Shown here one piece after another: positions 1 to 64,000 of a stretch of 64,000 bases of DNA. A program made the position numbers and the translations under genes. The DNA is from an uncultured Chloroflexia bacterium (GTDB taxonomy: Bacteria > Chloroflexota > Limnocylindria > Limnocylindrales > CSP1-4), in assembly GCA_963763775.1 (NCBI GenBank), contig CAVXPZ010000001.1, positions 896,001 to 960,000 of the forward strand, given 5' to 3'. A model generated the notes under the pieces. That model was not told the DNA's origin. It was given only the letters and a program-made list of their open reading frames with translations, and ran no database searches. Within the stretch, counting starts at the first letter, position 1. Each line of letters opens with the position of its first letter.

Positions 1-1355
<1,355 letters not shown>

Positions 1356-1419
1356 GGCCGCGACTCTAGCACCCGGTCGGGCGCGATGGCGGGAGGTGCG
1401 CTGGGGCCGCGCCGGCCGC

Positions 1420-2016
1420 TCAGTCAGCCCCGAAGGCGTCGATCCCCTCGGTGATCCGCGGCTCGGGCATGTCGTGCGTGATGACGACGTTGACCCGGTC
1501 CGCCGTCGCCGACGGCCAGACGACCACGGTCTGCTCGCGATCGCCGGTCTTCGTGTCGAGGCGCCGGCCCTGCCGCCCGGCGATCGTGGGCGACGACTGG
1601 CCGACGATCTGCGTCCGCCCGTTCGCGCTGGCACTGTTGGCATAGAAGTCGGCAAGGAGGTCGGCCGTCAGGCCGGGCGCGGTGAAGACCGCCAGCACGA
1701 CGGCCGGGTCACCGAACGTCCAGGTGCCACCGGCGAAGTCGACTTCCGTGATCCCGGCCGCGGCCAGCGACCCGAGATTCTCCGGCGAGCAGTTCCGGCC
1801 GGAGTCGAGCCGCTCGGGCGCGGCGTCGTGGTACTTGGTCGGGATCAGCGCCTCGAGAGCCGGGTAGGCGCCAGGCGCCGAACCGTCGCCCTTGCACGGG
1901 CCGGTCGGGTCGAACGACGCGGCGGCGCCGCCCGCGCACGCGGCCAGGAGCCCGGACAGGACGAGCGCGAACGCCAGCAGCGGCGCGGCCGCACGCCGGG
2001 CGGATCGTGGGGTCAT
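1420..2016 (-). CDS. Putative lipoprotein, unknown function
   Basis: [27 protein letters not shown]: signal peptide with lipobox LAAC. TACCCT 7 nt upstream of ATG 2016. Confidence 0.75.
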
Positions 2017-2450
2017 GTCGCACAGGGTAGCCAAGGTGGCGCGGTCGTGCGTGGACCGGGTCGGTGCGTCCGGGCACCTGGTACCACCGTCCGGGTCCGG
2101 TGCGCGCGTGCGCCCGACCGAAGGGCCCAGCGACTTCGGGACGAGGGTCACATTGCCCGGCGGGCGGCCCGTCCCTAGTGTTCTGCCTACGCCGACCCGC
2201 GATCGGATCAGGAGTCACCTGGGGCGTCGGTCACGGGGCAGGGAACGGACGTCGACACGGGGATGGTCCGAGTCGATGATCCCGGACCCAGCTCACGAGC
2301 CGAATAACTGGTGCTTCGGCCAACAGGCCTGATGGACCGTCGGGACGGCAGCGCTCATCCGCTTCATCGATCTTCGCGACATGGACGCCCTCCGGTATCG
2401 GGGGGCGTCTTCGCGTCCGGCGACGATCCGGGATCGCGGCGGCGGGGCCG

Positions 2451-2571
2451 CCGGCCCGCGGTACGGGCGCCGGGTCGCCGGCCGCGGTACGGGCGCCGGG
2501 TCGCCGGCCCGCGGTACGGGCGCCGGGTCGCCGGCCCGCGGTACGGGCGCCGGGTCGCCGGCCCGCGGTAC
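2451..2571. repeat. 27-bp tandem repeat (ccggcccgcggtacgggcgccgggtcg), about 4.5 copies
   Basis: Read directly; one copy lacks a C. No spacers between copies. Confidence 0.9.
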
Positions 2572-2743
2572 TGCCAGTACCGCCCGGCGCATGAACGCCT
2601 CGTGGATGGACACCAGGACGACATCCGAGCGTCGATCCATCGCCTTGTCCACGCTCGGCTGTGGCCAGATCGCCACTGGCAGTACCAGTGGGGCGGCGCA
2701 CGCCTGTGTCGGGCGACCGCGCCGCAATCGCGGCGCAGGGCCC

Positions 2744-3478
2744 TCAGGCCGAGCGGCCGGGCCGGACCTGGACCGGGCGGGCGCGGCGGAGGATCCCTCG
2801 TCGGTCGAGATCGGCCTGCACGACGCGTGCGGCCGCCACGAGGTCCGGGTCGCGGGTGACGGTCCCGGCGAGCCAGTCCACGTACGACGGCTCGAACGAG
2901 GCGATCTGTCCGAGCGTATGGCCGTGGAACTTGCCGAACTCGATCACGTGCGCCGACGCCTGGTCGAACGACGGCGGCGCCGGGCGTCGGAAGTGCCGCA
3001 GCCGGCCACGGACCGGAGCGCCGGTCGGCGTCGAGGCTCGCGGCGGCTCGCGATCCACGGTCTCGCCCCGGTACGGAGGCTGGCCGGGCAGGATCGGGGC
3101 ACGTCGGACGCGCCCGCCGGCGACCTCGTTGCGAGGCTGGTACGTCGAGCTCGTGTCCACGCGACCGGTGACCGGCCGGGTCGGTTTGGGTCTGGGCGGG
3201 CCGCCGCGTCGCTGGCTCGGCTCCCCGGTGTAGGCCGACCCCTCGCCGGCCGACTCGCCCGATGCCCGACCCCGCCCCTCGCCGTCGACGCGGGTCAGCG
3301 CGGCGTAGGCGTCGTTGATCTCGGCCATCTGGCGGGTCGCGACGCGCGATGCCGCCGGGTCGTCGCCGGTCAGGTCCGGGTGGTGCGACCGCGCCAGACG
3401 GCGCCATGCCGCCTTGATCTCGGTCGGGGTCGCCCCCGGCGGGACACCCAGGACGACGTGCGGGTCGCGTTTGGCCAC
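2744..3478 (-). CDS. J-domain (DnaJ class C) protein with a C-terminal FGK-x-G small domain (DUF3820/ExoX-C-terminal-like)
   Basis: VAKRDPHVVLGVPPGATPTEIKAAWRRLARSHHPD...EINDAYAAL (HPD motif); C-terminal IEFGKFHGHTLGQIASFEPSYVDWL. TACACT 6 nt upstream of GTG. Confidence 0.85.
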   Translation of the reverse strand: MAKRDPHVVLGVPPGATPTEIKAAWRRLARSHHPDLTGDDPAASRVATRQMAEINDAYAALTRVDGEGRGRASGESAGEGSAYTGEPSQRRGGPPRPKPTRPVTGRVDTSSTYQPRNEVAGGRVRRAPILPGQPPYRGETVDREPPRASTPTGAPVRGRLRHFRRPAPPSFDQASAHVIEFGKFHGHTLGQIASFEPSYVDWLAGTVTRDPDLVAAARVVQADLDRRGILRRARPVQVRPGRSA

Positions 3479-3541
3479 GGTCGAAGTGTACTGTCGGCGG
3501 CACGCTTGACAGGTCGGCCGGTGCTGGCGTCCCCTTGTCGC

Positions 3542-4691
3542 ATGGGGAAGATCCGTCGCGCCGGGGTGCTCGCGGCGGCCGCGGCTGCCACCAGCGGGCT
3601 GGCCTACCGCTTCGCGCTCGCCTACCGCGTCCGCGCCGGCTACCCGCGGCGAAGCCCGCCGAGGATCACGCCGGACGCCCTCGGCCTGCCGTACGAGTCC
3701 ACGACCGTCCACTCGGACGACCTCGCGCTTCCCGGCCTGGTTCATCCCCGCCCGCGGCGGCGCGCCGGGACCCGGGATCGTCCTGGTCCACGGGTGGGAG
3801 TCCGGTCGGGACCGGACGCTGCCGATGGCCGTCTTCCTGCACGCCGCGGGCTTCCACTGCCTCACGTTCGACGTCCGCGGGCACGGCACCAACCCGCCGG
3901 AGACCGACCCGATCAGCGCCGGGGAGTTCGGCACGGACGCGCTCGCGGCGTTCCGGTCGCTGCTGGCCCGCCCGGAGGTCACGGTCGGCGGCATCAGCGG
4001 CCACTCGATGGGCGGCATCGGGGCCATCCTCGCGGCCGCGGCCGACCCCCGGGTCGGCGTCCTCATCGCCTCGTCATCGCCCGCCGACCCATACCGGCTG
4101 ACCCGCCAGACCTTCCGCCTGGCCCGGCTGCCGATCCCGGATCCCATCGCCTACCCCCTGGCGTGGCTGACGACCCGCGTGTACGTCCGGCCGCGCGGCC
4201 ATGTCGTCCGCGACATCGACGCGTCGCAGGCGATCGCCCGGTACGCCGGCCCGATCCTCCTCGCCCACGGGGCCGAGGACACCGTCGTGCCACCCAGCCA
4301 TCTGGACCGCCTCGCGGCGGCGGCCCGAGCCGGCCGAGGACCCGGGGATCCGCCGGTCGAAACGCTGCTCGTGCCGGAAGGCCAGCACTCCTGGCTGTAC
4401 GAGATCGCCGACTATCGCCGCGCCGTCGCGCACGCGGCCGCCTCGGCCCTGGGCGGGCCGCTCTCGCCCGAAGCCGCCGGGGACATCGCGGCCGCGACCG
4501 CCGCCGAGCGGATCCCCGACGGCGAGGTCCGGTTCGCGGCGGCCGAGGACGTGCACAGCGGTGCCCGGACGCTGCTCAAGGTGGTGCTGCCGGGAGCGAC
4601 GCGCCCGATCCGGCTCGATGGCGAACCGGCCGGCGAGGGTGCCGCCCCCGACGACGTCGACGTCGTCTCGGCCGGGACGATCGACGCGTGA
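3542..4691 (+). CDS. Alpha/beta hydrolase (frameshift near 3733)
   Basis: N-terminus MGKIRRAGVLAAAAA... joins AWFIP-GIVLVHGWES; FDVRGHG, GHSMGG, HGAEDTVV, GQHSW. Confidence 0.85.
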
Positions 4692-5221
4692 CGGCGGCGG
4701 AGCCCGTGTGGGACGCCATCCGAACGCGTCGGGCCATCCGCCGGTTCGCGGATCGTCCGATGGAAGCCGCCCACCTCGACCGCATCCTGCACGCCGGCCG
4801 GCGCAGCGGGAGCTCCAAGAACCTCCAGCGGTGGGCCTTCATCGTGTGCCGGGACCGCGAGCACCTCCGCGAGCTGTCGGTGGTCGGCCCGTGGGCCGCG
4901 CATCTCGCCGGCGCCGCCGTCGGGATCGCCCTCGTGACCCCGGATCCGGCCGCCGCCGACGCCCCGCTGTCGGTGATGTTCGACCTCGGGCAGGCCGCGC
5001 AGAACATGATGCTCGCGGCCTGGGAGCTCGGGATCGGCAGCGTGCCGGCCACCGTGTACGACCAGGATCTCGCCCGGCGGCTCCTCGGCCATCCCGACGA
5101 CCAGCACGTCGAGTACCTGCTGTCGTTCGGCTACCCGGCGGATCCCGCCGACCTCACCCGTCCGCCGAAGTCGGGCGGTCGGGAGCCCCTGGCCGCGCTC
5201 GTCCACGAGGAGCGCTGGTAG
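4688..5221 (+). CDS. Nitroreductase family protein
   Basis: AIRTRRAIRRF, SGSSKNLQRWAFIV, DLGQAAQNMMLAAWELGIGS, LLSFGYP. GTGA overlap with the upstream gene. Confidence 0.9.
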   Translation: MTAAEPVWDAIRTRRAIRRFADRPMEAAHLDRILHAGRRSGSSKNLQRWAFIVCRDREHLRELSVVGPWAAHLAGAAVGIALVTPDPAAADAPLSVMFDLGQAAQNMMLAAWELGIGSVPATVYDQDLARRLLGHPDDQHVEYLLSFGYPADPADLTRPPKSGGREPLAALVHEERW

Positions 5222-5267
5222 CCTCACCCGGGCGGACGACCACCCGGTCGCGACGTTCGACCGGTCC

Positions 5268-6362
5268 CTACTGCCAGCTGAACTTCCGCGACGCGATCGC
5301 GAAGCACACGACCAGCCAGACGGCGAGGACCCCGGCACACACCGTCAGCGGCGCGAAGGCCGAGCCGCCGACCATCACCTGGCGCAGGGCGTCGGCGAGG
5401 TACGTGAGCGGGATCAGGCGCGCGATCGACTGCAGGAACGGCGGCATCGCGGCGATCGGGAAGAACACGCCCGACAGGAACATCATCGGGAACTGGACGA
5501 CCTGGGTCACGCCGTTCGCCGCGTCCTCGGTCTTGGTGAACGAGGCGAGCACGTAGCCGAGGGACAGGAACGTGACGGCCCCGAGCACGATGAAGGCCGC
5601 GGCGAGGAGCAGCGAGCCCGTGATCTCGACGCCGAACACCGCCACGCCGACGCCGACGATGATCACCGACTGCACGAGCGCGATGAGCAGGCGCATCAGC
5701 GTGTTCGACCCGACGAGCTGCGAACGGCGGAGCGGGGTCGCCGCCAGGCGCTTCAGGATCCCCTTCTCGCGGTCCGCCACGAGCGGCACGGCCGCGAAGA
5801 TCCCGAGCTGCATGATCGACATCCCGAGGATGCTCGGGACGAAGTAGCTGATGAACGAGAGATTCGCGGTCTGGATCGTCTCGGCCTTCGGCAGCACGAG
5901 CGGCGCCCGACCGCCCAGGTTCACGACGCCGAGGATGCTCCCGACCGCCTGGTCCACCGAGGCGATGAGCGCCGACCGGGAGGGGTCGACGACGAGCGTG
6001 ACGGTGGCCGGGGCACCCGAGCCGGTCGAGGCCGCCGTGAGTGCCGCGCCATACCCGGCCGGGACCACGACGATGGCGTCGACGTCGCCGGTCTTCATCG
6101 AGGTCTCGGCCGAGGCACGCGCGCCGCCGTCAGTGAGCTTGACGCCGTCGGCGGCCGCGAAGGCCGCGTGCAGTTGCCCGGACGCCGCCGAGCCGTCCTC
6201 GTCGACCCAGGCGAGGGTCACCGCGGAGGTGCCGCCGCCCTGGAAGATGAACCCGAACATGAAGATGAAGATCAACGGGAACGCCAGCGTCCAGAAGACC
6301 GCCGCCCGGTCGCGGACGTAGCTCCGGATGTTCGCGACGGTGAGCCGGGAGAGGGCGTTCAT
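5268..6362 (-). CDS. ABC-2 type exporter permease
   Basis: FWTLAFPLIFIFMFG, DREKGILKRLAATPL, FLSGVFFP, PLTYLADALR. Confidence 0.92.
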   Translation of the reverse strand: MNALSRLTVANIRSYVRDRAAVFWTLAFPLIFIFMFGFIFQGGGTSAVTLAWVDEDGSAASGQLHAAFAAADGVKLTDGGARASAETSMKTGDVDAIVVVPAGYGAALTAASTGSGAPATVTLVVDPSRSALIASVDQAVGSILGVVNLGGRAPLVLPKAETIQTANLSFISYFVPSILGMSIMQLGIFAAVPLVADREKGILKRLAATPLRRSQLVGSNTLMRLLIALVQSVIIVGVGVAVFGVEITGSLLLAAAFIVLGAVTFLSLGYVLASFTKTEDAANGVTQVVQFPMMFLSGVFFPIAAMPPFLQSIARLIPLTYLADALRQVMVGGSAFAPLTVCAGVLAVWLVVCFAIASRKFSWQ

Positions 6363-6377
6363 CGTGCGGCGCTCCCG

Positions 6378-7338
6378 TCAGTCACGCAGCGCCCGGCCGG
6401 TCAGGTCGAGGAAGACATCCTCGAGCGTGGGGCGCCGGACCAGGAGGTCCTGGAGCTCGACGCTCCGCGTGTCCGCCAGGACGAGCAGCGCGCCGATGGT
6501 CGCCCCGACGTCGCTCGAGTACAGGAGGATCTCGTCAGGATCGCGCTTGACCGAGACCACCGCGGGCAGCGCGCCCAGGTCGGTGTCCGTGAGCGCGTCC
6601 ACCGCGTCGAACCGCACGGCGCGCTCGTGGAACCGCTTCGAGATGAGCCCGTCGACGGTGTCCATCTCGAGGATGTGCCCGTGGTCCATGATCGCCAGGC
6701 GGTCGCACAGGACCTCCGCCTCCTCCATGTAGTGCGTGGTGAGGAGGACCGTCTTCCCCTGCGTCCTCAGCCCGCCGACCAGGTCCCAGAGCGCCCGCCG
6801 GGCGGCCGGGTCGAGGCCGGTCGTGGGTTCGTCGAGGAAGACCAGCTCCGGGTCGTTGACCAGGGCGAGCGCGATGGAGAGCCGTTGGCGTTGCCCGCCC
6901 GATAGCTCCTGCGTCCGGGCCTTCCGCGCGCTCGCCCAGCTCGAGCAGGTCGATGAGCTCGTTCGTCGGGCGAGCCTTCGGATAGAAGCTGCCGAACAGG
7001 TCGATGAGCTCGGTGACCGTCAGCTTGGGGTAGAGCGCGGCGGTCTGGAGGCTCACGCCGATCCGGGGCTTCAGCCGATCCGCCCCGGTCGCGACGTCGA
7101 CCCCGAGCACCGTCGCCCGCCCGGCGTCGGGTGCCCGCAGGCCCTCGAGGATCTCGACCGTGGTGGTCTTGCCAGCGCCGTTCGGCCCGAGCAGCCCGAA
7201 GACCTCCCCGGCGCCGACCTCGAAGTCGATGCCGTCGACGGCGACCAGGTCGCCGTAGCGCTTCACGAGGCCGCGAACCTCGATCACGGGCTGGGCCGCC
7301 GAGGGGACGACAGGCGTCGAGGCGATGTCGGACTGCAC
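6378..7338 (-). CDS. ABC exporter ATP-binding protein (DrrA-like; frameshift near 6925)
   Basis: GPNGAGKTT Walker A; LSGGQRQRL and LVFLDEPTTGLD in the shifted frame; C-terminal PTLEDVFL. Confidence 0.9.
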
Positions 7339-7428
7339 GCGTCGATGGTGCCAGAAACATCCGCCCGGCACGTCCTCCCGAAGAGAGATCGTCCCCCAGC
7401 CCCGCAGCATCGACACGGAGGTATCGCG

Positions 7429-8170
7429 ATGCGACGACGTTCTCGACTGGCCATGACCGGGCTCCTCGCCCTGTTGGTGATGGCCATCGCCCTGCCGGCC
7501 GCCACATCGGCAGCGGCCCCGACCGGCACGATCCGCGCCTTCCACGACAGCCCGGACACGCCGGCGGTCGACATCTGGGTCAACGGCGCCCCGGCACTGA
7601 CCGCCGTCACGTACGGCACGGTCAGCAAGTACCTGCGCGTCCCTCGCGGCGACTACCTCGTCGAGGTCAAGGTCGCCCCGTCCACCGCCGGCGACCCGGC
7701 GGCGCTCTCGGCCACGGTCCGCGTCGGCGTCAAGCCGGTCACCGTCGCCGCCATCGGCTCGCTCGCCGGCGACGGCGCCCCGCTCCAGCTCAAGGTCCTC
7801 CGCGACCGCAAGGGCATCGATGGGAACTGGTCCCTGGTCCGCGTGGCACACACGAGCCCGGACGCTCCGGCGGTGGACGTCCAGGTGCGCTTCGGCCATC
7901 GCTGGATCCCGGTGGTCCAGGACCTCGCCTTCGGTGAGACCTCGCCGTACCTGCCGCTCCCGGCACGGAACCCGTTCACGCACCAGGCGATCAAGTGGGA
8001 CATCCGGATCGTCGCGGCCGGGACGGACACTGTCGTCCTCAAGCTGAACGACGTCAAGCTGCCGAAGGGCCGTGCGCTCACGGTCTGGGCCGTCGGCTTC
8101 CTCAGCCCGGTCGGGTCCAGCGCCCGGCTTCGGGGTGAAGGTCACCCCGGACGGACGCAACGCCTTCTAG
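7429..8170 (+). CDS. Secreted DUF4397-domain protein (frameshift near 8120)
   Basis: GGAGG RBS, signal peptide, two repeats RAFHDSPDTPAVDI and RVAHTSPDAPAVDV. The shifted frame ends GFGVKVTPDGRNAF* at 8170. Confidence 0.85.
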
Positions 8171-8186
8171 GCTCCCTCCCCTCGGC

Positions 8187-9618
8187 TCACCCGGGCCCGG
8201 CCGATCCCATCGGTCGGGCCCGTTCCATGTCCGCGGGCTTCGTGGCCTTCAGGCCCGCACGGTCGTCCTCGTCGTCGTCCACGCCGTCGGCGGCATCCGC
8301 CTCGGCCTCGGCATCGGCATCGGGGACGTCGAGGCCGCCGGACCAGTCGATGTCGAGGATCGTCCCCGACTCGGCCGCGGTCCGGTCGTCCTCGGGCGCC
8401 GGAGCCCCGAGGCCAAGGTAGGCGTCAAGCGCCGCCTCGAGGCCGACGTCCTTGCCGACCATCTCGGAGAGGATCCACTTCTCCTCGAGCACGTCGCAGT
8501 ACGCCTGGACCAGGTCGCGCCCCTCGCCGACGGCCGGCGCCAGGACCGCAAGCGTGGGCTCGAACACCTCCCTGAGCCAGCGTTCGGCGGCCTCCCCCTC
8601 CTCGACGGGTCGCTTGTCGTAGAACTCGAGCCACGCGCGGTACTCGCGGATGTCGTTCAGCAACAGGCGCGCTTGCCCTTCGAGCGCGACGAGGCCCGTC
8701 AGGCGTTCGAGACGGCGGCCGTGGAAGCGGCGGTTCGCCACGGCCACGTCGAGCCGGACGCCACCGGCGCCCTGGCCGATCCCCCGCGACGGCTCCAGCC
8801 GGATCTCGTCCACGGCGAACCCGAGGTCGTTCAGCCGACGGATCCGGGCCCGGATGGCGTGGCGGTCGTAGTCCGCGAACTCCGGCTCGTGGTGGAGCTC
8901 CGCCCACACCGAGGTGTAGGTCGTCCGGACCATCTCCGCGGCCGCGACGGCATCGTCGAAGTCCTCGAGCCGACCCTGCAGCGCGGCGACGTCGGCGAGG
9001 CCGTAGGCGACGTTCTCGACGAGGATGTCGAGGTCGTACGCGCGCTGGCCGTCGCTCAGGGTCGGGTGGATCTCGCTGGTCTCGGCGTCGACCAGGAACG
9101 CCTGGATCTTGTCGCCGTCGCGCCGGAACAGCGTGTTCGCGAGCGAGCAATCACCCCAGAAGACGCCCGGCTCGGTGCAGGTCCACGAGCAGCCAGGCCA
9201 TGGCGTCGAGCAGCCGCTCCCGGTACGGACCGGGGCCGAGCGGGAACCGCATCAGGAGGCGGCGGTACTGGATCGAGAACGCGAGGTACTCGGTCATGAG
9301 GATGGCGGCATCGCGGTCCGGGCTCGCTGCCAGCGCCACCGCCGTCACCGCGGGAAGGTCCGCTTCCTCCAGGTGCCGCAGCACCTCGAACTCCGCCTGG
9401 GCGACGCGGCGCGGCTCCTCCTTCAACGCGTAGGTCCGCCCCTCGTGGACGAGGAACCGCACGAGGTGCCGCGACGGCCCGACCGCGAGCTCGCGGAACT
9501 GCAGGTCGTCCGTCGACCAGTCGGCGAGCGGCCGCTCCCATGGCAGGTCGAGCAGCGCTCCGGCGCTGTCCCGGAGTCGGAGCCGGGGGAACCCGCCCGC
9601 GATGTCGGCGGCGTCCAG
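8187..9618 (-). CDS. Kinase-like (Kdo/WaaP-related) DUF4032 protein (frameshift near 9167; start uncertain)
   Basis: LLDLPWERPLADW, GPSRHLVRF, YALKE, LHRAGVFWGDCSLANTLFRRD, FLVDAETSE, YCDVLEEKWILSE..GKDVG. Confidence 0.85.
8192..8222. terminator. GC-rich hairpin between convergent genes
   Basis: cgggcccggccgat-ccc-atcggtcgggcccg, 14-bp stem with one G-U pair; no U-tract. Confidence 0.5.
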
Positions 9619-9624
9619 CGTGGA

Positions 9625-10078
9625 TCAGAGCTTCTTGCGCAGGTACGCGGTCACCGAGGCGTCGTACCCGAGCAATTCGTACAGGTGGCGCGCCTCCGGG
9701 CGGTGATGACCCGCGGTGATCTCGACGAACGCCGCGCCGAGCTCGGCGCCGACGCGCTCGGCCTCGGCCATCAGCGCCCGGCCGACGCCGCGCTCGCGGG
9801 CGCCCGGCGTCCACGACCAGCGCGAGGATCCGCAGGATCCGGTCGTCGTGCTCGAACCTGGGCAGGGCGTGCACCGCGATGAACCCGAGCATGGCCCCGT
9901 CGTGCTCCGCGACGATCACCCGCGAGTGCGGGGAGGCGAACCGCTCGAGCCGCTCGACGATGTCGCTGGTGCCGGCGGGGTAGCCCTCGTCGGTGAAGAG
10001 CTGGGCGATCTGGTCGGCGTCGGCCGCGATGGCGGCGCGGAGGACGATGGGCGGGCGGTCCGTGGCGGGGTCGGTCAT
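9625..10078 (-). CDS. GNAT acetyltransferase (frameshift near 9800)
   Basis: LALVVDAG/ARERGVGRALM motif A; EARHLYELLGY. Confidence 0.85.
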
Positions 10079-10510
10079 GCGGTGATGGTAGCGGGCCGCC
10101 GGACACGCAGGAACCGCCATGGCCCCTGGGGAGCCCCGCCACGATCGCAGACGGAACGGCCCGAGCGGACCGGGGGTCGCCGGGAGCGCCGGGATCGCGT
10201 CGAGGGCGGCGACCTCCCACCATGTCACCTGCGGGCCCTCCCCGTGACGGGCCAGTGTGGCCGTCAGACGGCCCTCCGTGGACGGCTCGAGCAACACGAA
10301 CCGGACCCCGTCCGGGAGCACCGCCATCCGGCACCGGGCGCCGAGCGCGACGTCGTCGTCCGCATCCGCGAGGTCCAGGCCGATCTCCGCTTCGGCGCGC
10401 TCGAGGTCGACGGTGACCCAGCCCACGCCGATGAGCCGCGCCCCGGCTGGCAGCGTCGCCCGCGCCGCCGCGACCGCGGTGTCCACGGCGGCCCCGATGG
10501 ACGGGGTCAC
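10075..10510 (-). CDS. Small hypothetical protein, possibly VOC/glyoxalase-like (frameshift near the C-terminus)
   Basis: GVGWVTVDLERAE...VLLEPSTEGRLTATLARHGEG resembles VOC-fold motifs; overlaps both flanking GNAT genes. Confidence 0.55.
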
Positions 10511-11367
10511 CCGACGAGCAGCAGGTCCGGGGCCGGCTCGCCCACCATCTCGAAGCCCGCGTTGCGGTACAGGCGGATCGCCGGCTCGTTGTCGGCGAAC
10601 ACGCCGAGGTAGGTCCAGTCGCTTCCGGCGGCGATGGCATCCGCCGTCGCTGCCAGGGTGACGAGCTCGCCGAGCCCGCGACCGCGCGCCCACGCCGCCG
10701 TCCCGATCGACGAGAGGTAGCTGGCCCCCTCGAAGGTGGCGCGACGCGCGACGGCCGCGGGCCGGCCATCGACGCGGACCAGGTAGTGCATGAAGGCGGG
10801 GTTCGCGAGCGAGGCGGCCGTCTCGGCCTCGACGCCGGACCGCCGCTCGTCCTCGACGTCGAAGGCGTCGCACAGGACCGGCGTGACCGCGGCGAGTGCG
10901 GCCGTGGCCTGATCGCCGGACGTGCCGCTGAGGCGCTCGAGGCTGACCGACGGACCCAGCGGGTGGCGCGGGCCGCGGCGCGACGGCTCCGCGTCGACCA
11001 GCGCCATCACGCAGCCCATGCCCATGTCGCGGAACCCGTTGGCCTCGAGGCGCGCCACGAGGTCCGCGGGGGCATCGTGCGCCGGCGACGGCCAGATGTG
11101 GGGTTGGCGGCGCAGCGACGTGAACAGCACGAGGATCTCCGCCAGCCGCGTGTCGAACGCCTCCGGGTCGGCGGGCCAGTGGATCGCCTCGAGACGGTTC
11201 CAGAACGGCTCCGGGTCCCTGGGGTCGTGCAGCAGGATGGCGTCGCCGAGGTCGCGCAGCTCGCGATCGGGCATGGCGTGGACGCGCGCCTCGTGCACGA
11301 GGAGGCGACGCATCGTCTTCGCGTCGATGACGCGGCGCAGCCGGTCGTTCGGTCGGGCCTCCTGCAT
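10507..11367 (-). CDS. GNAT acetyltransferase with N-terminal extension
   Basis: YLSSIGTAAWARGRGLG, YLGVFADNEPAIRLYRNAGF. TATCGT 6 nt upstream of ATG. Confidence 0.88.
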   Translation of the reverse strand: MQEARPNDRLRRVIDAKTMRRLLVHEARVHAMPDRELRDLGDAILLHDPRDPEPFWNRLEAIHWPADPEAFDTRLAEILVLFTSLRRQPHIWPSPAHDAPADLVARLEANGFRDMGMGCVMALVDAEPSRRGPRHPLGPSVSLERLSGTSGDQATAALAAVTPVLCDAFDVEDERRSGVEAETAASLANPAFMHYLVRVDGRPAAVARRATFEGASYLSSIGTAAWARGRGLGELVTLAATADAIAAGSDWTYLGVFADNEPAIRLYRNAGFEMVGEPAPDLLLVG

Positions 11368-11411
11368 GCTCGAACGATACCCGGCGCGGGTCAGGCCGGC
11401 CCGGGCGCGGT

Positions 11412-12436
11412 TCAGCCGGCGGTCGGTCGCTCCAGGACGAGGATCGTGGCGCCCGAGGGCAGGTCGACGAGCGTCGGCTCGGGCAGGCCGGCCGCCGCGA
11501 ACCACGACCGGAACCCGTCGCGGGTGGCGAGCGCGGTCCCCTGGTAGAGCTCGTCGAGCTGGACGCCGGCGATGAGCTCCCCGTGGCGGGTCCGGAACTC
11601 GTCCGAGCCCGACGGCAGCGGCCAGTCGAGCACGACGATCCGGCCGCCGGGTCGGAGCGCCGACCAGGCGGCGCGGAGGGCGCCGGCCGGGTCGGCCAGC
11701 TGGTGGAGCGCGTACTGGAAATACGCGAGGGTGTAGGCGGCCTCCGGGCCCGGCCTGCCGACGTCCGCCTGCCGGATCGAGATCCGGTCGCTCAGCCCGG
11801 CCGCCTCGACGTTGGCCCGCGCGCGGGCCACGGAGTCCGGCTCGGACTCGACGCCGACGAGCCGGAGCTCGGGGAAGCGGCGCGCCATCGCGATGAGCCA
11901 ACGGCCGCCGCCGCAGTGGATATCGACCACGTCCCCGCCACGCGCCAGGTCGGCGACGAGCTGCGGAAGCGCGGCGAGGGCCTCCTGGAAGAAGACCGCG
12001 ACGTCCTGCACGGTCAGCCGCTCGATGGACTCGCGGTACCGGTCCGGGCGGGCGGCGACCGTCGTCCCGGTGCGGAAGAAGTCGAGCATCCCGCCCCAGT
12101 CGAGCGAGGCGACGACGGTGTGGGCGAACTGTCCGCCGAGGAACTCGGGCCGCTGGTCGTCCAGCAGGACGACGGCCGTCGCGTCGTCGATCGAGAGCCG
12201 GGCGTCGTCATCGAGGTCCGCGAGCCCGTGCGCGTCGGCGGCCCAGGCCCAGGTCGCGATCGCGTCCGCCTGGCAGCCCGTGGCGGTCGCGAGCTCGAGC
12301 GTCGTGAGGCCGGCCGGGCCCCGCAGCACCGCAGGGCCTCGAAGAGACCGAGCTCCACGCCGAGATAGACCAGCCACGTGCGGTGGAAACCGGCGAGGCT
12401 GGTCACGAGGTCGTCGAACCGGTCGTCGAGGTGCAT
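11412..12436 (-). CDS. Class I SAM-dependent methyltransferase with N-terminal wHTH (Rv2258c-like; frameshift near 12330)
   Basis: YLGVELGLFEAL N-terminus; VVDIHCGGG, VGVESEP, ALHQLADP, ALRPGG. Confidence 0.85.
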
Positions 12437-12466
12437 CTGGGCACCGATTGTCGCATGGCCCGGACA

Positions 12467-12503
12467 GCAGGACACCGTCCGGAGGAGTCGGACGGTGTCC
12501 TGC
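12467..12503. terminator. 15-bp perfect inverted repeat downstream of the 12541-13356 gene
   Basis: gcaggacaccgtccg-gaggagt-cggacggtgtcctgc. Confidence 0.65.
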
Positions 12504-12540
12504 GTCGGTGGCGATCCGGTGCCGTCGCGGCACCATCGGG

Positions 12541-13356
12541 TCAGCGGTCGTTGAGCCGAACGCCGCCCGTGGCGTAGGCGATCGGGGCGTGGACGGTCCG
12601 CGAGAGCAGACCCTGCGAGTACGGGTTGGCCGCGAGGACGGTCCAGCGGTCGGCGGTGCCAGCCGCGAGGGCCACGTCGTCCGCCGTCTTGCCGGCGTAC
12701 GGGTCGCTGATGACGACCGCGTCGTCCACGGCCTTGCCGGGGAACGGGCGCGTGAGCGTCTCGAGGGGCATGCTCGGATCGAAGACCTTGCCGGAGTACG
12801 TGGTGGCCGGCGCGAACGGGACGAGACCCTTCTGCGCGGCCGTCTTGGGGCCGGCGCCCGAGATCGGGAACGTGCCGCTCGGGGTGATCTGGTTGCGATG
12901 CAGCTGGAGGACGCGCCCGTTCGGGGCGACCCACGTGGTCACGGGGGCGGTCGCGTCGCGGCTGTCGATGATGCGGCCGTCGGACGTCATGTCCGAACCG
13001 CGAGCTGCCACGGCGGCGGCGGCCATCCGGTCGCGGAGCTCGCCCTGGTGCTGGATGAGGATCCCGTCGGTGGTCGCGGCCGCGGCGGCGGCGTCGGCGA
13101 GCTCACCCTGGTGCTGGATCAGGCGGTCGTCCCGAGCCGGGAACAACGGGGCCTTCTCGCCCATCCGCTGGACGAGGAGCGCGTGCTGGACGTCGGCCGG
13201 AACGGCGCCGGCGGCGGGTGCCGCCTTGATGCCCTGGCCGAACGCGATCCCGATGGCGCCGAGCGCGAGGGCGCCGGCGACGAGGGCCACCGCACCGAAC
13301 GGGGCGGCGGACTTGGTGGACTGCCCGGCGGCGGGCTGGCTGATGGTGGCGGACAT
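12541..13356 (-). CDS. Hypothetical exported or membrane-anchored protein with an internal LIQHQGEL repeat
   Basis: Strong RBS AAGGAGAAGGA, N-terminal hydrophobic helix, downstream hairpin. Confidence 0.7.
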   Translation of the reverse strand: MSATISQPAAGQSTKSAAPFGAVALVAGALALGAIGIAFGQGIKAAPAAGAVPADVQHALLVQRMGEKAPLFPARDDRLIQHQGELADAAAAAATTDGILIQHQGELRDRMAAAAVAARGSDMTSDGRIIDSRDATAPVTTWVAPNGRVLQLHRNQITPSGTFPISGAGPKTAAQKGLVPFAPATTYSGKVFDPSMPLETLTRPFPGKAVDDAVVISDPYAGKTADDVALAAGTADRWTVLAANPYSQGLLSRTVHAPIAYATGGVRLNDR

Positions 13357-13533
13357 TCGTCCTTCTCCTTGGTTCGTTCCGGAACGTCGGTCGGGACATC
13401 CGATCGAGCGTCCGTGGCGATGCCGCCATGCTCGGCTCGGGCCTTGATGCCGCCATCGGGCCCGGTCCCTACCCGTCCACCGGGTGCCGCCTCAATCTCC
13501 GGGGCACGCCGGGGCCGGGTACCTTATGGCCGA

Positions 13534-13561
13534 TGCAACGGTCCCGAGGGCGCGACGGTTC
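13534..13561 (+). promoter_or_regulatory. Putative ECF-type promoter TGCAAC-N16-CGGTTC
   Basis: AAC -35 and GTT-containing -10 pattern typical of ECF promoters, immediately upstream of the sigma gene. Confidence 0.45.
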
Positions 13562-13570
13562 TACGAGGTG

Positions 13571-14173
13571 ATGGACACCGACAACCAGCTCGTCGACGCC
13601 CTCGCGAGCGACCTGGATGGCACGTTCGAGGCCCTCGTGCTCGCGCATCAGGACCGCTGCTACTCGATCGCCCTGCGGATGCTCGGCGACCCCGGTGCGG
13701 CGGAGGAGGCGGCGCAGGACGCACTCGTCCGCGCGTACCGAGCGCTCGGCACGTACGAGCCGGCACGGATCCGCGAGCTTCGCCTGCGGCCCTGGCTGGC
13801 CACGATCGTCCTCAACCTCTGCCGCACGCGGCTGGCCCGGCGGCGGACGGCGGGCCGCGAGCCGCTCTCGCTCGACCTCGAGGGCTCGACGCTCCCGGAG
13901 CCGGTCGCGACCGATGCGTCGGCATCGCCGACGGCCGTCCTCGACCGCCGCGCCGAACGGGACGAGTGGGCCGCCCTCCTGGCCGGATTGCCGCCGGCGT
14001 ACCGGGCCGCCGTCGTCCTGCGTCACGTGGACGGCCTGTCCTATCCCGACCTCGCCCGAGCCCTCGACCGACCCGAAGGCACTGTCAAGGCCCAGGTCCA
14101 CCGGGGCCTGGCGATGTTGCGCACGGCCTACGAGGCGGCGGACCGCGTCGCCTGCCAGGAGATGACCGCATGA
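13571..14173 (+). CDS. ECF sigma-70 factor
   Basis: AEEAAQDALVRAYRAL, LRPWLATIVLNLCR (region 2); LPPAYRAAVVLRHVDGLSYPDLA...EGTVKAQVHRGL (region 4). Confidence 0.95.
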   Translation: MDTDNQLVDALASDLDGTFEALVLAHQDRCYSIALRMLGDPGAAEEAAQDALVRAYRALGTYEPARIRELRLRPWLATIVLNLCRTRLARRRTAGREPLSLDLEGSTLPEPVATDASASPTAVLDRRAERDEWAALLAGLPPAYRAAVVLRHVDGLSYPDLARALDRPEGTVKAQVHRGLAMLRTAYEAADRVACQEMTA

Positions 14174-14963
14174 CCCTCGACGACCGCACGCTGGAGGCCG
14201 CCATGGCCGACCTGGCGACCACCGCGCCGCCGACGCTCGCCTCGAACACGCTCGTCGCCGTGGGCCTGGCCGACCACATGGCCCGCATGGACTCGGTGAT
14301 CGGGCCGCTGTACGTCGCCTGGAACGGGCTCGGCGTGAGCGCGGTGGAGTCCGAGGAGTTCGCGGCCACCCACGCCGCGCGGACCGGGCGTCGCGTGTAC
14401 CCCGGTGGACGCGCTGCCGCCGGACCTCGCGGCCGCGATCCACCGCCGCCTCGCCGGCGAGCGCGCACGTGCGGATCGACCTCGACCTGCGCGGCCACAG
14501 CGACTTCGAGCGCGACGTCTGGCGCAAGGCCCTCGACATCCCGCGCGGCGAGGTCCGGCCGTACGGCTGGATCGCGGGCGAGATCGGCCGGCCGAAGGCC
14601 GTCCGTGCGGTCGGGACGGCCCTGGGGCACAACCCCGTGCCGCTCATCGTGCCGTGCCACCGGGTGGTCCGCACCGACGGCACGATCGGGCAGTACTCCC
14701 TCGGCGGCCCCGAGAACAAGCGGACGATCCTCGCGTCCGAAGGCCTCGACCCCGACGCGATGGAGGCCGCCGCGCGGCGCGGAGAGCGGCTCATCGGCTG
14801 CGCGTCGACGGGCATCGTGTGCTGGCCCACGTGTCGGACCGGCCGGCACATGCTGCCGAAGAACCGACGGCCGTTCCGGTCTCTCGCGGCCGCCGCGGAC
14901 GCCGGCTACCGGCCGTGCAAGGTCTGCCGGCCCGCGTCCGGCGCGGGATCCGTCGCCGCCTAG
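14170..14963 (+). CDS. ogt: Methylated-DNA-protein-cysteine methyltransferase with C-terminal Ada Zn-binding domain (frameshifts near 14403 and 14465)
   Basis: RAVGTALGHNPVPLIVPCHRVV active site; C-terminal STGIVCWPTC...GYRPCKVCRP; ATGA overlap with the sigma gene. Confidence 0.88.
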
Positions 14964-15047
14964 GGCAGCCGACCCGGTCACCCTGTTGTCCTACTGGACT
15001 AGGCCAACCGGCCCGCGTACACTGCCCTGATCTTGGACCAACCACCT

Positions 15048-16057
15048 ATGCCAACGGCGCCGCCTGCCCGCCCGAACCAGGGGCCGGGGATCTGGCTCGG
15101 GATGCTCGTGCTCTACCTCGTGTGGGGCTCGACCTATCTCGGGATCGCGGTCGCGGTGGACACGATCCCGCCGTTCGTGATGGCGGCCGCGAGGTTCGCG
15201 CTCGCGGGCCTGGTCCTGCTGCTCTGGTCGCTCGCCCGCGACCGCGGGACGCTTCGCCTGGCCGTCGCGGCGCGAGTGGCGGGACTCGGCGATCGTCGGC
15301 GCGCTCCTGCTCGGCGGCGGCATGGGCATGGTGGCGTTCGGCGAGCAGACGATCCCGTCCGGCATCACCGCCCTCCTCATCGCCCTGATGCCCGTCTGGG
15401 TCGCGGTGTTCGGGGCCGTCCTGCTCGGCGAGCGGCTCCCGCGGCTGGCGGTGATCGGCATCGCGATCGGGTTCGTCGGTGTCGCCGTCCTGGCCGGCCC
15501 GTCGGCGTTCGGCGGGACCGGCGCGCTGGAGCCCACTCGGGCTCGTGGCCGTGCTGCTCTCGCCGATCTGCTGGTCGCTCGGGTCGCTCTTCGCCTCGCA
15601 CCGCGCGACGCTGCCCCGCCAGCCGCTGATGGCGACGAGCGCGCAGATGCTGACAGGCGGCGCGGTGCTGGCGATCATGGGCCTCGCGGCGGGCGAGTTC
15701 GGGCGGTTCGATCCCGCCCAGGTGTCGAGCGAGTCGATCACCGCGTTCCTGTACCTGACGATCATCGGCAGCCTGCTCGCCTTCACGACGTACGGCTGGC
15801 TCCTTCGCAAGGCGCCGCTGCCGCTCATCGCGACCTACGCGTATGTGAACCCGATCGTCGCCGTCGCGCTCGGGGCGCTCGTGCTGCACGAGCCCATCGA
15901 GCCGAGGACCCTCGTCGCGGGCGCGATCATCATCGCCGGGGTGGCGCTCATCGTGACCGCGCGCGGTCGGATGGCGCGGCCGCGGACCATCGCGGAGCCC
16001 GCGGACGTCGGCATCGAGGCCGCGCCCGCGGCCGTCCGGCCCGCCACCAGCGCGTAG
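15048..16057 (+). CDS. EamA/DMT transporter (YedA-like; frameshifts near 15258 and 15535)
   Basis: LYLVWGSTYLGI, IPSGITALLIALMPVW, GSLLAFTTYGWLL, TYAYVNPIVAVALG. Confidence 0.9.
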
Positions 16058-16063
16058 TCCCGG

Positions 16064-18066
16064 TCACCCCTCCGCGAGGATCGTCCGCGAGACGCGTCGC
16101 GCGAGCGCCATGACCGTGACCATCGGGTTGACGCCGATCCCGGTCGGGAAGAGCGAGCCGTCACCGACGTACAGGCCCCGAACGACCCGGTCCGCCGAGC
16201 CGGCACCGCCCGTCCCGACCCGCACACGGCCCCACGGATCGCAGGCGTGGGTCCGCGCGTCCGCGCCCATCCGTACCGACCCCATCTGGTGGGCCGAGAA
16301 CACCGTGCCGCGGTTCGGCGCGAAGTCGAAGGCCTCCAGGGCCGCCTCGAACGCGGCGAACGCCGCCGTCTCGGCGCCCGGTTCGAGGCCCGCGCGTCGG
16401 TGCCAGCGCGGCGGCGTCCCGAGGGCGACGATGTCGTTCGCGCCCGCCGCGCGGACGAGGCGTGCCATCCGGACCAGGCCGTGCCGGAGGGTCGCGACCC
16501 CGGTCGCATCGAGGCGGTAGTCGATGCGCACGCGCCCGGCCTTCGTCAGGGTCAGGCGGCCCTCGCCGCCGTCGCGCGTCACCGCGATCAACGGCGCGAT
16601 GCGGGACGCGCCGGCCATCACCTCGGCATGGGCGGCCCGACCCTCCCACGGGAGGGCCAGCGCCATCAGTCCCGGGTGCCCGGGCGCCGACTCGATCACG
16701 TACCCGTTGCGCCCGGGTGCGCCCGCACCGAACTCCAGGGAGCGGGCCCCCTGCATCGTGCCGCGCCACATCTCGATCGGTTCGCTGAAACGGCCCGCGA
16801 TGACCGACACGGGGTGCAGCCGGAGGTTCCTCCCGGTCGCCGGGTGGTCGATACCGGTCCGCTGGAGGATCGCCGGGGTCCGCAGGGCCCCCGCGGCCAG
16901 CACGACGGTCGCCGCACGCACCTCGAGCGGCCGGCCGTTCGCGACGGTCGCCTCGACGCCGACCGCACGGCCGCCCTCGACGATGACCCGCTGGACGTCC
17001 GCGCCCGCGACGATCCGGGCACCGGCCATCGCCGCCCGAGCCAGGTGGACGCGGATCCCGGACTGCTTCGCCCCACGACGGCAGCCGAAGGGGCAGCTCC
17101 CGCAGTCGCCGCACGCGGTCGCGTTCCGGCGCATCGGGGCGGCCTCCCAGCCGAGTGCGCGGGCGCCGCGCAGGATGACGGCGTCCTTGGGCGGGATGTG
17201 GGTCGCCTCGGCGACGCCGAGGTCGGCCTCGACGGCGGCGACATCGTCGGTCCAGGCGGATCCGTCCTCGACGCCCTCCAGCCCGTGGTCGGATGCCCAG
17301 TCGGCCCGGACGTCGGCCGGGGCCTCGATGCAGGTCATCCAGTTCACGAGCGTGCCGCCGCCGACGCCGCGCCCCGACAGCATCGTCACCGAGCCGTCCC
17401 ACGTGGTCAGCAGCCCGTGGTCGAGGTAGAGCCGGTCGAAGGCGGCGAGCTCGTCGGTCGGCATCGTCGACTCGTCCGACGAACTCCCCGGCCTCGAGGA
17501 CGACGACGGACCGGCCGGCCTCGGCCAGCGCGGCCGCGATGACCCCGCCGCCGGCCCCGGACCCGACGACCACGACGTCCGCGTCGAGCACGATCGGCGA
17601 CGCAGGCGTCGGCGCCATCCCCGCCACCCACGGGCACGAACGGCGTGATGGGCGCCCGGTCGGACGTCACCGGCGGCGAGTCCGGCCGGTAGTCGATGAG
17701 GGCATGGAGCGGGTTCGGGCCGCCGTTGCCGGGATCGGCATACGCCAGGAACGTGAGGAGCTTGCGGAGCGCCTGGAACGCGGAGCGGCGCATCGGCAGG
17801 CGCGAGGTGCCCCAGCCCAGGAGATAGCGTTCGCGGGCGTCGAGCGGCATCGCGCTGAAGCCGGACGCCCGGCCGCACAGGGCAAGGTTCGCGGCCCGGG
17901 ACTCCATCAGCCGGAGCACCAGCGACAACTGCGCCCGCTGTGCGGGATCGGCCGCGACCGCGAGGCCGTCGGCGGCGAGCCGCGCTCGGCGGGCCGGGTC
18001 GTGGGCGACGAAGGTCTCGGCCAGCGCCGTCAGCGTCGCCAGCTCTCGATCGGCGGTCTCGGTCAA
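16064..18066 (-). CDS. GMC oxidoreductase (long-chain alcohol oxidase-like; two frameshifts near 17630 and 17478)
   Basis: DVVVVGSGAGGG, GVGGGTLVNW, CGDCGSCPFGC, GRNLRLHP, SAHQMGSVRMG, DGSLFPTGIGVNP. GGAGG RBS before TTG. Confidence 0.9.
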
Positions 18067-18261
18067 CGGGTCCTCCGGGCTCGGCCGGAGTATGACCGCG
18101 CGGGCGGACGCATCGCTGGGTTACGGGACGGGGTCGCGCGGACCACGTTCGATACGGACCAAGGTCGCGGCGGTGGCGTCCGCGGGTCGCTCGCGGTCCG
18201 CTTCGGCCGCACGCGGCCCCGACCCCTTGTCGGGAGGCTGCCGGGCTGGCTAGCCTCGGGC

Positions 18262-20205
18262 ATGGACGCCGTCGCGCCGGGACGATCAGGTCGGGCGATG
18301 CCCGCCGCGGCCCTCGCGCCGTTGACACCGGCGGCACCCCCGGCACCGACCGCGACCGGCCACGGATCGGCCTCCCCGGTCGCGACCTTCCTCGAGCGGG
18401 TCCACGAGCGGCACCGCGACCGCACCGACGGCACGGTCGCGACGTATATCCCCGCCCTCGCGGCCGCCGACTCGTCGTGGTTCGGCGTCGCGCTGATGAC
18501 GGTCGACGGGACCGGCTACGACGTCGGCGACAGCCGTCAGCCGTTCACGATCCAGTCGATCTCGAAGCCGTTCACCTATGGCCTCGTCCTCGACGCCCTC
18601 GGCGAGCCGGAGGTCCGCCGACGGATCGGCGTCGAACCGACCGGGGACGCCTTCAACTCGATCACGCTTGCGCCCGGGAGCGGGATCCCGCTCAACCCGA
18701 TGGTGAACGCCGGCGCGATCACCGCGGCGGCCATGGTCGCGATGATCCCGGGCGTCGACCCCCTCTCGCACGTCGTCGAGCGCTTCTCGGCCGCCGCGGG
18801 ACGCCGCCTCGGGATCGACGACGCCGTCCATCGGTCGGAACGCGACACGGGGCACCGCAACCGCGCCATCGGCCATCTGTTGCGAGCGTCACGCGCGCTC
18901 GACGATGACCCCGAGGCGGCGCTCGACCGCTACTTCGCCCAGTGCTCGATCACCGTGGACGCGGTCGCGCTCGCCACGATGGCCGCGACCCTCGCGAACG
19001 GCGGCGTGAACCCGGTCAGCGGGGAGCGCGTGCTCGCGGCCGGCACGGTCCGCTCGGTCCTGAGCGTCATGGCGACCTGCGGCATGTACGACGCCGCCGG
19101 GGAGTGGCTCTACACGGTCGGGCTCCCGGCGAAGAGCGGCGTCGCCGGGGGCGTCCTCGCGGTGGTGCCCGGCGAGCTCGGGATCGCGATCTTCTCGCCA
19201 CCGCTCGATGCGCAGGGCAACAGCGTGCGCGGCGTCGAGGTGTGCCGCGACCTCGTGCGCGAGCTCGACCTGCACCTGCTCGGACGCGGGCCGGCGTCGG
19301 TGCCGCCGCTGCGCGCCAGGCACACGGTCGGACGCCTCGGTTCCAAGCGCGGCCGGACGCCGTCGGAGCGGACCGTCATCGCCCGCGGCGCCTGGCAGGC
19401 CGAGGTGCGCCAGCTCCAGGGCGACCTGACGTTCCTCGCCGCCGAACGGGCGATCCGAGGCCTGGAGGACCCGACCGGAGGTCCACGCTGGGTGGCCCTC
19501 GACCTCGGCCGCACGACGGACATCGAGCCCGGCGCGATCGGGCTCCTCGCGGACCTCGTCGTCGCGATGCGGGCGGACGGCCGCGACCTCGCCGTCGCCA
19601 GCGGGTCCGCCCATCTCGAGGCGCTGGACGCGCTGGACGCCCGTCTCGCCGCGACCGGGCAGCCGGTCGTCCGACGGTTCCCCGACGGCGACCGCGCCCG
19701 GGAGTGGGGCGAGGAGTCGATCCTCGACGACGCGGCCGCCTCGAGCCCCGGGCTTCCCGACCACGACCCGCTGTCGGACGACGAGGCGTTGTTCGGCGGG
19801 CTCTCGGCGGCCGAGCGAACGGCGCTCCAGCACCGCTTCGAACGCCGGCTCTACGCCCCGGGCTCGGTCGTCGTCCGGCGCGGCGACGAGGCGACCGAGC
19901 TGTTCCTCGTGGTCTCGGGGCGGCTGAGCGTCACCGTCGACCGGCCGGACGGCATCAGCCGCCGCCTCACGACGCTCTCGGGCGGCATGGTGTTCGGGGA
20001 GCTGGCGTTCGTCGCGCGCGACCGGCGCACCGCGGACGTGCACGCGGACACCATGGTCGAGTGCCTGGTCCTCGAGGCCGGGGCGTTCGAGGCGCTCCTG
20101 GCCGACGAGCCGCACATCGCCGCGGTCATCCTCTCGAACCTGCTGCGGATCGTGGGCGGCACCGCCCGGCGGCTGACCGACGAGCTCGCGGTGGCGGTCG
20201 ACTGA
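18262..20205 (+). CDS. glsA: Glutaminase A with C-terminal STAS-like and cyclic-nucleotide-binding domains
   Basis: VATYIPAL, FTIQSISKPF, EPTGDAFNS, NPMVNAGAI, CGMYDAAGEW, PAKSGVAGG, GNSVRG; LQGDLTF (STAS); FGELAF...RRTADV (cNMP). TAGCCT 5 nt upstream. Confidence 0.93.
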   Translation: MDAVAPGRSGRAMPAAALAPLTPAAPPAPTATGHGSASPVATFLERVHERHRDRTDGTVATYIPALAAADSSWFGVALMTVDGTGYDVGDSRQPFTIQSISKPFTYGLVLDALGEPEVRRRIGVEPTGDAFNSITLAPGSGIPLNPMVNAGAITAAAMVAMIPGVDPLSHVVERFSAAAGRRLGIDDAVHRSERDTGHRNRAIGHLLRASRALDDDPEAALDRYFAQCSITVDAVALATMAATLANGGVNPVSGERVLAAGTVRSVLSVMATCGMYDAAGEWLYTVGLPAKSGVAGGVLAVVPGELGIAIFSPPLDAQGNSVRGVEVCRDLVRELDLHLLGRGPASVPPLRARHTVGRLGSKRGRTPSERTVIARGAWQAEVRQLQGDLTFLAAERAIRGLEDPTGGPRWVALDLGRTTDIEPGAIGLLADLVVAMRADGRDLAVASGSAHLEALDALDARLAATGQPVVRRFPDGDRAREWGEESILDDAAASSPGLPDHDPLSDDEALFGGLSAAERTALQHRFERRLYAPGSVVVRRGDEATELFLVVSGRLSVTVDRPDGISRRLTTLSGGMVFGELAFVARDRRTADVHADTMVECLVLEAGAFEALLADEPHIAAVILSNLLRIVGGTARRLTDELAVAVD

Positions 20206-20223
20206 TCCGGCGCGGGCCGATCC

Positions 20224-21432
20224 TCAGGCGCCCGGTCGCTCCCAGCCCTGCGCGGGCCACGGCTCGCAGCGCAACGGGCGGTCCTCGCGATAGCCGAGCG
20301 CGTAGTCGGCCTGGATGAGCGTGTGGAGCTGGCTCGTGCCCTCGTAGATGACCGCCGCCTTCGAGTTGCGCAGATAGCGCTCCACCGGGAACTCGTTCGA
20401 GTAGCCGTTCGCGCCGTGGACCTGGATGGCGTCGAGCGCGCTCTGGACCGCGTGCTCGGTCGCGTGCCACTTGGCGAGGCTGGTCTCGCGCGTGTTGCGG
20501 ACGCCCTGGTTCTTCAGCCAGCCGGCGCGCCAGACGAGGAGCCGGCCGATCTCGATGCCCTTCGCCATGTTGGCGATCATCTGCTTCACGAGCTGGTGCT
20601 CGCCGATCTCCTGCCCGAACGTGTGCCGCTCGTGGGCGTATCGGACGGAGGCGTCGAGGCACGCCTGGGCGAGCCCCACGGCGCCGGCGGCGACGGTGTA
20701 CCGGCCCTGGTCGATCGCGCTCATCGCGACGAGGAACCCCTCGCCCTCCTCGCCGATCCGGTTCTCGAGCGGCACCGCGACGTCGTCCAGGTTGATCATC
20801 CCGGTATTGCCGGCGCGGATCCCGAGCTTGCCGTGCAGCGTGCCGGTCGTCAGGCCGGGCATCCCGCGCTCGAGCATGAACGCGGTCACGCCCTTGTGCT
20901 TCTTCGCGCGGTCGACCGAGGCGAAGACGAGGAAGTGGTCGGCGATGTCCGCGAGGCTGATCCACATCTTCTGGCCGTTCAGCCGGTAGGTGTCGCCCTG
21001 CCGGCGGGCCGTGGTCGCGAGGTTCCCGGCATCGGTGCCGACACCGGGCTCCGTGAGCCCGAACGTCGCGAGCTTCTCGCCGCGAGCCTGCGGGACCAGC
21101 CAGCGCTGCCGCTGCGCCTCGGTCCCCCACTGGAGGAGGGCGAGCGAGTTGAGCCCGACGTGGACGCTCTGGACCACGCGGAAGGCGGTGTCGGCCCGCT
21201 CGAGCTCCTCGCACAGGAGCGCGAAGCTGATGTAGTCCATCCCCGCGCCGCCGTAGGCCTCGGGGATCGGGGCGCCGAGGAATCCCAGCTCGCCCATCGC
21301 CGCGAACACCTCGCGGTGGACCTCGCCGGTCTCGTCCCATGCCCGGATGTTCGGCAGGATCTCGGCTTCGGCGAAGGCGCGAACGCTGTCGCGGACCAGC
21401 TTGTGCTCGTCGGTGAGGGCGAAGTCGACCAA
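20224..21432 (-). CDS. Acyl-CoA dehydrogenase
   Basis: TTG start with GGAGG RBS; FGLTEPGVGTD, LNGQKMWIS, QVHGANGYSNEFPVERYLRN, IYEGTSQ. Confidence 0.93.
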   Translation of the reverse strand: MVDFALTDEHKLVRDSVRAFAEAEILPNIRAWDETGEVHREVFAAMGELGFLGAPIPEAYGGAGMDYISFALLCEELERADTAFRVVQSVHVGLNSLALLQWGTEAQRQRWLVPQARGEKLATFGLTEPGVGTDAGNLATTARRQGDTYRLNGQKMWISLADIADHFLVFASVDRAKKHKGVTAFMLERGMPGLTTGTLHGKLGIRAGNTGMINLDDVAVPLENRIGEEGEGFLVAMSAIDQGRYTVAAGAVGLAQACLDASVRYAHERHTFGQEIGEHQLVKQMIANMAKGIEIGRLLVWRAGWLKNQGVRNTRETSLAKWHATEHAVQSALDAIQVHGANGYSNEFPVERYLRNSKAAVIYEGTSQLHTLIQADYALGYREDRPLRCEPWPAQGWERPGA

Positions 21433-21452
21433 GGGGCCTCCTGCTCGGGCGG

Positions 21453-22098
21453 CTAGGCGAGCGATGCTAGCAGGGCGCGATCGACCCGGGCCGGCCCGGG
21501 CGTCCAGACCGTCGCCACGTGCCCCGCGCCGACGTCGAGCGACTGGCAGGACCCCGGTCCTCGGCCGACCGGCCAAGGCGTCCAGCGAGACCCCGCGGCC
21601 CTTCGCCTCGGCCTCGAGTCCCGTCCACGCCGTGGCGAACGCCGATGGCCAGGCAGGCGACGACGGGCCGATCCGACCCGGCAGCCCGGCCGGGCAGAGG
21701 TAGCGGTCGGCGACGGCCGGGTCGGATCGTCGGCGGTCCACCGGCTCCACGTCGACGCCGACATCGATCGCGTCCGCGACGGCCGCGATCGCGACCGTCC
21801 CGGCATGCGAGAGGCTGGCGCGCCAGCGGCCACCATCCGGGGTGAGGATCCACGGGCGCCCGTGGGCATCCGGCTCCACGCCGATCTCCACCGGGCGACA
21901 CCCGACAAGATGGGCGACCATCGATCGAAGCGTGGCGTGCGCGACGACGAAGCGTCGCGCGTCCTCGGGTCGACGGAACGACCTGGCGCGCCGCTGTTCG
22001 GCCGCATCGAGCGTCGACCATCCGGCTCCCATCGGATCCGTCCCACGGTCGACGCGCCCGACGCCGACGACGACCAGCGGGATGGCGGCCGCGCTCAC
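21453..22098 (-). CDS. Sfp-type 4'-phosphopantetheinyl transferase (frameshift near 21550)
   Basis: RRFVVAHATLR, HGRP, SLSHAG, VGVDVE, WTGLEAEAKGRG; GTGA overlap with the A-T-TE gene. Confidence 0.85.
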
Positions 22099-24695
22099 GG
22101 CGGGCCTTCGGCCGCCCGGAGGGTCCGGCTGAGCGAGGCCGCGAAGATCGCCCCGTGGTCGCCCTGGAAGATCGTCTCGTGGTCGACCGGCAGCGGCTCC
22201 CACGTCACATGCTCGGCGAGGCCCTCCCAGAACGTCCGCGGAACGTCGTAATCGCGCGACGTGAACACGACGAAGTCGCCGTCATACGGCATCAGGGCGT
22301 GGCCGCGCCGAGCGCGAGCGAGTTCGTCGAGGTAGCGGTCATGGTCGAGGGGGAGGCCCTCCGGGGGTGGCGTCAAGCGTTGCACGACGAGTCGGCCGAG
22401 GCCGCGGGCCGCGGTCCGAAACCCGCGACGCCGCAGGTGGAAGACGGCTCGTCGCCCGAAGTACGCCGGTCGGCCGGCGTACCAGCGCCAGTCGCGCGGC
22501 CGGTCGACGCGCGGGTCGACGAGCCCGAGCAGGCCGACCGCCTCGCCATCGGAACCGAGACGACGGGCCATCTCGATCGCAACGCGTCCACCCGAGCAGT
22601 AGCCGCCGATGTAGTAGGGGCCTTCCGGCTGGACCGTCCGAACTTCCGCCAGAAAGGCATCGGCGAGCCCGTCGATCGACGGCGGCAGGTTGCCGCCGTC
22701 GACGTTCATCGCGCGCAACCCGTAGAGCGGCTGCTCCGGGTCGAGCGTCCGTCGCAAGGCCGCGGGCCCGATGATCCCGTCGTCGATGTGCACGAAGAAG
22801 AACGGCGGGCGGGCACCCTCGGGCTGGATCGGGAGCAGGGCGGACGTGGGCGCCTGCCACGAGCCGGTGTCGAGGCCGCGCGCATAGCGCTCGATCGTCG
22901 GCGCCCAGAGGAAGGTCGCCAGCGGGAGGTCCTTGGTGCCGAGCCGTTCCCCGATCCGGACGACGATCATCGCGGCGAGCATCGAGTCGCCGCCGACCTC
23001 GAAGAAGTCGTCAAGGACCCCGACGGCGTCGAGGCCGAGCACATCCGACCAGATACTCGCGAGCTCGACCTCTGTCGCGGTGCGCGGCGCGACCCTGGGG
23101 GCCGCGGCTCGGGGCGGTCCCGCAGCACCGGCGCCCGTCGCCGTGCCGTCGTCCTTCGCGAGGCCGAGGCGTGCCGCCAGGCCGATGCGCTGGACCTTGC
23201 CCGTCGGTCCCTTCGGGATCTCGTGCACGATCCGGATCGCCCGCGGGACCTTGAAGTCGGCGAGCCGCTCCGCGAGATCCGCCTGCAGCGCCTGCTCGGT
23301 CAGGGTGGTCCCGTCTCGCGGGACCACGGCCGCGGCGACCTCCTCGCCCAGACGCGCATCCGGCATGGCGAAGACCACCGCTTGCGCCACACCGGGGATC
23401 GCGAGCAGCGCCTCCTCGACCTCGACCGGCGCGACCTTCTCGCCGCCGCGGTTGATGAGCTCCTTGAGCCGGCCGCGCAGGAAGAGATACCCCTCGTCGT
23501 CGAGCGTGCCCTGGTCGCCGGTGCGGAACCACCCGTTCACGAACGCGGTCGCGTTCGCCTCGGGGTTGGCGTCGTAGCCGTCGAAGACCGTCGCGCCGCG
23601 GATGCCCACCTCGCCGAGCGCCCCCGGCTCCAGGACGGCGCCCGTCGGGTCGAGGATCGCGAGATCGATGCCACTCGCCCGGCCGACGGAGCCGGGCTTG
23701 CGAACGCCCGGGGGGATCGGGTTCGTCGCCATCTGGTGGCTGGCCTCGGTCATCCCGTAGGCCTCGACGACGGGCGTCGCGAAGGTCGCCTCGAGCGCCT
23801 CCAGGGTCGCGATCGGCAGCGACGCCGACGACGACCGGATGAACCGGAGCGGCCGACGGTCGATGACCTCGCGATGGGCTGGCGCCCGAGCCAGCACGCC
23901 CTGGTGGATCGTGGGGACGGCCGTGTACCAGGTGGGTCGTTCGTGGTCGAGCCACTCGAAGAACTCGGTGGCGACGAAGCCGGGCGCCGCGACCAGGCTG
24001 CCCCCCGACGCGATCGTCGCGAGCCACGCGGCGACCAGGCCGTGGATGTGGAAGAGCGGCATCACGTTGAGGCAGCGGTCCGCCGGGGTCAGGCCCAGGC
24101 CGTCCGCGACGCTGCTCGCGGAGGCCGCCAGCCGCCCATGGGTGAGCGGCACGAGCTTGGGTCGGGCGGTCGTCCCCGAGGTATGGAGCAGCAGCGCGAC
24201 GTCGTTCGGCGAGGGTGGCGTCGACGGCTGTGCCGGTGCCGCCGGCATCGTGACCGCGGTCATCGGGCGGATGGAGACGGCGCCTGCCGTGCCGCCAGGT
24301 TCGCGGGCCATGGCCAGCACGGGGATGCCGAGACCCGCGGCGACCTCCGGTGCCGCGCTCTCGAGCCCATCCTGGACGATGACCATCGACGCGTGGAGAT
24401 CGTCGAGATAGAACGCGAGCTCGTCGCGACGGTAGGCGGGGTTCAACGGCGCCGCGACGGCCGCGGCGGTGATCCCGAGGAAGGCCACGGCGGCCTCCGG
24501 GCCATTGCCCGTGACGAGGGCCACGCGATCCGTGCGGCCCGCCCCGGCGGCCGCAAGACTCGCCGCCACGTCGCCGACGATATCGGCGAGTCGGGTGAAC
24601 GAGGTGGGCGGCAGGCCGGGCGCCAGGAGGGCGGCTCCGCCCGGATCGCGCTCGGCCGACGCCGCCACGAGGTCCGGGATCGTCGTCATGGGCAT
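22095..24695 (-). CDS. Stand-alone NRPS-like A-T-TE protein; A domain resembles oxalate-CoA ligase (AAE3/Pcs60)
   Basis: HTSGTTARPK, MPLFHIHGL, FIRSSSASL, EAYGMTEASHQM, FRTGDQG, NRGGEK, PKGPTGKVQR; carrier domain FFEVGGDSM; thioesterase PPFFFVH...GGYCSGG...LVDP...DHETI. Confidence 0.92.
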   Translation of the reverse strand: MPMTTIPDLVAASAERDPGGAALLAPGLPPTSFTRLADIVGDVAASLAAAGAGRTDRVALVTGNGPEAAVAFLGITAAAVAAPLNPAYRRDELAFYLDDLHASMVIVQDGLESAAPEVAAGLGIPVLAMAREPGGTAGAVSIRPMTAVTMPAAPAQPSTPPSPNDVALLLHTSGTTARPKLVPLTHGRLAASASSVADGLGLTPADRCLNVMPLFHIHGLVAAWLATIASGGSLVAAPGFVATEFFEWLDHERPTWYTAVPTIHQGVLARAPAHREVIDRRPLRFIRSSSASLPIATLEALEATFATPVVEAYGMTEASHQMATNPIPPGVRKPGSVGRASGIDLAILDPTGAVLEPGALGEVGIRGATVFDGYDANPEANATAFVNGWFRTGDQGTLDDEGYLFLRGRLKELINRGGEKVAPVEVEEALLAIPGVAQAVVFAMPDARLGEEVAAAVVPRDGTTLTEQALQADLAERLADFKVPRAIRIVHEIPKGPTGKVQRIGLAARLGLAKDDGTATGAGAAGPPRAAAPRVAPRTATEVELASIWSDVLGLDAVGVLDDFFEVGGDSMLAAMIVVRIGERLGTKDLPLATFLWAPTIERYARGLDTGSWQAPTSALLPIQPEGARPPFFFVHIDDGIIGPAALRRTLDPEQPLYGLRAMNVDGGNLPPSIDGLADAFLAEVRTVQPEGPYYIGGYCSGGRVAIEMARRLGSDGEAVGLLGLVDPRVDRPRDWRWYAGRPAYFGRRAVFHLRRRGFRTAARGLGRLVVQRLTPPPEGLPLDHDRYLDELARARRGHALMPYDGDFVVFTSRDYDVPRTFWEGLAEHVTWEPLPVDHETIFQGDHGAIFAASLSRTLRAAEGPP

Positions 24696-24768
24696 GCCCC
24701 GAGGATAGGCGGCCGGGCTCGAACCGTATACTCGGTCCCCCGCCCAGCCATCTCGGAGTCACGCACCG

Positions 24769-26053
24769 ATGTCGACCCCCGGCACCGCATCGTCCTCGAA
24801 CCTGACGCCCGTCCTGGGGCGCTACTACCAACGCGACTGGAGCCACGGGTCCGGACATCGCCTGTATGACACGGACGGGCGCGCGTACCTCGACTTCGCC
24901 AACGGGATCGCCGTCTCGGCGCTGGGGCACGTCCACCCGAAGGTGACGGCCGCGATCCATGCACAGGTCGACCGGCTCATCGGCCCGATCAACGCCCTGG
25001 GCTTCGCGGAGCCGGTCTCGCGCCTCGCGACCGAGCTCGCGGCGACGTTCCCGGAGCCACTGGATTCCGTGATGTTCCTCAACTCCGGGTCCGAGGCCAT
25101 CGACGGGGCGCTCAAGCTGGCGCGGCGGGTGACCGGCCGGCCCGGGATCATCGCGTTCCGTGGCGGGTTCCACGGCCGGACCTTCGGGGCCACGAGCGTC
25201 ACCACGTCGAACCTGAACTACCGGACCGGCTACGAGCCGCTGCTCCCTGGCGTCTACTTCGCCCCGTTCCCGAACGCGTACGACGACTTCGCGGGCGACG
25301 ACGCCCAGGCCAGCGAGACGTGCCTCTCGATCCTTCGATCGCTGCTGGAGACGATCATCGCGCCGTCGAAGGTGGCGGCGATCCTCATCGAGCCCATCCA
25401 GGGCGAGGGCGGCTTCATCCCGGCGCCGGCGGCCTTCCTCCAGGGCCTGCGAGCGCTCTGCGACGAGCACGGGATCCTGCTGATCGCCGACGAGATCCAG
25501 TCGGGCTACGGGCGGACCGGGCGGATGTGGGCCTTCGAGCACGCCGCGATCGTCCCGGACATCGTGACGGTGGCCAAGGCCATCGCGAACGGCCTGCCGT
25601 TGTCGGCCATCGTGTCGTCACGCGAGCTCCAGGAGCGATGGGGCCGAGGCGCGCACGGCTCCACGTATGGCGGCAACCCGGTCGCCTGTGCCGCCGGCCT
25701 CGCCGTCCTCGAGACCATCCAGGGCGAAGGGCTCATCGCGAACGCCGCGATCCGCGGCGCCGAGCTGAGCGCGGGACTCGCCGCGATCGCGGCCGAGGAC
25801 GAGCGGATCGGCGACATCCGCGGACCAGGTCTGATGGTCGGCGTGGAATTCGTCCGCGACCGGGCGACCCGGGAGCGCGATGGCGACCTGCCGGACCGTC
25901 TGATGGCCGCCTGCGCCGATGCCGGCCTGCTCGTGCTCACGTGCGGGTCCCAGCACGAGACGATCCGCTGGATCCCGCCGCTCGATGTCAGCGCGGCCGA
26001 AGATCGCCGAGGCGGTCGAGATCTTCGGGGACACCCTCTCGCGGTTGCGCTAA
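24769..26053 (+). CDS. Class III PLP aminotransferase (4-aminobutyrate/acetylornithine aminotransferase-like; frameshift near 25998)
   Basis: NSGSEA, FHGRT, EPIQGEGG, DEIQSGYGRTG, VAKAIANG, HGSTYGGNP; shifted frame ends at TAA 26053. Confidence 0.92.
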
Positions 26054-26182
26054 GGGTCTTCGGCCGCCGCGCGCCGGCGTCACGGCTCGGGACGCGAACG
26101 AGCGCCCGTACCCACGCGGGTCGGGCGCTCGGCGTGCGCGGAACGTCGACGACGGATCGGACCAGGGTCCGACCCGAAACGG

Positions 26183-26377
26183 TCAGCGGTTCTGCGACAG
26201 GAACTTCATCACGTCATCGAGCCGGAACCGGCGGTCCCCGCGCTTGCAGACGCGATAGAACGGCAGCTCGCCACGATCGCCTAGACGCTTCACGGTATTG
26301 ACGTGGAGGTGGAGCATCTCGGCGACTTCGGTCGCAGTGAGCATCGGTCCAAGTTCGTTGACGGCCATCGATGCCAT
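26183..26377 (-). CDS. Small MerR-like/excisionase-family HTH DNA-binding protein (BldC-like)
   Basis: MLTATEVAEMLHLHVNTVKRLGDRGELPFYRVCKRGDRRFRLDDV; GAGG RBS. Confidence 0.88.
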   Translation of the reverse strand: MASMAVNELGPMLTATEVAEMLHLHVNTVKRLGDRGELPFYRVCKRGDRRFRLDDVMKFLSQNR

Positions 26378-26569
26378 ACGGTCGTTGCCTCAGTTCTGCG
26401 CACTTCTCGGCGGTTCCGGACCCCTGGGGTGGCCAGGGGTAGGGTTCGGCCCGCTGCGAGGCAGAGCGTAGGAGTGCGGTGGGTGCACCGCCAAGCCGTA
26501 CTTTGGAGTACCCGCGAGTACCACGGTCGGGTCCGGTGTGGTCTCCCGCCCGCCGACCGTGGGTCCCGC

Positions 26570-27778
26570 TCAGCCGCCGTCGCCTCTCCCTACCGGGTAC
26601 GCATCCGTGGTATCCGGCGCGTCCGCGACGATCGTGATCTCGATCGTCGGGAGCCGCTCCAGGATCCGGTCGGCCAGCGACGAGCGCCGCATCCGGTCCA
26701 GCGCGCTCGACGTCCGATGCGGCATGACCAGCCGCGTGACGCGTCGGCTGCGGGCCACCATGACGATCCCGTCGGCGACATCGGCCGACTCGACCGTGAC
26801 GATCTCGGCCCCGAGGTCCGTCGCGTCGTCGCGAAACTCGCGCAACCGCCGGGTCCGCTCGGATGGCGCGCCGGCGTCGGCCGGCGTCTCCACGAGGACC
26901 GCGAGGAGGGGCGCCCGAAGGATGGCCGCGGTCGCGGCGGCCCGGCGAAGCGCCCGCGGTGTCGCGGGCGACGAGTCCACGAGGACCAGGACACGCTCGC
27001 TGACCGTCTGGAGCAGCCGCTCGCTGCCGATGTCCTCGAGCTGGGCGTCGACCCGGCCCGCAACGAACCGCAGGGCCAGCTCCCGCAGGGCCGTCAGATT
27101 GCCTTCGGTGAAGAACCGGTCGAGGGCGATCCTGGCCCGGTCCTCGGGATACACGTTCCCGTGGCGCATCCGCTGGCGAAGGGCGAACGGGCTCATGTCG
27201 ACGAGCTCGACCTCGTCCGCTGCCGCGAGCACCTCGTCCGGGATGCGCTCGTTGACCGGCGCGCCGGTGATCGTCGCCACCGCGTCGGCGACCGACTCGA
27301 GATGCTGGATGTTGCAGGTGCTCACGACGTCGATCCCGGCGTCGAGGAGCACGCCGACATCCTCCCAGCGCTTGTCGCGCGCCGAGCCAGGCGCGTTCGT
27401 GTGGGCGAGCTCGTCCACCAGGGCCACGGTCGGACGTCGCACGATCACGGCGTCGGTGTCCATCTCCTCGACGACGACGCCGCGGTACTCCACGCGGCGG
27501 CGCGGGACGATCTCGAGTCCGTCCAGCAGTCTCGCGGTCTCGGGCCGACCGTGGGACTCCACGAAGCCGACGACCAGGTCCGTCCCGCGCGCCGTCCTCC
27601 GGTGGCCCTCCTCGAGCATCCGGTACGTCTTGCCGACGCCGGGGGCCATCCCGAGGTAGACGCGCAGTCGACCGCGACCGTCGGCCTGTCGTTCCGCGCC
27701 CCTCGTTCGGGCGAGCATCTCGTCGGCGGTCGGACGTCGGTCGCCGTCGGACCGGTCCGAGCGGTCGCGCTCGGTCAT
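26570..27778 (-). CDS. kdpD: KdpD N-terminal cytoplasmic sensor (KdpD + Usp domains, no kinase)
   Basis: GRLRVYLGMAPGVGKTYRML, LVDELAHTN, NIQHLES, GNLTALRELAL; C-terminal Usp-like domain. Confidence 0.92.
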   Translation of the reverse strand: MTERDRSDRSDGDRRPTADEMLARTRGAERQADGRGRLRVYLGMAPGVGKTYRMLEEGHRRTARGTDLVVGFVESHGRPETARLLDGLEIVPRRRVEYRGVVVEEMDTDAVIVRRPTVALVDELAHTNAPGSARDKRWEDVGVLLDAGIDVVSTCNIQHLESVADAVATITGAPVNERIPDEVLAAADEVELVDMSPFALRQRMRHGNVYPEDRARIALDRFFTEGNLTALRELALRFVAGRVDAQLEDIGSERLLQTVSERVLVLVDSSPATPRALRRAAATAAILRAPLLAVLVETPADAGAPSERTRRLREFRDDATDLGAEIVTVESADVADGIVMVARSRRVTRLVMPHRTSSALDRMRRSSLADRILERLPTIEITIVADAPDTTDAYPVGRGDGG

Positions 27779-28356
27779 CGCAGGAGCCCGTCCAGGTCGA
27801 GATTCAGCTCCAGGACGTTGACCCGGGGCTGCCCCAGGAACCCCAGGAGCGGCTGGGTCGTGTGTCGCGCCACGGCGGCGCGAACGTCGTCCTCGCTGAT
27901 CCCTCGCGTCTTCGCGACGCGGGCCACCTGGTACTCGGCGCCGGCCGGGCTGATGTCCGCGTCGAGCCCGGAGGCGGACGTCGTCACGAGGTCGACCGGG
28001 ATCGGGGCGTCGCCGTTCGCGGCCCGGAAGTCGTCGATGGACGTCTGGATCCGGTCGATCAGGTCCTGGTTGGTCGGACCGAGGTTCGAGCCGGCTGACG
28101 CGTTCGCGTCGTAGCCGTCGCTCCCGGCCGCGGACAGGCGCCCGGAGAAGTACTTCGGGTCGTCGAAGGCCTGACCGATCAGGGTGGACCCGATCGCCGT
28201 TCCGTCGACCACGATCAACGAGCCGTTGGCCTGGTGCGGGAACGCGACCTGGGCCAGCCCCGTGATGACGACGGGGTAGACGATCCCGACGAGGAGGGTG
28301 ATGAGCAGCAGCAGGGCCGCGGCCGGGTAGAGCTGGTGGCGGAGGAAGGTGGTCAT
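27775..28356 (-). CDS. kdpC: K+-transporting ATPase subunit C
   Basis: FPHQANGS, GSNLGPTN, DLVTTSASGLD, RVNVLELNLDLD. Confidence 0.96.
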   Translation of the reverse strand: MTTFLRHQLYPAAALLLLITLLVGIVYPVVITGLAQVAFPHQANGSLIVVDGTAIGSTLIGQAFDDPKYFSGRLSAAGSDGYDANASAGSNLGPTNQDLIDRIQTSIDDFRAANGDAPIPVDLVTTSASGLDADISPAGAEYQVARVAKTRGISEDDVRAAVARHTTQPLLGFLGQPRVNVLELNLDLDGLLR

Positions 28357-28368
28357 TCGTCGGTCGTC

Positions 28369-30516
28369 CTAGGCGATGTTCAAGGCGGTGAGGAGCATGT
28401 CGATCAGCTTGATCCCCACGAACGGAGCGAGGATGCCGCCGAGCCCGTAGATCAGCAGGTTGCGCTGGAGCAGCGCGCTCGCGGGCGCGGCCCGGAAGGC
28501 GACGCCGCGAAGGGCCAATGGGATGAGTGCCACGATGATCAGGGCGTTGAAGATCACGGCGGCCAGGATCGCGCTCTGGGGTGTCGAGAGCCCCATGACG
28601 TTGAGCGCGTTCAGCTCCGGGTAGACCGTGACGAAGATCGCCGGGATGATCGCGAAGTACTTCGCGAGATCGTTCGCGATCGAGAACGTGGTGATCGCCC
28701 CGCGCGTGATCAGGAGCTGCTTCCCGATCGCGATGACCTCGATGAGCTTGGTGGGGTCCGAGTCGAGGTCGACCATGTTGGCCGCTTCCTTCGAGGCCGA
28801 GGTGCCGCTGTTCATCGCGAGCCCCACGTCGGCCTGCGCGAGCGCCGGCGCGTCGTTCGTGCCGTCACCGGTCATCGCGACGAGGTGCCCGTCCGCCTGC
28901 TCGCGGCGGATGATGGCGATCTTGTCCTCGGGCTTGGCCTCGGCCACGAAGTCGTCGACGCCGGCCTCGGCGGCGATCGTCTTCGCGGTCAGCGGGTTGT
29001 CGCCGGTGATCATGATCGTGCGGATGCCCATCCGGCGGAGCTCCGCGAAACGCTCCGCGAGCCCCGGCTTCACGGTGTCCTTGAGCTCGATGACGCCGAG
29101 CGCTCGACCGTGGCGGCTGATCGCGAGCGGTGTCGCCCCGAGACCGGCGACCTCGTCGCTGACGGCGCCCAGCTCGGGCGGGGGCGCGACCGTCAGGCCG
29201 GCGACGATCGCGTCGACCGCGCCCTTGAGGATCGTGCTGCCGTCGTCGAGCCGGACGCCGCTGGCGCGCGCCTCCGCGGTGAACGGGATCGACTCGACGA
29301 TGGCGTTCTTGAGCGCCGCGTCGTCGACGGAGCCGCCGAGCTCGGCGAGCCGCGCATGGGCGAGGGTCACGATCGACCGGCCCTCGGGGGTCTCGTCGTC
29401 CAGCGAGGCCTGCAAGGCGGCCGTCACGACCTCGGCCTCGTCCGCGCCGGGCATCGGGACGATGCGCGACGCGAGCCGATTGCCGAACGTGATCGTGCCG
29501 GTCTTGTCGAGGAGGATCACGTCGACGTCGCCCGATGCCTCGACGGCCCGCCCGCTCATGGCCAGGACGTTGAAGCGCGCGACGCGGTCCATCCCGGCGA
29601 TCCCGATCGCCGAGAGCAGCCCGCCGATCGTGGTCGGGATGAGGCAGACGAGGAGGGCGATGAGAGCGACCGTGTCCACGGTGGCGCCGGCGTACAGCCC
29701 GAACGGCCGCAACGTCACCGTGGCCATCAGGAAGACGATCGTGAGGCCCGACAACAGGATGGCCAGGGCGATCTCGTTGGGCGTCCGCTGACGCTTCGCG
29801 CCCTCGACGAGGGCGATCATCCGGTCGAGGAAGGTCTCGCCCGGATCGGCGGTGATCCGGATGACCAGCGAGTCACTCGTGAGCTGGGTGCCGCCCGTCA
29901 CCGAGCTGCGGATATCCGTGCCCGGCTCCTTGAGGACGGGGGCGGATTCGCCGGTGATCGCGGACTCGTTGACGTAGGCGACGCCCTCGATGACGTCCCC
30001 GTCGCCGGGGATCGTCTCGGGCTCGCGCACGACGACGATGTCGCCCTTGCGCAGCTCCGAGGAGCCGATGTCCTCGATCGTGCCGTCGGCGCGCGGCGGT
30101 GGGCTGTCGTCTCGGACCGAGTCCGACGAAGCGTCGCGGCCTGCGCCCGGCCGCGCGCCTCGGCGACGGCCTCGGCATACGTGGCGAACAGGACCGTGAA
30201 CCACAGCCACGCGGCGATCTGGACCTGGAAGCCGAGGCCATCGGGCCCGCGTCACCGGCTGGAGACCGGTCACGTTCGCGATCGCGATGATCGTCACCAG
30301 CGCGGCCGTGAGCTCGACGACGAACATGACCGGGTTCCGGATGAGCTGCCGCGGATCGAGCTTGCGGATCGACTGGGGCAGGGCGGCCCGGAGCAGGTCC
30401 GGATCGAAGACGCCACGCGGCTTCGGCGGTTCGCCACTGGGTTTCGCGCCCCCGAGGGAGATGGATCGCTGGAAGCGGCGTGTGCCGCGTCCGAGGTCGA
30501 CGGAGAAGAGCGTCAT
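28369..30516 (-). CDS. kdpB: K+-transporting P-type ATPase subunit B (compensating frameshifts near 30245 and 30095)
   Basis: [47 protein letters not shown]. Confidence 0.95.
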
Positions 30517-30518
30517 GG

Positions 30519-32229
30519 TCAGGAGGGCCCTCCGGCGTTCTGCATGAGCTGCTCCACGATCGGACCCAGCGCGAGGGCCGGGAAGAACGTCAACGCGCCG
30601 ACGATGAGGATCACGCCGATGAGGAGCACGACGAAGAGCGGGCCGGTCGTCGGGAATGTCCCGAGCGATGGGGCGACGCGTCGCTTGGCCGCCATGGATC
30701 CCGCGAGGGCCAGGACCGGGATGATCATCCCGTAGCGGCCGAGCAGCATCGCGAAAGCGCCCGTGAGGTTGTAGAAGGGGGTGTTGCCGGTCAGGCCGGC
30801 AAACGCGGATCCGTTGTTGCCGGTCTGGCTGCTGAACGCGTACAGGATCTCGCTGAACCCATGCGGGCCGGGGTTGAGCGGACCGGCCAGGCCCTCGGGG
30901 GTCACCGAGGCGAGCGCGGTGAAGCCGAGGATGCTCGCCCCGAGGACCAGGACGACGAGCATCGTCATCTTCATCTCGAAGGCTTCGACCTTCTTGCCGA
31001 GGTACTCCGGGGTCCGCCCGACCATCAGGCCAGCGATGAACACGGCCAGGATGGCGCCGATCACGAGCATGCCGTACAGCCCGGCGCCGATGCCGCCCGG
31101 CGTGATCTCGCCCAGTTCGATGTTGAACAGGGGAACGAGCCCGCCGATCGGCTGGAAGCTGTCGTGCCAGGCGTTGATCGCGCCCGTGCTCGTGCTCGTC
31201 GTGATCGCCGCGAACAGGGCGCCGACGCCGGCACCGAACTTGAGCTCCTTCCCCTCCATGTTGCCGAGGGACTGGTCGAGGCCCGTCGGGTAGAGCGGGT
31301 TCGGGGTGGTCTCCGCGTGGATCGCGACGACCGCGCCGACCAGGAAGACGAGGGCCATCGCGCCGAAGATGACCCAGCCCTGACGCTGGTCCTTCGCGTA
31401 CCGGCCGAACGTGAACGTCAGGGAGAAGGGCACCGCGAACATCAGGATCATCTCGAAGAGGTTCGTCAGTGGGGTCGGGTTTTCGAACGGGTGAGACGAG
31501 TTGGCGTTGAGGAAGCCGCCACCGTTGTTGCCGAGTTCCTTGATGACTTCCTGGGTCGCGATCGGGCCTCGGGCGATGATCTGCTCGATGCCCTGCAGGG
31601 TCGTGACGTTGGCGGGTCCTTCGAAGGTCTGCGGGACGCCCTGCCAGACGAAGATCAGGGCCACCACGACCGAGATCGGCAGGAGGATGTAGAGGATGCC
31701 GCGCGTCAGGTCGACCCAGTAGTTGCCGATCGTCGACGAGGTGCGGCGCGTGAGGCCGCGGACGAGGGCGATCGCGACGGCCAGACCGGTCGCCGCGGAT
31801 GTGAAGTTGCGGACCGCGAGCATCGCCATCTGGGTGAGATAGCTGGCGCCCGTCTCGCCGCTGTAGTTCTGCCAGTTGGTGTTCGTCTCGAAGCTGATCG
31901 AGGTGTTGAAGGCCAGGTCGGGCGATTGCGCGGCGGCCGCCCCGGGGTTCAGCGGGAGGACGTCCTGCAGCCGCAGCATCACGTAGCCGACGACGATCGC
32001 GATGACGGCCATGAGGACGACCGACACCGCGTAGCCCTTCCAGCCCTGCTCGACCGTCTCGTCGATCCGAGCGACGCGGTAGATCCCTCGCTCGAGCGGG
32101 CGGAGGACCGGACTGAGGATCGTGCGCTCGCCCTCCATGACGCGAGCGATGTAGCCCCCGAGGAACGGCGTGATCAGGATGACCGCGCCGAAGAAGACGA
32201 CGAGGGTCAGGAAGATCGGAGATGGGCAC
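30519..32229 (-). CDS. kdpA: K+-transporting ATPase subunit A (frameshift in the first codons)
   Basis: TNTNWQNYSGE, LGNNGGGF..ANSSHPFENP, GRTPEYLGKK, NNGSAFAGL, FFPALALGPIVE. Confidence 0.95.
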
Positions 32230-32231
32230 GC

Positions 32232-32321
32232 CTAGAGGTCCTCCGGGCGCAGCAGCGCCCACAGCAGGTAGACGAAGAGGAAGACGACCAGGAGCGCGGT
32301 CAGGACCTCGAGCGCGTTCAT
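32232..32321 (-). CDS. kdpF: KdpF small subunit
   Basis: Manual translation MNALEVLTALLVVFLFVYLLWALLRPEDL*, with the YL..ALLRPE signature directly upstream of kdpA. Confidence 0.92.
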   Translation of the reverse strand: MNALEVLTALLVVFLFVYLLWALLRPEDL

Positions 32322-32407
32322 CGGCCGACCCGGTCGCACAGCGCGATGTAGCTGCCCAGCAGGAGGACGCAGACGACGAGGATCAGAAGGATCTGGAGAT
32401 CGGTCAT
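32318..32407 (-). CDS. 29-aa membrane peptide (KdpG/KdpZ-like)
   Basis: MTDLQILLILVVCVLLLGSYIALCDRVGR*; ATGA overlaps on both sides. Confidence 0.75.
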   Translation of the reverse strand: MTDLQILLILVVCVLLLGSYIALCDRVGR

Positions 32408-32787
32408 GCTTCCGAGGGCTCCTTGTTGATCAGGCGATCGATCGTGGATCGCAGGGTGTCGAGGGCGAAGGGCTTGGGCAGGTAGCCGGCGACGTCGAAC
32501 TCTCGAAGCCGGGCGGAGCTCACGGACATCGCGCTCGCGACGACCACCGGCGGTCGGCCGGCGTCCTCGTAGGCCTGGCTCCGCAGGACCGACCAGCCGG
32601 TGTCGCCCGGCAGATTGATATCGAGGAGAAGCAGGTCCGGGCGAGGTCCGTCGGCGAGTCGCGCCATGGCCGCCTCGGCCGTCGGCGCGACCGTCACGAG
32701 ATAGCCGTGCGCGTCGAGATGGGCCGCCAGCAGCCGCGACAGCGGCTCGTCGTCCTCGACCAGCAGGAGGTGTGACCCACTCGTCAT
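32404..32787 (-). CDS. Single-domain response regulator (receiver only)
   Basis: LLLVEDD, PDLLLLDINLPG, VVASA, YLPKPF. Confidence 0.9.
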   Translation of the reverse strand: MTSGSHLLLVEDDEPLSRLLAAHLDAHGYLVTVAPTAEAAMARLADGPRPDLLLLDINLPGDTGWSVLRSQAYEDAGRPPVVVASAMSVSSARLREFDVAGYLPKPFALDTLRSTIDRLINKEPSEA

Positions 32788-33038
32788 GGCGCGCTCGCCC
32801 GCCGGACCCGGATGTCCCTGGTGACTTCGTCCGGACCCCAGATGGGTTCGACGACCACCCCACGCTGGCTGGCGACCGGCTCGACGATCTCCAGGACGGA
32901 GTCCGTGAGCCGGAGGCCGAAGACCATGGTCGATGGCGCGCCACCGGACGAGACGAGGTCGACGGCGCTCATGACGAGCGCCACCTCGCGGTCGATCGCG
33001 TGCTGGACGTCCAGGTCGGACCTGGTCGGGTGATCCAT
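32784..33038 (-). CDS. Small hypothetical protein, probable first gene of the kdp transcript
   Basis: 84-aa ORF with ATGA overlap to the receiver gene. Confidence 0.6.
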   Translation of the reverse strand: MDHPTRSDLDVQHAIDREVALVMSAVDLVSSGGAPSTMVFGLRLTDSVLEIVEPVASQRGVVVEPIWGPDEVTRDIRVRRASAP

Positions 33039-33093
33039 GCCTTGACCATGGCACTGGCCGCCAAGAGGCCAGCGACCCGGCGGGGCCCGCCCG

Positions 33094-33112
33094 CGCTCAA
33101 GGACCGCTCAAG
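33094..33112 (-). promoter_or_regulatory. Tandem 8-bp direct repeat with 11-bp period, candidate KdpE box
   Basis: CTTGAGCG-GTC-CTTGAGCG on the minus strand, 56-74 bp upstream of the ATG at 33038. Confidence 0.5.
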
Positions 33113-33121
33113 TCGCCTCGA

Positions 33122-33860
33122 TCAGGGGGCGACGATGCGGTACCCCACGCCTGGCTCCGCCACGATCAGGCCGCGAAGCGTCCCGTCGACGTCGGCCGCG
33201 TCGATCTTGCGGCGGATCTGGCTGACGTAGACATGGACGTAGTGCGCCTCGTCGCTGTATGCCGTGCCCCACACGGCTCGGAGCAGCCGGCCGTGCGTGA
33301 CGAGGCGGCCCGCGTGGGCCAGCAGGACCTTGAGCACCTCGTACTCGCGCGGCGTGAGGTGGATGGACGTGCCACCCACGGTGACGAGCCGCCGGCCGAT
33401 GTCCATGGCGAGCGACCCGACCCGGATCTCGCCGCTCGGCATCGGCCGCCGGACCGGCCGCTCGCCGGAGCAAGGCGTCGATCCGTGCTCGCAGCTCGAC
33501 CATGCCGAACGGCTTCGTCACGTAGTCGTCGGCGCCCTGGTCGAGGGCGGCGACCTTGTCGGCTTCCCGGTCGCGCGCGGACAGGACCAGGATCGGCGTC
33601 GTCCCTTCGCGTCGGACGTGCCGGATGACGACGAGACCGTCCTCGTCCGGAAGGCCGAGGTCAAGGACGATGAGGTCGGGCCGCTGACGGCCCCAGGCCG
33701 CCGTCGCCGTCGCCGCGTCCCCGGCCTCCTCGACGAGGTGGTCGTGCCCGCGGAGGAAGGTCGCGATGGCGTGCCGGGTCGCCTCGTCGTCCTCGACGAG
33801 GAGGATCGCCGCACCGTCGCCCGCGTCGCCCGACCCTCGGGGCGCGGCGCCCGGCTTCAC
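33122..33860 (-). CDS. kdpE: KdpE response regulator (frameshift near 33443)
   Basis: ILLVEDD, DLGLPDEDG, GADDYVTKPF, HLTPREY, LLRAVWG, EPGVGYR. Confidence 0.9.
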
Positions 33861-35455
33861 GGGACGGGTTCCTCGTCGGGCTCCGGGGCGGCGATCGCGA
33901 CGTCGAACGTGATGGCCAGACCACCGAGGTCGCTCGCCCGCGCGGTCACCTGCCCACCCATGGCCTCCACGAGGCCGCGGACGACTGCGAGGCCGATCCC
34001 GGTCCCGCGCCGCGACCCCTCGCCCTTCCGCGTGACCCGATAGAACTTCTCGAACAGTCGCGGCAGCGCGTCCGGCGGGACGCCCGGCCCACCATCCTCG
34101 ATGGTCAGGCGGACGCGGCGGTCCGGCGTCAGGTCCGCCGAGATCCGGATGGGCGCGCTCGGTCCGGCATATTTGGCCGCGTTGTCGAGGGTGTTGGTGA
34201 GGACCTGGCCGATGAGCACTTCGTCGACCAGGACGGGCGGCAGGTCCGGCGGCACCTCGACCGTGACGACGCGGTCGCCGTTCGCCACGCCGGTCCGCTC
34301 GACGGCCTGGACGACCAGGTCCGACAACGCGAAGGCCGCGAGGGTCGGCCGAAGCTCGCCCGCCTCGACGCGGCTCATGTCGAGCAGGTTCGTGACGAGG
34401 CGGTTCAGCCACTCGGCCTCGCGGTCGATCGAGGCGGCGATCTCGCGCCGCTGGTCGGCGGGCCATTCGACATCGGGATCCATGAGCGTGCCGGCGGCGG
34501 CACGGATCGACGCGAGCGGCGTCCGCAGGTCGTGCGAGACCGAGTCCAGCAGGGCGGACTTGAGGGCCTCGCTCCGACGCGAGATCTCGGCGGAGGTGGC
34601 ATCGCGGCGCAGGCGGTCTCGCTGTAGTGCGCCGCCGATCTGATCGGCGGCGGCAGCGATGACGCGAGTGTCGCCCGGGTCAGGAGCGCCCAGGTCCCGG
34701 GGCCGGACCACCCACACGGACCCGAACGTCTGCTCGCCCGCGGCGATCCCGACGCGGTAGGCGTACTCGTCGGACGGCTGGCCGGACTTGCCGGCACGTC
34801 CGGGTGCGTGCACGCGAACCCAGTCCGCCGGTTCGTCACCGGGCCGGCGGCGGAGCACGTCGTGGACCGCGGGCGCGACCGGCGGGTGCCCGCCGTCGGA
34901 CCCCGTGTCGGCCGCGAGGGCGTCGGCCACGGTGATCCACACGCGGCGTGCCTGCGTCTCGGTCCTGAGGATCGCCGCGACCGGGGCCAGGGCCGACGAC
35001 GTGTCGCGCTCGGTCGCGAGCCGGAACGTGACATCGAACATCGCGGAGGCCTCCCGTTCGCCCTCGATCGCGGCCTCCGCTCGGTCGCGCTCGCGTCCTG
35101 CGAGCCGCCCGACGACGACGCCGATGACCAGGAGCAGCAGGAGGTTGAGCCATTCGGCGGGATCACGGACCGTGAACGTCAACGTCGGGGCGATGAAGAA
35201 GAAGTCGTAGACGAGGAACGCGCCGACGGCGGTGACGATCGCCGGGCCGGTGCCGCGGAGCACGGCCACGGCCACGACGGCCAGGAGATAGGTCGAGGAC
35301 GCGTCGTTGAGCCCGTACGCCTCCAGCGCCCCGATGACGATGGCCCCGAGCAGCAACGCGATGGCGATGACCGCGACGGTCGGGATCAGCCGGCGGAGTC
35401 GACGGCGGATCGCCGCGGACGACCGGCGCGGAGAGGCGTCCGGAGCGGCGGTCAC
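33857..35455 (-). CDS. kdpD: KdpD membrane histidine kinase (DUF4118 + GAF-like + HisKA/HATPase; lacks the N-terminal sensor)
   Basis: YDFFFIAPTLTF, LLDSVSHDLRTPL, NAAKY, DGGPG, GTGIGL. Confidence 0.9.
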   Translation of the reverse strand: MTAAPDASPRRSSAAIRRRLRRLIPTVAVIAIALLLGAIVIGALEAYGLNDASSTYLLAVVAVAVLRGTGPAIVTAVGAFLVYDFFFIAPTLTFTVRDPAEWLNLLLLLVIGVVVGRLAGRERDRAEAAIEGEREASAMFDVTFRLATERDTSSALAPVAAILRTETQARRVWITVADALAADTGSDGGHPPVAPAVHDVLRRRPGDEPADWVRVHAPGRAGKSGQPSDEYAYRVGIAAGEQTFGSVWVVRPRDLGAPDPGDTRVIAAAADQIGGALQRDRLRRDATSAEISRRSEALKSALLDSVSHDLRTPLASIRAAAGTLMDPDVEWPADQRREIAASIDREAEWLNRLVTNLLDMSRVEAGELRPTLAAFALSDLVVQAVERTGVANGDRVVTVEVPPDLPPVLVDEVLIGQVLTNTLDNAAKYAGPSAPIRISADLTPDRRVRLTIEDGGPGVPPDALPRLFEKFYRVTRKGEGSRRGTGIGLAVVRGLVEAMGGQVTARASDLGGLAITFDVAIAAPEPDEEPVP

Positions 35456-36130
35456 CGGTCCCGTCCGCGGGCGATGCGCCGGGCGTCGCGGCTGACCCGG
35501 ACGAACTCGGTGAAGTGGCGCCACGGTCGGATGTGGCTCGGCTCGCCGGCGTAGATCGTCCGGATCGGGCACCCAGGCGATCGGAAGTCCGAGGGCGATG
35601 CAGCGGGCGATCATCTCGACCTCGAACTCGAACCCGTCCTCCTGCGAGGTCAGGAGCGCCCGCGTCAACTGCCGGCCGATCAACCGGTAGCCGGACTGGT
35701 TGTCGGGCACGTGCCGGCCGAGCGATGCGGACAGCAGCCAACCGCCGAGTTGGTTGGACACACGTCGGACCGGCGGCATCTCGCGGAAGTCGCGTCGCCC
35801 GATGATCAGCTCCGGCCGGTCGACCGCGAACGCGTCGAGGAACGCGGGGATCTCGTCGGGGTCGTGCTGGCCGTCCGCGTCGAGCGTCACGACCGCGTCG
35901 GCGTCGTGCTCGATGGCGTAGCGGAAGCCCGCGCGGAGCGCCGCGCCCTTGCCGGCGTTCGGGCGCTGACGGAGGACCGTGGCGCCGGCCGCCTCGGCCT
36001 GGGCGGCGGTGTCGTCGGTCGAGCCGTCGTCGACGACGACGACCGGGAGGTGGCGGGCGGCCGCGACCACGACCGGCCCGATCCGCGGGCCTTCCTGGTA
36101 TGCGGGGATCAGCCCGATGATCTGGCCCAT
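35452..36130 (-). CDS. Glycosyltransferase family 2 (DPM1-like; frameshift near 35570)
   Basis: IPAYQE, VVDDGSTD, NAGKGAAL, TLDADGQH, DNQSGYR; stop codon overlaps the kinase start. Confidence 0.9.
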
Positions 36131-37026
36131 GCGGCAACGGTACCGCGGTCGGTCTCCGCAGGCTCGATGCTCCCGTAGAGCCGCCACGCGATGGCGGCGC
36201 CGACCGCAGAGGTGAGGGCGAAGATCCCGATCGGGACGACCTGCACCTCGCCGGTGGCCGCCGCCTCTACGAGCAGCATCGCGGCGATCCCGGCCCCCAT
36301 GGCCATGCCCTTGACGATGACGATCGACGCCAGCAGGTACCCGACAGGCAACCGCCGGTAGACCGTCGCCGCCGTGAAGATCCCGAGCGGGACGAGCAGA
36401 CCCAGGTCGAACGCCTGGATCACGAACGTGACCCCGCCCTCGAGCTGCGGGACCTGGGTCGCCCCCCATGTCCGGGCGATCAGCGGCAACCACAACCCGA
36501 GCAGCAGCACGGCCATGAACACCCCGAACCCGATCGCCGCCCGGCGAGGGAACCGCTCCGAGAAGCGGGACGGCAGCGCGGCCACGTCGACCTCGCCCAG
36601 GAGGAGCCCCAGCCCGGAGACGCTCAGCGCGACGATCGCCACGTAGACCGGGAACATCGGACCGTAGGCCAGGAACACGGCGTACTCGACGTACTGATAG
36701 AGGAAGTAGGCCAGGACCCCCATGGTGAGCAGGGTGGCGCGGAGCGAGCGCCGACGGACGTACGGCAGGGTCACCAGCAGGGCGGGCACGACCAGGAACA
36801 GCGTGACGAGGTCCCAGCCGACACCTTCGGCCGCGACGGCCTTGCCGTTGAAGCGATAGATCCCACCGATGAGGGATTCGACGACGTCGCCGCGGACGGT
36901 CGTGAACGGCGTGGTGGCGAGATCGCCGCGCAGGAAGACCCCCGAGGCGCTGGCGATGGCGACCAGCCCGGCGACGAGCGCGAGCAGGACGACGACGGGG
37001 CGAGTGGCGGGAGCGGCGCGATCCAT
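36109..37026 (-). CDS. Polytopic membrane protein, unknown function
   Basis: About 8-9 hydrophobic segments; GGAGG RBS. Confidence 0.8.
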   Translation of the reverse strand: MDRAAPATRPVVVLLALVAGLVAIASASGVFLRGDLATTPFTTVRGDVVESLIGGIYRFNGKAVAAEGVGWDLVTLFLVVPALLVTLPYVRRRSLRATLLTMGVLAYFLYQYVEYAVFLAYGPMFPVYVAIVALSVSGLGLLLGEVDVAALPSRFSERFPRRAAIGFGVFMAVLLLGLWLPLIARTWGATQVPQLEGGVTFVIQAFDLGLLVPLGIFTAATVYRRLPVGYLLASIVIVKGMAMGAGIAAMLLVEAAATGEVQVVPIGIFALTSAVGAAIAWRLYGSIEPAETDRGTVAAWARSSG

Positions 37027-37165
37027 GGGTTCGACCTCCGACCCAAGGGTGCGGCCGCAGGTCGCGCGATCGACAGGGTCAGGCGGCCCGTTCTCGGCGG
37101 GACGACGGTCGTGCCCGGAGCCGGCCGGGCCGCGCTCGCGGGTCTGCCTGCGGTCGCGGGTCGGG

Positions 37166-37241
37166 TGGCGCCCCCGGCAGGATTCGAACCTGCGACCTTC
37201 CGCTTAGAAGGCGGTTGCTCTGTCCACTGAGCTACGGGGAC
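37166..37241 (-). tRNA. tRNA-Arg(TCT)
   Basis: GTCCCCGTAGCTCAGTGGACAGAGCAACCGCCTTCTAAGCGGAAGGTCGCAGGTTCGAATCCTGCCGGGGGCGCCA. Confidence 0.96.
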
Positions 37242-37358
37242 GCGCGCCGAGTCTACCGTCAGGGGCGTCCCGGAACACGGATTCGGCCGTGCTACACTCC
37301 GCGACCCATCGGCCCGACCTGCGATCGGGCGGCGGGGTCAGGGAGGATCCGACCGCCC

Positions 37359-38756
37359 ATGTCGGCACGTCCGACGCGCGCTCCGACCGCGGGCCAGCTC
37401 GCCCTCGAGCTGCCGCTCGAGCTGCCGCCGATCGAGATCGCGCCCGAGTGGAAGGACCAGCAGCGGCTCTGGGGCCACCCGTTCCACCCGATGTGCTCGT
37501 ACCTGGCGAGCTTCCCGGCCGCGCTCTCGCACGCATTCATCGCGCGCTACTCGCGGCCTGGCGACGTCGTCCTCGACCCGTTCTCCGGGCGTGGCACCAC
37601 CCCGCTCCAGGCGTGCGCGGAAGGTCGGATCGGCGTCGGCAACGACCTCAATCCGTTCGCGCACCTGCTGACCGCCGCCAAGGTCGAGCCGGCGACGCGG
37701 GCCCAGGCCGCGACCCGGCTGGCGGCGCTTCGCCTCGCCTGGAACGCGGACTCGGCCGCGTGGCTCGAGCTCGCCGATCGCCTCGCCAAGGACGCGGGCG
37801 CGACCGGCGTTCGCGTCCCGGTCGCCGGGTCCGGTGCCGGACCGGAGGACGCCCGCGAGACCGTCCCGCTCGAGGTGGCCCTGGCCTTCCACCCGCGGAC
37901 CCTCGGCCAGCTCCTGTTCGTGCGCACGACGCTCCGCCTCGACGACCGCACCGACCGGTTCCTGGCCGCGGCGATCACCGGGATCCTCCACGGCAAGAGC
38001 GCGTCGTACCTCTCCGAGCTCATGCCGAACACCTTCAGCATGGCGCCGCGCTACGTCCGCGACTTCGCCCGCCGGACCGAGTTCGCCTCGCCCGACCGCG
38101 ACGTCTTCGACGGCCTGGGCAAGAAGCTCGACCGCCTGTTCCGCGAGGCGCCGCCGCTCACGGAGGGCATCGCCCTCCTCGGCGACGCCCGGGACGTCGC
38201 ACCGCGGACCCGCGCCGCGCTGCGGGCGCGCGGACGCCCGGACCGGGCTCGCCTCGTCGTGACGTCGCCGCCCTACCTGCGCGTGGTCAAGTACGGCTAC
38301 TACAACTGGCTGCGAACGTGGTTCCTCGGGTTCGATGCCCACGAGATCGACGCGACGCTCGACGACGCCCACCATCGCGAGCCGTATCTCGCGTTCCTGC
38401 GGGACGTCCTGGCCGGGCTCCGGCCTGCCCTGACCGACGACGCGGTCGTCGTCCTCGTCATCGGGGACGTGGAGACGGACCGAGGACGCCGGATCCAGGG
38501 CGGCATCGGGCTAGCGGAGCGGGCCTGGGAGCAGGCGGCCGAGCCCGAGGGCTACCGGCTGGCCGGGGTCGCGCTCGACGACGTCGCCGCCGTCCGCAAG
38601 ATGACCAAGCTGTGGGGCGACGAGGCTGGGCGCGCGACGAAGACCGACCGGATCCTCGTCCTGGGCGCGACGGAGGCCGGGCGACGTCGCGCGCTCGCGG
38701 GCGCGGGCGTCGACATCGACTGGTCATGGCCGCCGAGGACCCTGCGCGCCCTCTAG
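37359..38756 (+). CDS. Orphan amino (N4-C type) DNA methyltransferase
   Basis: VVLDPFSGRGTT (motif I) and VVTSPPY (motif IV) separated by a long insert; no adjacent endonuclease. Confidence 0.85.
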   Translation: MSARPTRAPTAGQLALELPLELPPIEIAPEWKDQQRLWGHPFHPMCSYLASFPAALSHAFIARYSRPGDVVLDPFSGRGTTPLQACAEGRIGVGNDLNPFAHLLTAAKVEPATRAQAATRLAALRLAWNADSAAWLELADRLAKDAGATGVRVPVAGSGAGPEDARETVPLEVALAFHPRTLGQLLFVRTTLRLDDRTDRFLAAAITGILHGKSASYLSELMPNTFSMAPRYVRDFARRTEFASPDRDVFDGLGKKLDRLFREAPPLTEGIALLGDARDVAPRTRAALRARGRPDRARLVVTSPPYLRVVKYGYYNWLRTWFLGFDAHEIDATLDDAHHREPYLAFLRDVLAGLRPALTDDAVVVLVIGDVETDRGRRIQGGIGLAERAWEQAAEPEGYRLAGVALDDVAAVRKMTKLWGDEAGRATKTDRILVLGATEAGRRRALAGAGVDIDWSWPPRTLRAL

Positions 38757-38765
38757 AATGCCGCC

Positions 38766-38993
38766 ATGCAGCAGATGTACCACCCGTCGGACCTCGCCTC
38801 GATGGATCCGCTGGTCCTGATGAAGAACCTCGACCACGTCCGCATGACGAGCCGCCGACTGTCGTACATCCTCCAGCAGCAGGTCCACCTCTACACGCCC
38901 GAGGCGAACCAGCTCCGCGAGCAGATCGACCGCTACGTCGAGGCGGAGCGCCAGATCGAGGGCGAGATGGCGAGGCGCCGCATCCGCGCCTGA
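38766..38993 (+). CDS. 75-aa helical hypothetical protein
   Basis: Strong GC3 codon bias; TAGAAT -10 (overlapping the upstream stop) 6 nt before ATG. Confidence 0.8.
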   Translation: MQQMYHPSDLASMDPLVLMKNLDHVRMTSRRLSYILQQQVHLYTPEANQLREQIDRYVEAERQIEGEMARRRIRA

Positions 38994-38997
38994 CCCG

Positions 38998-39462
38998 TCA
39001 GGCGCCCGCCGGCACCGTCGCGAGGCGGATCGGCACATCGATCCCGCGGTCCACGGATCGCTCCACGGGCTCCACGAGCCGCTCCGCGACGAACACGTGG
39101 GCCTCCACGTCGGCGACGACCTGGTCCGCCACCGCCGCCTCGTCGAGCGCCGGGCCGACCTCGATCTCGAACGCCACCGGCTCGGCCACGATCGCGACCG
39201 CCACAGGCCGCCGTCGTGCCTGCTCCTCGGCGATGACCGTCGCGGAGAGCACCGCGAGCGCCGGCATGTCGAAGAGGCTGAACCCGACCCCGAGGCCCGC
39301 GAGCTCGTCGGGCCCCATGCCCCGGAACAGGCCCCGGGCCGCCACCGCGCACATCTCGTCGTAGAGCTCCGGCCAGCCGACGCGCCGTCGGCGATAGCAG
39401 AACCGGACGAACTCGGTCGCGTCCGGATCAGTGATGACGGGGCCGGCGGTGCGCGATTCCAT
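38998..39462 (-). CDS. Hypothetical protein
   Basis: GAGGGAGG RBS; EFVRFCYRRRRVGWPELYDEMCAVA core and acidic tail. Confidence 0.75.
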   Translation of the reverse strand: MESRTAGPVITDPDATEFVRFCYRRRRVGWPELYDEMCAVAARGLFRGMGPDELAGLGVGFSLFDMPALAVLSATVIAEEQARRRPVAVAIVAEPVAFEIEVGPALDEAAVADQVVADVEAHVFVAERLVEPVERSVDRGIDVPIRLATVPAGA

Positions 39463-39664
39463 CGATGGCGTGCCCTCCCTCAGGCGGCCTCCGGTCCGGC
39501 TACGGCCGGAGCGCGGAGGCAATACGAAGCTCGGACCGACGGGATCGGCGTGTTCGATCCGCCCGCCGGATGGGTGGTCTCCCGGTGTGCCGGCCTCCCC
39601 TCCCCTGGTCTCGGCGGCCGGTACCCGCCATCGTAGGCCGCGCCGGGTGAGCCGGGAAGGGGGC

Positions 39665-39697
39665 TTGTCCACGACTTCGTCCACCAAGTTATCCACA
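39665..39697. promoter_or_regulatory. Three tandem DnaA-box-like 9-mers at 12-bp period
   Basis: TTGTCCACG (39665), TCGTCCACC (39677), perfect TTATCCACA (39689). Confidence 0.65.
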
Positions 39698-39756
39698 AGA
39701 ACGGGCGTTCGGCGAACACCCGTTCCCATCACGCGTGAACCGGTCCGGCGACCGGT

Positions 39757-40806
39757 TCAGTGGCCGGGCCGCGAGAGCCCCAGGCCGTGTCGGTCCGTCA
39801 GCACCCAACGGTGTTCGGCGTCGAGGTCGAGGCCGTCGAATGGGTCGTCGGCGAGGAGCAGGCAGCCGTCGAGGTCGACCCAGTCCGCAAGCGAGGCGAC
39901 GGCCGCCGATCCTGCGATCCCGACGCTCGTCTCCTCCATGCACCCGAGGAACGTCCGCAGGCCGAGCTCGTGCGCCCGCGCGAGCATCGCCTTGGCCGGC
40001 TCGATGCCGCCGCACTTCGCAAGCTTGACGTTGACGCCCGCGACCACGCCGACGAGCCCATCGATGTCCTCGGGGAACACGCAGCTCTCGTCGGCGACGA
40101 TCGGGAGCGATGAGCGCTCCTGGAGCCAGCGGAGCTGGTCGAGGCGTCTGGCCGGGAAGGGCTGCTCGATGAGCTCCACGCCCAGACGCTCCAGGTCAGG
40201 GAGCAGGGCGAGCGCTCCCTCGGGGGTCCAGCCGGTGTTGGCGTCGACCCGGATCGGCCCGTCGAAGACGCCGCGCACGGCCTCGAGCGTGGCCAGGTCG
40301 CCGGGCCCGCCCACCTTGATCTTGAGGGCCGGGAAGTGGGCGGCTCGCGCCGCTCGCTGGGCCACGACGTCGGGCTCGTCGATGCCGATGGTGAAGTCGG
40401 TGGGCGGGATGGCCGCGCTCAGTCCGATGAGGTCGACCACCGGTCGCCCGAGGACCTTGCCGACGAGGTCGTGCAGGGCGATGTCGATCGCACACTTCGC
40501 CGCCCCGTGTCCGCGGATCGCGCCGTCCATGGCGGCCCCGGCCGCCCGAAGGCCCTCGGGGTTCGGCTCGACCTCGCCCACCACGTCGATCAGCATCGGC
40601 ATGACGACCGCCATCGTCTCCGTCGTCTCGCCGTAGAAGCGGTCCGGGTAGCCCTCGCCGACGCCGACGATCCCCGGGAACCGCGGGTCGCGCAGCTCCA
40701 CGATCACGGTCGTGACACCGTCCCCCGTCAGGTGGTCCGTCCGGGCGATCCGGAAGGGGTCACGGAGGGCCAGCCGGAGGACCTCGCTCGACAGGGCGAG
40801 CGTCAC
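39757..40806 (-). CDS. Dipeptide epimerase, enolase superfamily (L-Ala-D/L-Glu epimerase / DgcA-like)
   Basis: LRDPFRIAR, LKIKVG, RVDANTGW, IEQP, ADES, NVKLAKCGG, GCMEE, DLDG. Confidence 0.92.
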   Translation of the reverse strand: MTLALSSEVLRLALRDPFRIARTDHLTGDGVTTVIVELRDPRFPGIVGVGEGYPDRFYGETTETMAVVMPMLIDVVGEVEPNPEGLRAAGAAMDGAIRGHGAAKCAIDIALHDLVGKVLGRPVVDLIGLSAAIPPTDFTIGIDEPDVVAQRAARAAHFPALKIKVGGPGDLATLEAVRGVFDGPIRVDANTGWTPEGALALLPDLERLGVELIEQPFPARRLDQLRWLQERSSLPIVADESCVFPEDIDGLVGVVAGVNVKLAKCGGIEPAKAMLARAHELGLRTFLGCMEETSVGIAGSAAVASLADWVDLDGCLLLADDPFDGLDLDAEHRWVLTDRHGLGLSRPGH

Positions 40807-41894
40807 GCCTCCGCCACCCACGGCAGCGCGTCCACGCCGTCGCGCACCGCGGCCCACAGCCGGTCCGCCCCGAACCGCACGGGATCGTCGGCGGGAAGCC
40901 CGGTCAGCGCCTCGGTCTCCGCGATGAGTCGGCGGGCATCGGCCTCGTCCGCGTACAGCGAGGTGTTGAGGGCGATCGCCACGACCTTGGACGGCGCGAC
41001 GAGACCCGCGACCTGCTCGTGCAGCCGGATGAAGTCGGGGAGCGGCGCGATCGGGAACGTGACGCCGGGCAGGTGGTCGAAGTCGTGGTCCGTCATGCCG
41101 GGCTTGTAGACCATGACCATGGCCTGCGGCGTGGCGCCATGGATCAGCCCGAGCGTGACCGACGAGTAGGCTGGGTGGTCCAGCGATCCCTGGCCCTCGA
41201 CGAGCACCCAGTCTCCCAGGTCCTCGCCCTGCTCGACGAGCCACTCGACGGTGCCCTGTGTGAAGTCGCTGATGAGCCGGTCGACAGCGACCCCCCAGCC
41301 CTCGATCATCATCCCCGTCTGGCCTGTCGGCACGAACACCGCCGACTGTCCGGCCGCGAGGGCGGACTTGCGCATCTCGAGGGCGACGGACATCTTGCCG
41401 ATGGCGCAGTCGGTGGCCACCGTGAGGATCACCCGCTTGCCGGGACCGTGCCGTCGGCCGACGGCCGTCTCCATCCGCTCCGGCGGTCGCCGGTAGTCGA
41501 CGATGGTCGTGCCCCGTGCGGCCGCGGCCGCCGCGAACTCGGCGTCGTCGCCGATGAACGTGTGGAGCCCGGACAGCACATCCAGGCCGGCCGAGATAGC
41601 CGCCAGGATCGTGGTCCGCCACTCGGGCGGCAGCTTTCCGCCGGTCGGGGCGATCCCGATGAGGAGCGCGTCGGGGCGCATCGGCCGCGCGAGCGCCTCG
41701 TCGAGCGTCGCGACGATCGGGATGTCGTGCCCGGGCAGGAACTCGTCGACGTTGCGCCCGGCCTGGCTGGAGTCCAGGACCGCGACCACGTCGTCGCGGC
41801 CGTAGCGGATGACCCCGTAGGCGGTCTTGGCGTGGTGGTCGCCGAACTGGCCTTCGGTGAGGATGACGAGGCGGCGGCGGTCGGAGGGTCGCAT
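40803..41894 (-). CDS. DUF1611 P-loop protein (DgcN-like)
   Basis: AKTAYGVIRY, SGLHTF, TDCAIGKM, TGQTG, VEGQGSLDHPAYS. Confidence 0.92.
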   Translation of the reverse strand: MRPSDRRRLVILTEGQFGDHHAKTAYGVIRYGRDDVVAVLDSSQAGRNVDEFLPGHDIPIVATLDEALARPMRPDALLIGIAPTGGKLPPEWRTTILAAISAGLDVLSGLHTFIGDDAEFAAAAAARGTTIVDYRRPPERMETAVGRRHGPGKRVILTVATDCAIGKMSVALEMRKSALAAGQSAVFVPTGQTGMMIEGWGVAVDRLISDFTQGTVEWLVEQGEDLGDWVLVEGQGSLDHPAYSSVTLGLIHGATPQAMVMVYKPGMTDHDFDHLPGVTFPIAPLPDFIRLHEQVAGLVAPSKVVAIALNTSLYADEADARRLIAETEALTGLPADDPVRFGADRLWAAVRDGVDALPWVAEA

Positions 41895-41958
41895 CCCGGG
41901 AGTCTACGGAAACGACGACGCCCCCGGGACGTGCCGAGGGCGTTGGAATGGTCGAGGT

Positions 41959-42035
41959 TGGTACCGCATATCGGATTCGAACCGATGATCTCCGCCTTGA
42001 GAGGGCGGTGTCCTAGGCCTCTAGACGAATGCGGC
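41959..42035 (-). tRNA. tRNA-Glu(CTC)
   Basis: GCCGCATTCGTCTAGAGGCCTAGGACACCGCCCTCTCAAGGCGGAGATCATCGGTTCGAATCCGATATGCGGTACCA. Confidence 0.96.
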
Positions 42036-42123
42036 AGGCATCGCAGCGGTGGGACCGCCGGGCGGTCGGGATGATACCAGATGGTGCCCCGAGCCCGGCT
42101 CGGCGGCCAGCTCGGACCGGCGG

Positions 42124-43015
42124 CTACAGCCGGTGCGTCTCGAGGAACCCGCGGATCGCGTCGGCCACCTGCTGGTAGCTCGACTCGCCGACGATCAGTC
42201 CGTAGTGCGAGTGCGCCCCGAACGGCTCGTACTCTGCGTCGAGCCATTCCGCGAGACGCTCGGCGTCATCGGCCGTCGACCGTGCGATCGAGCCCGGCAC
42301 TGATGACGAGGCGCGGCACGGCCTCCACGCCGCGCCGGTCGACCGACACGCCGGCCAGCATCTGGCGGCGCGCGGCGCCGGCCTCGTGCGGCTTCTGGCC
42401 GAGCAGGTGCTGGACACGCAGGACGTCGGCGAGCGTCAGGTCCCGATGGTCCCGCAACAGTCGCTCGGGGAGCGTCTCCCAGCCGATCACCGACCGGCCG
42501 TAGACCTCGGGGATCTCGCGCAGCTCGTACGGCCGGACCGGCAGGCGGAGCTCACGCGGCATCTCCGGGCTGAGCAGGACCAGGCCGGCGATCGGCATCC
42601 GCTCGGCGGCCTTGAGGGCGAGCAGGCCGCCCATCCCATGGCCGACCACGACCGTGTTGGCCCCGAGCCGCTCCAGCGCCGCGACGACGTCCTCGGTGTA
42701 CGTGTCGAACGAGAGCTGCGCCGGGTCGGCCGTCTGCGACCAGTAGTGGTTGCGCAGGTTGAGGGCGTGCCCTTCCCACCCGCGGCCGGCGAAGTACCCG
42801 AGGTAGCGCTCCCAGAGCCACGACCCGGTCAGCTCGCCGTGGAGGAACAGCAGCGGCTTGCGCCGCGAGCGGCGCTCGGGCAGCCACGACTCGATGTAGA
42901 GGCCCCGCTCGTGCAGCTCGATCTCGTCCTTCCGGACGGGTCGGCCGTTGATCGGCGGGAGCTGCGCCTGCGCGAGGATGGCGTCGGGGGTCTGGTCGGG
43001 CAACGGGCTCACCAT
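42124..43015 (-). CDS. Alpha/beta-hydrolase-fold protein lacking the nucleophile Ser (frameshift near 42285)
   Basis: LLFLHG, ALNLRNH, VVVGHGMGGL, GLDRTV, SHYGL. Confidence 0.82.
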
Positions 43016-44333
43016 TCGTGCGGGTTGATGACGAGGCCGGTCAGGGCCTTCGGGTAGAAGTAGGTGGACTTCTGCGGCATCACGTCGCCGTCGGCGGCGA
43101 CTGCCGATGATCGAGGCCACCGGCGTGGGCTCGAGCAGGAACGCGGCACCGGCCCCGTCGTTGGCGTCGTCGACGCGCTGGATCGCGTCGGCGGCGGACT
43201 TCGTGTACTCGACCGCGCCGGCCGCGACGGCGTCCGGACCGATCCCGAGGAGCCGCTCGAGGGCGACGCCCAGCAGGACGACGTCCAGGTCGCGCAGGGC
43301 CGCGCCGCCCGACGGGCAGGTACGGCTCGAAGGCCGAACGGCGGGCCGTCAGCGAGGCACCACCGGCCCGCGTCCACAGGCCGAACCGGCCGCCACCGCC
43401 CTCGGCCAGCCCGGCGGCATCGAACCTGTACCGGAGAGCGTCGGCGGACACGTCGCGCTCGACGTCGAACAGGTCGGACGCCGACCCGAGGAGTCGTTCG
43501 GCCGCGTCGGCATCGAGGTCTCGGACGATCCTGTGGGTCGGCAGGACGGTGAGCGCGTCTCGGCCGGTCGGCAGGAGGAGCATCAGCACGTAGTCGAACG
43601 CCGGGTCCTCCTCGCAGGACCGGCTCATCCGCCGCTCGTCGCGATACCGCAGCGCCGTCTCGTACCGATGGTGGCCGTCGGCGATCGTCACGGGCGCGGC
43701 ACCGGCGGCAGCCGTGAGCGCGGCCACGTCCTCCGCGAGGTCGCCATCCGCGGGCACGGCCCACAGGCGATGCCGGACGCCGTCGTCGTCGGTGACATCG
43801 ATGTCGGCCGGACCGGTCGTGCGCGCCTGCAGCAGCCGAGCCGCCGTCCCGGCCGCGTCGTCGAACAGTCCGACGACCGGGCTCGTGTTCACGCCGGTCG
43901 CTCGGAGGAGCTTGTAGCGGTCCTCCTTGGGCGCGGACATCGTGCGCTCGTGCGGCAGCACGCCGGCGCCCGGCCCGAATGGCTCCAGTCGCAGGCGGGC
44001 GAAGAACCCGCGCTGCGAGCGCTCGACCGTCGTGCCGGGGACGCGGTAGTCCTGCTGGTACACGTAGACCGACGGATGCGGGTCCTTGTGCAGCACGCCA
44101 CCGGATCGCCAGGCAGCCAGGGTCCGCGCCGCACGCCGATAGCGGTCGTCGGGCTCGTCGCCGTCGGCCTCGGTCGGCAGGTCCAGCCGCACGACGTTGT
44201 CCGGGTGGCGGTCGAGCAAGCGCACCCGGGCGGCGGCATCGATCACGTCGTACGGCGGCGCGACCACGTCGGCGAGGTCGCCGACGGTCGACGGCTCGAA
44301 CCGGAGGGCGCGGAAGGGTCGGATCTCGGGCAC
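43009..44333 (-). CDS. DUF1015 family protein (frameshifts near 43310 and 43100)
   Basis: IRPFRAL, VAPPYDVI, LPHERT, IADGHHRYET, MPQKSTYFYPK. Confidence 0.92.
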
Positions 44334-44528
44334 AGGGACCTTCACGGGCGCGGCATCGGGGTGCCGACAGGCTGCGGGACGACCGCATCGTACGATAGCG
44401 GCCGCCGCCGCGCGACCGTCCATCCCGGGGACCCTGATGGACGCCGGGGCGTTCGACGCAACTTTCCCTCGGGGCGAGGCGTCCTTGCTCCGACCATACC
44501 CCCGCCGGACCGACTGCTCGGAGTCTTC

Positions 44529-46968
44529 GTGCGTCTACGAATCCTCGCCGCCGCCGCGCTGCTCCTCCTGTCGCTGGGTGCGGCGGCGACCCCCGTGTCC
44601 GCCCTGGACGGCCTCACGATGGAGGCCCACACGATGCTCGGCGGCCATGCCCGGGTCGGGTCGTGGATGGCCATCGCGGTCCACCTCAAGAACGACGGGC
44701 CGCCGATCCAGGGTGAGCTCCGGTTGGTCGGCGGTTCCCAGGGCAAGACGCGATTCGGCACGGTGGTCGACCTGCCGACGCAGTCCGACAAGACGTACGT
44801 GCTGTACGCCCAGCCGCCGGCGTTCGGGCAGCAGATGGACATCGCGCTCTTCTCGGGCGACCAGGAGCTCGACACGACGCGCACGAAGTACGCGATCCAC
44901 GACGCCGGGCAGATGACCATCGCCGTCATCGCCGAGCGGCCCGGCGACATCGTGAGCGGCATCGATCTCGTCCCGAACCAGAACCAGGTCACGCCGGTCG
45001 TCATCCAGCTCACGCCCGAGGACCTGCCCGAACGGGTCGAGGCGTGGGGCGGCGTCGACCGCATCATCTGGCAGGACGTCGATTCGAACCGCCTTACCCC
45101 AGCGCAACTGGCGGCCCTCCAGGGTTGGCTCGCCGGCGGGGGCCGGCTCGTCATCGTCGGCGGCACGACCGGCCCGAACACCCTGTCGGCCTTCCCGGAC
45201 ACGCTGCTCCCCTACCGCCCGACCGCGACGGTCGACGTCGCCGCGAGCTCGCTGTCGTCGCTCCTCGGCACGACGCCCGCCGGCACGCCGGACATCCCGG
45301 CCCTGGGCGGGTCGCTCACGCTCGGGCGGCCGGGCCCTGGTGACGAGCGGCGACCGGGTCGTCGCCGCCGACCGCCCGTACGGCAACGGCGGCGTGACCA
45401 TCATCGGCTTCGACCCCACCACACGCACGCTCGCCGATGCGGGCACGGTCAAGGACCTGTGGCGGCGGGTCCTCCCGACGCGGACCTCGACGGGCAGCAT
45501 CGTCGGCGACGACAACCAGCTGCTCAGCGCCGTCTCGCAGTTGCCGCAGGTCGCCCTGCCGCCGATCGGCGGCCTGATCGCCCTCCTCGGCGCCTACATC
45601 CTCCTCGTCGGTCCCGTGAACTACCTGGTCCTCAAGCGGCTCGATCGGCGCGAGTGGGCGTGGATCACGATGCCGGTGCTCATCCTGGTGTTCGCCGTGG
45701 GTGCCTACGCGTTCGGCTCGCTCCTCCGCGGGAGCGATGTCCTCGTCAACCAGGTCGCCATCGTCCGCGGCGCCACGGGCACCACCGACGGCGCCGCGCA
45801 GGTCTACGTCGGGGTGTTCTCCCCGTCGCGCGGCACCTACCAGGTCCAGATCCCCGGCGGCGCGCTGCTCTCGGCGCCGATCTCCGGCGATGTCTTCGGC
45901 GGTGACGGCAACGGGTCGGCGCTCGACATCCTCCAGGGCGACCCGGCCCGCGTCCGGGACCTGGCGGTCAGCTTCGGGTCGCTGCGGGCGATCCGTGCCG
46001 AGACCCCGGCCAAGGTGCCGCTCGTCGAATCGGACCTGCACGTCGTCGACGGCCGCCTGACCGGGACCATCAAGAACGCGTCCGAGGTGACGCTGGAGCA
46101 GCCGGCCGTCGTCCTCGGGTCGACCGTGGTGACGCTCGACGACCTCCCCGCCGGGGCGACGGCGAAGGTCGACCAGCCGATCGTCCAGGTCGCCTTCGGG
46201 CAGCCGTTGTCGGACCGGGTCGTCGGCTCGTCGTTCTTCAACGACCCGGGCAGCGCGACCCCGGACATGATGAACCGCTACATCCGCCACACCATGGTCG
46301 ACCAGCTCACGTTCGACCCGAATTGGGGCACGACCAACCAGCTCACCGCCGACGGCGCGGTCATCCTCGGCTGGGGCAGCGGCAGCCTGCTGCCGGTCGA
46401 GATCGCCGGCCAGAAGCCGCAGGCGTCGGGGAACATCCTCTACTACCTGCCGGCGAACGTGACGGTCAGCGGCAAGACCACGTTCCGTGGCGACCTGATG
46501 CGCTCCGACGTCATCGAGACCGACGCGCCGTTCTTCGGCAAGGATCCGTACAGCATGAGCTTCGGCCGCGGCACCGCCACCGTCGCGTATCGGCCTCTGG
46601 CCTTCGACGGCACGATCGCGCCGAGCCAGCTGTCGCTGGGCATGAACTGGGCGGGCGACCAGCCGGTCCCGGACAAGCCGCAGGCGATCGCGCCGCTCCC
46701 GGCCATCCCGCCACCCTGCACCGACACGACCAAGCCGGAGTGCTCGCAGCTCAACTGGGACGGCATGCCCGAGGTGGAGGTCTTCGACCTCACGGCCGCC
46801 GACTGGGTCCGCCTCCCGCACCTGACGGGAGGCAGTCGGTACGCGCTCGGGGAGCCCGCCCGGTACGTCGACCCGGCCACGGGGACGGTCCTGGTCCGCT
46901 TCGTCAACGACCGTGGCGACAGCGTAGGCTTCAGCTTCGACGTGTCACTGACGGGGGACATCCGATGA
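44529..46968 (+). CDS. Large exported/membrane protein with class I GATase-like domain (frameshift near 45330)
   Basis: Signal peptide; Q.AALQGWLAGGGRLVIVGG; YILLVGPVNYLVLKRLDRREWAWIT transmembrane motif. Confidence 0.85.
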
Positions 46969-47928
46969 GCGCGATCGTCCGCACCGACGGCCTCGTCAAG
47001 CGCTACGACGGCACGCTCGCCGTCGCGGGCGTGGACCTCTCGGTCGAGCCAGGCGAGATCTTCGGCCTGGTCGGGCCGAACGGCGCCGGGAAGACCACGA
47101 CGATGCGGATCCTCGCGACCCTCCTGCGGCCCTCGAGCGGCGACGCGGAGATCGCCGGCTGGTCGGTCACCCGGAACCCGGATGAGGTCCGTCGCGTCCT
47201 CGGGTTCATGCCGGACGTCTTCGGGGTCTACGACGACATGAAGGTCTGGGAGTACCTCGACTTCTTCGCCCGCTGTTACGGGATCCCGGCGGCGGGGCGG
47301 CGCCGGATGATCGGCGACCTGCTCGAGCTCGTGGACCTTGGCGACAAGCGCGACGCCTACGTCCAGACCCTCTCCCGCGGGATGCAGCAGCGGTTGTGCC
47401 TGGCGCACGCCCTCGTCCACGACCCGCAGATCCTGCTGCTCGACGAGCCCGCGTCCGGGCTCGACCCGCGAGCGCGCGTGGAGCTGCGCGAGCTGCTGCG
47501 GGAGCTGCGGGCGCTCGGCAAGACCATCGTCATCAGCAGTCACATCCTTCCCGGAGCTCGAGGAGCTGTGCACGAGCGTCGCGATCGTCGATCGAGGCCA
47601 GGTGCTGGCCCAGGGCCGCGTCGCCGACATCGAGCAGCGGCTCCGCTTCGGGGCGGTCCTGCGCGTGCGGGTCCTCGCGGACGATGCCGGCCATGTGGCG
47701 GCTGTGGCCCACTTCGCCGCCGACCCGGACGTGGCCTCCGCGACGCGTCTCGAGGACGACACGATCGAGCTGGCGTTCCGCGGCGACGACGACGCCGCGG
47801 CGAGGCTCCTCGCCGGCGCCGTGGCGAGCGGCCTGCGGATCGTGACCTTCGCGCGGGCCGCCAGCGACCTGGAGGAGCTCTTCCTGCAGGTGACCGCGAC
47901 GGACGCGGCGCCGGTGCTGCTGGCATGA
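46965..47928 (+). CDS. ABC transporter ATP-binding protein (frameshift near 47550)
   Basis: GPNGAGKTT, LSRGMQQRL, LLLDEPASGLD, ISSHIL, DLEELFL. Confidence 0.92.
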
Positions 47929-49061
47929 CCGAGACGACCGCGGTCCCGAGCGGCGGCCGCCACCCGTTCCGCGCCGTCCGACGCACGTTCGGCGGGATCA
48001 GCGCGGTCGGCGCGAAGGAGCTTCGCGGCCGCATGCGCGGCCGACGCGCCTTCGTGATCCTCACCCTGTACCTGCTGCTCCTCGGCGGGTTCGCGTGGAT
48101 GTACGAGCTGATCCTCGCCGCTCAGGTCAGCGTGGGCGTCGGCGGGTCCGCGGCCTTCGCCTCGGCCCTCATCGGGCAGGAGATCTTCGGTGGCCTGCTG
48201 ATCCTCATCACGCTGCTGGTCGTCTTCCTCGCCCCGGCGTTCACGGCCGGGGCGATCAGCCTGGAGCGGGAGAAGCAGACGCTCGACATGCTGGTGACGA
48301 CCCCGATCTCCTCGTTCGCGATCGTGATCGGCAAGCTGCTCAGCGCACTGACCTACGTCTTCATCCTCATCGGCGCCTCGATCCCGATCACGGCGATCGT
48401 GTTCGTCTTCGGCGGGGTCGCGCCGGACGACGTCATCCGCGGCTACATCGTGCTCATCGCCACGGCGCTGGGCCTGGGAGCCTTCGGCCTGTTCTGCTCG
48501 TCGATCGTGAAGCGGACGCAGGCGGCCACCGTCATCACGGTGTTCGGCGTCCTCGCGATGACCCTCGGCTCGATCTTCATCCTGTACTTCTGGAACGTGA
48601 TGGCGAGCCTCTCGACGAGCGGGCAGCAGGGCCTCGGGCCGATCAAGGGCCGGGCACCCGAGGTCATCGCCTACCTCAATCCGTTCCTCGCCCAGGCCGA
48701 CATCATCTGCGGGACCCAGACCACGTACGGCGCCTGGTGCGACCGCTACGCCCAGATCATGGGCGGCCAGAACGGGATCATCTTCACCGGCGACGGCACC
48801 AACGGCGGCGGTCCAGTGATCGGGGCGCCGGTGCCGGCACCCGGGTTCGTGGTCGGGAGCGACACCACGGGCGGCGGGTTCGCCCAGCCGTCGACCATCA
48901 CCGCCTTCGGCGTGTCCCGTGATGCGTTCTGGCCCAAGACCGTCGTCGCGTGGCTCGTCGCCGCGGTCGTGATGATCCTGTTGTCGATCCAGCTCGTTTC
49001 GCCGACACGGCGCTGGCGTCCGCATCTCCCGAGACGTCGCCCCAAGGCACCGCCGGCATGA
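47925..49061 (+). CDS. ABC transporter permease
   Basis: KELRGRMRGRRAF, AISLEREKQTLDMLVTTP, GKL. Confidence 0.9.
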   Translation: MTETTAVPSGGRHPFRAVRRTFGGISAVGAKELRGRMRGRRAFVILTLYLLLLGGFAWMYELILAAQVSVGVGGSAAFASALIGQEIFGGLLILITLLVVFLAPAFTAGAISLEREKQTLDMLVTTPISSFAIVIGKLLSALTYVFILIGASIPITAIVFVFGGVAPDDVIRGYIVLIATALGLGAFGLFCSSIVKRTQAATVITVFGVLAMTLGSIFILYFWNVMASLSTSGQQGLGPIKGRAPEVIAYLNPFLAQADIICGTQTTYGAWCDRYAQIMGGQNGIIFTGDGTNGGGPVIGAPVPAPGFVVGSDTTGGGFAQPSTITAFGVSRDAFWPKTVVAWLVAAVVMILLSIQLVSPTRRWRPHLPRRRPKAPPA

Positions 49062-51026
49062 CCCGCCCGACCGTGCCGTGGCGGCGCCGACGGCCGCCCT
49101 CGATCGACGGCCCCGCCATCGTGCCCGAGGACCCGCGCCTGGCGATCGAGGGCCCGCTCGATCCGGCGTTGCTGGCGATCCGCGCGGCGCTCCGCGCCGA
49201 TCGACGTCGCTTGTGGGTCCGGCGGATCGTGCGCCGGACCTGGCTGGCGCTCGCGGCCGTGATGGTCGCCGAGCTCGTGCTGTGGACCGTCGCCCGCTTC
49301 GTGCCGATCGAGTGGACCGCCCAAGTGGCGGTGGCGATCCCGATGATCGGGGCGGTCGCCCTCCTCGTGGCCGTCGCCCAGGCGCGGCCTTCGCTCGGCG
49401 AAGCGGCCCTCGCCGTCGACGCGGAGGCGCACCTCGGCGATCGCGTCTCGAGCGCGCTGGAACTCGCCGTCAGCTTCCCGGACTCCGCGCGCCCCGTCGA
49501 CCCGGATGCGACCGCCGTCACCGAGGCCGACGGGGACACCACGCTCGGTGACGCCGCCCAGGCCGATCGGTTCGTCCGTCGACAACGAGCCGATGCCCTC
49601 GCCGCGCTGCGAGCCGCGCCGACCAACCTGTTCCGCCCTCGCTTGTCGCGGCAGCCCGCGATCGCCCTCGCCGCCGCGACGCTGCTGCTCGTCCCGGTCC
49701 TGGTGATCCCGAACCCGCAGGACGCGGTCGTCGCCCAACAGCGGCAGGTGCGCGACGCCGCCGACCGTCAGGCCGAGCGGCTGGACCAGCTGGCCCACGA
49801 GCTCGAGACCAAGGGGGCGAACGCCGATGATCCCCGAACACGGCTGGCCCAGCAGCTCCGCGACCTGGCCCGACAGCTTCGCGACCGGCCGGATCAGCTG
49901 GACGTGAACCTCGCCCGGCTCGGGTCGGTCGAGAGCGATGTCCGAGCACAGGTCGACCCGGCGACCGAGCAGCGCGCGGCGTCGATGACGTCACTGAGCC
50001 GCGCCCTGTCGAGGGCCGCCACCGGCAAGCCCGACGCCAACCGTGACGGCGACCCGCGCCAGACCCAGGAGGATCTCGCCCGGCTCGGGGACCAGCTCGG
50101 CGACAAGACGCCGCAGGAGCTCGCCGATCTCGCGCGGCAACTCGCCGAGCAGGAGGCGACCGCGTCCGGCACGGACGGCGCGGCGTCGCAGGCGCTCCAT
50201 GACGCCGCGCAGAGTCTGTCGCAGGGCGACACGGCCGGAGCCAAGGCCGCCCTGAACCGATTGGGTGACGCGCTGACGGGGACGAACCAGCAAGTCGCCA
50301 CGAACCGCGACCTCGCCGGCGCGGCCTCGCAGCTCCAGGACGCGCGCCGCGACCTCGCCGACGCCGGGCGCCAGACCGCGCAGGGACAGCAAGGGCAGGG
50401 GCAGGGTCAGGCGCAGGGCAGCCCGCGACCGAGTGGCAGCCCGGGGACGGGCCAGGGGCAGGCGCAGGGCAGCCCGGGCACAGGCCAAGGGCAGGGGCAG
50501 GGGCAGGGGCAGGGTCAAGGGCAGGGCCAGGGGCAAGGTCAGGGCCAGGGGCAAGGTCAGGGGCAGGGGCAAGGTCAGGGGCAGGGGCAGGGTCAGGGCC
50601 AGGGGCAGGGCGGCAGGGGCAGGGGCAAGGTCAGGGGCAGGGCAAGGCCAGGGCGCCATCGGCGGCGGCGGCTCGAACGCCCGCTCGCTCGGCAACGGCA
50701 TGGGCGGGAACGGCCGACCCGCCGGGCCGACCAACCCGAACCGGCCATCCCAGCTCGGCGCGGACCTGTCATCCGTCTACGCGCCGTTCGACCGTCTGGG
50801 CAAGCCCGGCGACCCGTCGTACATCGCCGGCACGGGCGGCGACGGCCAGACCCAGCAGGGCAACGGCACCGGGACCGGCACGAACAACGGGGCGCTGACC
50901 CCGTATCAGCAGGTCTACGCCGACTTCGAGCAGTACGCGCAGACGTCGCTCGAACGCGGCTATGTCCCGATCTCGGTGAAGGACTACGTCCGGGACTACT
51001 TCAGCTCACTCGACCCCAAGCGATGA
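49058..51026 (+). CDS. Membrane-anchored coiled-coil protein with Gly-Gln repeat tract (frameshift within the repeat near 50610)
   Basis: TM helices, LGDRVSSALE, long helical region, (GQ)n, C-terminal PYQQVY...VPISVKDYVRDYF. Confidence 0.85.
50381..50653 (+). repeat. Hexanucleotide-type coding repeat encoding (GQ)n
   Basis: caggggcaggggcaaggtcag units read directly. Confidence 0.9.
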
Positions 51027-51070
51027 CGACCGGCGCCGAGCGACCGGCGGCCGACCCAACGGAGGCACCC

Positions 51071-52084
<1,014 letters not shown>

Positions 52085-52111
52085 CGGGTCCACGGACCCG
52101 GACGGAGCGAC

Positions 52112-53086
52112 GTGACCGGACCGCAGATCGGGCCGCCCGACACCGCCGAGGGCTCGGCCCGGCCGGCAGGCGGGAGCACGCGCGGGGCGTTCCTGCCGAG
52201 CGAGGTCGACCCGACCGTCTTCGACGAGACGTTCCTGCGCCAGCTCGAACGGCTGATGCTGCTCATGCGCGCTCCGGTCCGGGGCGGGCTCAAGGGCGGC
52301 CGACGGAGCGTCAAGCGCGGCCAGTCGGTCGAGTTCGCGGACTACCGCGACTACGCGCTCGGCGACGACCTGCGGCAGCTCGACTGGAACGTCTACGCGC
52401 GGCTGGAGAAGCTGTTCGTCAAGCTGTTCGTCGAGGAGGAGGACGTCACCGTCACGCTGCTCGTCGACGCGTCGGCGTCGATGGCAGTCGGTGACCCGTC
52501 GAAGCTGCTGTTCGCGAAGCGCGCCGCGGCGGCGCTCGGCTACATCGGTCTCGGCAGCGAGGACCGGGTCGCCGTGACGGCACTGGCCGGCCGCACGGCG
52601 CGGCGGCGGAACGCGATGCGCGGCTCTGGCCGCGTGTTCCGGTTGCTCGCCGACCTGTCGGCGATCGAACCCGCCGAGGGTCCGACCGACCTGCTCGCCG
52701 CGGTCCGGCACGCGGCCGCGCAACTCCACGGTCGCGGGGTCGTGATCCTGCTGTCCGACCTCCTCGACCCGTCGGCGGACCGCGTCATCCGCGACCTCGC
52801 TGCAACGGGTTCTGAATTGGTCATCCTGCACATCCTGTCGCCCCAGGAGCTCGACCCGCCGCTCGAAGGCGACCTGCGGCTCGTCGACAGCGAGACCGGC
52901 GAGGGCATCGACGTCACCGTCGATCTCGCCACCATCGACGCGTACAAGGCCCGGGTCACGGCGTGGAAGGCCGGGTTCGCCGATCTGGCCGCGAAACGAC
53001 GCGCGAGCTACGTGGACCTCGCTTCGGACGTGAACCTCGCGGACCTGATGTTCGCCGAGCTGCGACGGCGCCAGGTCCTGGGCTGA
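52112..53086 (+). CDS. DUF58 protein
   Basis: GQSVEFADYRDY..GDDLRQLDWN, LLVDASASM, LSDL. Confidence 0.94.
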   Translation: MTGPQIGPPDTAEGSARPAGGSTRGAFLPSEVDPTVFDETFLRQLERLMLLMRAPVRGGLKGGRRSVKRGQSVEFADYRDYALGDDLRQLDWNVYARLEKLFVKLFVEEEDVTVTLLVDASASMAVGDPSKLLFAKRAAAALGYIGLGSEDRVAVTALAGRTARRRNAMRGSGRVFRLLADLSAIEPAEGPTDLLAAVRHAAAQLHGRGVVILLSDLLDPSADRVIRDLAATGSELVILHILSPQELDPPLEGDLRLVDSETGEGIDVTVDLATIDAYKARVTAWKAGFADLAAKRRASYVDLASDVNLADLMFAELRRRQVLG

Positions 53087-53089
53087 CCG

Positions 53090-55188
53090 ATGCCCTTCGT
53101 CACGCCGCTGGCGCTCGCCGGCCTCGTCTTCATCCCGCTCGTCGTCGCGATGTACCTGCTGAAGCTGCGCCGGGACGAGACCGTCGTGCCGTCCACGCTG
53201 CTCTGGAGCCGCCTCTCGACGGACGTCGAGGCGAACGCGCCGTGGCAGCGCCTCCGGCGGAGCCTCCTGCTGCTCCTCCAGCTGCTCCTGGTCGTGCTGC
53301 TCGTGCTGCTCGCCGCGCGGCCGTTCCTCGAGCGGCCCGCCGGACTCGCCCGCGACGTCGTGCTCGTGATGGACACCTCCGCGAGCATGGCCGCGACCGA
53401 CGTGGCGCCGAACCGGCTGGCCGCCGCACGCGACGCGGCCCTCGCGGCCCTCGCCGACCTGCCGACCGGCGGGCACGTGAGCGTCATCGCCGCGGACCGG
53501 AGCGCGCGGATCGTCGTGAACGAGACGACCGACATCAGCCGGGTGCGCGCCGCGCTCGACGCCCTGGAGCCATCGTCGACGAGCGGCGACCTCGGCGACG
53601 CGCTCGAGCTGGCATCCAAACTCGCGGCGCGGTCGGGCGACGCGCAGATCCTCGTGGCCACGGACGCCGCCGTGGCCGCGCCGATCACGACCAAGGTCGG
53701 GGCACCGATCAAGGTGCTCCCGGTCGGCCGGGACCGGAAGAACCAGGCGATCGTCGCGCTCGCGGTCCGCGCGGCGCCGTCGTCGGTGACGCGCTCGGTC
53801 TTCGTCAGCGTCGCGAACCTCGACATCGAGAGCGCGCAGCGACGGCTCGAGGTCTGGGGCGACGACCACCTGCTCGAGGCGCGTGATGTCGCGCTCGATG
53901 CGCAGGCGCGGTCGGACGTGGTCATCGACGACATCCCGCGCGACGTCGGCGTCGTGGAGGTCCGCCTGGTCGGCGCGGACGCGACCTCGACGGCGGCCCC
54001 GGACCACCTCGCGATCGACGATCGCGCCTGGGCGGTGCTCCCGTCGGCCGAGACGAAGCTCGTGCTGCTCGTCGGCGATGGCGACCCGTATCTCGAGACC
54101 GCGCTCTCCTACCTGCCGAACGTCGAGCTCTACGGGGTCACGCCCGCCGAGTACGGCCCGGCGACCCAGCGGACCGACGGCCGCCCGTGGGACCTCGTGA
54201 TCTTCGAGTCGAACCTGCCCGCCACGCTGCCGGACGCCCCGATCCTCGCCATCGCCCCGCCGCGCACGAGCGACCTCGGCGAGGTGAGCGGCACGGTCAA
54301 GGATCCGGGGATCGGCGCGCTGAGCCCGGACGAGCCGATCCTCCGCTACGTCGACCTCTCGACCACGCACATCTCCGAGGCGCAGCGACTCACGACGCCG
54401 TCCTGGGCCCGGACCGTCATCCCGGGGCCCAAGGGCGCGCCGCTCCTCTACTCGGGGACGCGGGCGGCCGGCCCGCCGCGGTCCTGGCCTTCGAGCCGCG
54501 GCGCTCGGACCTGCCGCTGCAGGTGGCCTTTCCGATCCTGCTCGCCAACCTGACCGGCGAGCTGCTGGGCGGATCCGCCGCTCCGACCGACGCCGTGGCG
54601 CCCGGCGACCCGGTGACCCTCGTGGTCCCGGCGAACGCGACGGGCGTGACGATCACCCGGCCCGACGGCACCACGACGAGTCTCGTGGCCACGGCGGCCG
54701 GCGGCTCGTCGCTCACGTACGCCGCCACGGACCTGCCGGGCATCTACACGGTCACCCCGGTCCTCGCTCCAGAGGCATCCGCGGGACCGTCCGGCAGCGG
54801 CGCAGGCGCCGGCGTCGTCGCCTCACCGGCCGGGACCGCCACGGCGCCGGGGGCATCCGCCGGCGCCAGCGGTCATCCGATCGACGCCGCCGCTCCGGTG
54901 CGATTCGCGGTCGACCTCTTCGACGTCGGCGAGTCGACGATCGCACCCGGGTCGGCGGCCGCCATCGAGGCGCTCGGGACCGCACCGGTCGCGTCCCCCG
55001 CCCCGGGTGGCACCGACGCGCCCGTCGAGCGCCCGACGGCCCGCGACGAACTGTGGCTGCCGATCGTGCTCATCGTGCTGATCGGGCTGTGCATCGAGTG
55101 GGCCGTGTACCACCGCGACGCGCTCATCCGGATCCGTCGATCCATCACCGCGCGGTTCGGCCGGCAGCCGTCGGGCGGGAGCGCGTAG
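53090..55188 (+). CDS. BatA-like/vWA domain membrane protein (frameshift near 54465)
   Basis: BatA-like N-terminus (IPLVVAMYLLK..VPSTLLW), MIDAS DTSASM, SDLPLQVAFP, C-terminal TM. Confidence 0.9.
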
Positions 55189-58133
55189 ATGGGCATCTCG
55201 TTCGAGACCCCGCTCTGGCTGCTCGCGCTCATCCCCGTCCTGGCGATCACGCTCGCCCTGCACCTGGCCGCGCGGCGACGCATGGGCGCGGGCCGGCGGC
55301 GCGTCGCCCTGGTCGTGCGGACGTTGCTCCTCTCGGCCCTGGTCTTCGCGATCGCCGGCTTCCAGCTGGTCCTCCCGGTCGACCGGCTGGCCACGGTCTT
55401 CGTGGTCGACCTGTCCGATTCGGTCGGGCAACGCCGGCCACGAGGACGCCCTCGCGTTCCTGCGGGAGACGCTCAAGGAGAAGCCGACGGGCGACGTCGC
55501 CGGCATCGTCGCCTTCGGCAAGGAGGCGCTGGTCGAGCGCCTGCCGTCCGAGGTCGATGACATCGAGCGCATCGCCTCGGCGCCGGTCCGCTCTGCGACC
55601 GATATCGGCGCCGCGCTGCGGCTCGCGACCGCGCTCTTCCCCGACGACGCCCAGAAGCGGATCGTGCTCCTCAGCGACGGCAACGACACCACCGGTAGCG
55701 GTCAGGCCGAGGCGGCCCTCGCCGCGAGCCGTGGCGTGCAGATCGAGACCAGGATGATCGGGCTCGGCGACGCCGACGAGGTCCTCGTCGAGCGCCTCAC
55801 GACGCCGTCGACCGCTCGACTCGGCGAGTCCGTGGAAGCCGTGGCGGACATCCGGTCCTCGGTGGCGCAGCCCGCGACGGTCCGGCTCTTCGCCGACGGC
55901 GCCCTGGTCGCCACGCAACCGGTCCAGCTCGTCGCCGGCTCCACGAGGGTCACGTTCGACACGAAGCCCACCGAGGCCGGGTTCCACACGTTCCGGGCGG
56001 TCGTGGAGGCGGCCCGGGACACGTTCAGCCAGAACGACCGGGCCGACTCGAACACGATCGTGAAGGGCGAGCCCCGGACGCTGATCCTCGCCGGCGACGA
56101 CGCGGTCGCCACCGAGCTGATCGCCGCGCTCAAGAGCCAGCGGCAGATCGTGGACAAGCTCGTGCCGGAGGCGCTGCCGACCGACTTCGCCGGGCTGGCG
56201 ACCTACGACAGCATCGTCCTCGTCGACGTCCCGCGGATCCGGCTCTCGGACAAGCAGCTCGCCGCGCTCCAGGTCTATGTCCGCGACCTGGGCAAGGGCC
56301 TCGTCATGGTGGGCGGGCCGGAGAGCTTCGGCGCCGGCGGCTACCAGAAGACGCCGCTCGAGGAGTCGCTGCCGGTCGACATGGGCGTGCGCGACCGGCA
56401 GAAGGAGCCGGACATCGCGCTCGTCGTCGTGATCGACAAGTCGGGCTCGATGGCGGCCTGTCACTGCAACACGTTCGACCGCAACAGCGGCTCGGGGATC
56501 GCGGGCGTCCAGAAGGTCGACATCGGCAAGGAGGCGATCCTGCGGGCGGCGGCGGCGATGACCGCGCGCGACGAGCTCGGCGTCGTGGCGTTCAACGAGG
56601 CGGCGCACTGGGTCGTGAAGACGCAGCCGCTCGGGAACATCGCCGACCTCCAGGGCGACATCGCCGGCATCCGGGCCGACGGCCAGACGAACATCTACTC
56701 GGGCCTCGACCAGGCCGTCCAGTCGCTCGAAGGCACGACGGCCACGCGCCGCCACATCATCCTGCTCACCGACGGCTGGTCGACCTCCGGGCAGTACGAC
56801 GACATCCTCGCGAAGATGAAGGCCGACGGGATCACGCTGTCGACGGTGGGCGCCGGCGGCGGGGCCAACCCGTTCCTCGAGCAGCTCGCCAAGGAGGGCG
56901 GCGGGCGGTTCTACGCGGCAGCGAACCCGGCGAGCATCCCGGACATCTTCCTCAAGGAGACCCAGCAGGTCTCGGGGCAGCAGATCGTGGAGGAGCCGTT
57001 CTTCCCGATCCTGACCTCGTCGTCGCCGATCCTGCGCGGCCTCGACCAGGGCCTCCCGAAGCTCCTCGGGTACAACGGCACCACGGCCAAGTCCGCGGCG
57101 CAGACGGTCCTCGTCACGTCGCGCGACGACCCGCTCCTCGCCCAGTGGCAGTACGGCCTCGGCCGGTCCGTGGCGTGGACGTCGGACACGACCGGCCGCT
57201 GGGCCAAGGACTGGATCGGCTGGAGCGGGTTCGACCGGTTCTTCTCGCAGCTCGTGAGCTGGACGTTCCCGGGCGAGGAGACCGACGGGATCGAGGCCCG
57301 GTTCGACGCCGTCAACGGGAAGACGTCGCTGCACGTCGAGAGCGTCGAGGCCGACGGCTCGCCACGGGACTTCTACTCGACGACGGCATCGGTCGTGGGG
57401 CCGAGCCTCGAGCCGGTCGCGGTCAACCTCGTCCAGACCGCGCCGGGCGTCTACGAGGCGCCGCTCGGCGACGTCGACCCCGGGGCGTACGCGATCCGGG
57501 TGACGCAGACGCGGCCCGGGATCCAGCCCGCTGGGCCGCACGATCGGCCTGGTCGCGCCGACCGCGGCGGAGTACCGGCTGCTTGGCGCGGACGAGGGGT
57601 TCCTGGCGTCGCTCCGTTCCGTCACGGGCGGCGCGGTCGTGGAGACCGCCGAGGACCCGTGGGTCCACGACCTGACGGCGACGAACCACTTCACCGACCT
57701 CTGGCCGCTGCTGCTCCTCATCGCCCTGCTCCTGTGGCCGCTGGATATCGCCCTGCGGCGCGTCTCGATCGGCCGCCGTGAGATGGCCGCCGCCCGGGGG
57801 TGGGTTGCAGGATTCGGTGGCCGGCGCCGGGTCGCGGCACCACGAACGGCGACGAGCGAGAACCTGTTCGCGGCCCGCGAACGGGCGGCCGGGTCATCAT
57901 CGCGTGCGGCGTTGCGGACGCCCACGCCGACCGAGGGCGCCTCGGCGGCGACCGCGATGACGGCCGCGGCGGCGACCCCCGAGCCGGCCCGACCACCGGC
58001 CGCGCCCGCTCCGCCGGTGAACGCCACGGTCGTATCCCCGCCGGCTCCGCCGACCGCGGATGCGCCGACCGCGGATGCGACGGACACCATGGCCCGCCTC
58101 CGCGAGGCCAAGCGGCGCGCTCGGGACCGCTAG
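55189..58133 (+). CDS. Double-vWA, GATase1-like membrane protein (frameshifts near 55435 and 57525)
   Basis: VDLSDSV, LLSDGN, GGPESFGAGGY, IDKSGSM, LLTDG, WQYGLGRSVAWTSD; Pro/Ala-rich tail. Confidence 0.9.
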
Positions 58134-58248
58134 CGAGCCGATCCTCGCGCTCGAGCGTGATCACCTCGCGTCAGATGCACGTCCGGACGCCGGGCAGCCG
58201 GCGCGCCGTCGGAGGCCGTCCGGACGTCCCGGTGGTAGCCTTCGGCCG

Positions 58249-58740
58249 ATGTCATCGGTCCGCCGGATCGTCCTCGGCCTGTCACTGAGCGTGCTCGTCG
58301 TCGCCGGTTGTGGGGTCGTCTCGACGACGCCGCCCGCGCCGACGCCGGCCGACTTCCCGGATCTCGCCGGCAAGCTCGCCCTCCAGGGGATCAAGATCGA
58401 TCACGTGGTGTCTGGCGACGCCGGCTGCTCGGACCCGAACCTCGTGCCGACGGCCATCTCCTTCGAGGCCCACGGGCTCGACCAGGCCGAGACCGTGAAG
58501 CTCTACCTCTACGTCTTCCGGAACGCCGACGTGTTCGAAAAGAAGCGCCAGACCGTCGACACCTGCGCCGAGGCCTACGTGACCGACGCCGAGACGTTCG
58601 AGTCGATCGACCAGTCCCCCTACGTGTTGACGGGCCAGGGACCGTGGGGCACCGAGTTCGAGGCCACGATCCGGGGCGGCCTGGCGACGGCCGCCGGTGA
58701 TGGCGGCACCAGCGGGTACGGGGGCGGCGACAGCCCGTAA
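58249..58740 (+). CDS. Putative lipoprotein
   Basis: MSSVRRIVLGLSLSVLVVAGC lipobox; TAGCCT 7 nt upstream. Confidence 0.8.
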   Translation: MSSVRRIVLGLSLSVLVVAGCGVVSTTPPAPTPADFPDLAGKLALQGIKIDHVVSGDAGCSDPNLVPTAISFEAHGLDQAETVKLYLYVFRNADVFEKKRQTVDTCAEAYVTDAETFESIDQSPYVLTGQGPWGTEFEATIRGGLATAAGDGGTSGYGGGDSP

Positions 58741-58893
58741 CGGCGGCGTGGCCGGCGCGGGTGCGCAACGGGTCGGGTGCGGTCCGTTGGGGTCAGATCA
58801 GGTCCGGTAGGGTCGACCACCGCAGACCTTCCCATGACCGATGGGACGTCCGGGTGACGGTCCGGACGGGGTCGCACCGGCGACGCTCCGGAC

Positions 58894-59625
58894 ATGGTCC
58901 TGGCAAGCGCCCGTCGTCCCCTGCTCCGCTCCACGCTGTTCGCCTTCATCCTTGCGGTGGGCACGGTCGCTGGCGCGGTCGGACGCGACGCTTCGGGACC
59001 GACCTCGCACCCCGATGCGGCCGGCCGGGTCGCGCTCGGACCGGTCGCGGGTCAGGTCCAGGCGGCGTTCGAGGGGAACGCCTGGGTCGACCCGGAGCCG
59101 GATCCCCGCTACGACGGCCGAGCCGCACCGGTGGGCTCGTCCACCGGGCTCCGCAGCGCCCCGACGCCACCGATCCACGTCGCCGTGGCGGCCGCGGCGG
59201 GCGACGGCGGATCCGACGCCGCGTCCGGCCACCAGGGGCGCGACCACGTCTGGATGCCCGCGCTAGGGATCGACCGCTCGGTCGCGTCGTATGCCTGCTC
59301 GAACGCGTCGTACCCCGGAAACCGCGTGTACCGATGGGGCTGCGCCGGCAGCAACAACGTCTATCTCTTCGGCCACGCCGGCAGCGTGTTCCGGCCCCTG
59401 CACGACGCGTACGTCCACGGCCGGCTGCGAAAGGGCATGAAGCTCTTCTATGCGGACGGCTCGGGCACGGTCCACGCGTACAAGGTCTCCTGGTGGAAGG
59501 TCACGACGCCCACCAAGGGCACCTGGGCCTATCAGGGCCTGTCGCGCCCGAGCCTCACGCTCCAGACGTGCGTCGGGGCCGCCAGCCAGTACCGCCTGAT
59601 CGTCCGGCTGGACCGGCTCGACTGA
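58894..59625 (+). CDS. Sortase-domain protein
   Basis: N-terminal anchor; MPALGID, YLFGH, F.PL, LTLQTC, RLIV (His/Cys/Arg triad). Confidence 0.8.
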   Translation: MVLASARRPLLRSTLFAFILAVGTVAGAVGRDASGPTSHPDAAGRVALGPVAGQVQAAFEGNAWVDPEPDPRYDGRAAPVGSSTGLRSAPTPPIHVAVAAAAGDGGSDAASGHQGRDHVWMPALGIDRSVASYACSNASYPGNRVYRWGCAGSNNVYLFGHAGSVFRPLHDAYVHGRLRKGMKLFYADGSGTVHAYKVSWWKVTTPTKGTWAYQGLSRPSLTLQTCVGAASQYRLIVRLDRLD

Positions 59626-59644
59626 GGCCGGATCGGGCGGCCCG

Positions 59645-60811
59645 TCAGACGACGCGCAGCCCCAGGATCCGCCGTGCGATCACGAGCCGCTGGACCTGGC
59701 TCGTCCCCTCGCCGATCTCGGTGAGCTTCGCGTCCCGCATATAGCGCTCGACCGGGTAGTCCGTGACATACCCGTAGCCACCGTGGATCTGGATCGCATC
59801 GTTGGTCGCCCGCGAGCTGACCTCCGACGCGAACAGCTTCGCCTCGGCCGCCGCGAGCCCGAAGTCGCGACCCTGGTCCTTGAGCCACGCCGCGCGCCAG
59901 ACGAGCGCCCGGGCCGCATCGATCTCGGTCGCCATGTCGGCGATCATGAACGCCACCCCCTGGAACGACCCGATCGGCCGCCCGAACTGCTCGCGCGTCT
60001 TTGCGTACGGGATGGAGGCGTCGAGCGCTGCCTGTGCGAGCCCGACCGCGAGCGCGCCGATGCTGATGCGCCCGCCGTCGAGGATCGCAAGGAACGTCTT
60101 GAAGCCGCTCCCCTGCTCCCCGAGGAGGTTCGCCGCGGGCACGCGCGCGCCTTCGAAGTGCAGCTCACCCGTCGCAGACGCGTGCAGTCCGAGCTTGTCC
60201 TCGAGCCGGCCGACGCTGAACCCGGGCGTCGCGGCGGGGACGATGAAGGCGCTGATCTCCGGGTTGCCGTCGTCGCGCGTCCCGGTGCGCGCGGTGACGA
60301 TGTACGTGCCCGCCTGGCCGGCGTTCGTGATGAACCGCTTGCCGCCGTCGATGACCCAGCTGCCGCCGTCGGGGCCGTCCTCGTGGCGTGCCGTCGTCCG
60401 CGTGCCGCCCGAGTCGCTGCCCGCGCCGGGCTCCGTGAGGCCGTACGCCCCGATGACCCGGCCCTGGGCCATGGGCACAAGGAAGCGCTGCTGCTGGTCC
60501 TTCGAGCCGGCCAGGTGCAGCGGCCCGCACCCGAGGCTCGTGTGTGCGGCCACGATCAGGCCGAGCGACCCCCAGACGCGGCCGATCTCCTCGACGGCGA
60601 TCGCGTAGGCGAGCGTGTCGAGGCCGGCACCGCCCTCGTCCTCGGGGATCGGGATCCCGAGCCAGCCGAGCTCGCCGATCCGCCGGACGATCTCGCTCGG
60701 GAACCGACGCTCGCGCTCGTGCTCGTCGACGACCGGCGCGACCTCGGTGAGCATGAAGTCGCGGATCGTCTCGCGCAGCAGCGTGTGCTCGGGCGAGAGG
60801 TCGAGGTCCAT
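59645..60811 (-). CDS. Acyl-CoA dehydrogenase (short/branched-chain type)
   Basis: YGLTEPGAGSD, KRFITN, REQFGRPI, QIHGGYGY, EIGEGTSQVQR. Confidence 0.95.
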   Translation of the reverse strand: MDLDLSPEHTLLRETIRDFMLTEVAPVVDEHERERRFPSEIVRRIGELGWLGIPIPEDEGGAGLDTLAYAIAVEEIGRVWGSLGLIVAAHTSLGCGPLHLAGSKDQQQRFLVPMAQGRVIGAYGLTEPGAGSDSGGTRTTARHEDGPDGGSWVIDGGKRFITNAGQAGTYIVTARTGTRDDGNPEISAFIVPAATPGFSVGRLEDKLGLHASATGELHFEGARVPAANLLGEQGSGFKTFLAILDGGRISIGALAVGLAQAALDASIPYAKTREQFGRPIGSFQGVAFMIADMATEIDAARALVWRAAWLKDQGRDFGLAAAEAKLFASEVSSRATNDAIQIHGGYGYVTDYPVERYMRDAKLTEIGEGTSQVQRLVIARRILGLRVV

Positions 60812-60869
60812 CGCCGGCGAGCGTAGCACCGCGACAGCGCCCTGCGGGCCTCGGTGCTAGCCTTCACGG

Positions 60870-61583
60870 ATGCCCGAGCCCACCACGTCGGTCGGAGCCC
60901 CCAGCGGCCCCGTGGCGAGCCCCCATGCCGGCGCCGTCGGCGGCCCGTCGAGCCTGCGCCGCGACCTGCTGCTCCGCCTGCGCCTCGACGGCCCGTCGTC
61001 GCCGGACCAACTGGCCGTGCGCGTCGGCGCGAGCCGCACCGGCGTGCTCCAGCAGCTCCGGGCGCTCGAGGCGGCCGAGCTCGTGAGCCGGCAGACCGTC
61101 AAGCACGGCGTCGGCCGGCCCCGGCACCTCTACGACGTCACGCCGGACGCGCAGGACCTCTTTCCCGCGACGTACGACGTGCTCGCGGCCGGACTGCTCG
61201 CCGCGATCGGCGCGGTCGGCGGCGACGAGCTGCTCGAGGAGGTCTTCGCGGCCCGTCGTCGGCAGCTGGGCGACCGCGTCCGCGAGCGGCTCGCCGAGCA
61301 GGTCCCGGGCGACGCACCCCTCGCGGACCGGGTCAGGGAGCTCGCCGAGATCCAGGCCGCGCAGGGCTATCTCGCCGAGGCACTCGTCGACGCGGACGGC
61401 GCGATCCGGCTCCGCGAGCACAACTGCGCCATCTACCACGTCGCCAAGAGCACGCCGGCCGCCTGCACCGCCGAGCTGCAGCTGTTCCGCGAGGTCCTCG
61501 GCGCGGACGTCGTCCGCGAGAGCCACATCGCCGCGGGCGACCGCTGCTGCTCCTATCGCATCGAGGAGCGCGCCGGGAACTGA
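60870..61583 (+). CDS. ArsR/SufR-like HTH transcriptional regulator with C-terminal Cys cluster
   Basis: wHTH, HGVGRPRHLY, HNCAIYHVA...ACTAEL...GDRCCSY. Confidence 0.88.
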   Translation: MPEPTTSVGAPSGPVASPHAGAVGGPSSLRRDLLLRLRLDGPSSPDQLAVRVGASRTGVLQQLRALEAAELVSRQTVKHGVGRPRHLYDVTPDAQDLFPATYDVLAAGLLAAIGAVGGDELLEEVFAARRRQLGDRVRERLAEQVPGDAPLADRVRELAEIQAAQGYLAEALVDADGAIRLREHNCAIYHVAKSTPAACTAELQLFREVLGADVVRESHIAAGDRCCSYRIEERAGN

Positions 61584-61920
61584 GGTCCGTGGCGCGGCAT
61601 CCGACGGCAAGATCGTGCGCGCGATGGAGCCGGGGCCCCACCCGACGACATACGCCGCGAGCCACATCGGCCTGTCGAGCGCGGGCGAAGGCTCTCGGTC
61701 GTGAGCGCGGCGGTGACGCGCCCGGTCCGGCGTTCGGCCGCCCGGCAGGAATCCCACTCCTACAGACCGGCATTCGGAGGGCCATGACGCACCGACGGCG
61801 GGTGCGTCGCGGCAACCCACGACCAGTCCGTGCAGGCGCGCCGCATCACGTGCCGGGGCACGGCGCCGGTCAAGCACGTTCGCGCCCTGCAAGTCCCCGG
61901 CATAGGAACCCAATTCCTGC

Positions 61921-61976
61921 GCGCCCGCTTTGGGACGGGTCGAGCCGCGCGCCCGCTGTGGGACGGGTCGAGCCGC
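61921..61976. repeat. 28-bp tandem duplication
   Basis: gcgcccgct[t/g]tgggacgggtcgagccgc, two copies. Confidence 0.85.
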
Positions 61977-62006
61977 GCGACGCTGACGCCGCGAGGCGGC
62001 CTAGCC

Positions 62007-63062
62007 TCAGGCCTCCTCGCGCTCCACGACCTCGCGGGGGGCGGGCTCGAGGCGCGGCGGCGGGACGTCCGACACGTTGGGCACGAACGACGCCGCGAGC
62101 GACGTCGCGGCCGCGACCTCCTGGTCCGCCACGGACAGGATCCCGAGCCGGCCGAGCTGCGCCATCTCGTCGCGGATGTAGGTCTTGAGCATCTCGGGGC
62201 CGTCGGTGTTGATCGTGAAGCGGACCTCGTTGCGCCGGAGCGTGTCGAAGATCCAGCGGAACTCCTCCCAGCCGGACACGACCCGGGTGTTGAGGTTCGA
62301 CGTGGGGCAGATCTCGAGGACGATCCCCCGGTCGCGGATCATCGCCATCGCCCGGGGGTCGTAGGCCGCCTTGACGCCGTGGCCGATGCGATCCGGCTCG
62401 AGCAGCTCGACGACTCGCGCGACCTCCTCGACCGGTCCGGACTCGCCGGTGTGGACCGTGATCCCGAGGCCGAACTGGCGGGCGCGGCGGAAGAGCCGCC
62501 GATAGTCGGCGACGCGGAACGTGGCCGACTCGGGTCCGGCGATATCCACGCCGACGACGCCGCGGTCACGCCAGGCGATGGCCTTCTCCGCGATGATCTC
62601 GTTGAGCTCGAACGGGAATGCGCGGTCGAGGCAGAAGATGAGACCCGGCTTGATCGGGTACTCCAGCGTCGCGCGGTCCATGCCGCGGACGGCCGCCGCG
62701 ATGATGTGGTCGAGGTCCTGCTCCCCGCCGCGGTTTCGCTTCATCGGGTTGAAGCGGAGCTCCATGGTCGTGACGTTGTTCTTGCGGTAGGCGCCACCCA
62801 CCACTTCGTACACGCTGCGCTCGACCGCGAGCGGCGAGCTCTGGATGAGCTCGGTCCAGTGGAAGAGCTGCAGGTAGCCGTCGAACGACCGGTTCCGCCG
62901 GGCGGAGACCGTGATCATGTCGCGGAACTCCCAGTAGTCCTTGGTCGGCAGCTTGATGCCCTGGGAGTGGGCGATCCCCCACATGATCGCCGGGGTGACC
63001 GCACCGCCGAGATGGCAGTGGAGCTCCGCCAGCGGGATCTTCCGGGAGAGCGGACGGGCCAT
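62007..63062 (-). CDS. add: Adenosine/adenine deaminase-family amidohydrolase (atypical motifs)
   Basis: ELHCHLGG, GVDIAGPE, VHTGE, RIGHG, EICPTSN, INTDGP; TATCCT 6 nt upstream. Confidence 0.88.
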   Translation of the reverse strand: MARPLSRKIPLAELHCHLGGAVTPAIMWGIAHSQGIKLPTKDYWEFRDMITVSARRNRSFDGYLQLFHWTELIQSSPLAVERSVYEVVGGAYRKNNVTTMELRFNPMKRNRGGEQDLDHIIAAAVRGMDRATLEYPIKPGLIFCLDRAFPFELNEIIAEKAIAWRDRGVVGVDIAGPESATFRVADYRRLFRRARQFGLGITVHTGESGPVEEVARVVELLEPDRIGHGVKAAYDPRAMAMIRDRGIVLEICPTSNLNTRVVSGWEEFRWIFDTLRRNEVRFTINTDGPEMLKTYIRDEMAQLGRLGILSVADQEVAAATSLAASFVPNVSDVPPPRLEPAPREVVEREEA

Positions 63063-63082
63063 GCGGGCAGGATACCCGACGC

Positions 63083-64000
63083 TCAACCGTCGAACGGCCC
63101 GCTCCCGAGGCAGATCGTGAGCCGCTGCGGGCCGCCGGTCTCCTGGACCCGCAGCCGGTACTGGCCGGGCGGCAGCGACCCTCCGCTCACGGCTTCGACC
63201 AACGTCACGCCAGGAAGGGCCTCCGGCACGACCCGGAGCGGGATGTCCCGCGACTGTCCGCCCGGGAGCGCAAGGCTCGCGGTCACATCGGACACGATCG
63301 TGTCGACCGGATGCGAGATCCCGAGGACCGTCGGTTCCTCACCGAAGCGCGTCTCGCCGCGCGCGTCGTCGCAACTCGTGCCACCGATGCCGGCGGGCGT
63401 CCAGACATCCGCGCGGAGCGTGGTCGTCGACACGTCGGCCGCCGACGCGAACGCCTGCGCCGCGCCGACGAGGACCGACGACACGTTGATCCCTCCAGGA
63501 CGCAGCTCGAGCACCCAGTCGTCGGTGTGCGGTCCGTTGGCATCCGCCCAGGTCGCCGTGATCGCGTAGTCGCCGGGGGCCCAGGCGCGACCCTCAGGTG
63601 CCGCGAAGGTCACGAACGGGATGGTGCCGGCCGGATCGTCGATGGCCCCCACGACCGGGGCCGCCGCGACGGTGAGGGGTCCCGGCGCGATCCGCGTGAG
63701 CGCCGCATCGAGCACGTGCGACGCGACCGGGAACCGGACGCCGAGGCCCGCGGCCCGCGACTCGCGGATCGACGGCGTCTTCCAGGAGCCGCCGTCGCCG
63801 GTGAGGAACGTCGGGCGGAGCCAGGCGGTGGCGGGGTCGATCGACGGGCCGGGGACGGGCGCGAACGCCTTCGCGATCCCGTCCACGACCATGAAGCCAC
63901 CCGTGGGGAGATCGGCCGGGACGACACCGGCCGCCGGCACGAGCCCCGTCGGGATGCTGGGCGCCGGGTCTGCCGGGACGCGCTCGAACCGCCCGGGGAT
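63083..64000 (-). CDS. Hypothetical protein, 5' end outside the window
   Basis: Open frame continues to the window edge; beta-rich, Pro/Gly-rich sequence. Confidence 0.6.
   Translation of the reverse strand: MPGRFERVPADPAPSIPTGLVPAAGVVPADLPTGGFMVVDGIAKAFAPVPGPSIDPATAWLRPTFLTGDGGSWKTPSIRESRAAGLGVRFPVASHVLDAALTRIAPGPLTVAAAPVVGAIDDPAGTIPFVTFAAPEGRAWAPGDYAITATWADANGPHTDDWVLELRPGGINVSSVLVGAAQAFASAADVSTTTLRADVWTPAGIGGTSCDDARGETRFGEEPTVLGISHPVDTIVSDVTASLALPGGQSRDIPLRVVPEALPGVTLVEAVSGGSLPPGQYRLRVQETGGPQRLTICLGSGPFDG

What the first reader, a model, noticed from the sequence alone, without database searches (positions are those of the whole stretch)
20224..26053. Mini biosynthetic cluster: oxalate-CoA-ligase-like A domain fused to a carrier and thioesterase, with its own PPTase
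Seen: an 866-aa A-T-TE protein with no condensation domain, overlapping an Sfp-type PPTase, followed by an acyl-CoA dehydrogenase, and divergent (73 bp) from a class III aminotransferase. Known: the motifs MPLFHIHGL, RSSSAS, EAYGMTEASHQM and KGPTGK resemble oxalyl-CoA synthetases (plant AAE3, yeast Pcs60), which normally use CoA rather than a fused carrier. Inference: oxalate or a similar small dicarboxylate is loaded on the carrier and transferred by the TE to an amine or alcohol, possibly the aminotransferase product, giving an oxalylated metabolite or chelator. Whether the dehydrogenase and aminotransferase belong to the pathway is unproven.
Basis: partly seen in the sequence, partly recalled or inferred. 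Interest (0 to 1): 0.75.

Follow-up and report, generated by a model that had tools for sequence, protein, structure and literature searches.

The report
Inserted oxalate-type A-T-TE enzyme cassette
A two-gene insert in this uncultured high-GC bacterium encodes a one-module "NRPS-like" enzyme that probably loads oxalate onto its own carrier arm, plus the enzyme that primes that arm; the two neighbouring genes are ordinary core genes, not part of a pathway.

Summary
An intact 866-aa A-T-TE gene (24695..22095, minus) overlaps an Sfp-type PPTase gene by GTGA. An acyl-CoA dehydrogenase (ACAD) follows, and a class-III aminotransferase lies 73 bp away, divergent.

- **A domain.** Its best solved relatives are the three oxalyl-CoA synthetases. 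All three oxalate-contacting residues are kept.
- **Cluster.** In 26 of 28 other loci of the same genus, ACAD and aminotransferase sit directly next to each other with nothing between them. A-T-TE plus PPTase is therefore a 3.2-kb cassette dropped into their spacer. ACAD keeps its own promoter-like box. One relative (G017) has the same insertion, decayed.
- **Distribution.** A full-length copy was found in 1 of 301 sampled genomes of the class.
- **Wider family.** In 19 A-T-TE loci from other organisms, only a PPTase recurs nearby (3 loci), along with a few glycan genes.
- **TE domain.** It has a Cys-Asp-His triad.

Most likely, oxalate is adenylated, loaded on the carrier and moved by the TE to an acceptor not encoded here. 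The product is unknown.

The PPTase carries a 1-nt frame break, which may be an assembly error or real decay. The scan has noted this enzyme family before on other DNA. I found no paper describing it.

The parts
22095..24695 (-). A-T-TE gene, 866 aa, intact (a second in-frame ATG lies at 24689)
   Evidence: Translation without stops. Pfam AMP-binding, AMP-binding_C, PP-binding and Thioesterase. Full-length homologues at 44-71% identity.
23151..24695 (-). Adenylation domain (residues 1 to about 515), oxalyl-CoA-synthetase type
   Evidence: Best PDB matches are 5IE0, 6QJZ and 8AFF. Pocket residues are H216 I217 H218 S289 S290 G314 M315 H320 K500.
22878..23063 (-). Carrier (T) domain with GGDS; Ser571 is the pantetheine attachment site
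   Evidence: Pfam PP-binding covers residues 545-606. S571 is invariant in 25 of 25 homologues.
22098..22838 (-). Thioesterase domain with Cys700 (GYCSGG), Asp727 and His839
   Evidence: Pfam Thioesterase. Sequence matches to the AB3403 and EntF TE domains. The T-TE model (pLDDT 82.9) best matches the EntF PCP-TE structure 3TEJ.
21453..22098 (-). Sfp-type PPTase gene; GTG start overlaps the A-T-TE stop (GTGA); 646 nt, so it carries a 1-nt frame break
   Evidence: Junction and alternative frame. G017 reads the same stretch in one frame. Match to Sfp. HetI and ACPS hits are under their cut-offs.
21543..21558 (-). G-run where the PPTase reading frame breaks
24696..24768 (.). 73-bp spacer between the A-T-TE and aminotransferase starts. 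It holds the genus-conserved CGAGTATAC element and a TATCCT box 8 nt before the A-T-TE ATG.
21433..21475 (-). Retained ancestral ACAD upstream region: CTGCTAGCATCG box (TAGCAT at 21469-21464) and AGGAGG (21442-21437). This is the right-hand edge of the insertion.
   Evidence: The same box lies upstream of ACAD in relatives that lack the cassette, for example L089 and L091, and in G017.
20224..21432 (-). Acyl-CoA dehydrogenase with TTG start: a flanking core gene, not part of the cassette
   Evidence: Found at 84-92% identity in 34 of 41 genomes of the genus. Adjacent to the aminotransferase in 26 of 28 loci.
24769..26053 (+). Class-III aminotransferase with one extra base at about 26001-26003: a flanking core gene, not part of the cassette
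   Evidence: Pfam Aminotran_3, E 9e-118. C-terminus compared with relatives. Synteny.

Best explanation
A 3.2-kb two-gene cassette (window 21453-24695) was inserted into the roughly 40-nt spacer between two divergent core genes, an aminotransferase and an acyl-CoA dehydrogenase. It encodes a stand-alone A-T-TE enzyme and the Sfp-type PPTase that primes it.

The proposed mechanism has four steps:
1. The PPTase converts the carrier domain to its holo form at Ser571.
2. The A domain is a member of the oxalyl-CoA-synthetase branch of ANL enzymes. It adenylates oxalate and thioesterifies it to the enzyme's own pantetheine arm instead of to CoA.
3. The oxalyl group passes to Cys700 of the TE domain.
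4. The TE hands it to a nucleophile that is not encoded in the cassette, most plausibly an amine or hydroxyl of a host metabolite or envelope sugar. This gives an oxalylated product.

Shown here: the gene structures, the insertion, the domain types, the conserved oxalate pocket and the Cys-Asp-His triad. Inferred: oxalate as the substrate, carrier loading, and transfer rather than hydrolysis. Unknown: the acceptor and the product.
For: **Insertion**
- ACAD and aminotransferase are directly adjacent and divergent in 26 of 28 other loci of the genus. One of the two exceptions is cut by a contig end, and the other holds an unrelated 1.2-kb insert. None of the 28 has an A, T, TE or PPTase match.
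- The CGAGTATAC element and the CTGCTAGCATCG box of the ancestral spacer lie on either side of the cassette.
- G017 has the cassette at the same place. Against G000 its A-T-TE is 79.6% identical in DNA with 73 gap openings. ACAD in the same comparison is 88% identical with none.
- A full-length A-T-TE was found in 1 of 301 sampled genomes of the class.

**Self-contained unit**
- The two genes overlap as GTGA.
- The genome is 87% complete. It shows only two PPTase matches (one AcpS-like, one in the cassette), only two carrier domains (one ACP-like, one in the cassette) and no condensation domain.
- A PPTase also lies directly downstream of the A-T-TE in L007 and L008, and within 3 kb in L016.

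**Oxalate**
- The top three PDB matches are the three solved oxalyl-CoA synthetases.
- S290, H320 and K500 align with the AtAAE3 oxalate contacts. [quoted passage not shown]
- These residues are invariant in 25 of 25 A-T-TE homologues.
- The nine-residue pocket signature HIHSSGMHK is shared with 41 of 52 stand-alone ligase homologues.
- Carrier-fused relatives sit next to enzymes of oxalate chemistry. Oxc-like TPP enzymes lie directly downstream in L027, L053, L138 and L162, and oxalyl-CoA decarboxylase was the top NCBIfam model for the two scanned, L027 and L053. PEP-mutase/ICL-family lyases lie beside L022, L133, L154 and L159.

**TE domain**
- It shows the NRPS-type PCP-TE fold.
- Among the 25 closer homologues, Cys is kept in 23, Asp in 22 and His in 23.
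Against: - No biochemical data exist for any carrier-fused member. No acceptor or tailoring gene is present.
- Three pocket residues differ from AtAAE3: V215I, C288S and A313G. A slightly different small acid therefore cannot be excluded.
- The best NCBIfam model is named 'FadD7 family fatty acid-CoA ligase', at 444 bits, under its cut-off of 650.
- The PPTase has a frame break. If the break is real, the carrier may never be primed and the cassette may be decaying, as it is in G017.
- A stand-alone TE could simply hydrolyse its load.
- In a wider set of 18 A-T-TE proteins, the aligned His is present in only 10 and Asp in 10. The triad is therefore not a constant of the whole family, although that part of the alignment is weak.
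- The Oxc-like enzymes score well under the curated cut-offs, at 326-342 bits against 557. Acetolactate synthase models score nearly as high.
Confidence: 0.6

Rival explanations
1. One reading: a four-gene mini cluster in which the aminotransferase makes the amine acceptor and the dehydrogenase tailors the product.
For: The four genes are physically adjacent. ACAD lies downstream on the same strand as A-T-TE and the PPTase.
Against: ACAD and aminotransferase are neighbours in 26 of 28 loci of the genus that lack the cassette. ACAD keeps its own promoter-like box and ribosome-binding site. No ACAD or aminotransferase homologue (tblastn E <= 1e-5) lies in any of 19 A-T-TE loci from other organisms. 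In G017 the two flanking genes stay intact while the cassette decays.
Confidence: 0.04
2. The A domain loads a different small carboxylic acid (for example glyoxylate, glycolate, oxamate, malonate or pyruvate) or a fatty acid, not oxalate.
For: Three of eight pocket residues differ from AtAAE3, including A313G, which enlarges the pocket. The top NCBIfam name is a fatty-acid ligase family. No carrier-fused member has been assayed, and I found no paper.
Against: The two specificity residues, Ser and His, and the catalytic Lys are invariant. The same pocket occurs in 41 of 52 stand-alone ligase homologues. Oxc-like and ICL/PEP-mutase-family neighbours of carrier-fused relatives point to oxalate. 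Fatty-acyl ligases score 170 bits lower.
Confidence: 0.22
3. The cassette is a relic that no longer works in this genome. The PPTase is truly frameshifted and, in its start frame, fused to ACAD, so the carrier stays in the apo form.
For: The 1-nt frame break in the PPTase. The orthologous cassette in G017 is clearly decayed. The genome shows no other Sfp-type PPTase.
Against: The A-T-TE ORF is intact over 866 codons, with third-position GC of 0.90 and every catalytic motif. The break lies in a homopolymer. A conserved core gene 4.5 kb away, the aminotransferase, shows a similar single-base shift, which suggests assembly error in this 4-contig genome assembled from a metagenome.
Confidence: 0.2
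4. The TE only hydrolyses the thioester or passes the acyl group to free CoA. The enzyme would then be a roundabout oxalate-activating or proofreading device, not a biosynthetic transferase.
For: Hydrolysis is the default reaction of type I TE domains. No acceptor-supplying gene is present.
Against: Hydrolysis of oxalyl-S-carrier would be a futile ATP cycle. Direct oxalyl-CoA ligases of the same family exist and are simpler. In relatives the A-T pair is coupled to transferases, namely condensation domains, PglD-like acyltransferases, a GNAT and an arylamine N-acetyltransferase. That suggests the carrier-bound acyl group is meant to be transferred.
Confidence: 0.15

Closest known systems
Oxalyl-CoA synthetases AtAAE3 (PDB 5IE0-5IE3), Lathyrus sativus OCS (6QJZ) and yeast Pcs60 (8AFF), EC 6.2.1.8
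   Same: The ANL fold aligns end to end over residues 4-506 (E 2.6e-116). The oxalate contacts Ser, His and Lys are conserved, as are the His-x-His and Met pocket residues.
   Different: Those enzymes are free-standing proteins of about 515 aa that use CoA. Here the domain is fused to a carrier and a TE. In the tree, carrier-fused forms fall outside the group of 52 stand-alone bacterial ligases. The pocket has Ile, Ser and Gly where AtAAE3 has Val215, Cys288 and Ala313.
NRPS termination PCP-TE didomains: EntF (3TEJ, 2ROQ) and A. baumannii AB3403 (4ZXH)
   Same: These are the best sequence and fold matches of the T-TE half. AB3403 also has a Cys nucleophile (GGWCFGG in the printed alignment) with the Asp at the usual position (PMC11298585, passages read).
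   Different: Those TE domains end multi-domain peptide synthetases that have condensation domains and amino-acid A domains. Here there is no C domain and the load is a two-carbon acid.
Fungal and bacterial 'NRPS-like' A-T-TE enzymes (quinone and furanone synthetases such as the polyporic acid and atromentin synthetases)
   Same: The same three-domain order, acting alone without a condensation domain (search listing and abstracts).
   Different: Their A domains are NRPS-type and take aromatic alpha-keto acids. Their TE joins two units by C-C bond formation. Here the A domain is an acyl-CoA-ligase type: NRPS A domains score about 150 bits against 393 for AAE3. Oxalate also has no alpha-carbon for such a condensation.
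A(oxalate-type)-T didomain starters found here in other genomes (uncharacterised)
   Same: The same A-domain clade and pocket.
   Different: Those are about 600-aa A-T proteins coupled to NRPS modules, Oxc-like TPP enzymes, PEP-mutase/ICL-family lyases or PglD-like acyltransferases. The window's enzyme carries its own TE and has none of these partners.

Membership tests
Oxalate-CoA ligase branch of ANL enzymes (AAE3/Pcs60/OCS) | Closest sequence relatives are proven oxalyl-CoA synthetases rather than other acyl-CoA ligases | tested here: met
   PDB ranks 1-4 are oxalate-CoA ligase entries of three enzymes (393, 384, 342 and 256 bits). The next hit is FadD13 at 226 bits.
Oxalate-CoA ligase branch of ANL enzymes (AAE3/Pcs60/OCS) | Oxalate-contacting Ser289, His319 and Lys500 (AtAAE3 numbering) | tested here: met
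   They correspond to S290, H320 and K500 and are invariant in 25 of 25 homologues. The residue list comes from PMC8905533.
Oxalate-CoA ligase branch of ANL enzymes (AAE3/Pcs60/OCS) | Forms oxalyl-CoA (CoA as thiol acceptor) and prefers oxalate in assays | not testable with these tools
   The fused carrier domain and the absence of any assay leave both open. I file it as working like an oxalate-activating domain, not as an oxalate-CoA ligase.
NRPS-like A-T-TE enzymes | Domain order A, T, TE in one polypeptide with no condensation domain | tested here: met
   Pfam. No condensation domain was found anywhere in the genome.
NRPS-like A-T-TE enzymes | NRPS-type adenylation domain | tested here: not met
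   NRPS A domains (LgrA, SrfA-C, AB3403) score 126-150 bits, far below acyl-CoA ligases.
Type I thioesterase domain | Alpha/beta-hydrolase PCP-TE fold | tested here: met
   AlphaFold model with pLDDT 82.9. Foldseek gives 3TEJ at E 4e-20 and 4ZXH at 2e-19.
Type I thioesterase domain | Nucleophile-Asp-His triad | tested here: met
   C700, D727 and H839, kept in 23, 22 and 23 of 25 close homologues. The nucleophile is Cys, not Ser. In the wider set His and Asp are each present in only 10 of 18.
Sfp-type 4'-phosphopantetheinyl transferase | Two-lobed PPTase with the GxP, SHxG, GxDxE and W..E...K motifs | tested here: inconclusive
   The motifs are present and the protein matches Sfp at E 7e-4. Pfam scores are 26.5 and 20.7 bits, just under the cut-offs of 27 and 25, and the C-terminal part is out of frame.
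Biosynthetic gene cluster including ACAD and aminotransferase | Co-occurrence of these genes with the A-T-TE gene across genomes | tested here: not met
   26 of 28 loci of the genus have the pair without the cassette. None of 19 foreign A-T-TE loci has either gene.

The most novel reading that the evidence does not exclude
Oxalate is a previously unrecognised building block of thiotemplate biochemistry. On this reading, a widespread family of AAE3-like domains loads it on carrier proteins. The stand-alone A-T-TE form, with a cysteine TE, is an autonomous 'oxalyl transferase'. It oxalylates an amine or hydroxyl of a host metabolite or envelope amino-sugar, and it spreads between soil and freshwater bacteria as a portable two-gene cassette with its own PPTase.
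Probability: 0.3. Interest if true: 0.7.

Novelty: new variant of a known kind. Interest (0 to 1): 0.55.

Why it matters
If oxalate is indeed loaded on a carrier, thiotemplate enzymes gain a two-carbon dicarboxylate unit. That points to a class of oxalylated metabolites or surface glycans that nobody has looked for.

The family is common in soil and sediment metagenomes: 119 of the 120 best database hits have the A-T-TE architecture. Yet I found no paper on it.

This locus is a clean case for experiment. It has two genes, no other carrier-dependent enzyme in the genome, a precise insertion site, and a decayed orthologue as a natural control.

It also shows how adjacency can mislead cluster calls. 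Two of the four proposed 'cluster' genes are simply the flanks of an insertion.

Tried and rejected
- **Public reads.** One DNA run (X1) held 6% of the sampled words. No RNA holder was listed. Its contigs covered only scattered pieces of the region, including 22092-22323. They covered neither frame-break site, so they could not settle assembly error against real mutation.
- **Window PPTase as query.** tblastn with it found no PPTase in foreign A-T-TE loci at E <= 1e-5. The PPTases of L007 and L008 appeared only through de novo clustering and Pfam.
- **Conserved neighbours.** All-against-all clustering of ORFs in 10 A-T-TE loci gave only the A-T-TE gene, its shadow ORFs and that PPTase.
- **Pfam tally of neighbours.** Among 67 neighbours of 19 loci, no family occurred in more than 4.
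- **Oxalate supply.** A search of the window's own genome for an oxalate-forming PEP-mutase/ICL-family lyase found none, in an 87%-complete genome.
- **Closest relatives.** Their gene context is therefore unseen.
- **Assembly frame breaks.** A screen of the window for other same-strand frame breaks gave only three candidates, one of which is this locus. It does not settle the assembly's error rate.
- **Reference sequences in the tree.** AAE3 and Pcs60 could not be placed in the tree because no tool returned them as usable records. The tree (FastTree, local support only) is rooted on three paralogous ligases of the genus.
- **Literature.** Searches for oxalyl + carrier protein + adenylation domain + nonribosomal (2 papers, both irrelevant on reading the passages) and for A-T-TE + NRPS-like + thioesterase (19 papers, fungal types) found no description of this enzyme type. 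Supplementary files were not consulted.
Full report
**Observation**

The window is 72% GC, so I called genes by third-position GC. Pfam finds AMP-binding, AMP-binding_C, PP-binding and Thioesterase, and no condensation domain.

The next gene starts at GTG 22098 and overlaps the TGA stop as GTGA. It matches B. subtilis Sfp at E 7e-4, with GRP, SHAG, GVDVE and W..EA..K in place. Its Pfam and NCBIfam scores fall just under their cut-offs.

An acyl-CoA dehydrogenase (ACAD) with all three domains follows at 21432..20224. A class-III aminotransferase starts at 24769, 73 bp from the A-T-TE start.

**Two frame breaks**

In the frame of its start codon, the PPTase runs into the ACAD without a stop. One base out of frame lies a typical PPTase C-terminus that ends at TAG 21455-21453. 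The relative G017 reads the same stretch in a single frame. The break sits in a G-run at 21543-21558.

The aminotransferase has one extra base near 26001-26003. Its conserved C-terminus, seen in four relatives, and its stop at 26051-26053 are in another frame.

Both breaks may be indel errors of this 4-contig genome assembled from a metagenome. The only public run found did not cover either site.

**The 'cluster' is an insertion**

The ACAD is a core gene, found at 84-92% identity in 34 of 41 genomes of the genus. Among the 28 fetched loci other than G000 and G017:
- 26 have the aminotransferase directly upstream and divergent, with a spacer of about 200 bp or less;
- 1 is cut by a contig end;
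- 1 (L103) holds an unrelated 1.2-kb insert;
- none has any A, T, TE or PPTase match.

The ancestral spacer carries a CGAGTATAC element on the aminotransferase side. It also carries a CTGCTAGCATCG or TACGAT-type box just upstream of ACAD. In the window these two elements flank the cassette, and ACAD keeps the box plus an AGGAGG site and a TTG start.

G017 has the cassette at the same position, but it is decayed. Its protein matches switch frame at least five times and include an in-frame stop, and only residues 112-183 of the PPTase match. At DNA level, G017 compares with G000 as follows:

| Gene | DNA identity | Gap openings |
|---|---|---|
| A-T-TE | 79.6% | 73 |
| PPTase | 71.3% | 34 |
| ACAD | 88% | 0 |
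| Aminotransferase | 81% | 3 |

With P0001 as query, matches covering the whole A-T-TE were found only in G000 and G017 among 41 relatives. In a sample of the class, a full-length match was found only in G000 among 301 genomes. G066 has a match to the A domain alone.

**A self-contained unit**

The genome is 87% complete. It shows two PPTase matches (one AcpS-like, one in the cassette), two carrier domains (one ACP-like, one in the cassette) and no condensation domain. The cassette therefore brings the only Sfp-type PPTase for the only secondary carrier domain.

**The A domain**

The best solved relatives are AtAAE3 (E 2.6e-116, 393 bits), L. sativus OCS (384) and yeast Pcs60 (342). FadD13 follows at 226 bits and malonyl-CoA synthetase at 219.

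PMC8905533 (passages read) lists the AtAAE3 oxalate pocket as Val215-His216, Cys288-Ser289, Ala313-Met314, His319 and Lys500. [quoted passage not shown] The printed alignment maps these to I217-H218, S289-S290, G314-M315, H320 and K500. In 25 A-T-TE homologues these positions are invariant, except I217 (24 of 25) and S289 (24 of 25).

Across 82 A domains, 61 carry the signature HIHSSGMHK, including 41 of 52 stand-alone ligases. Fusion to a carrier has therefore not reshaped the pocket.

A FastTree tree of 94 rows, rooted on three paralogous ligases of the genus, gives this picture:
- the 52 stand-alone ligases form one group (support 91);
- the carrier-fused forms fall outside that group;
- the window sits in a well-supported clade (99) of 11 A-T-TE proteins from Actinomycetota and unnamed metagenome sources.

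Against this reading, the top NCBIfam model is named 'FadD7 family fatty acid-CoA ligase' (444 bits, cut-off 650). That name rests on no assay that I know of (recalled).

**The family and its context**

Of the 120 best database hits, 119 have AMP-binding + PP-binding + Thioesterase, at 44-71% identity. Two of them also have a condensation domain.

| Source of loci | A-T-TE | A-T with something else | A alone |
|---|---|---|---|
| 80 genome loci | 10 | 18 | 52 |
| 80 metagenome loci | 9 (plus L129) | 27 | 44 |

No A-T-TE locus has an ACAD, aminotransferase or glutaminase homologue.

Among 67 neighbours of 19 A-T-TE loci (L124 was dropped as a near-copy of L123), the commonest Pfam family is Glycos_transf_2, with 4 members. 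Several families follow with 2 each, among them ACPS, polysaccharide deacetylase and group-1 (GT4-type) glycosyltransferases. In L118, a deacetylase and a group-1 (GT4-type) glycosyltransferase directly precede the A-T-TE.

PPTases follow the A-T-TE in L007 and L008, and one lies 3 kb away in L016.

The A-T didomain relatives have recurring partners:
- NRPS modules;
- Oxc-like TPP enzymes directly downstream in L027, L053, L138 and L162; oxalyl-CoA decarboxylase was the top NCBIfam model for the two scanned (L027, L053), at 326-342 bits against a cut-off of 557;
- PEP-mutase/ICL-family lyases next to L022 (two copies), L133, L154 and L159;
- PglD-like hexapeptide acyltransferases in L020, L021, L044, L139 and L142, and fused to the A-T pair in L022.

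The Oxc-like and lyase partners are weak but independent hints at oxalate. The transferase partners suggest that the carrier-bound acyl group is meant to be passed on.

**The TE domain**

The T-TE half matches AB3403 (E 1.3e-24) and EntF by sequence. Its AlphaFold model has pLDDT 82.9, with a lid region at model residues 226-254 below 50. The model best matches the EntF PCP-TE structure 3TEJ (E 4e-20) and AB3403.

The nucleophile is Cys700 in GYCSGG. AB3403 shows GGWCFGG in the same alignment. PMC11298585 (passages read) names AB3403, SulM and ObiF1 as the structurally characterised cysteine TE domains.

In the 25 closer homologues, Cys, Asp and His are kept in 23, 22 and 23. In a wider set of 18, Cys is kept in 16 and replaced by Ser in 2, while the aligned His and Asp are each kept in only 10. 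That region aligns poorly.

**Mechanism and rivals**

I commit to this sequence of events: priming by the cassette's PPTase, adenylation and self-loading of oxalate, transfer to Cys700, and release onto an acceptor that the cassette does not encode. The rivals, and my odds for each, are:
- another small acid is the substrate: 0.22;
- the cassette is a non-functional relic: 0.2;
- the TE only hydrolyses or transfers to CoA: 0.15;

**Novelty**

A-T-TE 'NRPS-like' enzymes and oxalyl-CoA synthetases are each known. I found no description of their combination, with a cysteine TE, in the literature searched.

Earlier notes of this scan describe the same A-domain type priming an NRPS (e1-2402586) and in an archaeal A-T-TE (e1-3812441). 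The family is therefore not new to the scan. What this window adds is the clean insertion history and the exclusion of the flanking genes.

Noticed in passing
window 25990-26053: The core aminotransferase has one extra base near 26001-26003. Its conserved C-terminus (IAEAVEIFG...) and stop are therefore out of frame. This is either an assembly indel or a real truncation.
   Followed up: partly
L103 (G021) 288-1503: The same aminotransferase-ACAD spacer holds a different 1.2-kb insert in another species of the genus. It encodes an ORF with a lipoprotein-like signal (MRRSVILFMTVVVLTAC...). The spacer may be a recurrent insertion site.
   Followed up: no
window 24720-24740 and the same spacer in L088-L115: A CGAGTATAC (or CGAGTGTATC) element is conserved next to the aminotransferase start across the genus. 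It may be an operator or a promoter part.
   Followed up: no
window 17293-20205 (+): A 970-aa protein has a glutaminase core (residues 380-662), a C-terminal cyclic-nucleotide-binding domain and about 360 N-terminal residues with no Pfam match.
   Followed up: no
window 27775-32138 (-): A kdp potassium-pump operon. KdpC and KdpA were confirmed by Pfam. KdpB is presumed to lie between them.
   Followed up: no
L027 11854-13494; L053 11855-13600; L138 9968-11587; L162 4258-5454: Oxalate-type A-T didomain genes are followed directly by an oxalyl-CoA-decarboxylase-like TPP enzyme inside NRPS loci. This hints at decarboxylation or carboligation of a carrier-bound oxalyl group.
   Followed up: partly
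L022 4882-9344; L133 5706-6536; L154 2358-3158; L159 274-1038: PEP-mutase/ICL-family lyases (possibly forming oxalate) flank oxalate-type A-T genes. In L022 the A-T is fused to a hexapeptide acyltransferase and has a lyase copy on each side.
   Followed up: partly
L018 4179-8693: An oxalate-type A-T gene is followed by an 869-aa protein with a lantibiotic-dehydratase N-terminal domain.
   Followed up: no
L118 4362-8901 and L121 5996-10571: An operon-like row of polysaccharide deacetylase, group-1 (GT4-type) glycosyltransferase and A-T-TE, with overlapping starts and stops. This would suit re-acylation of a de-acetylated amino sugar.
   Followed up: no
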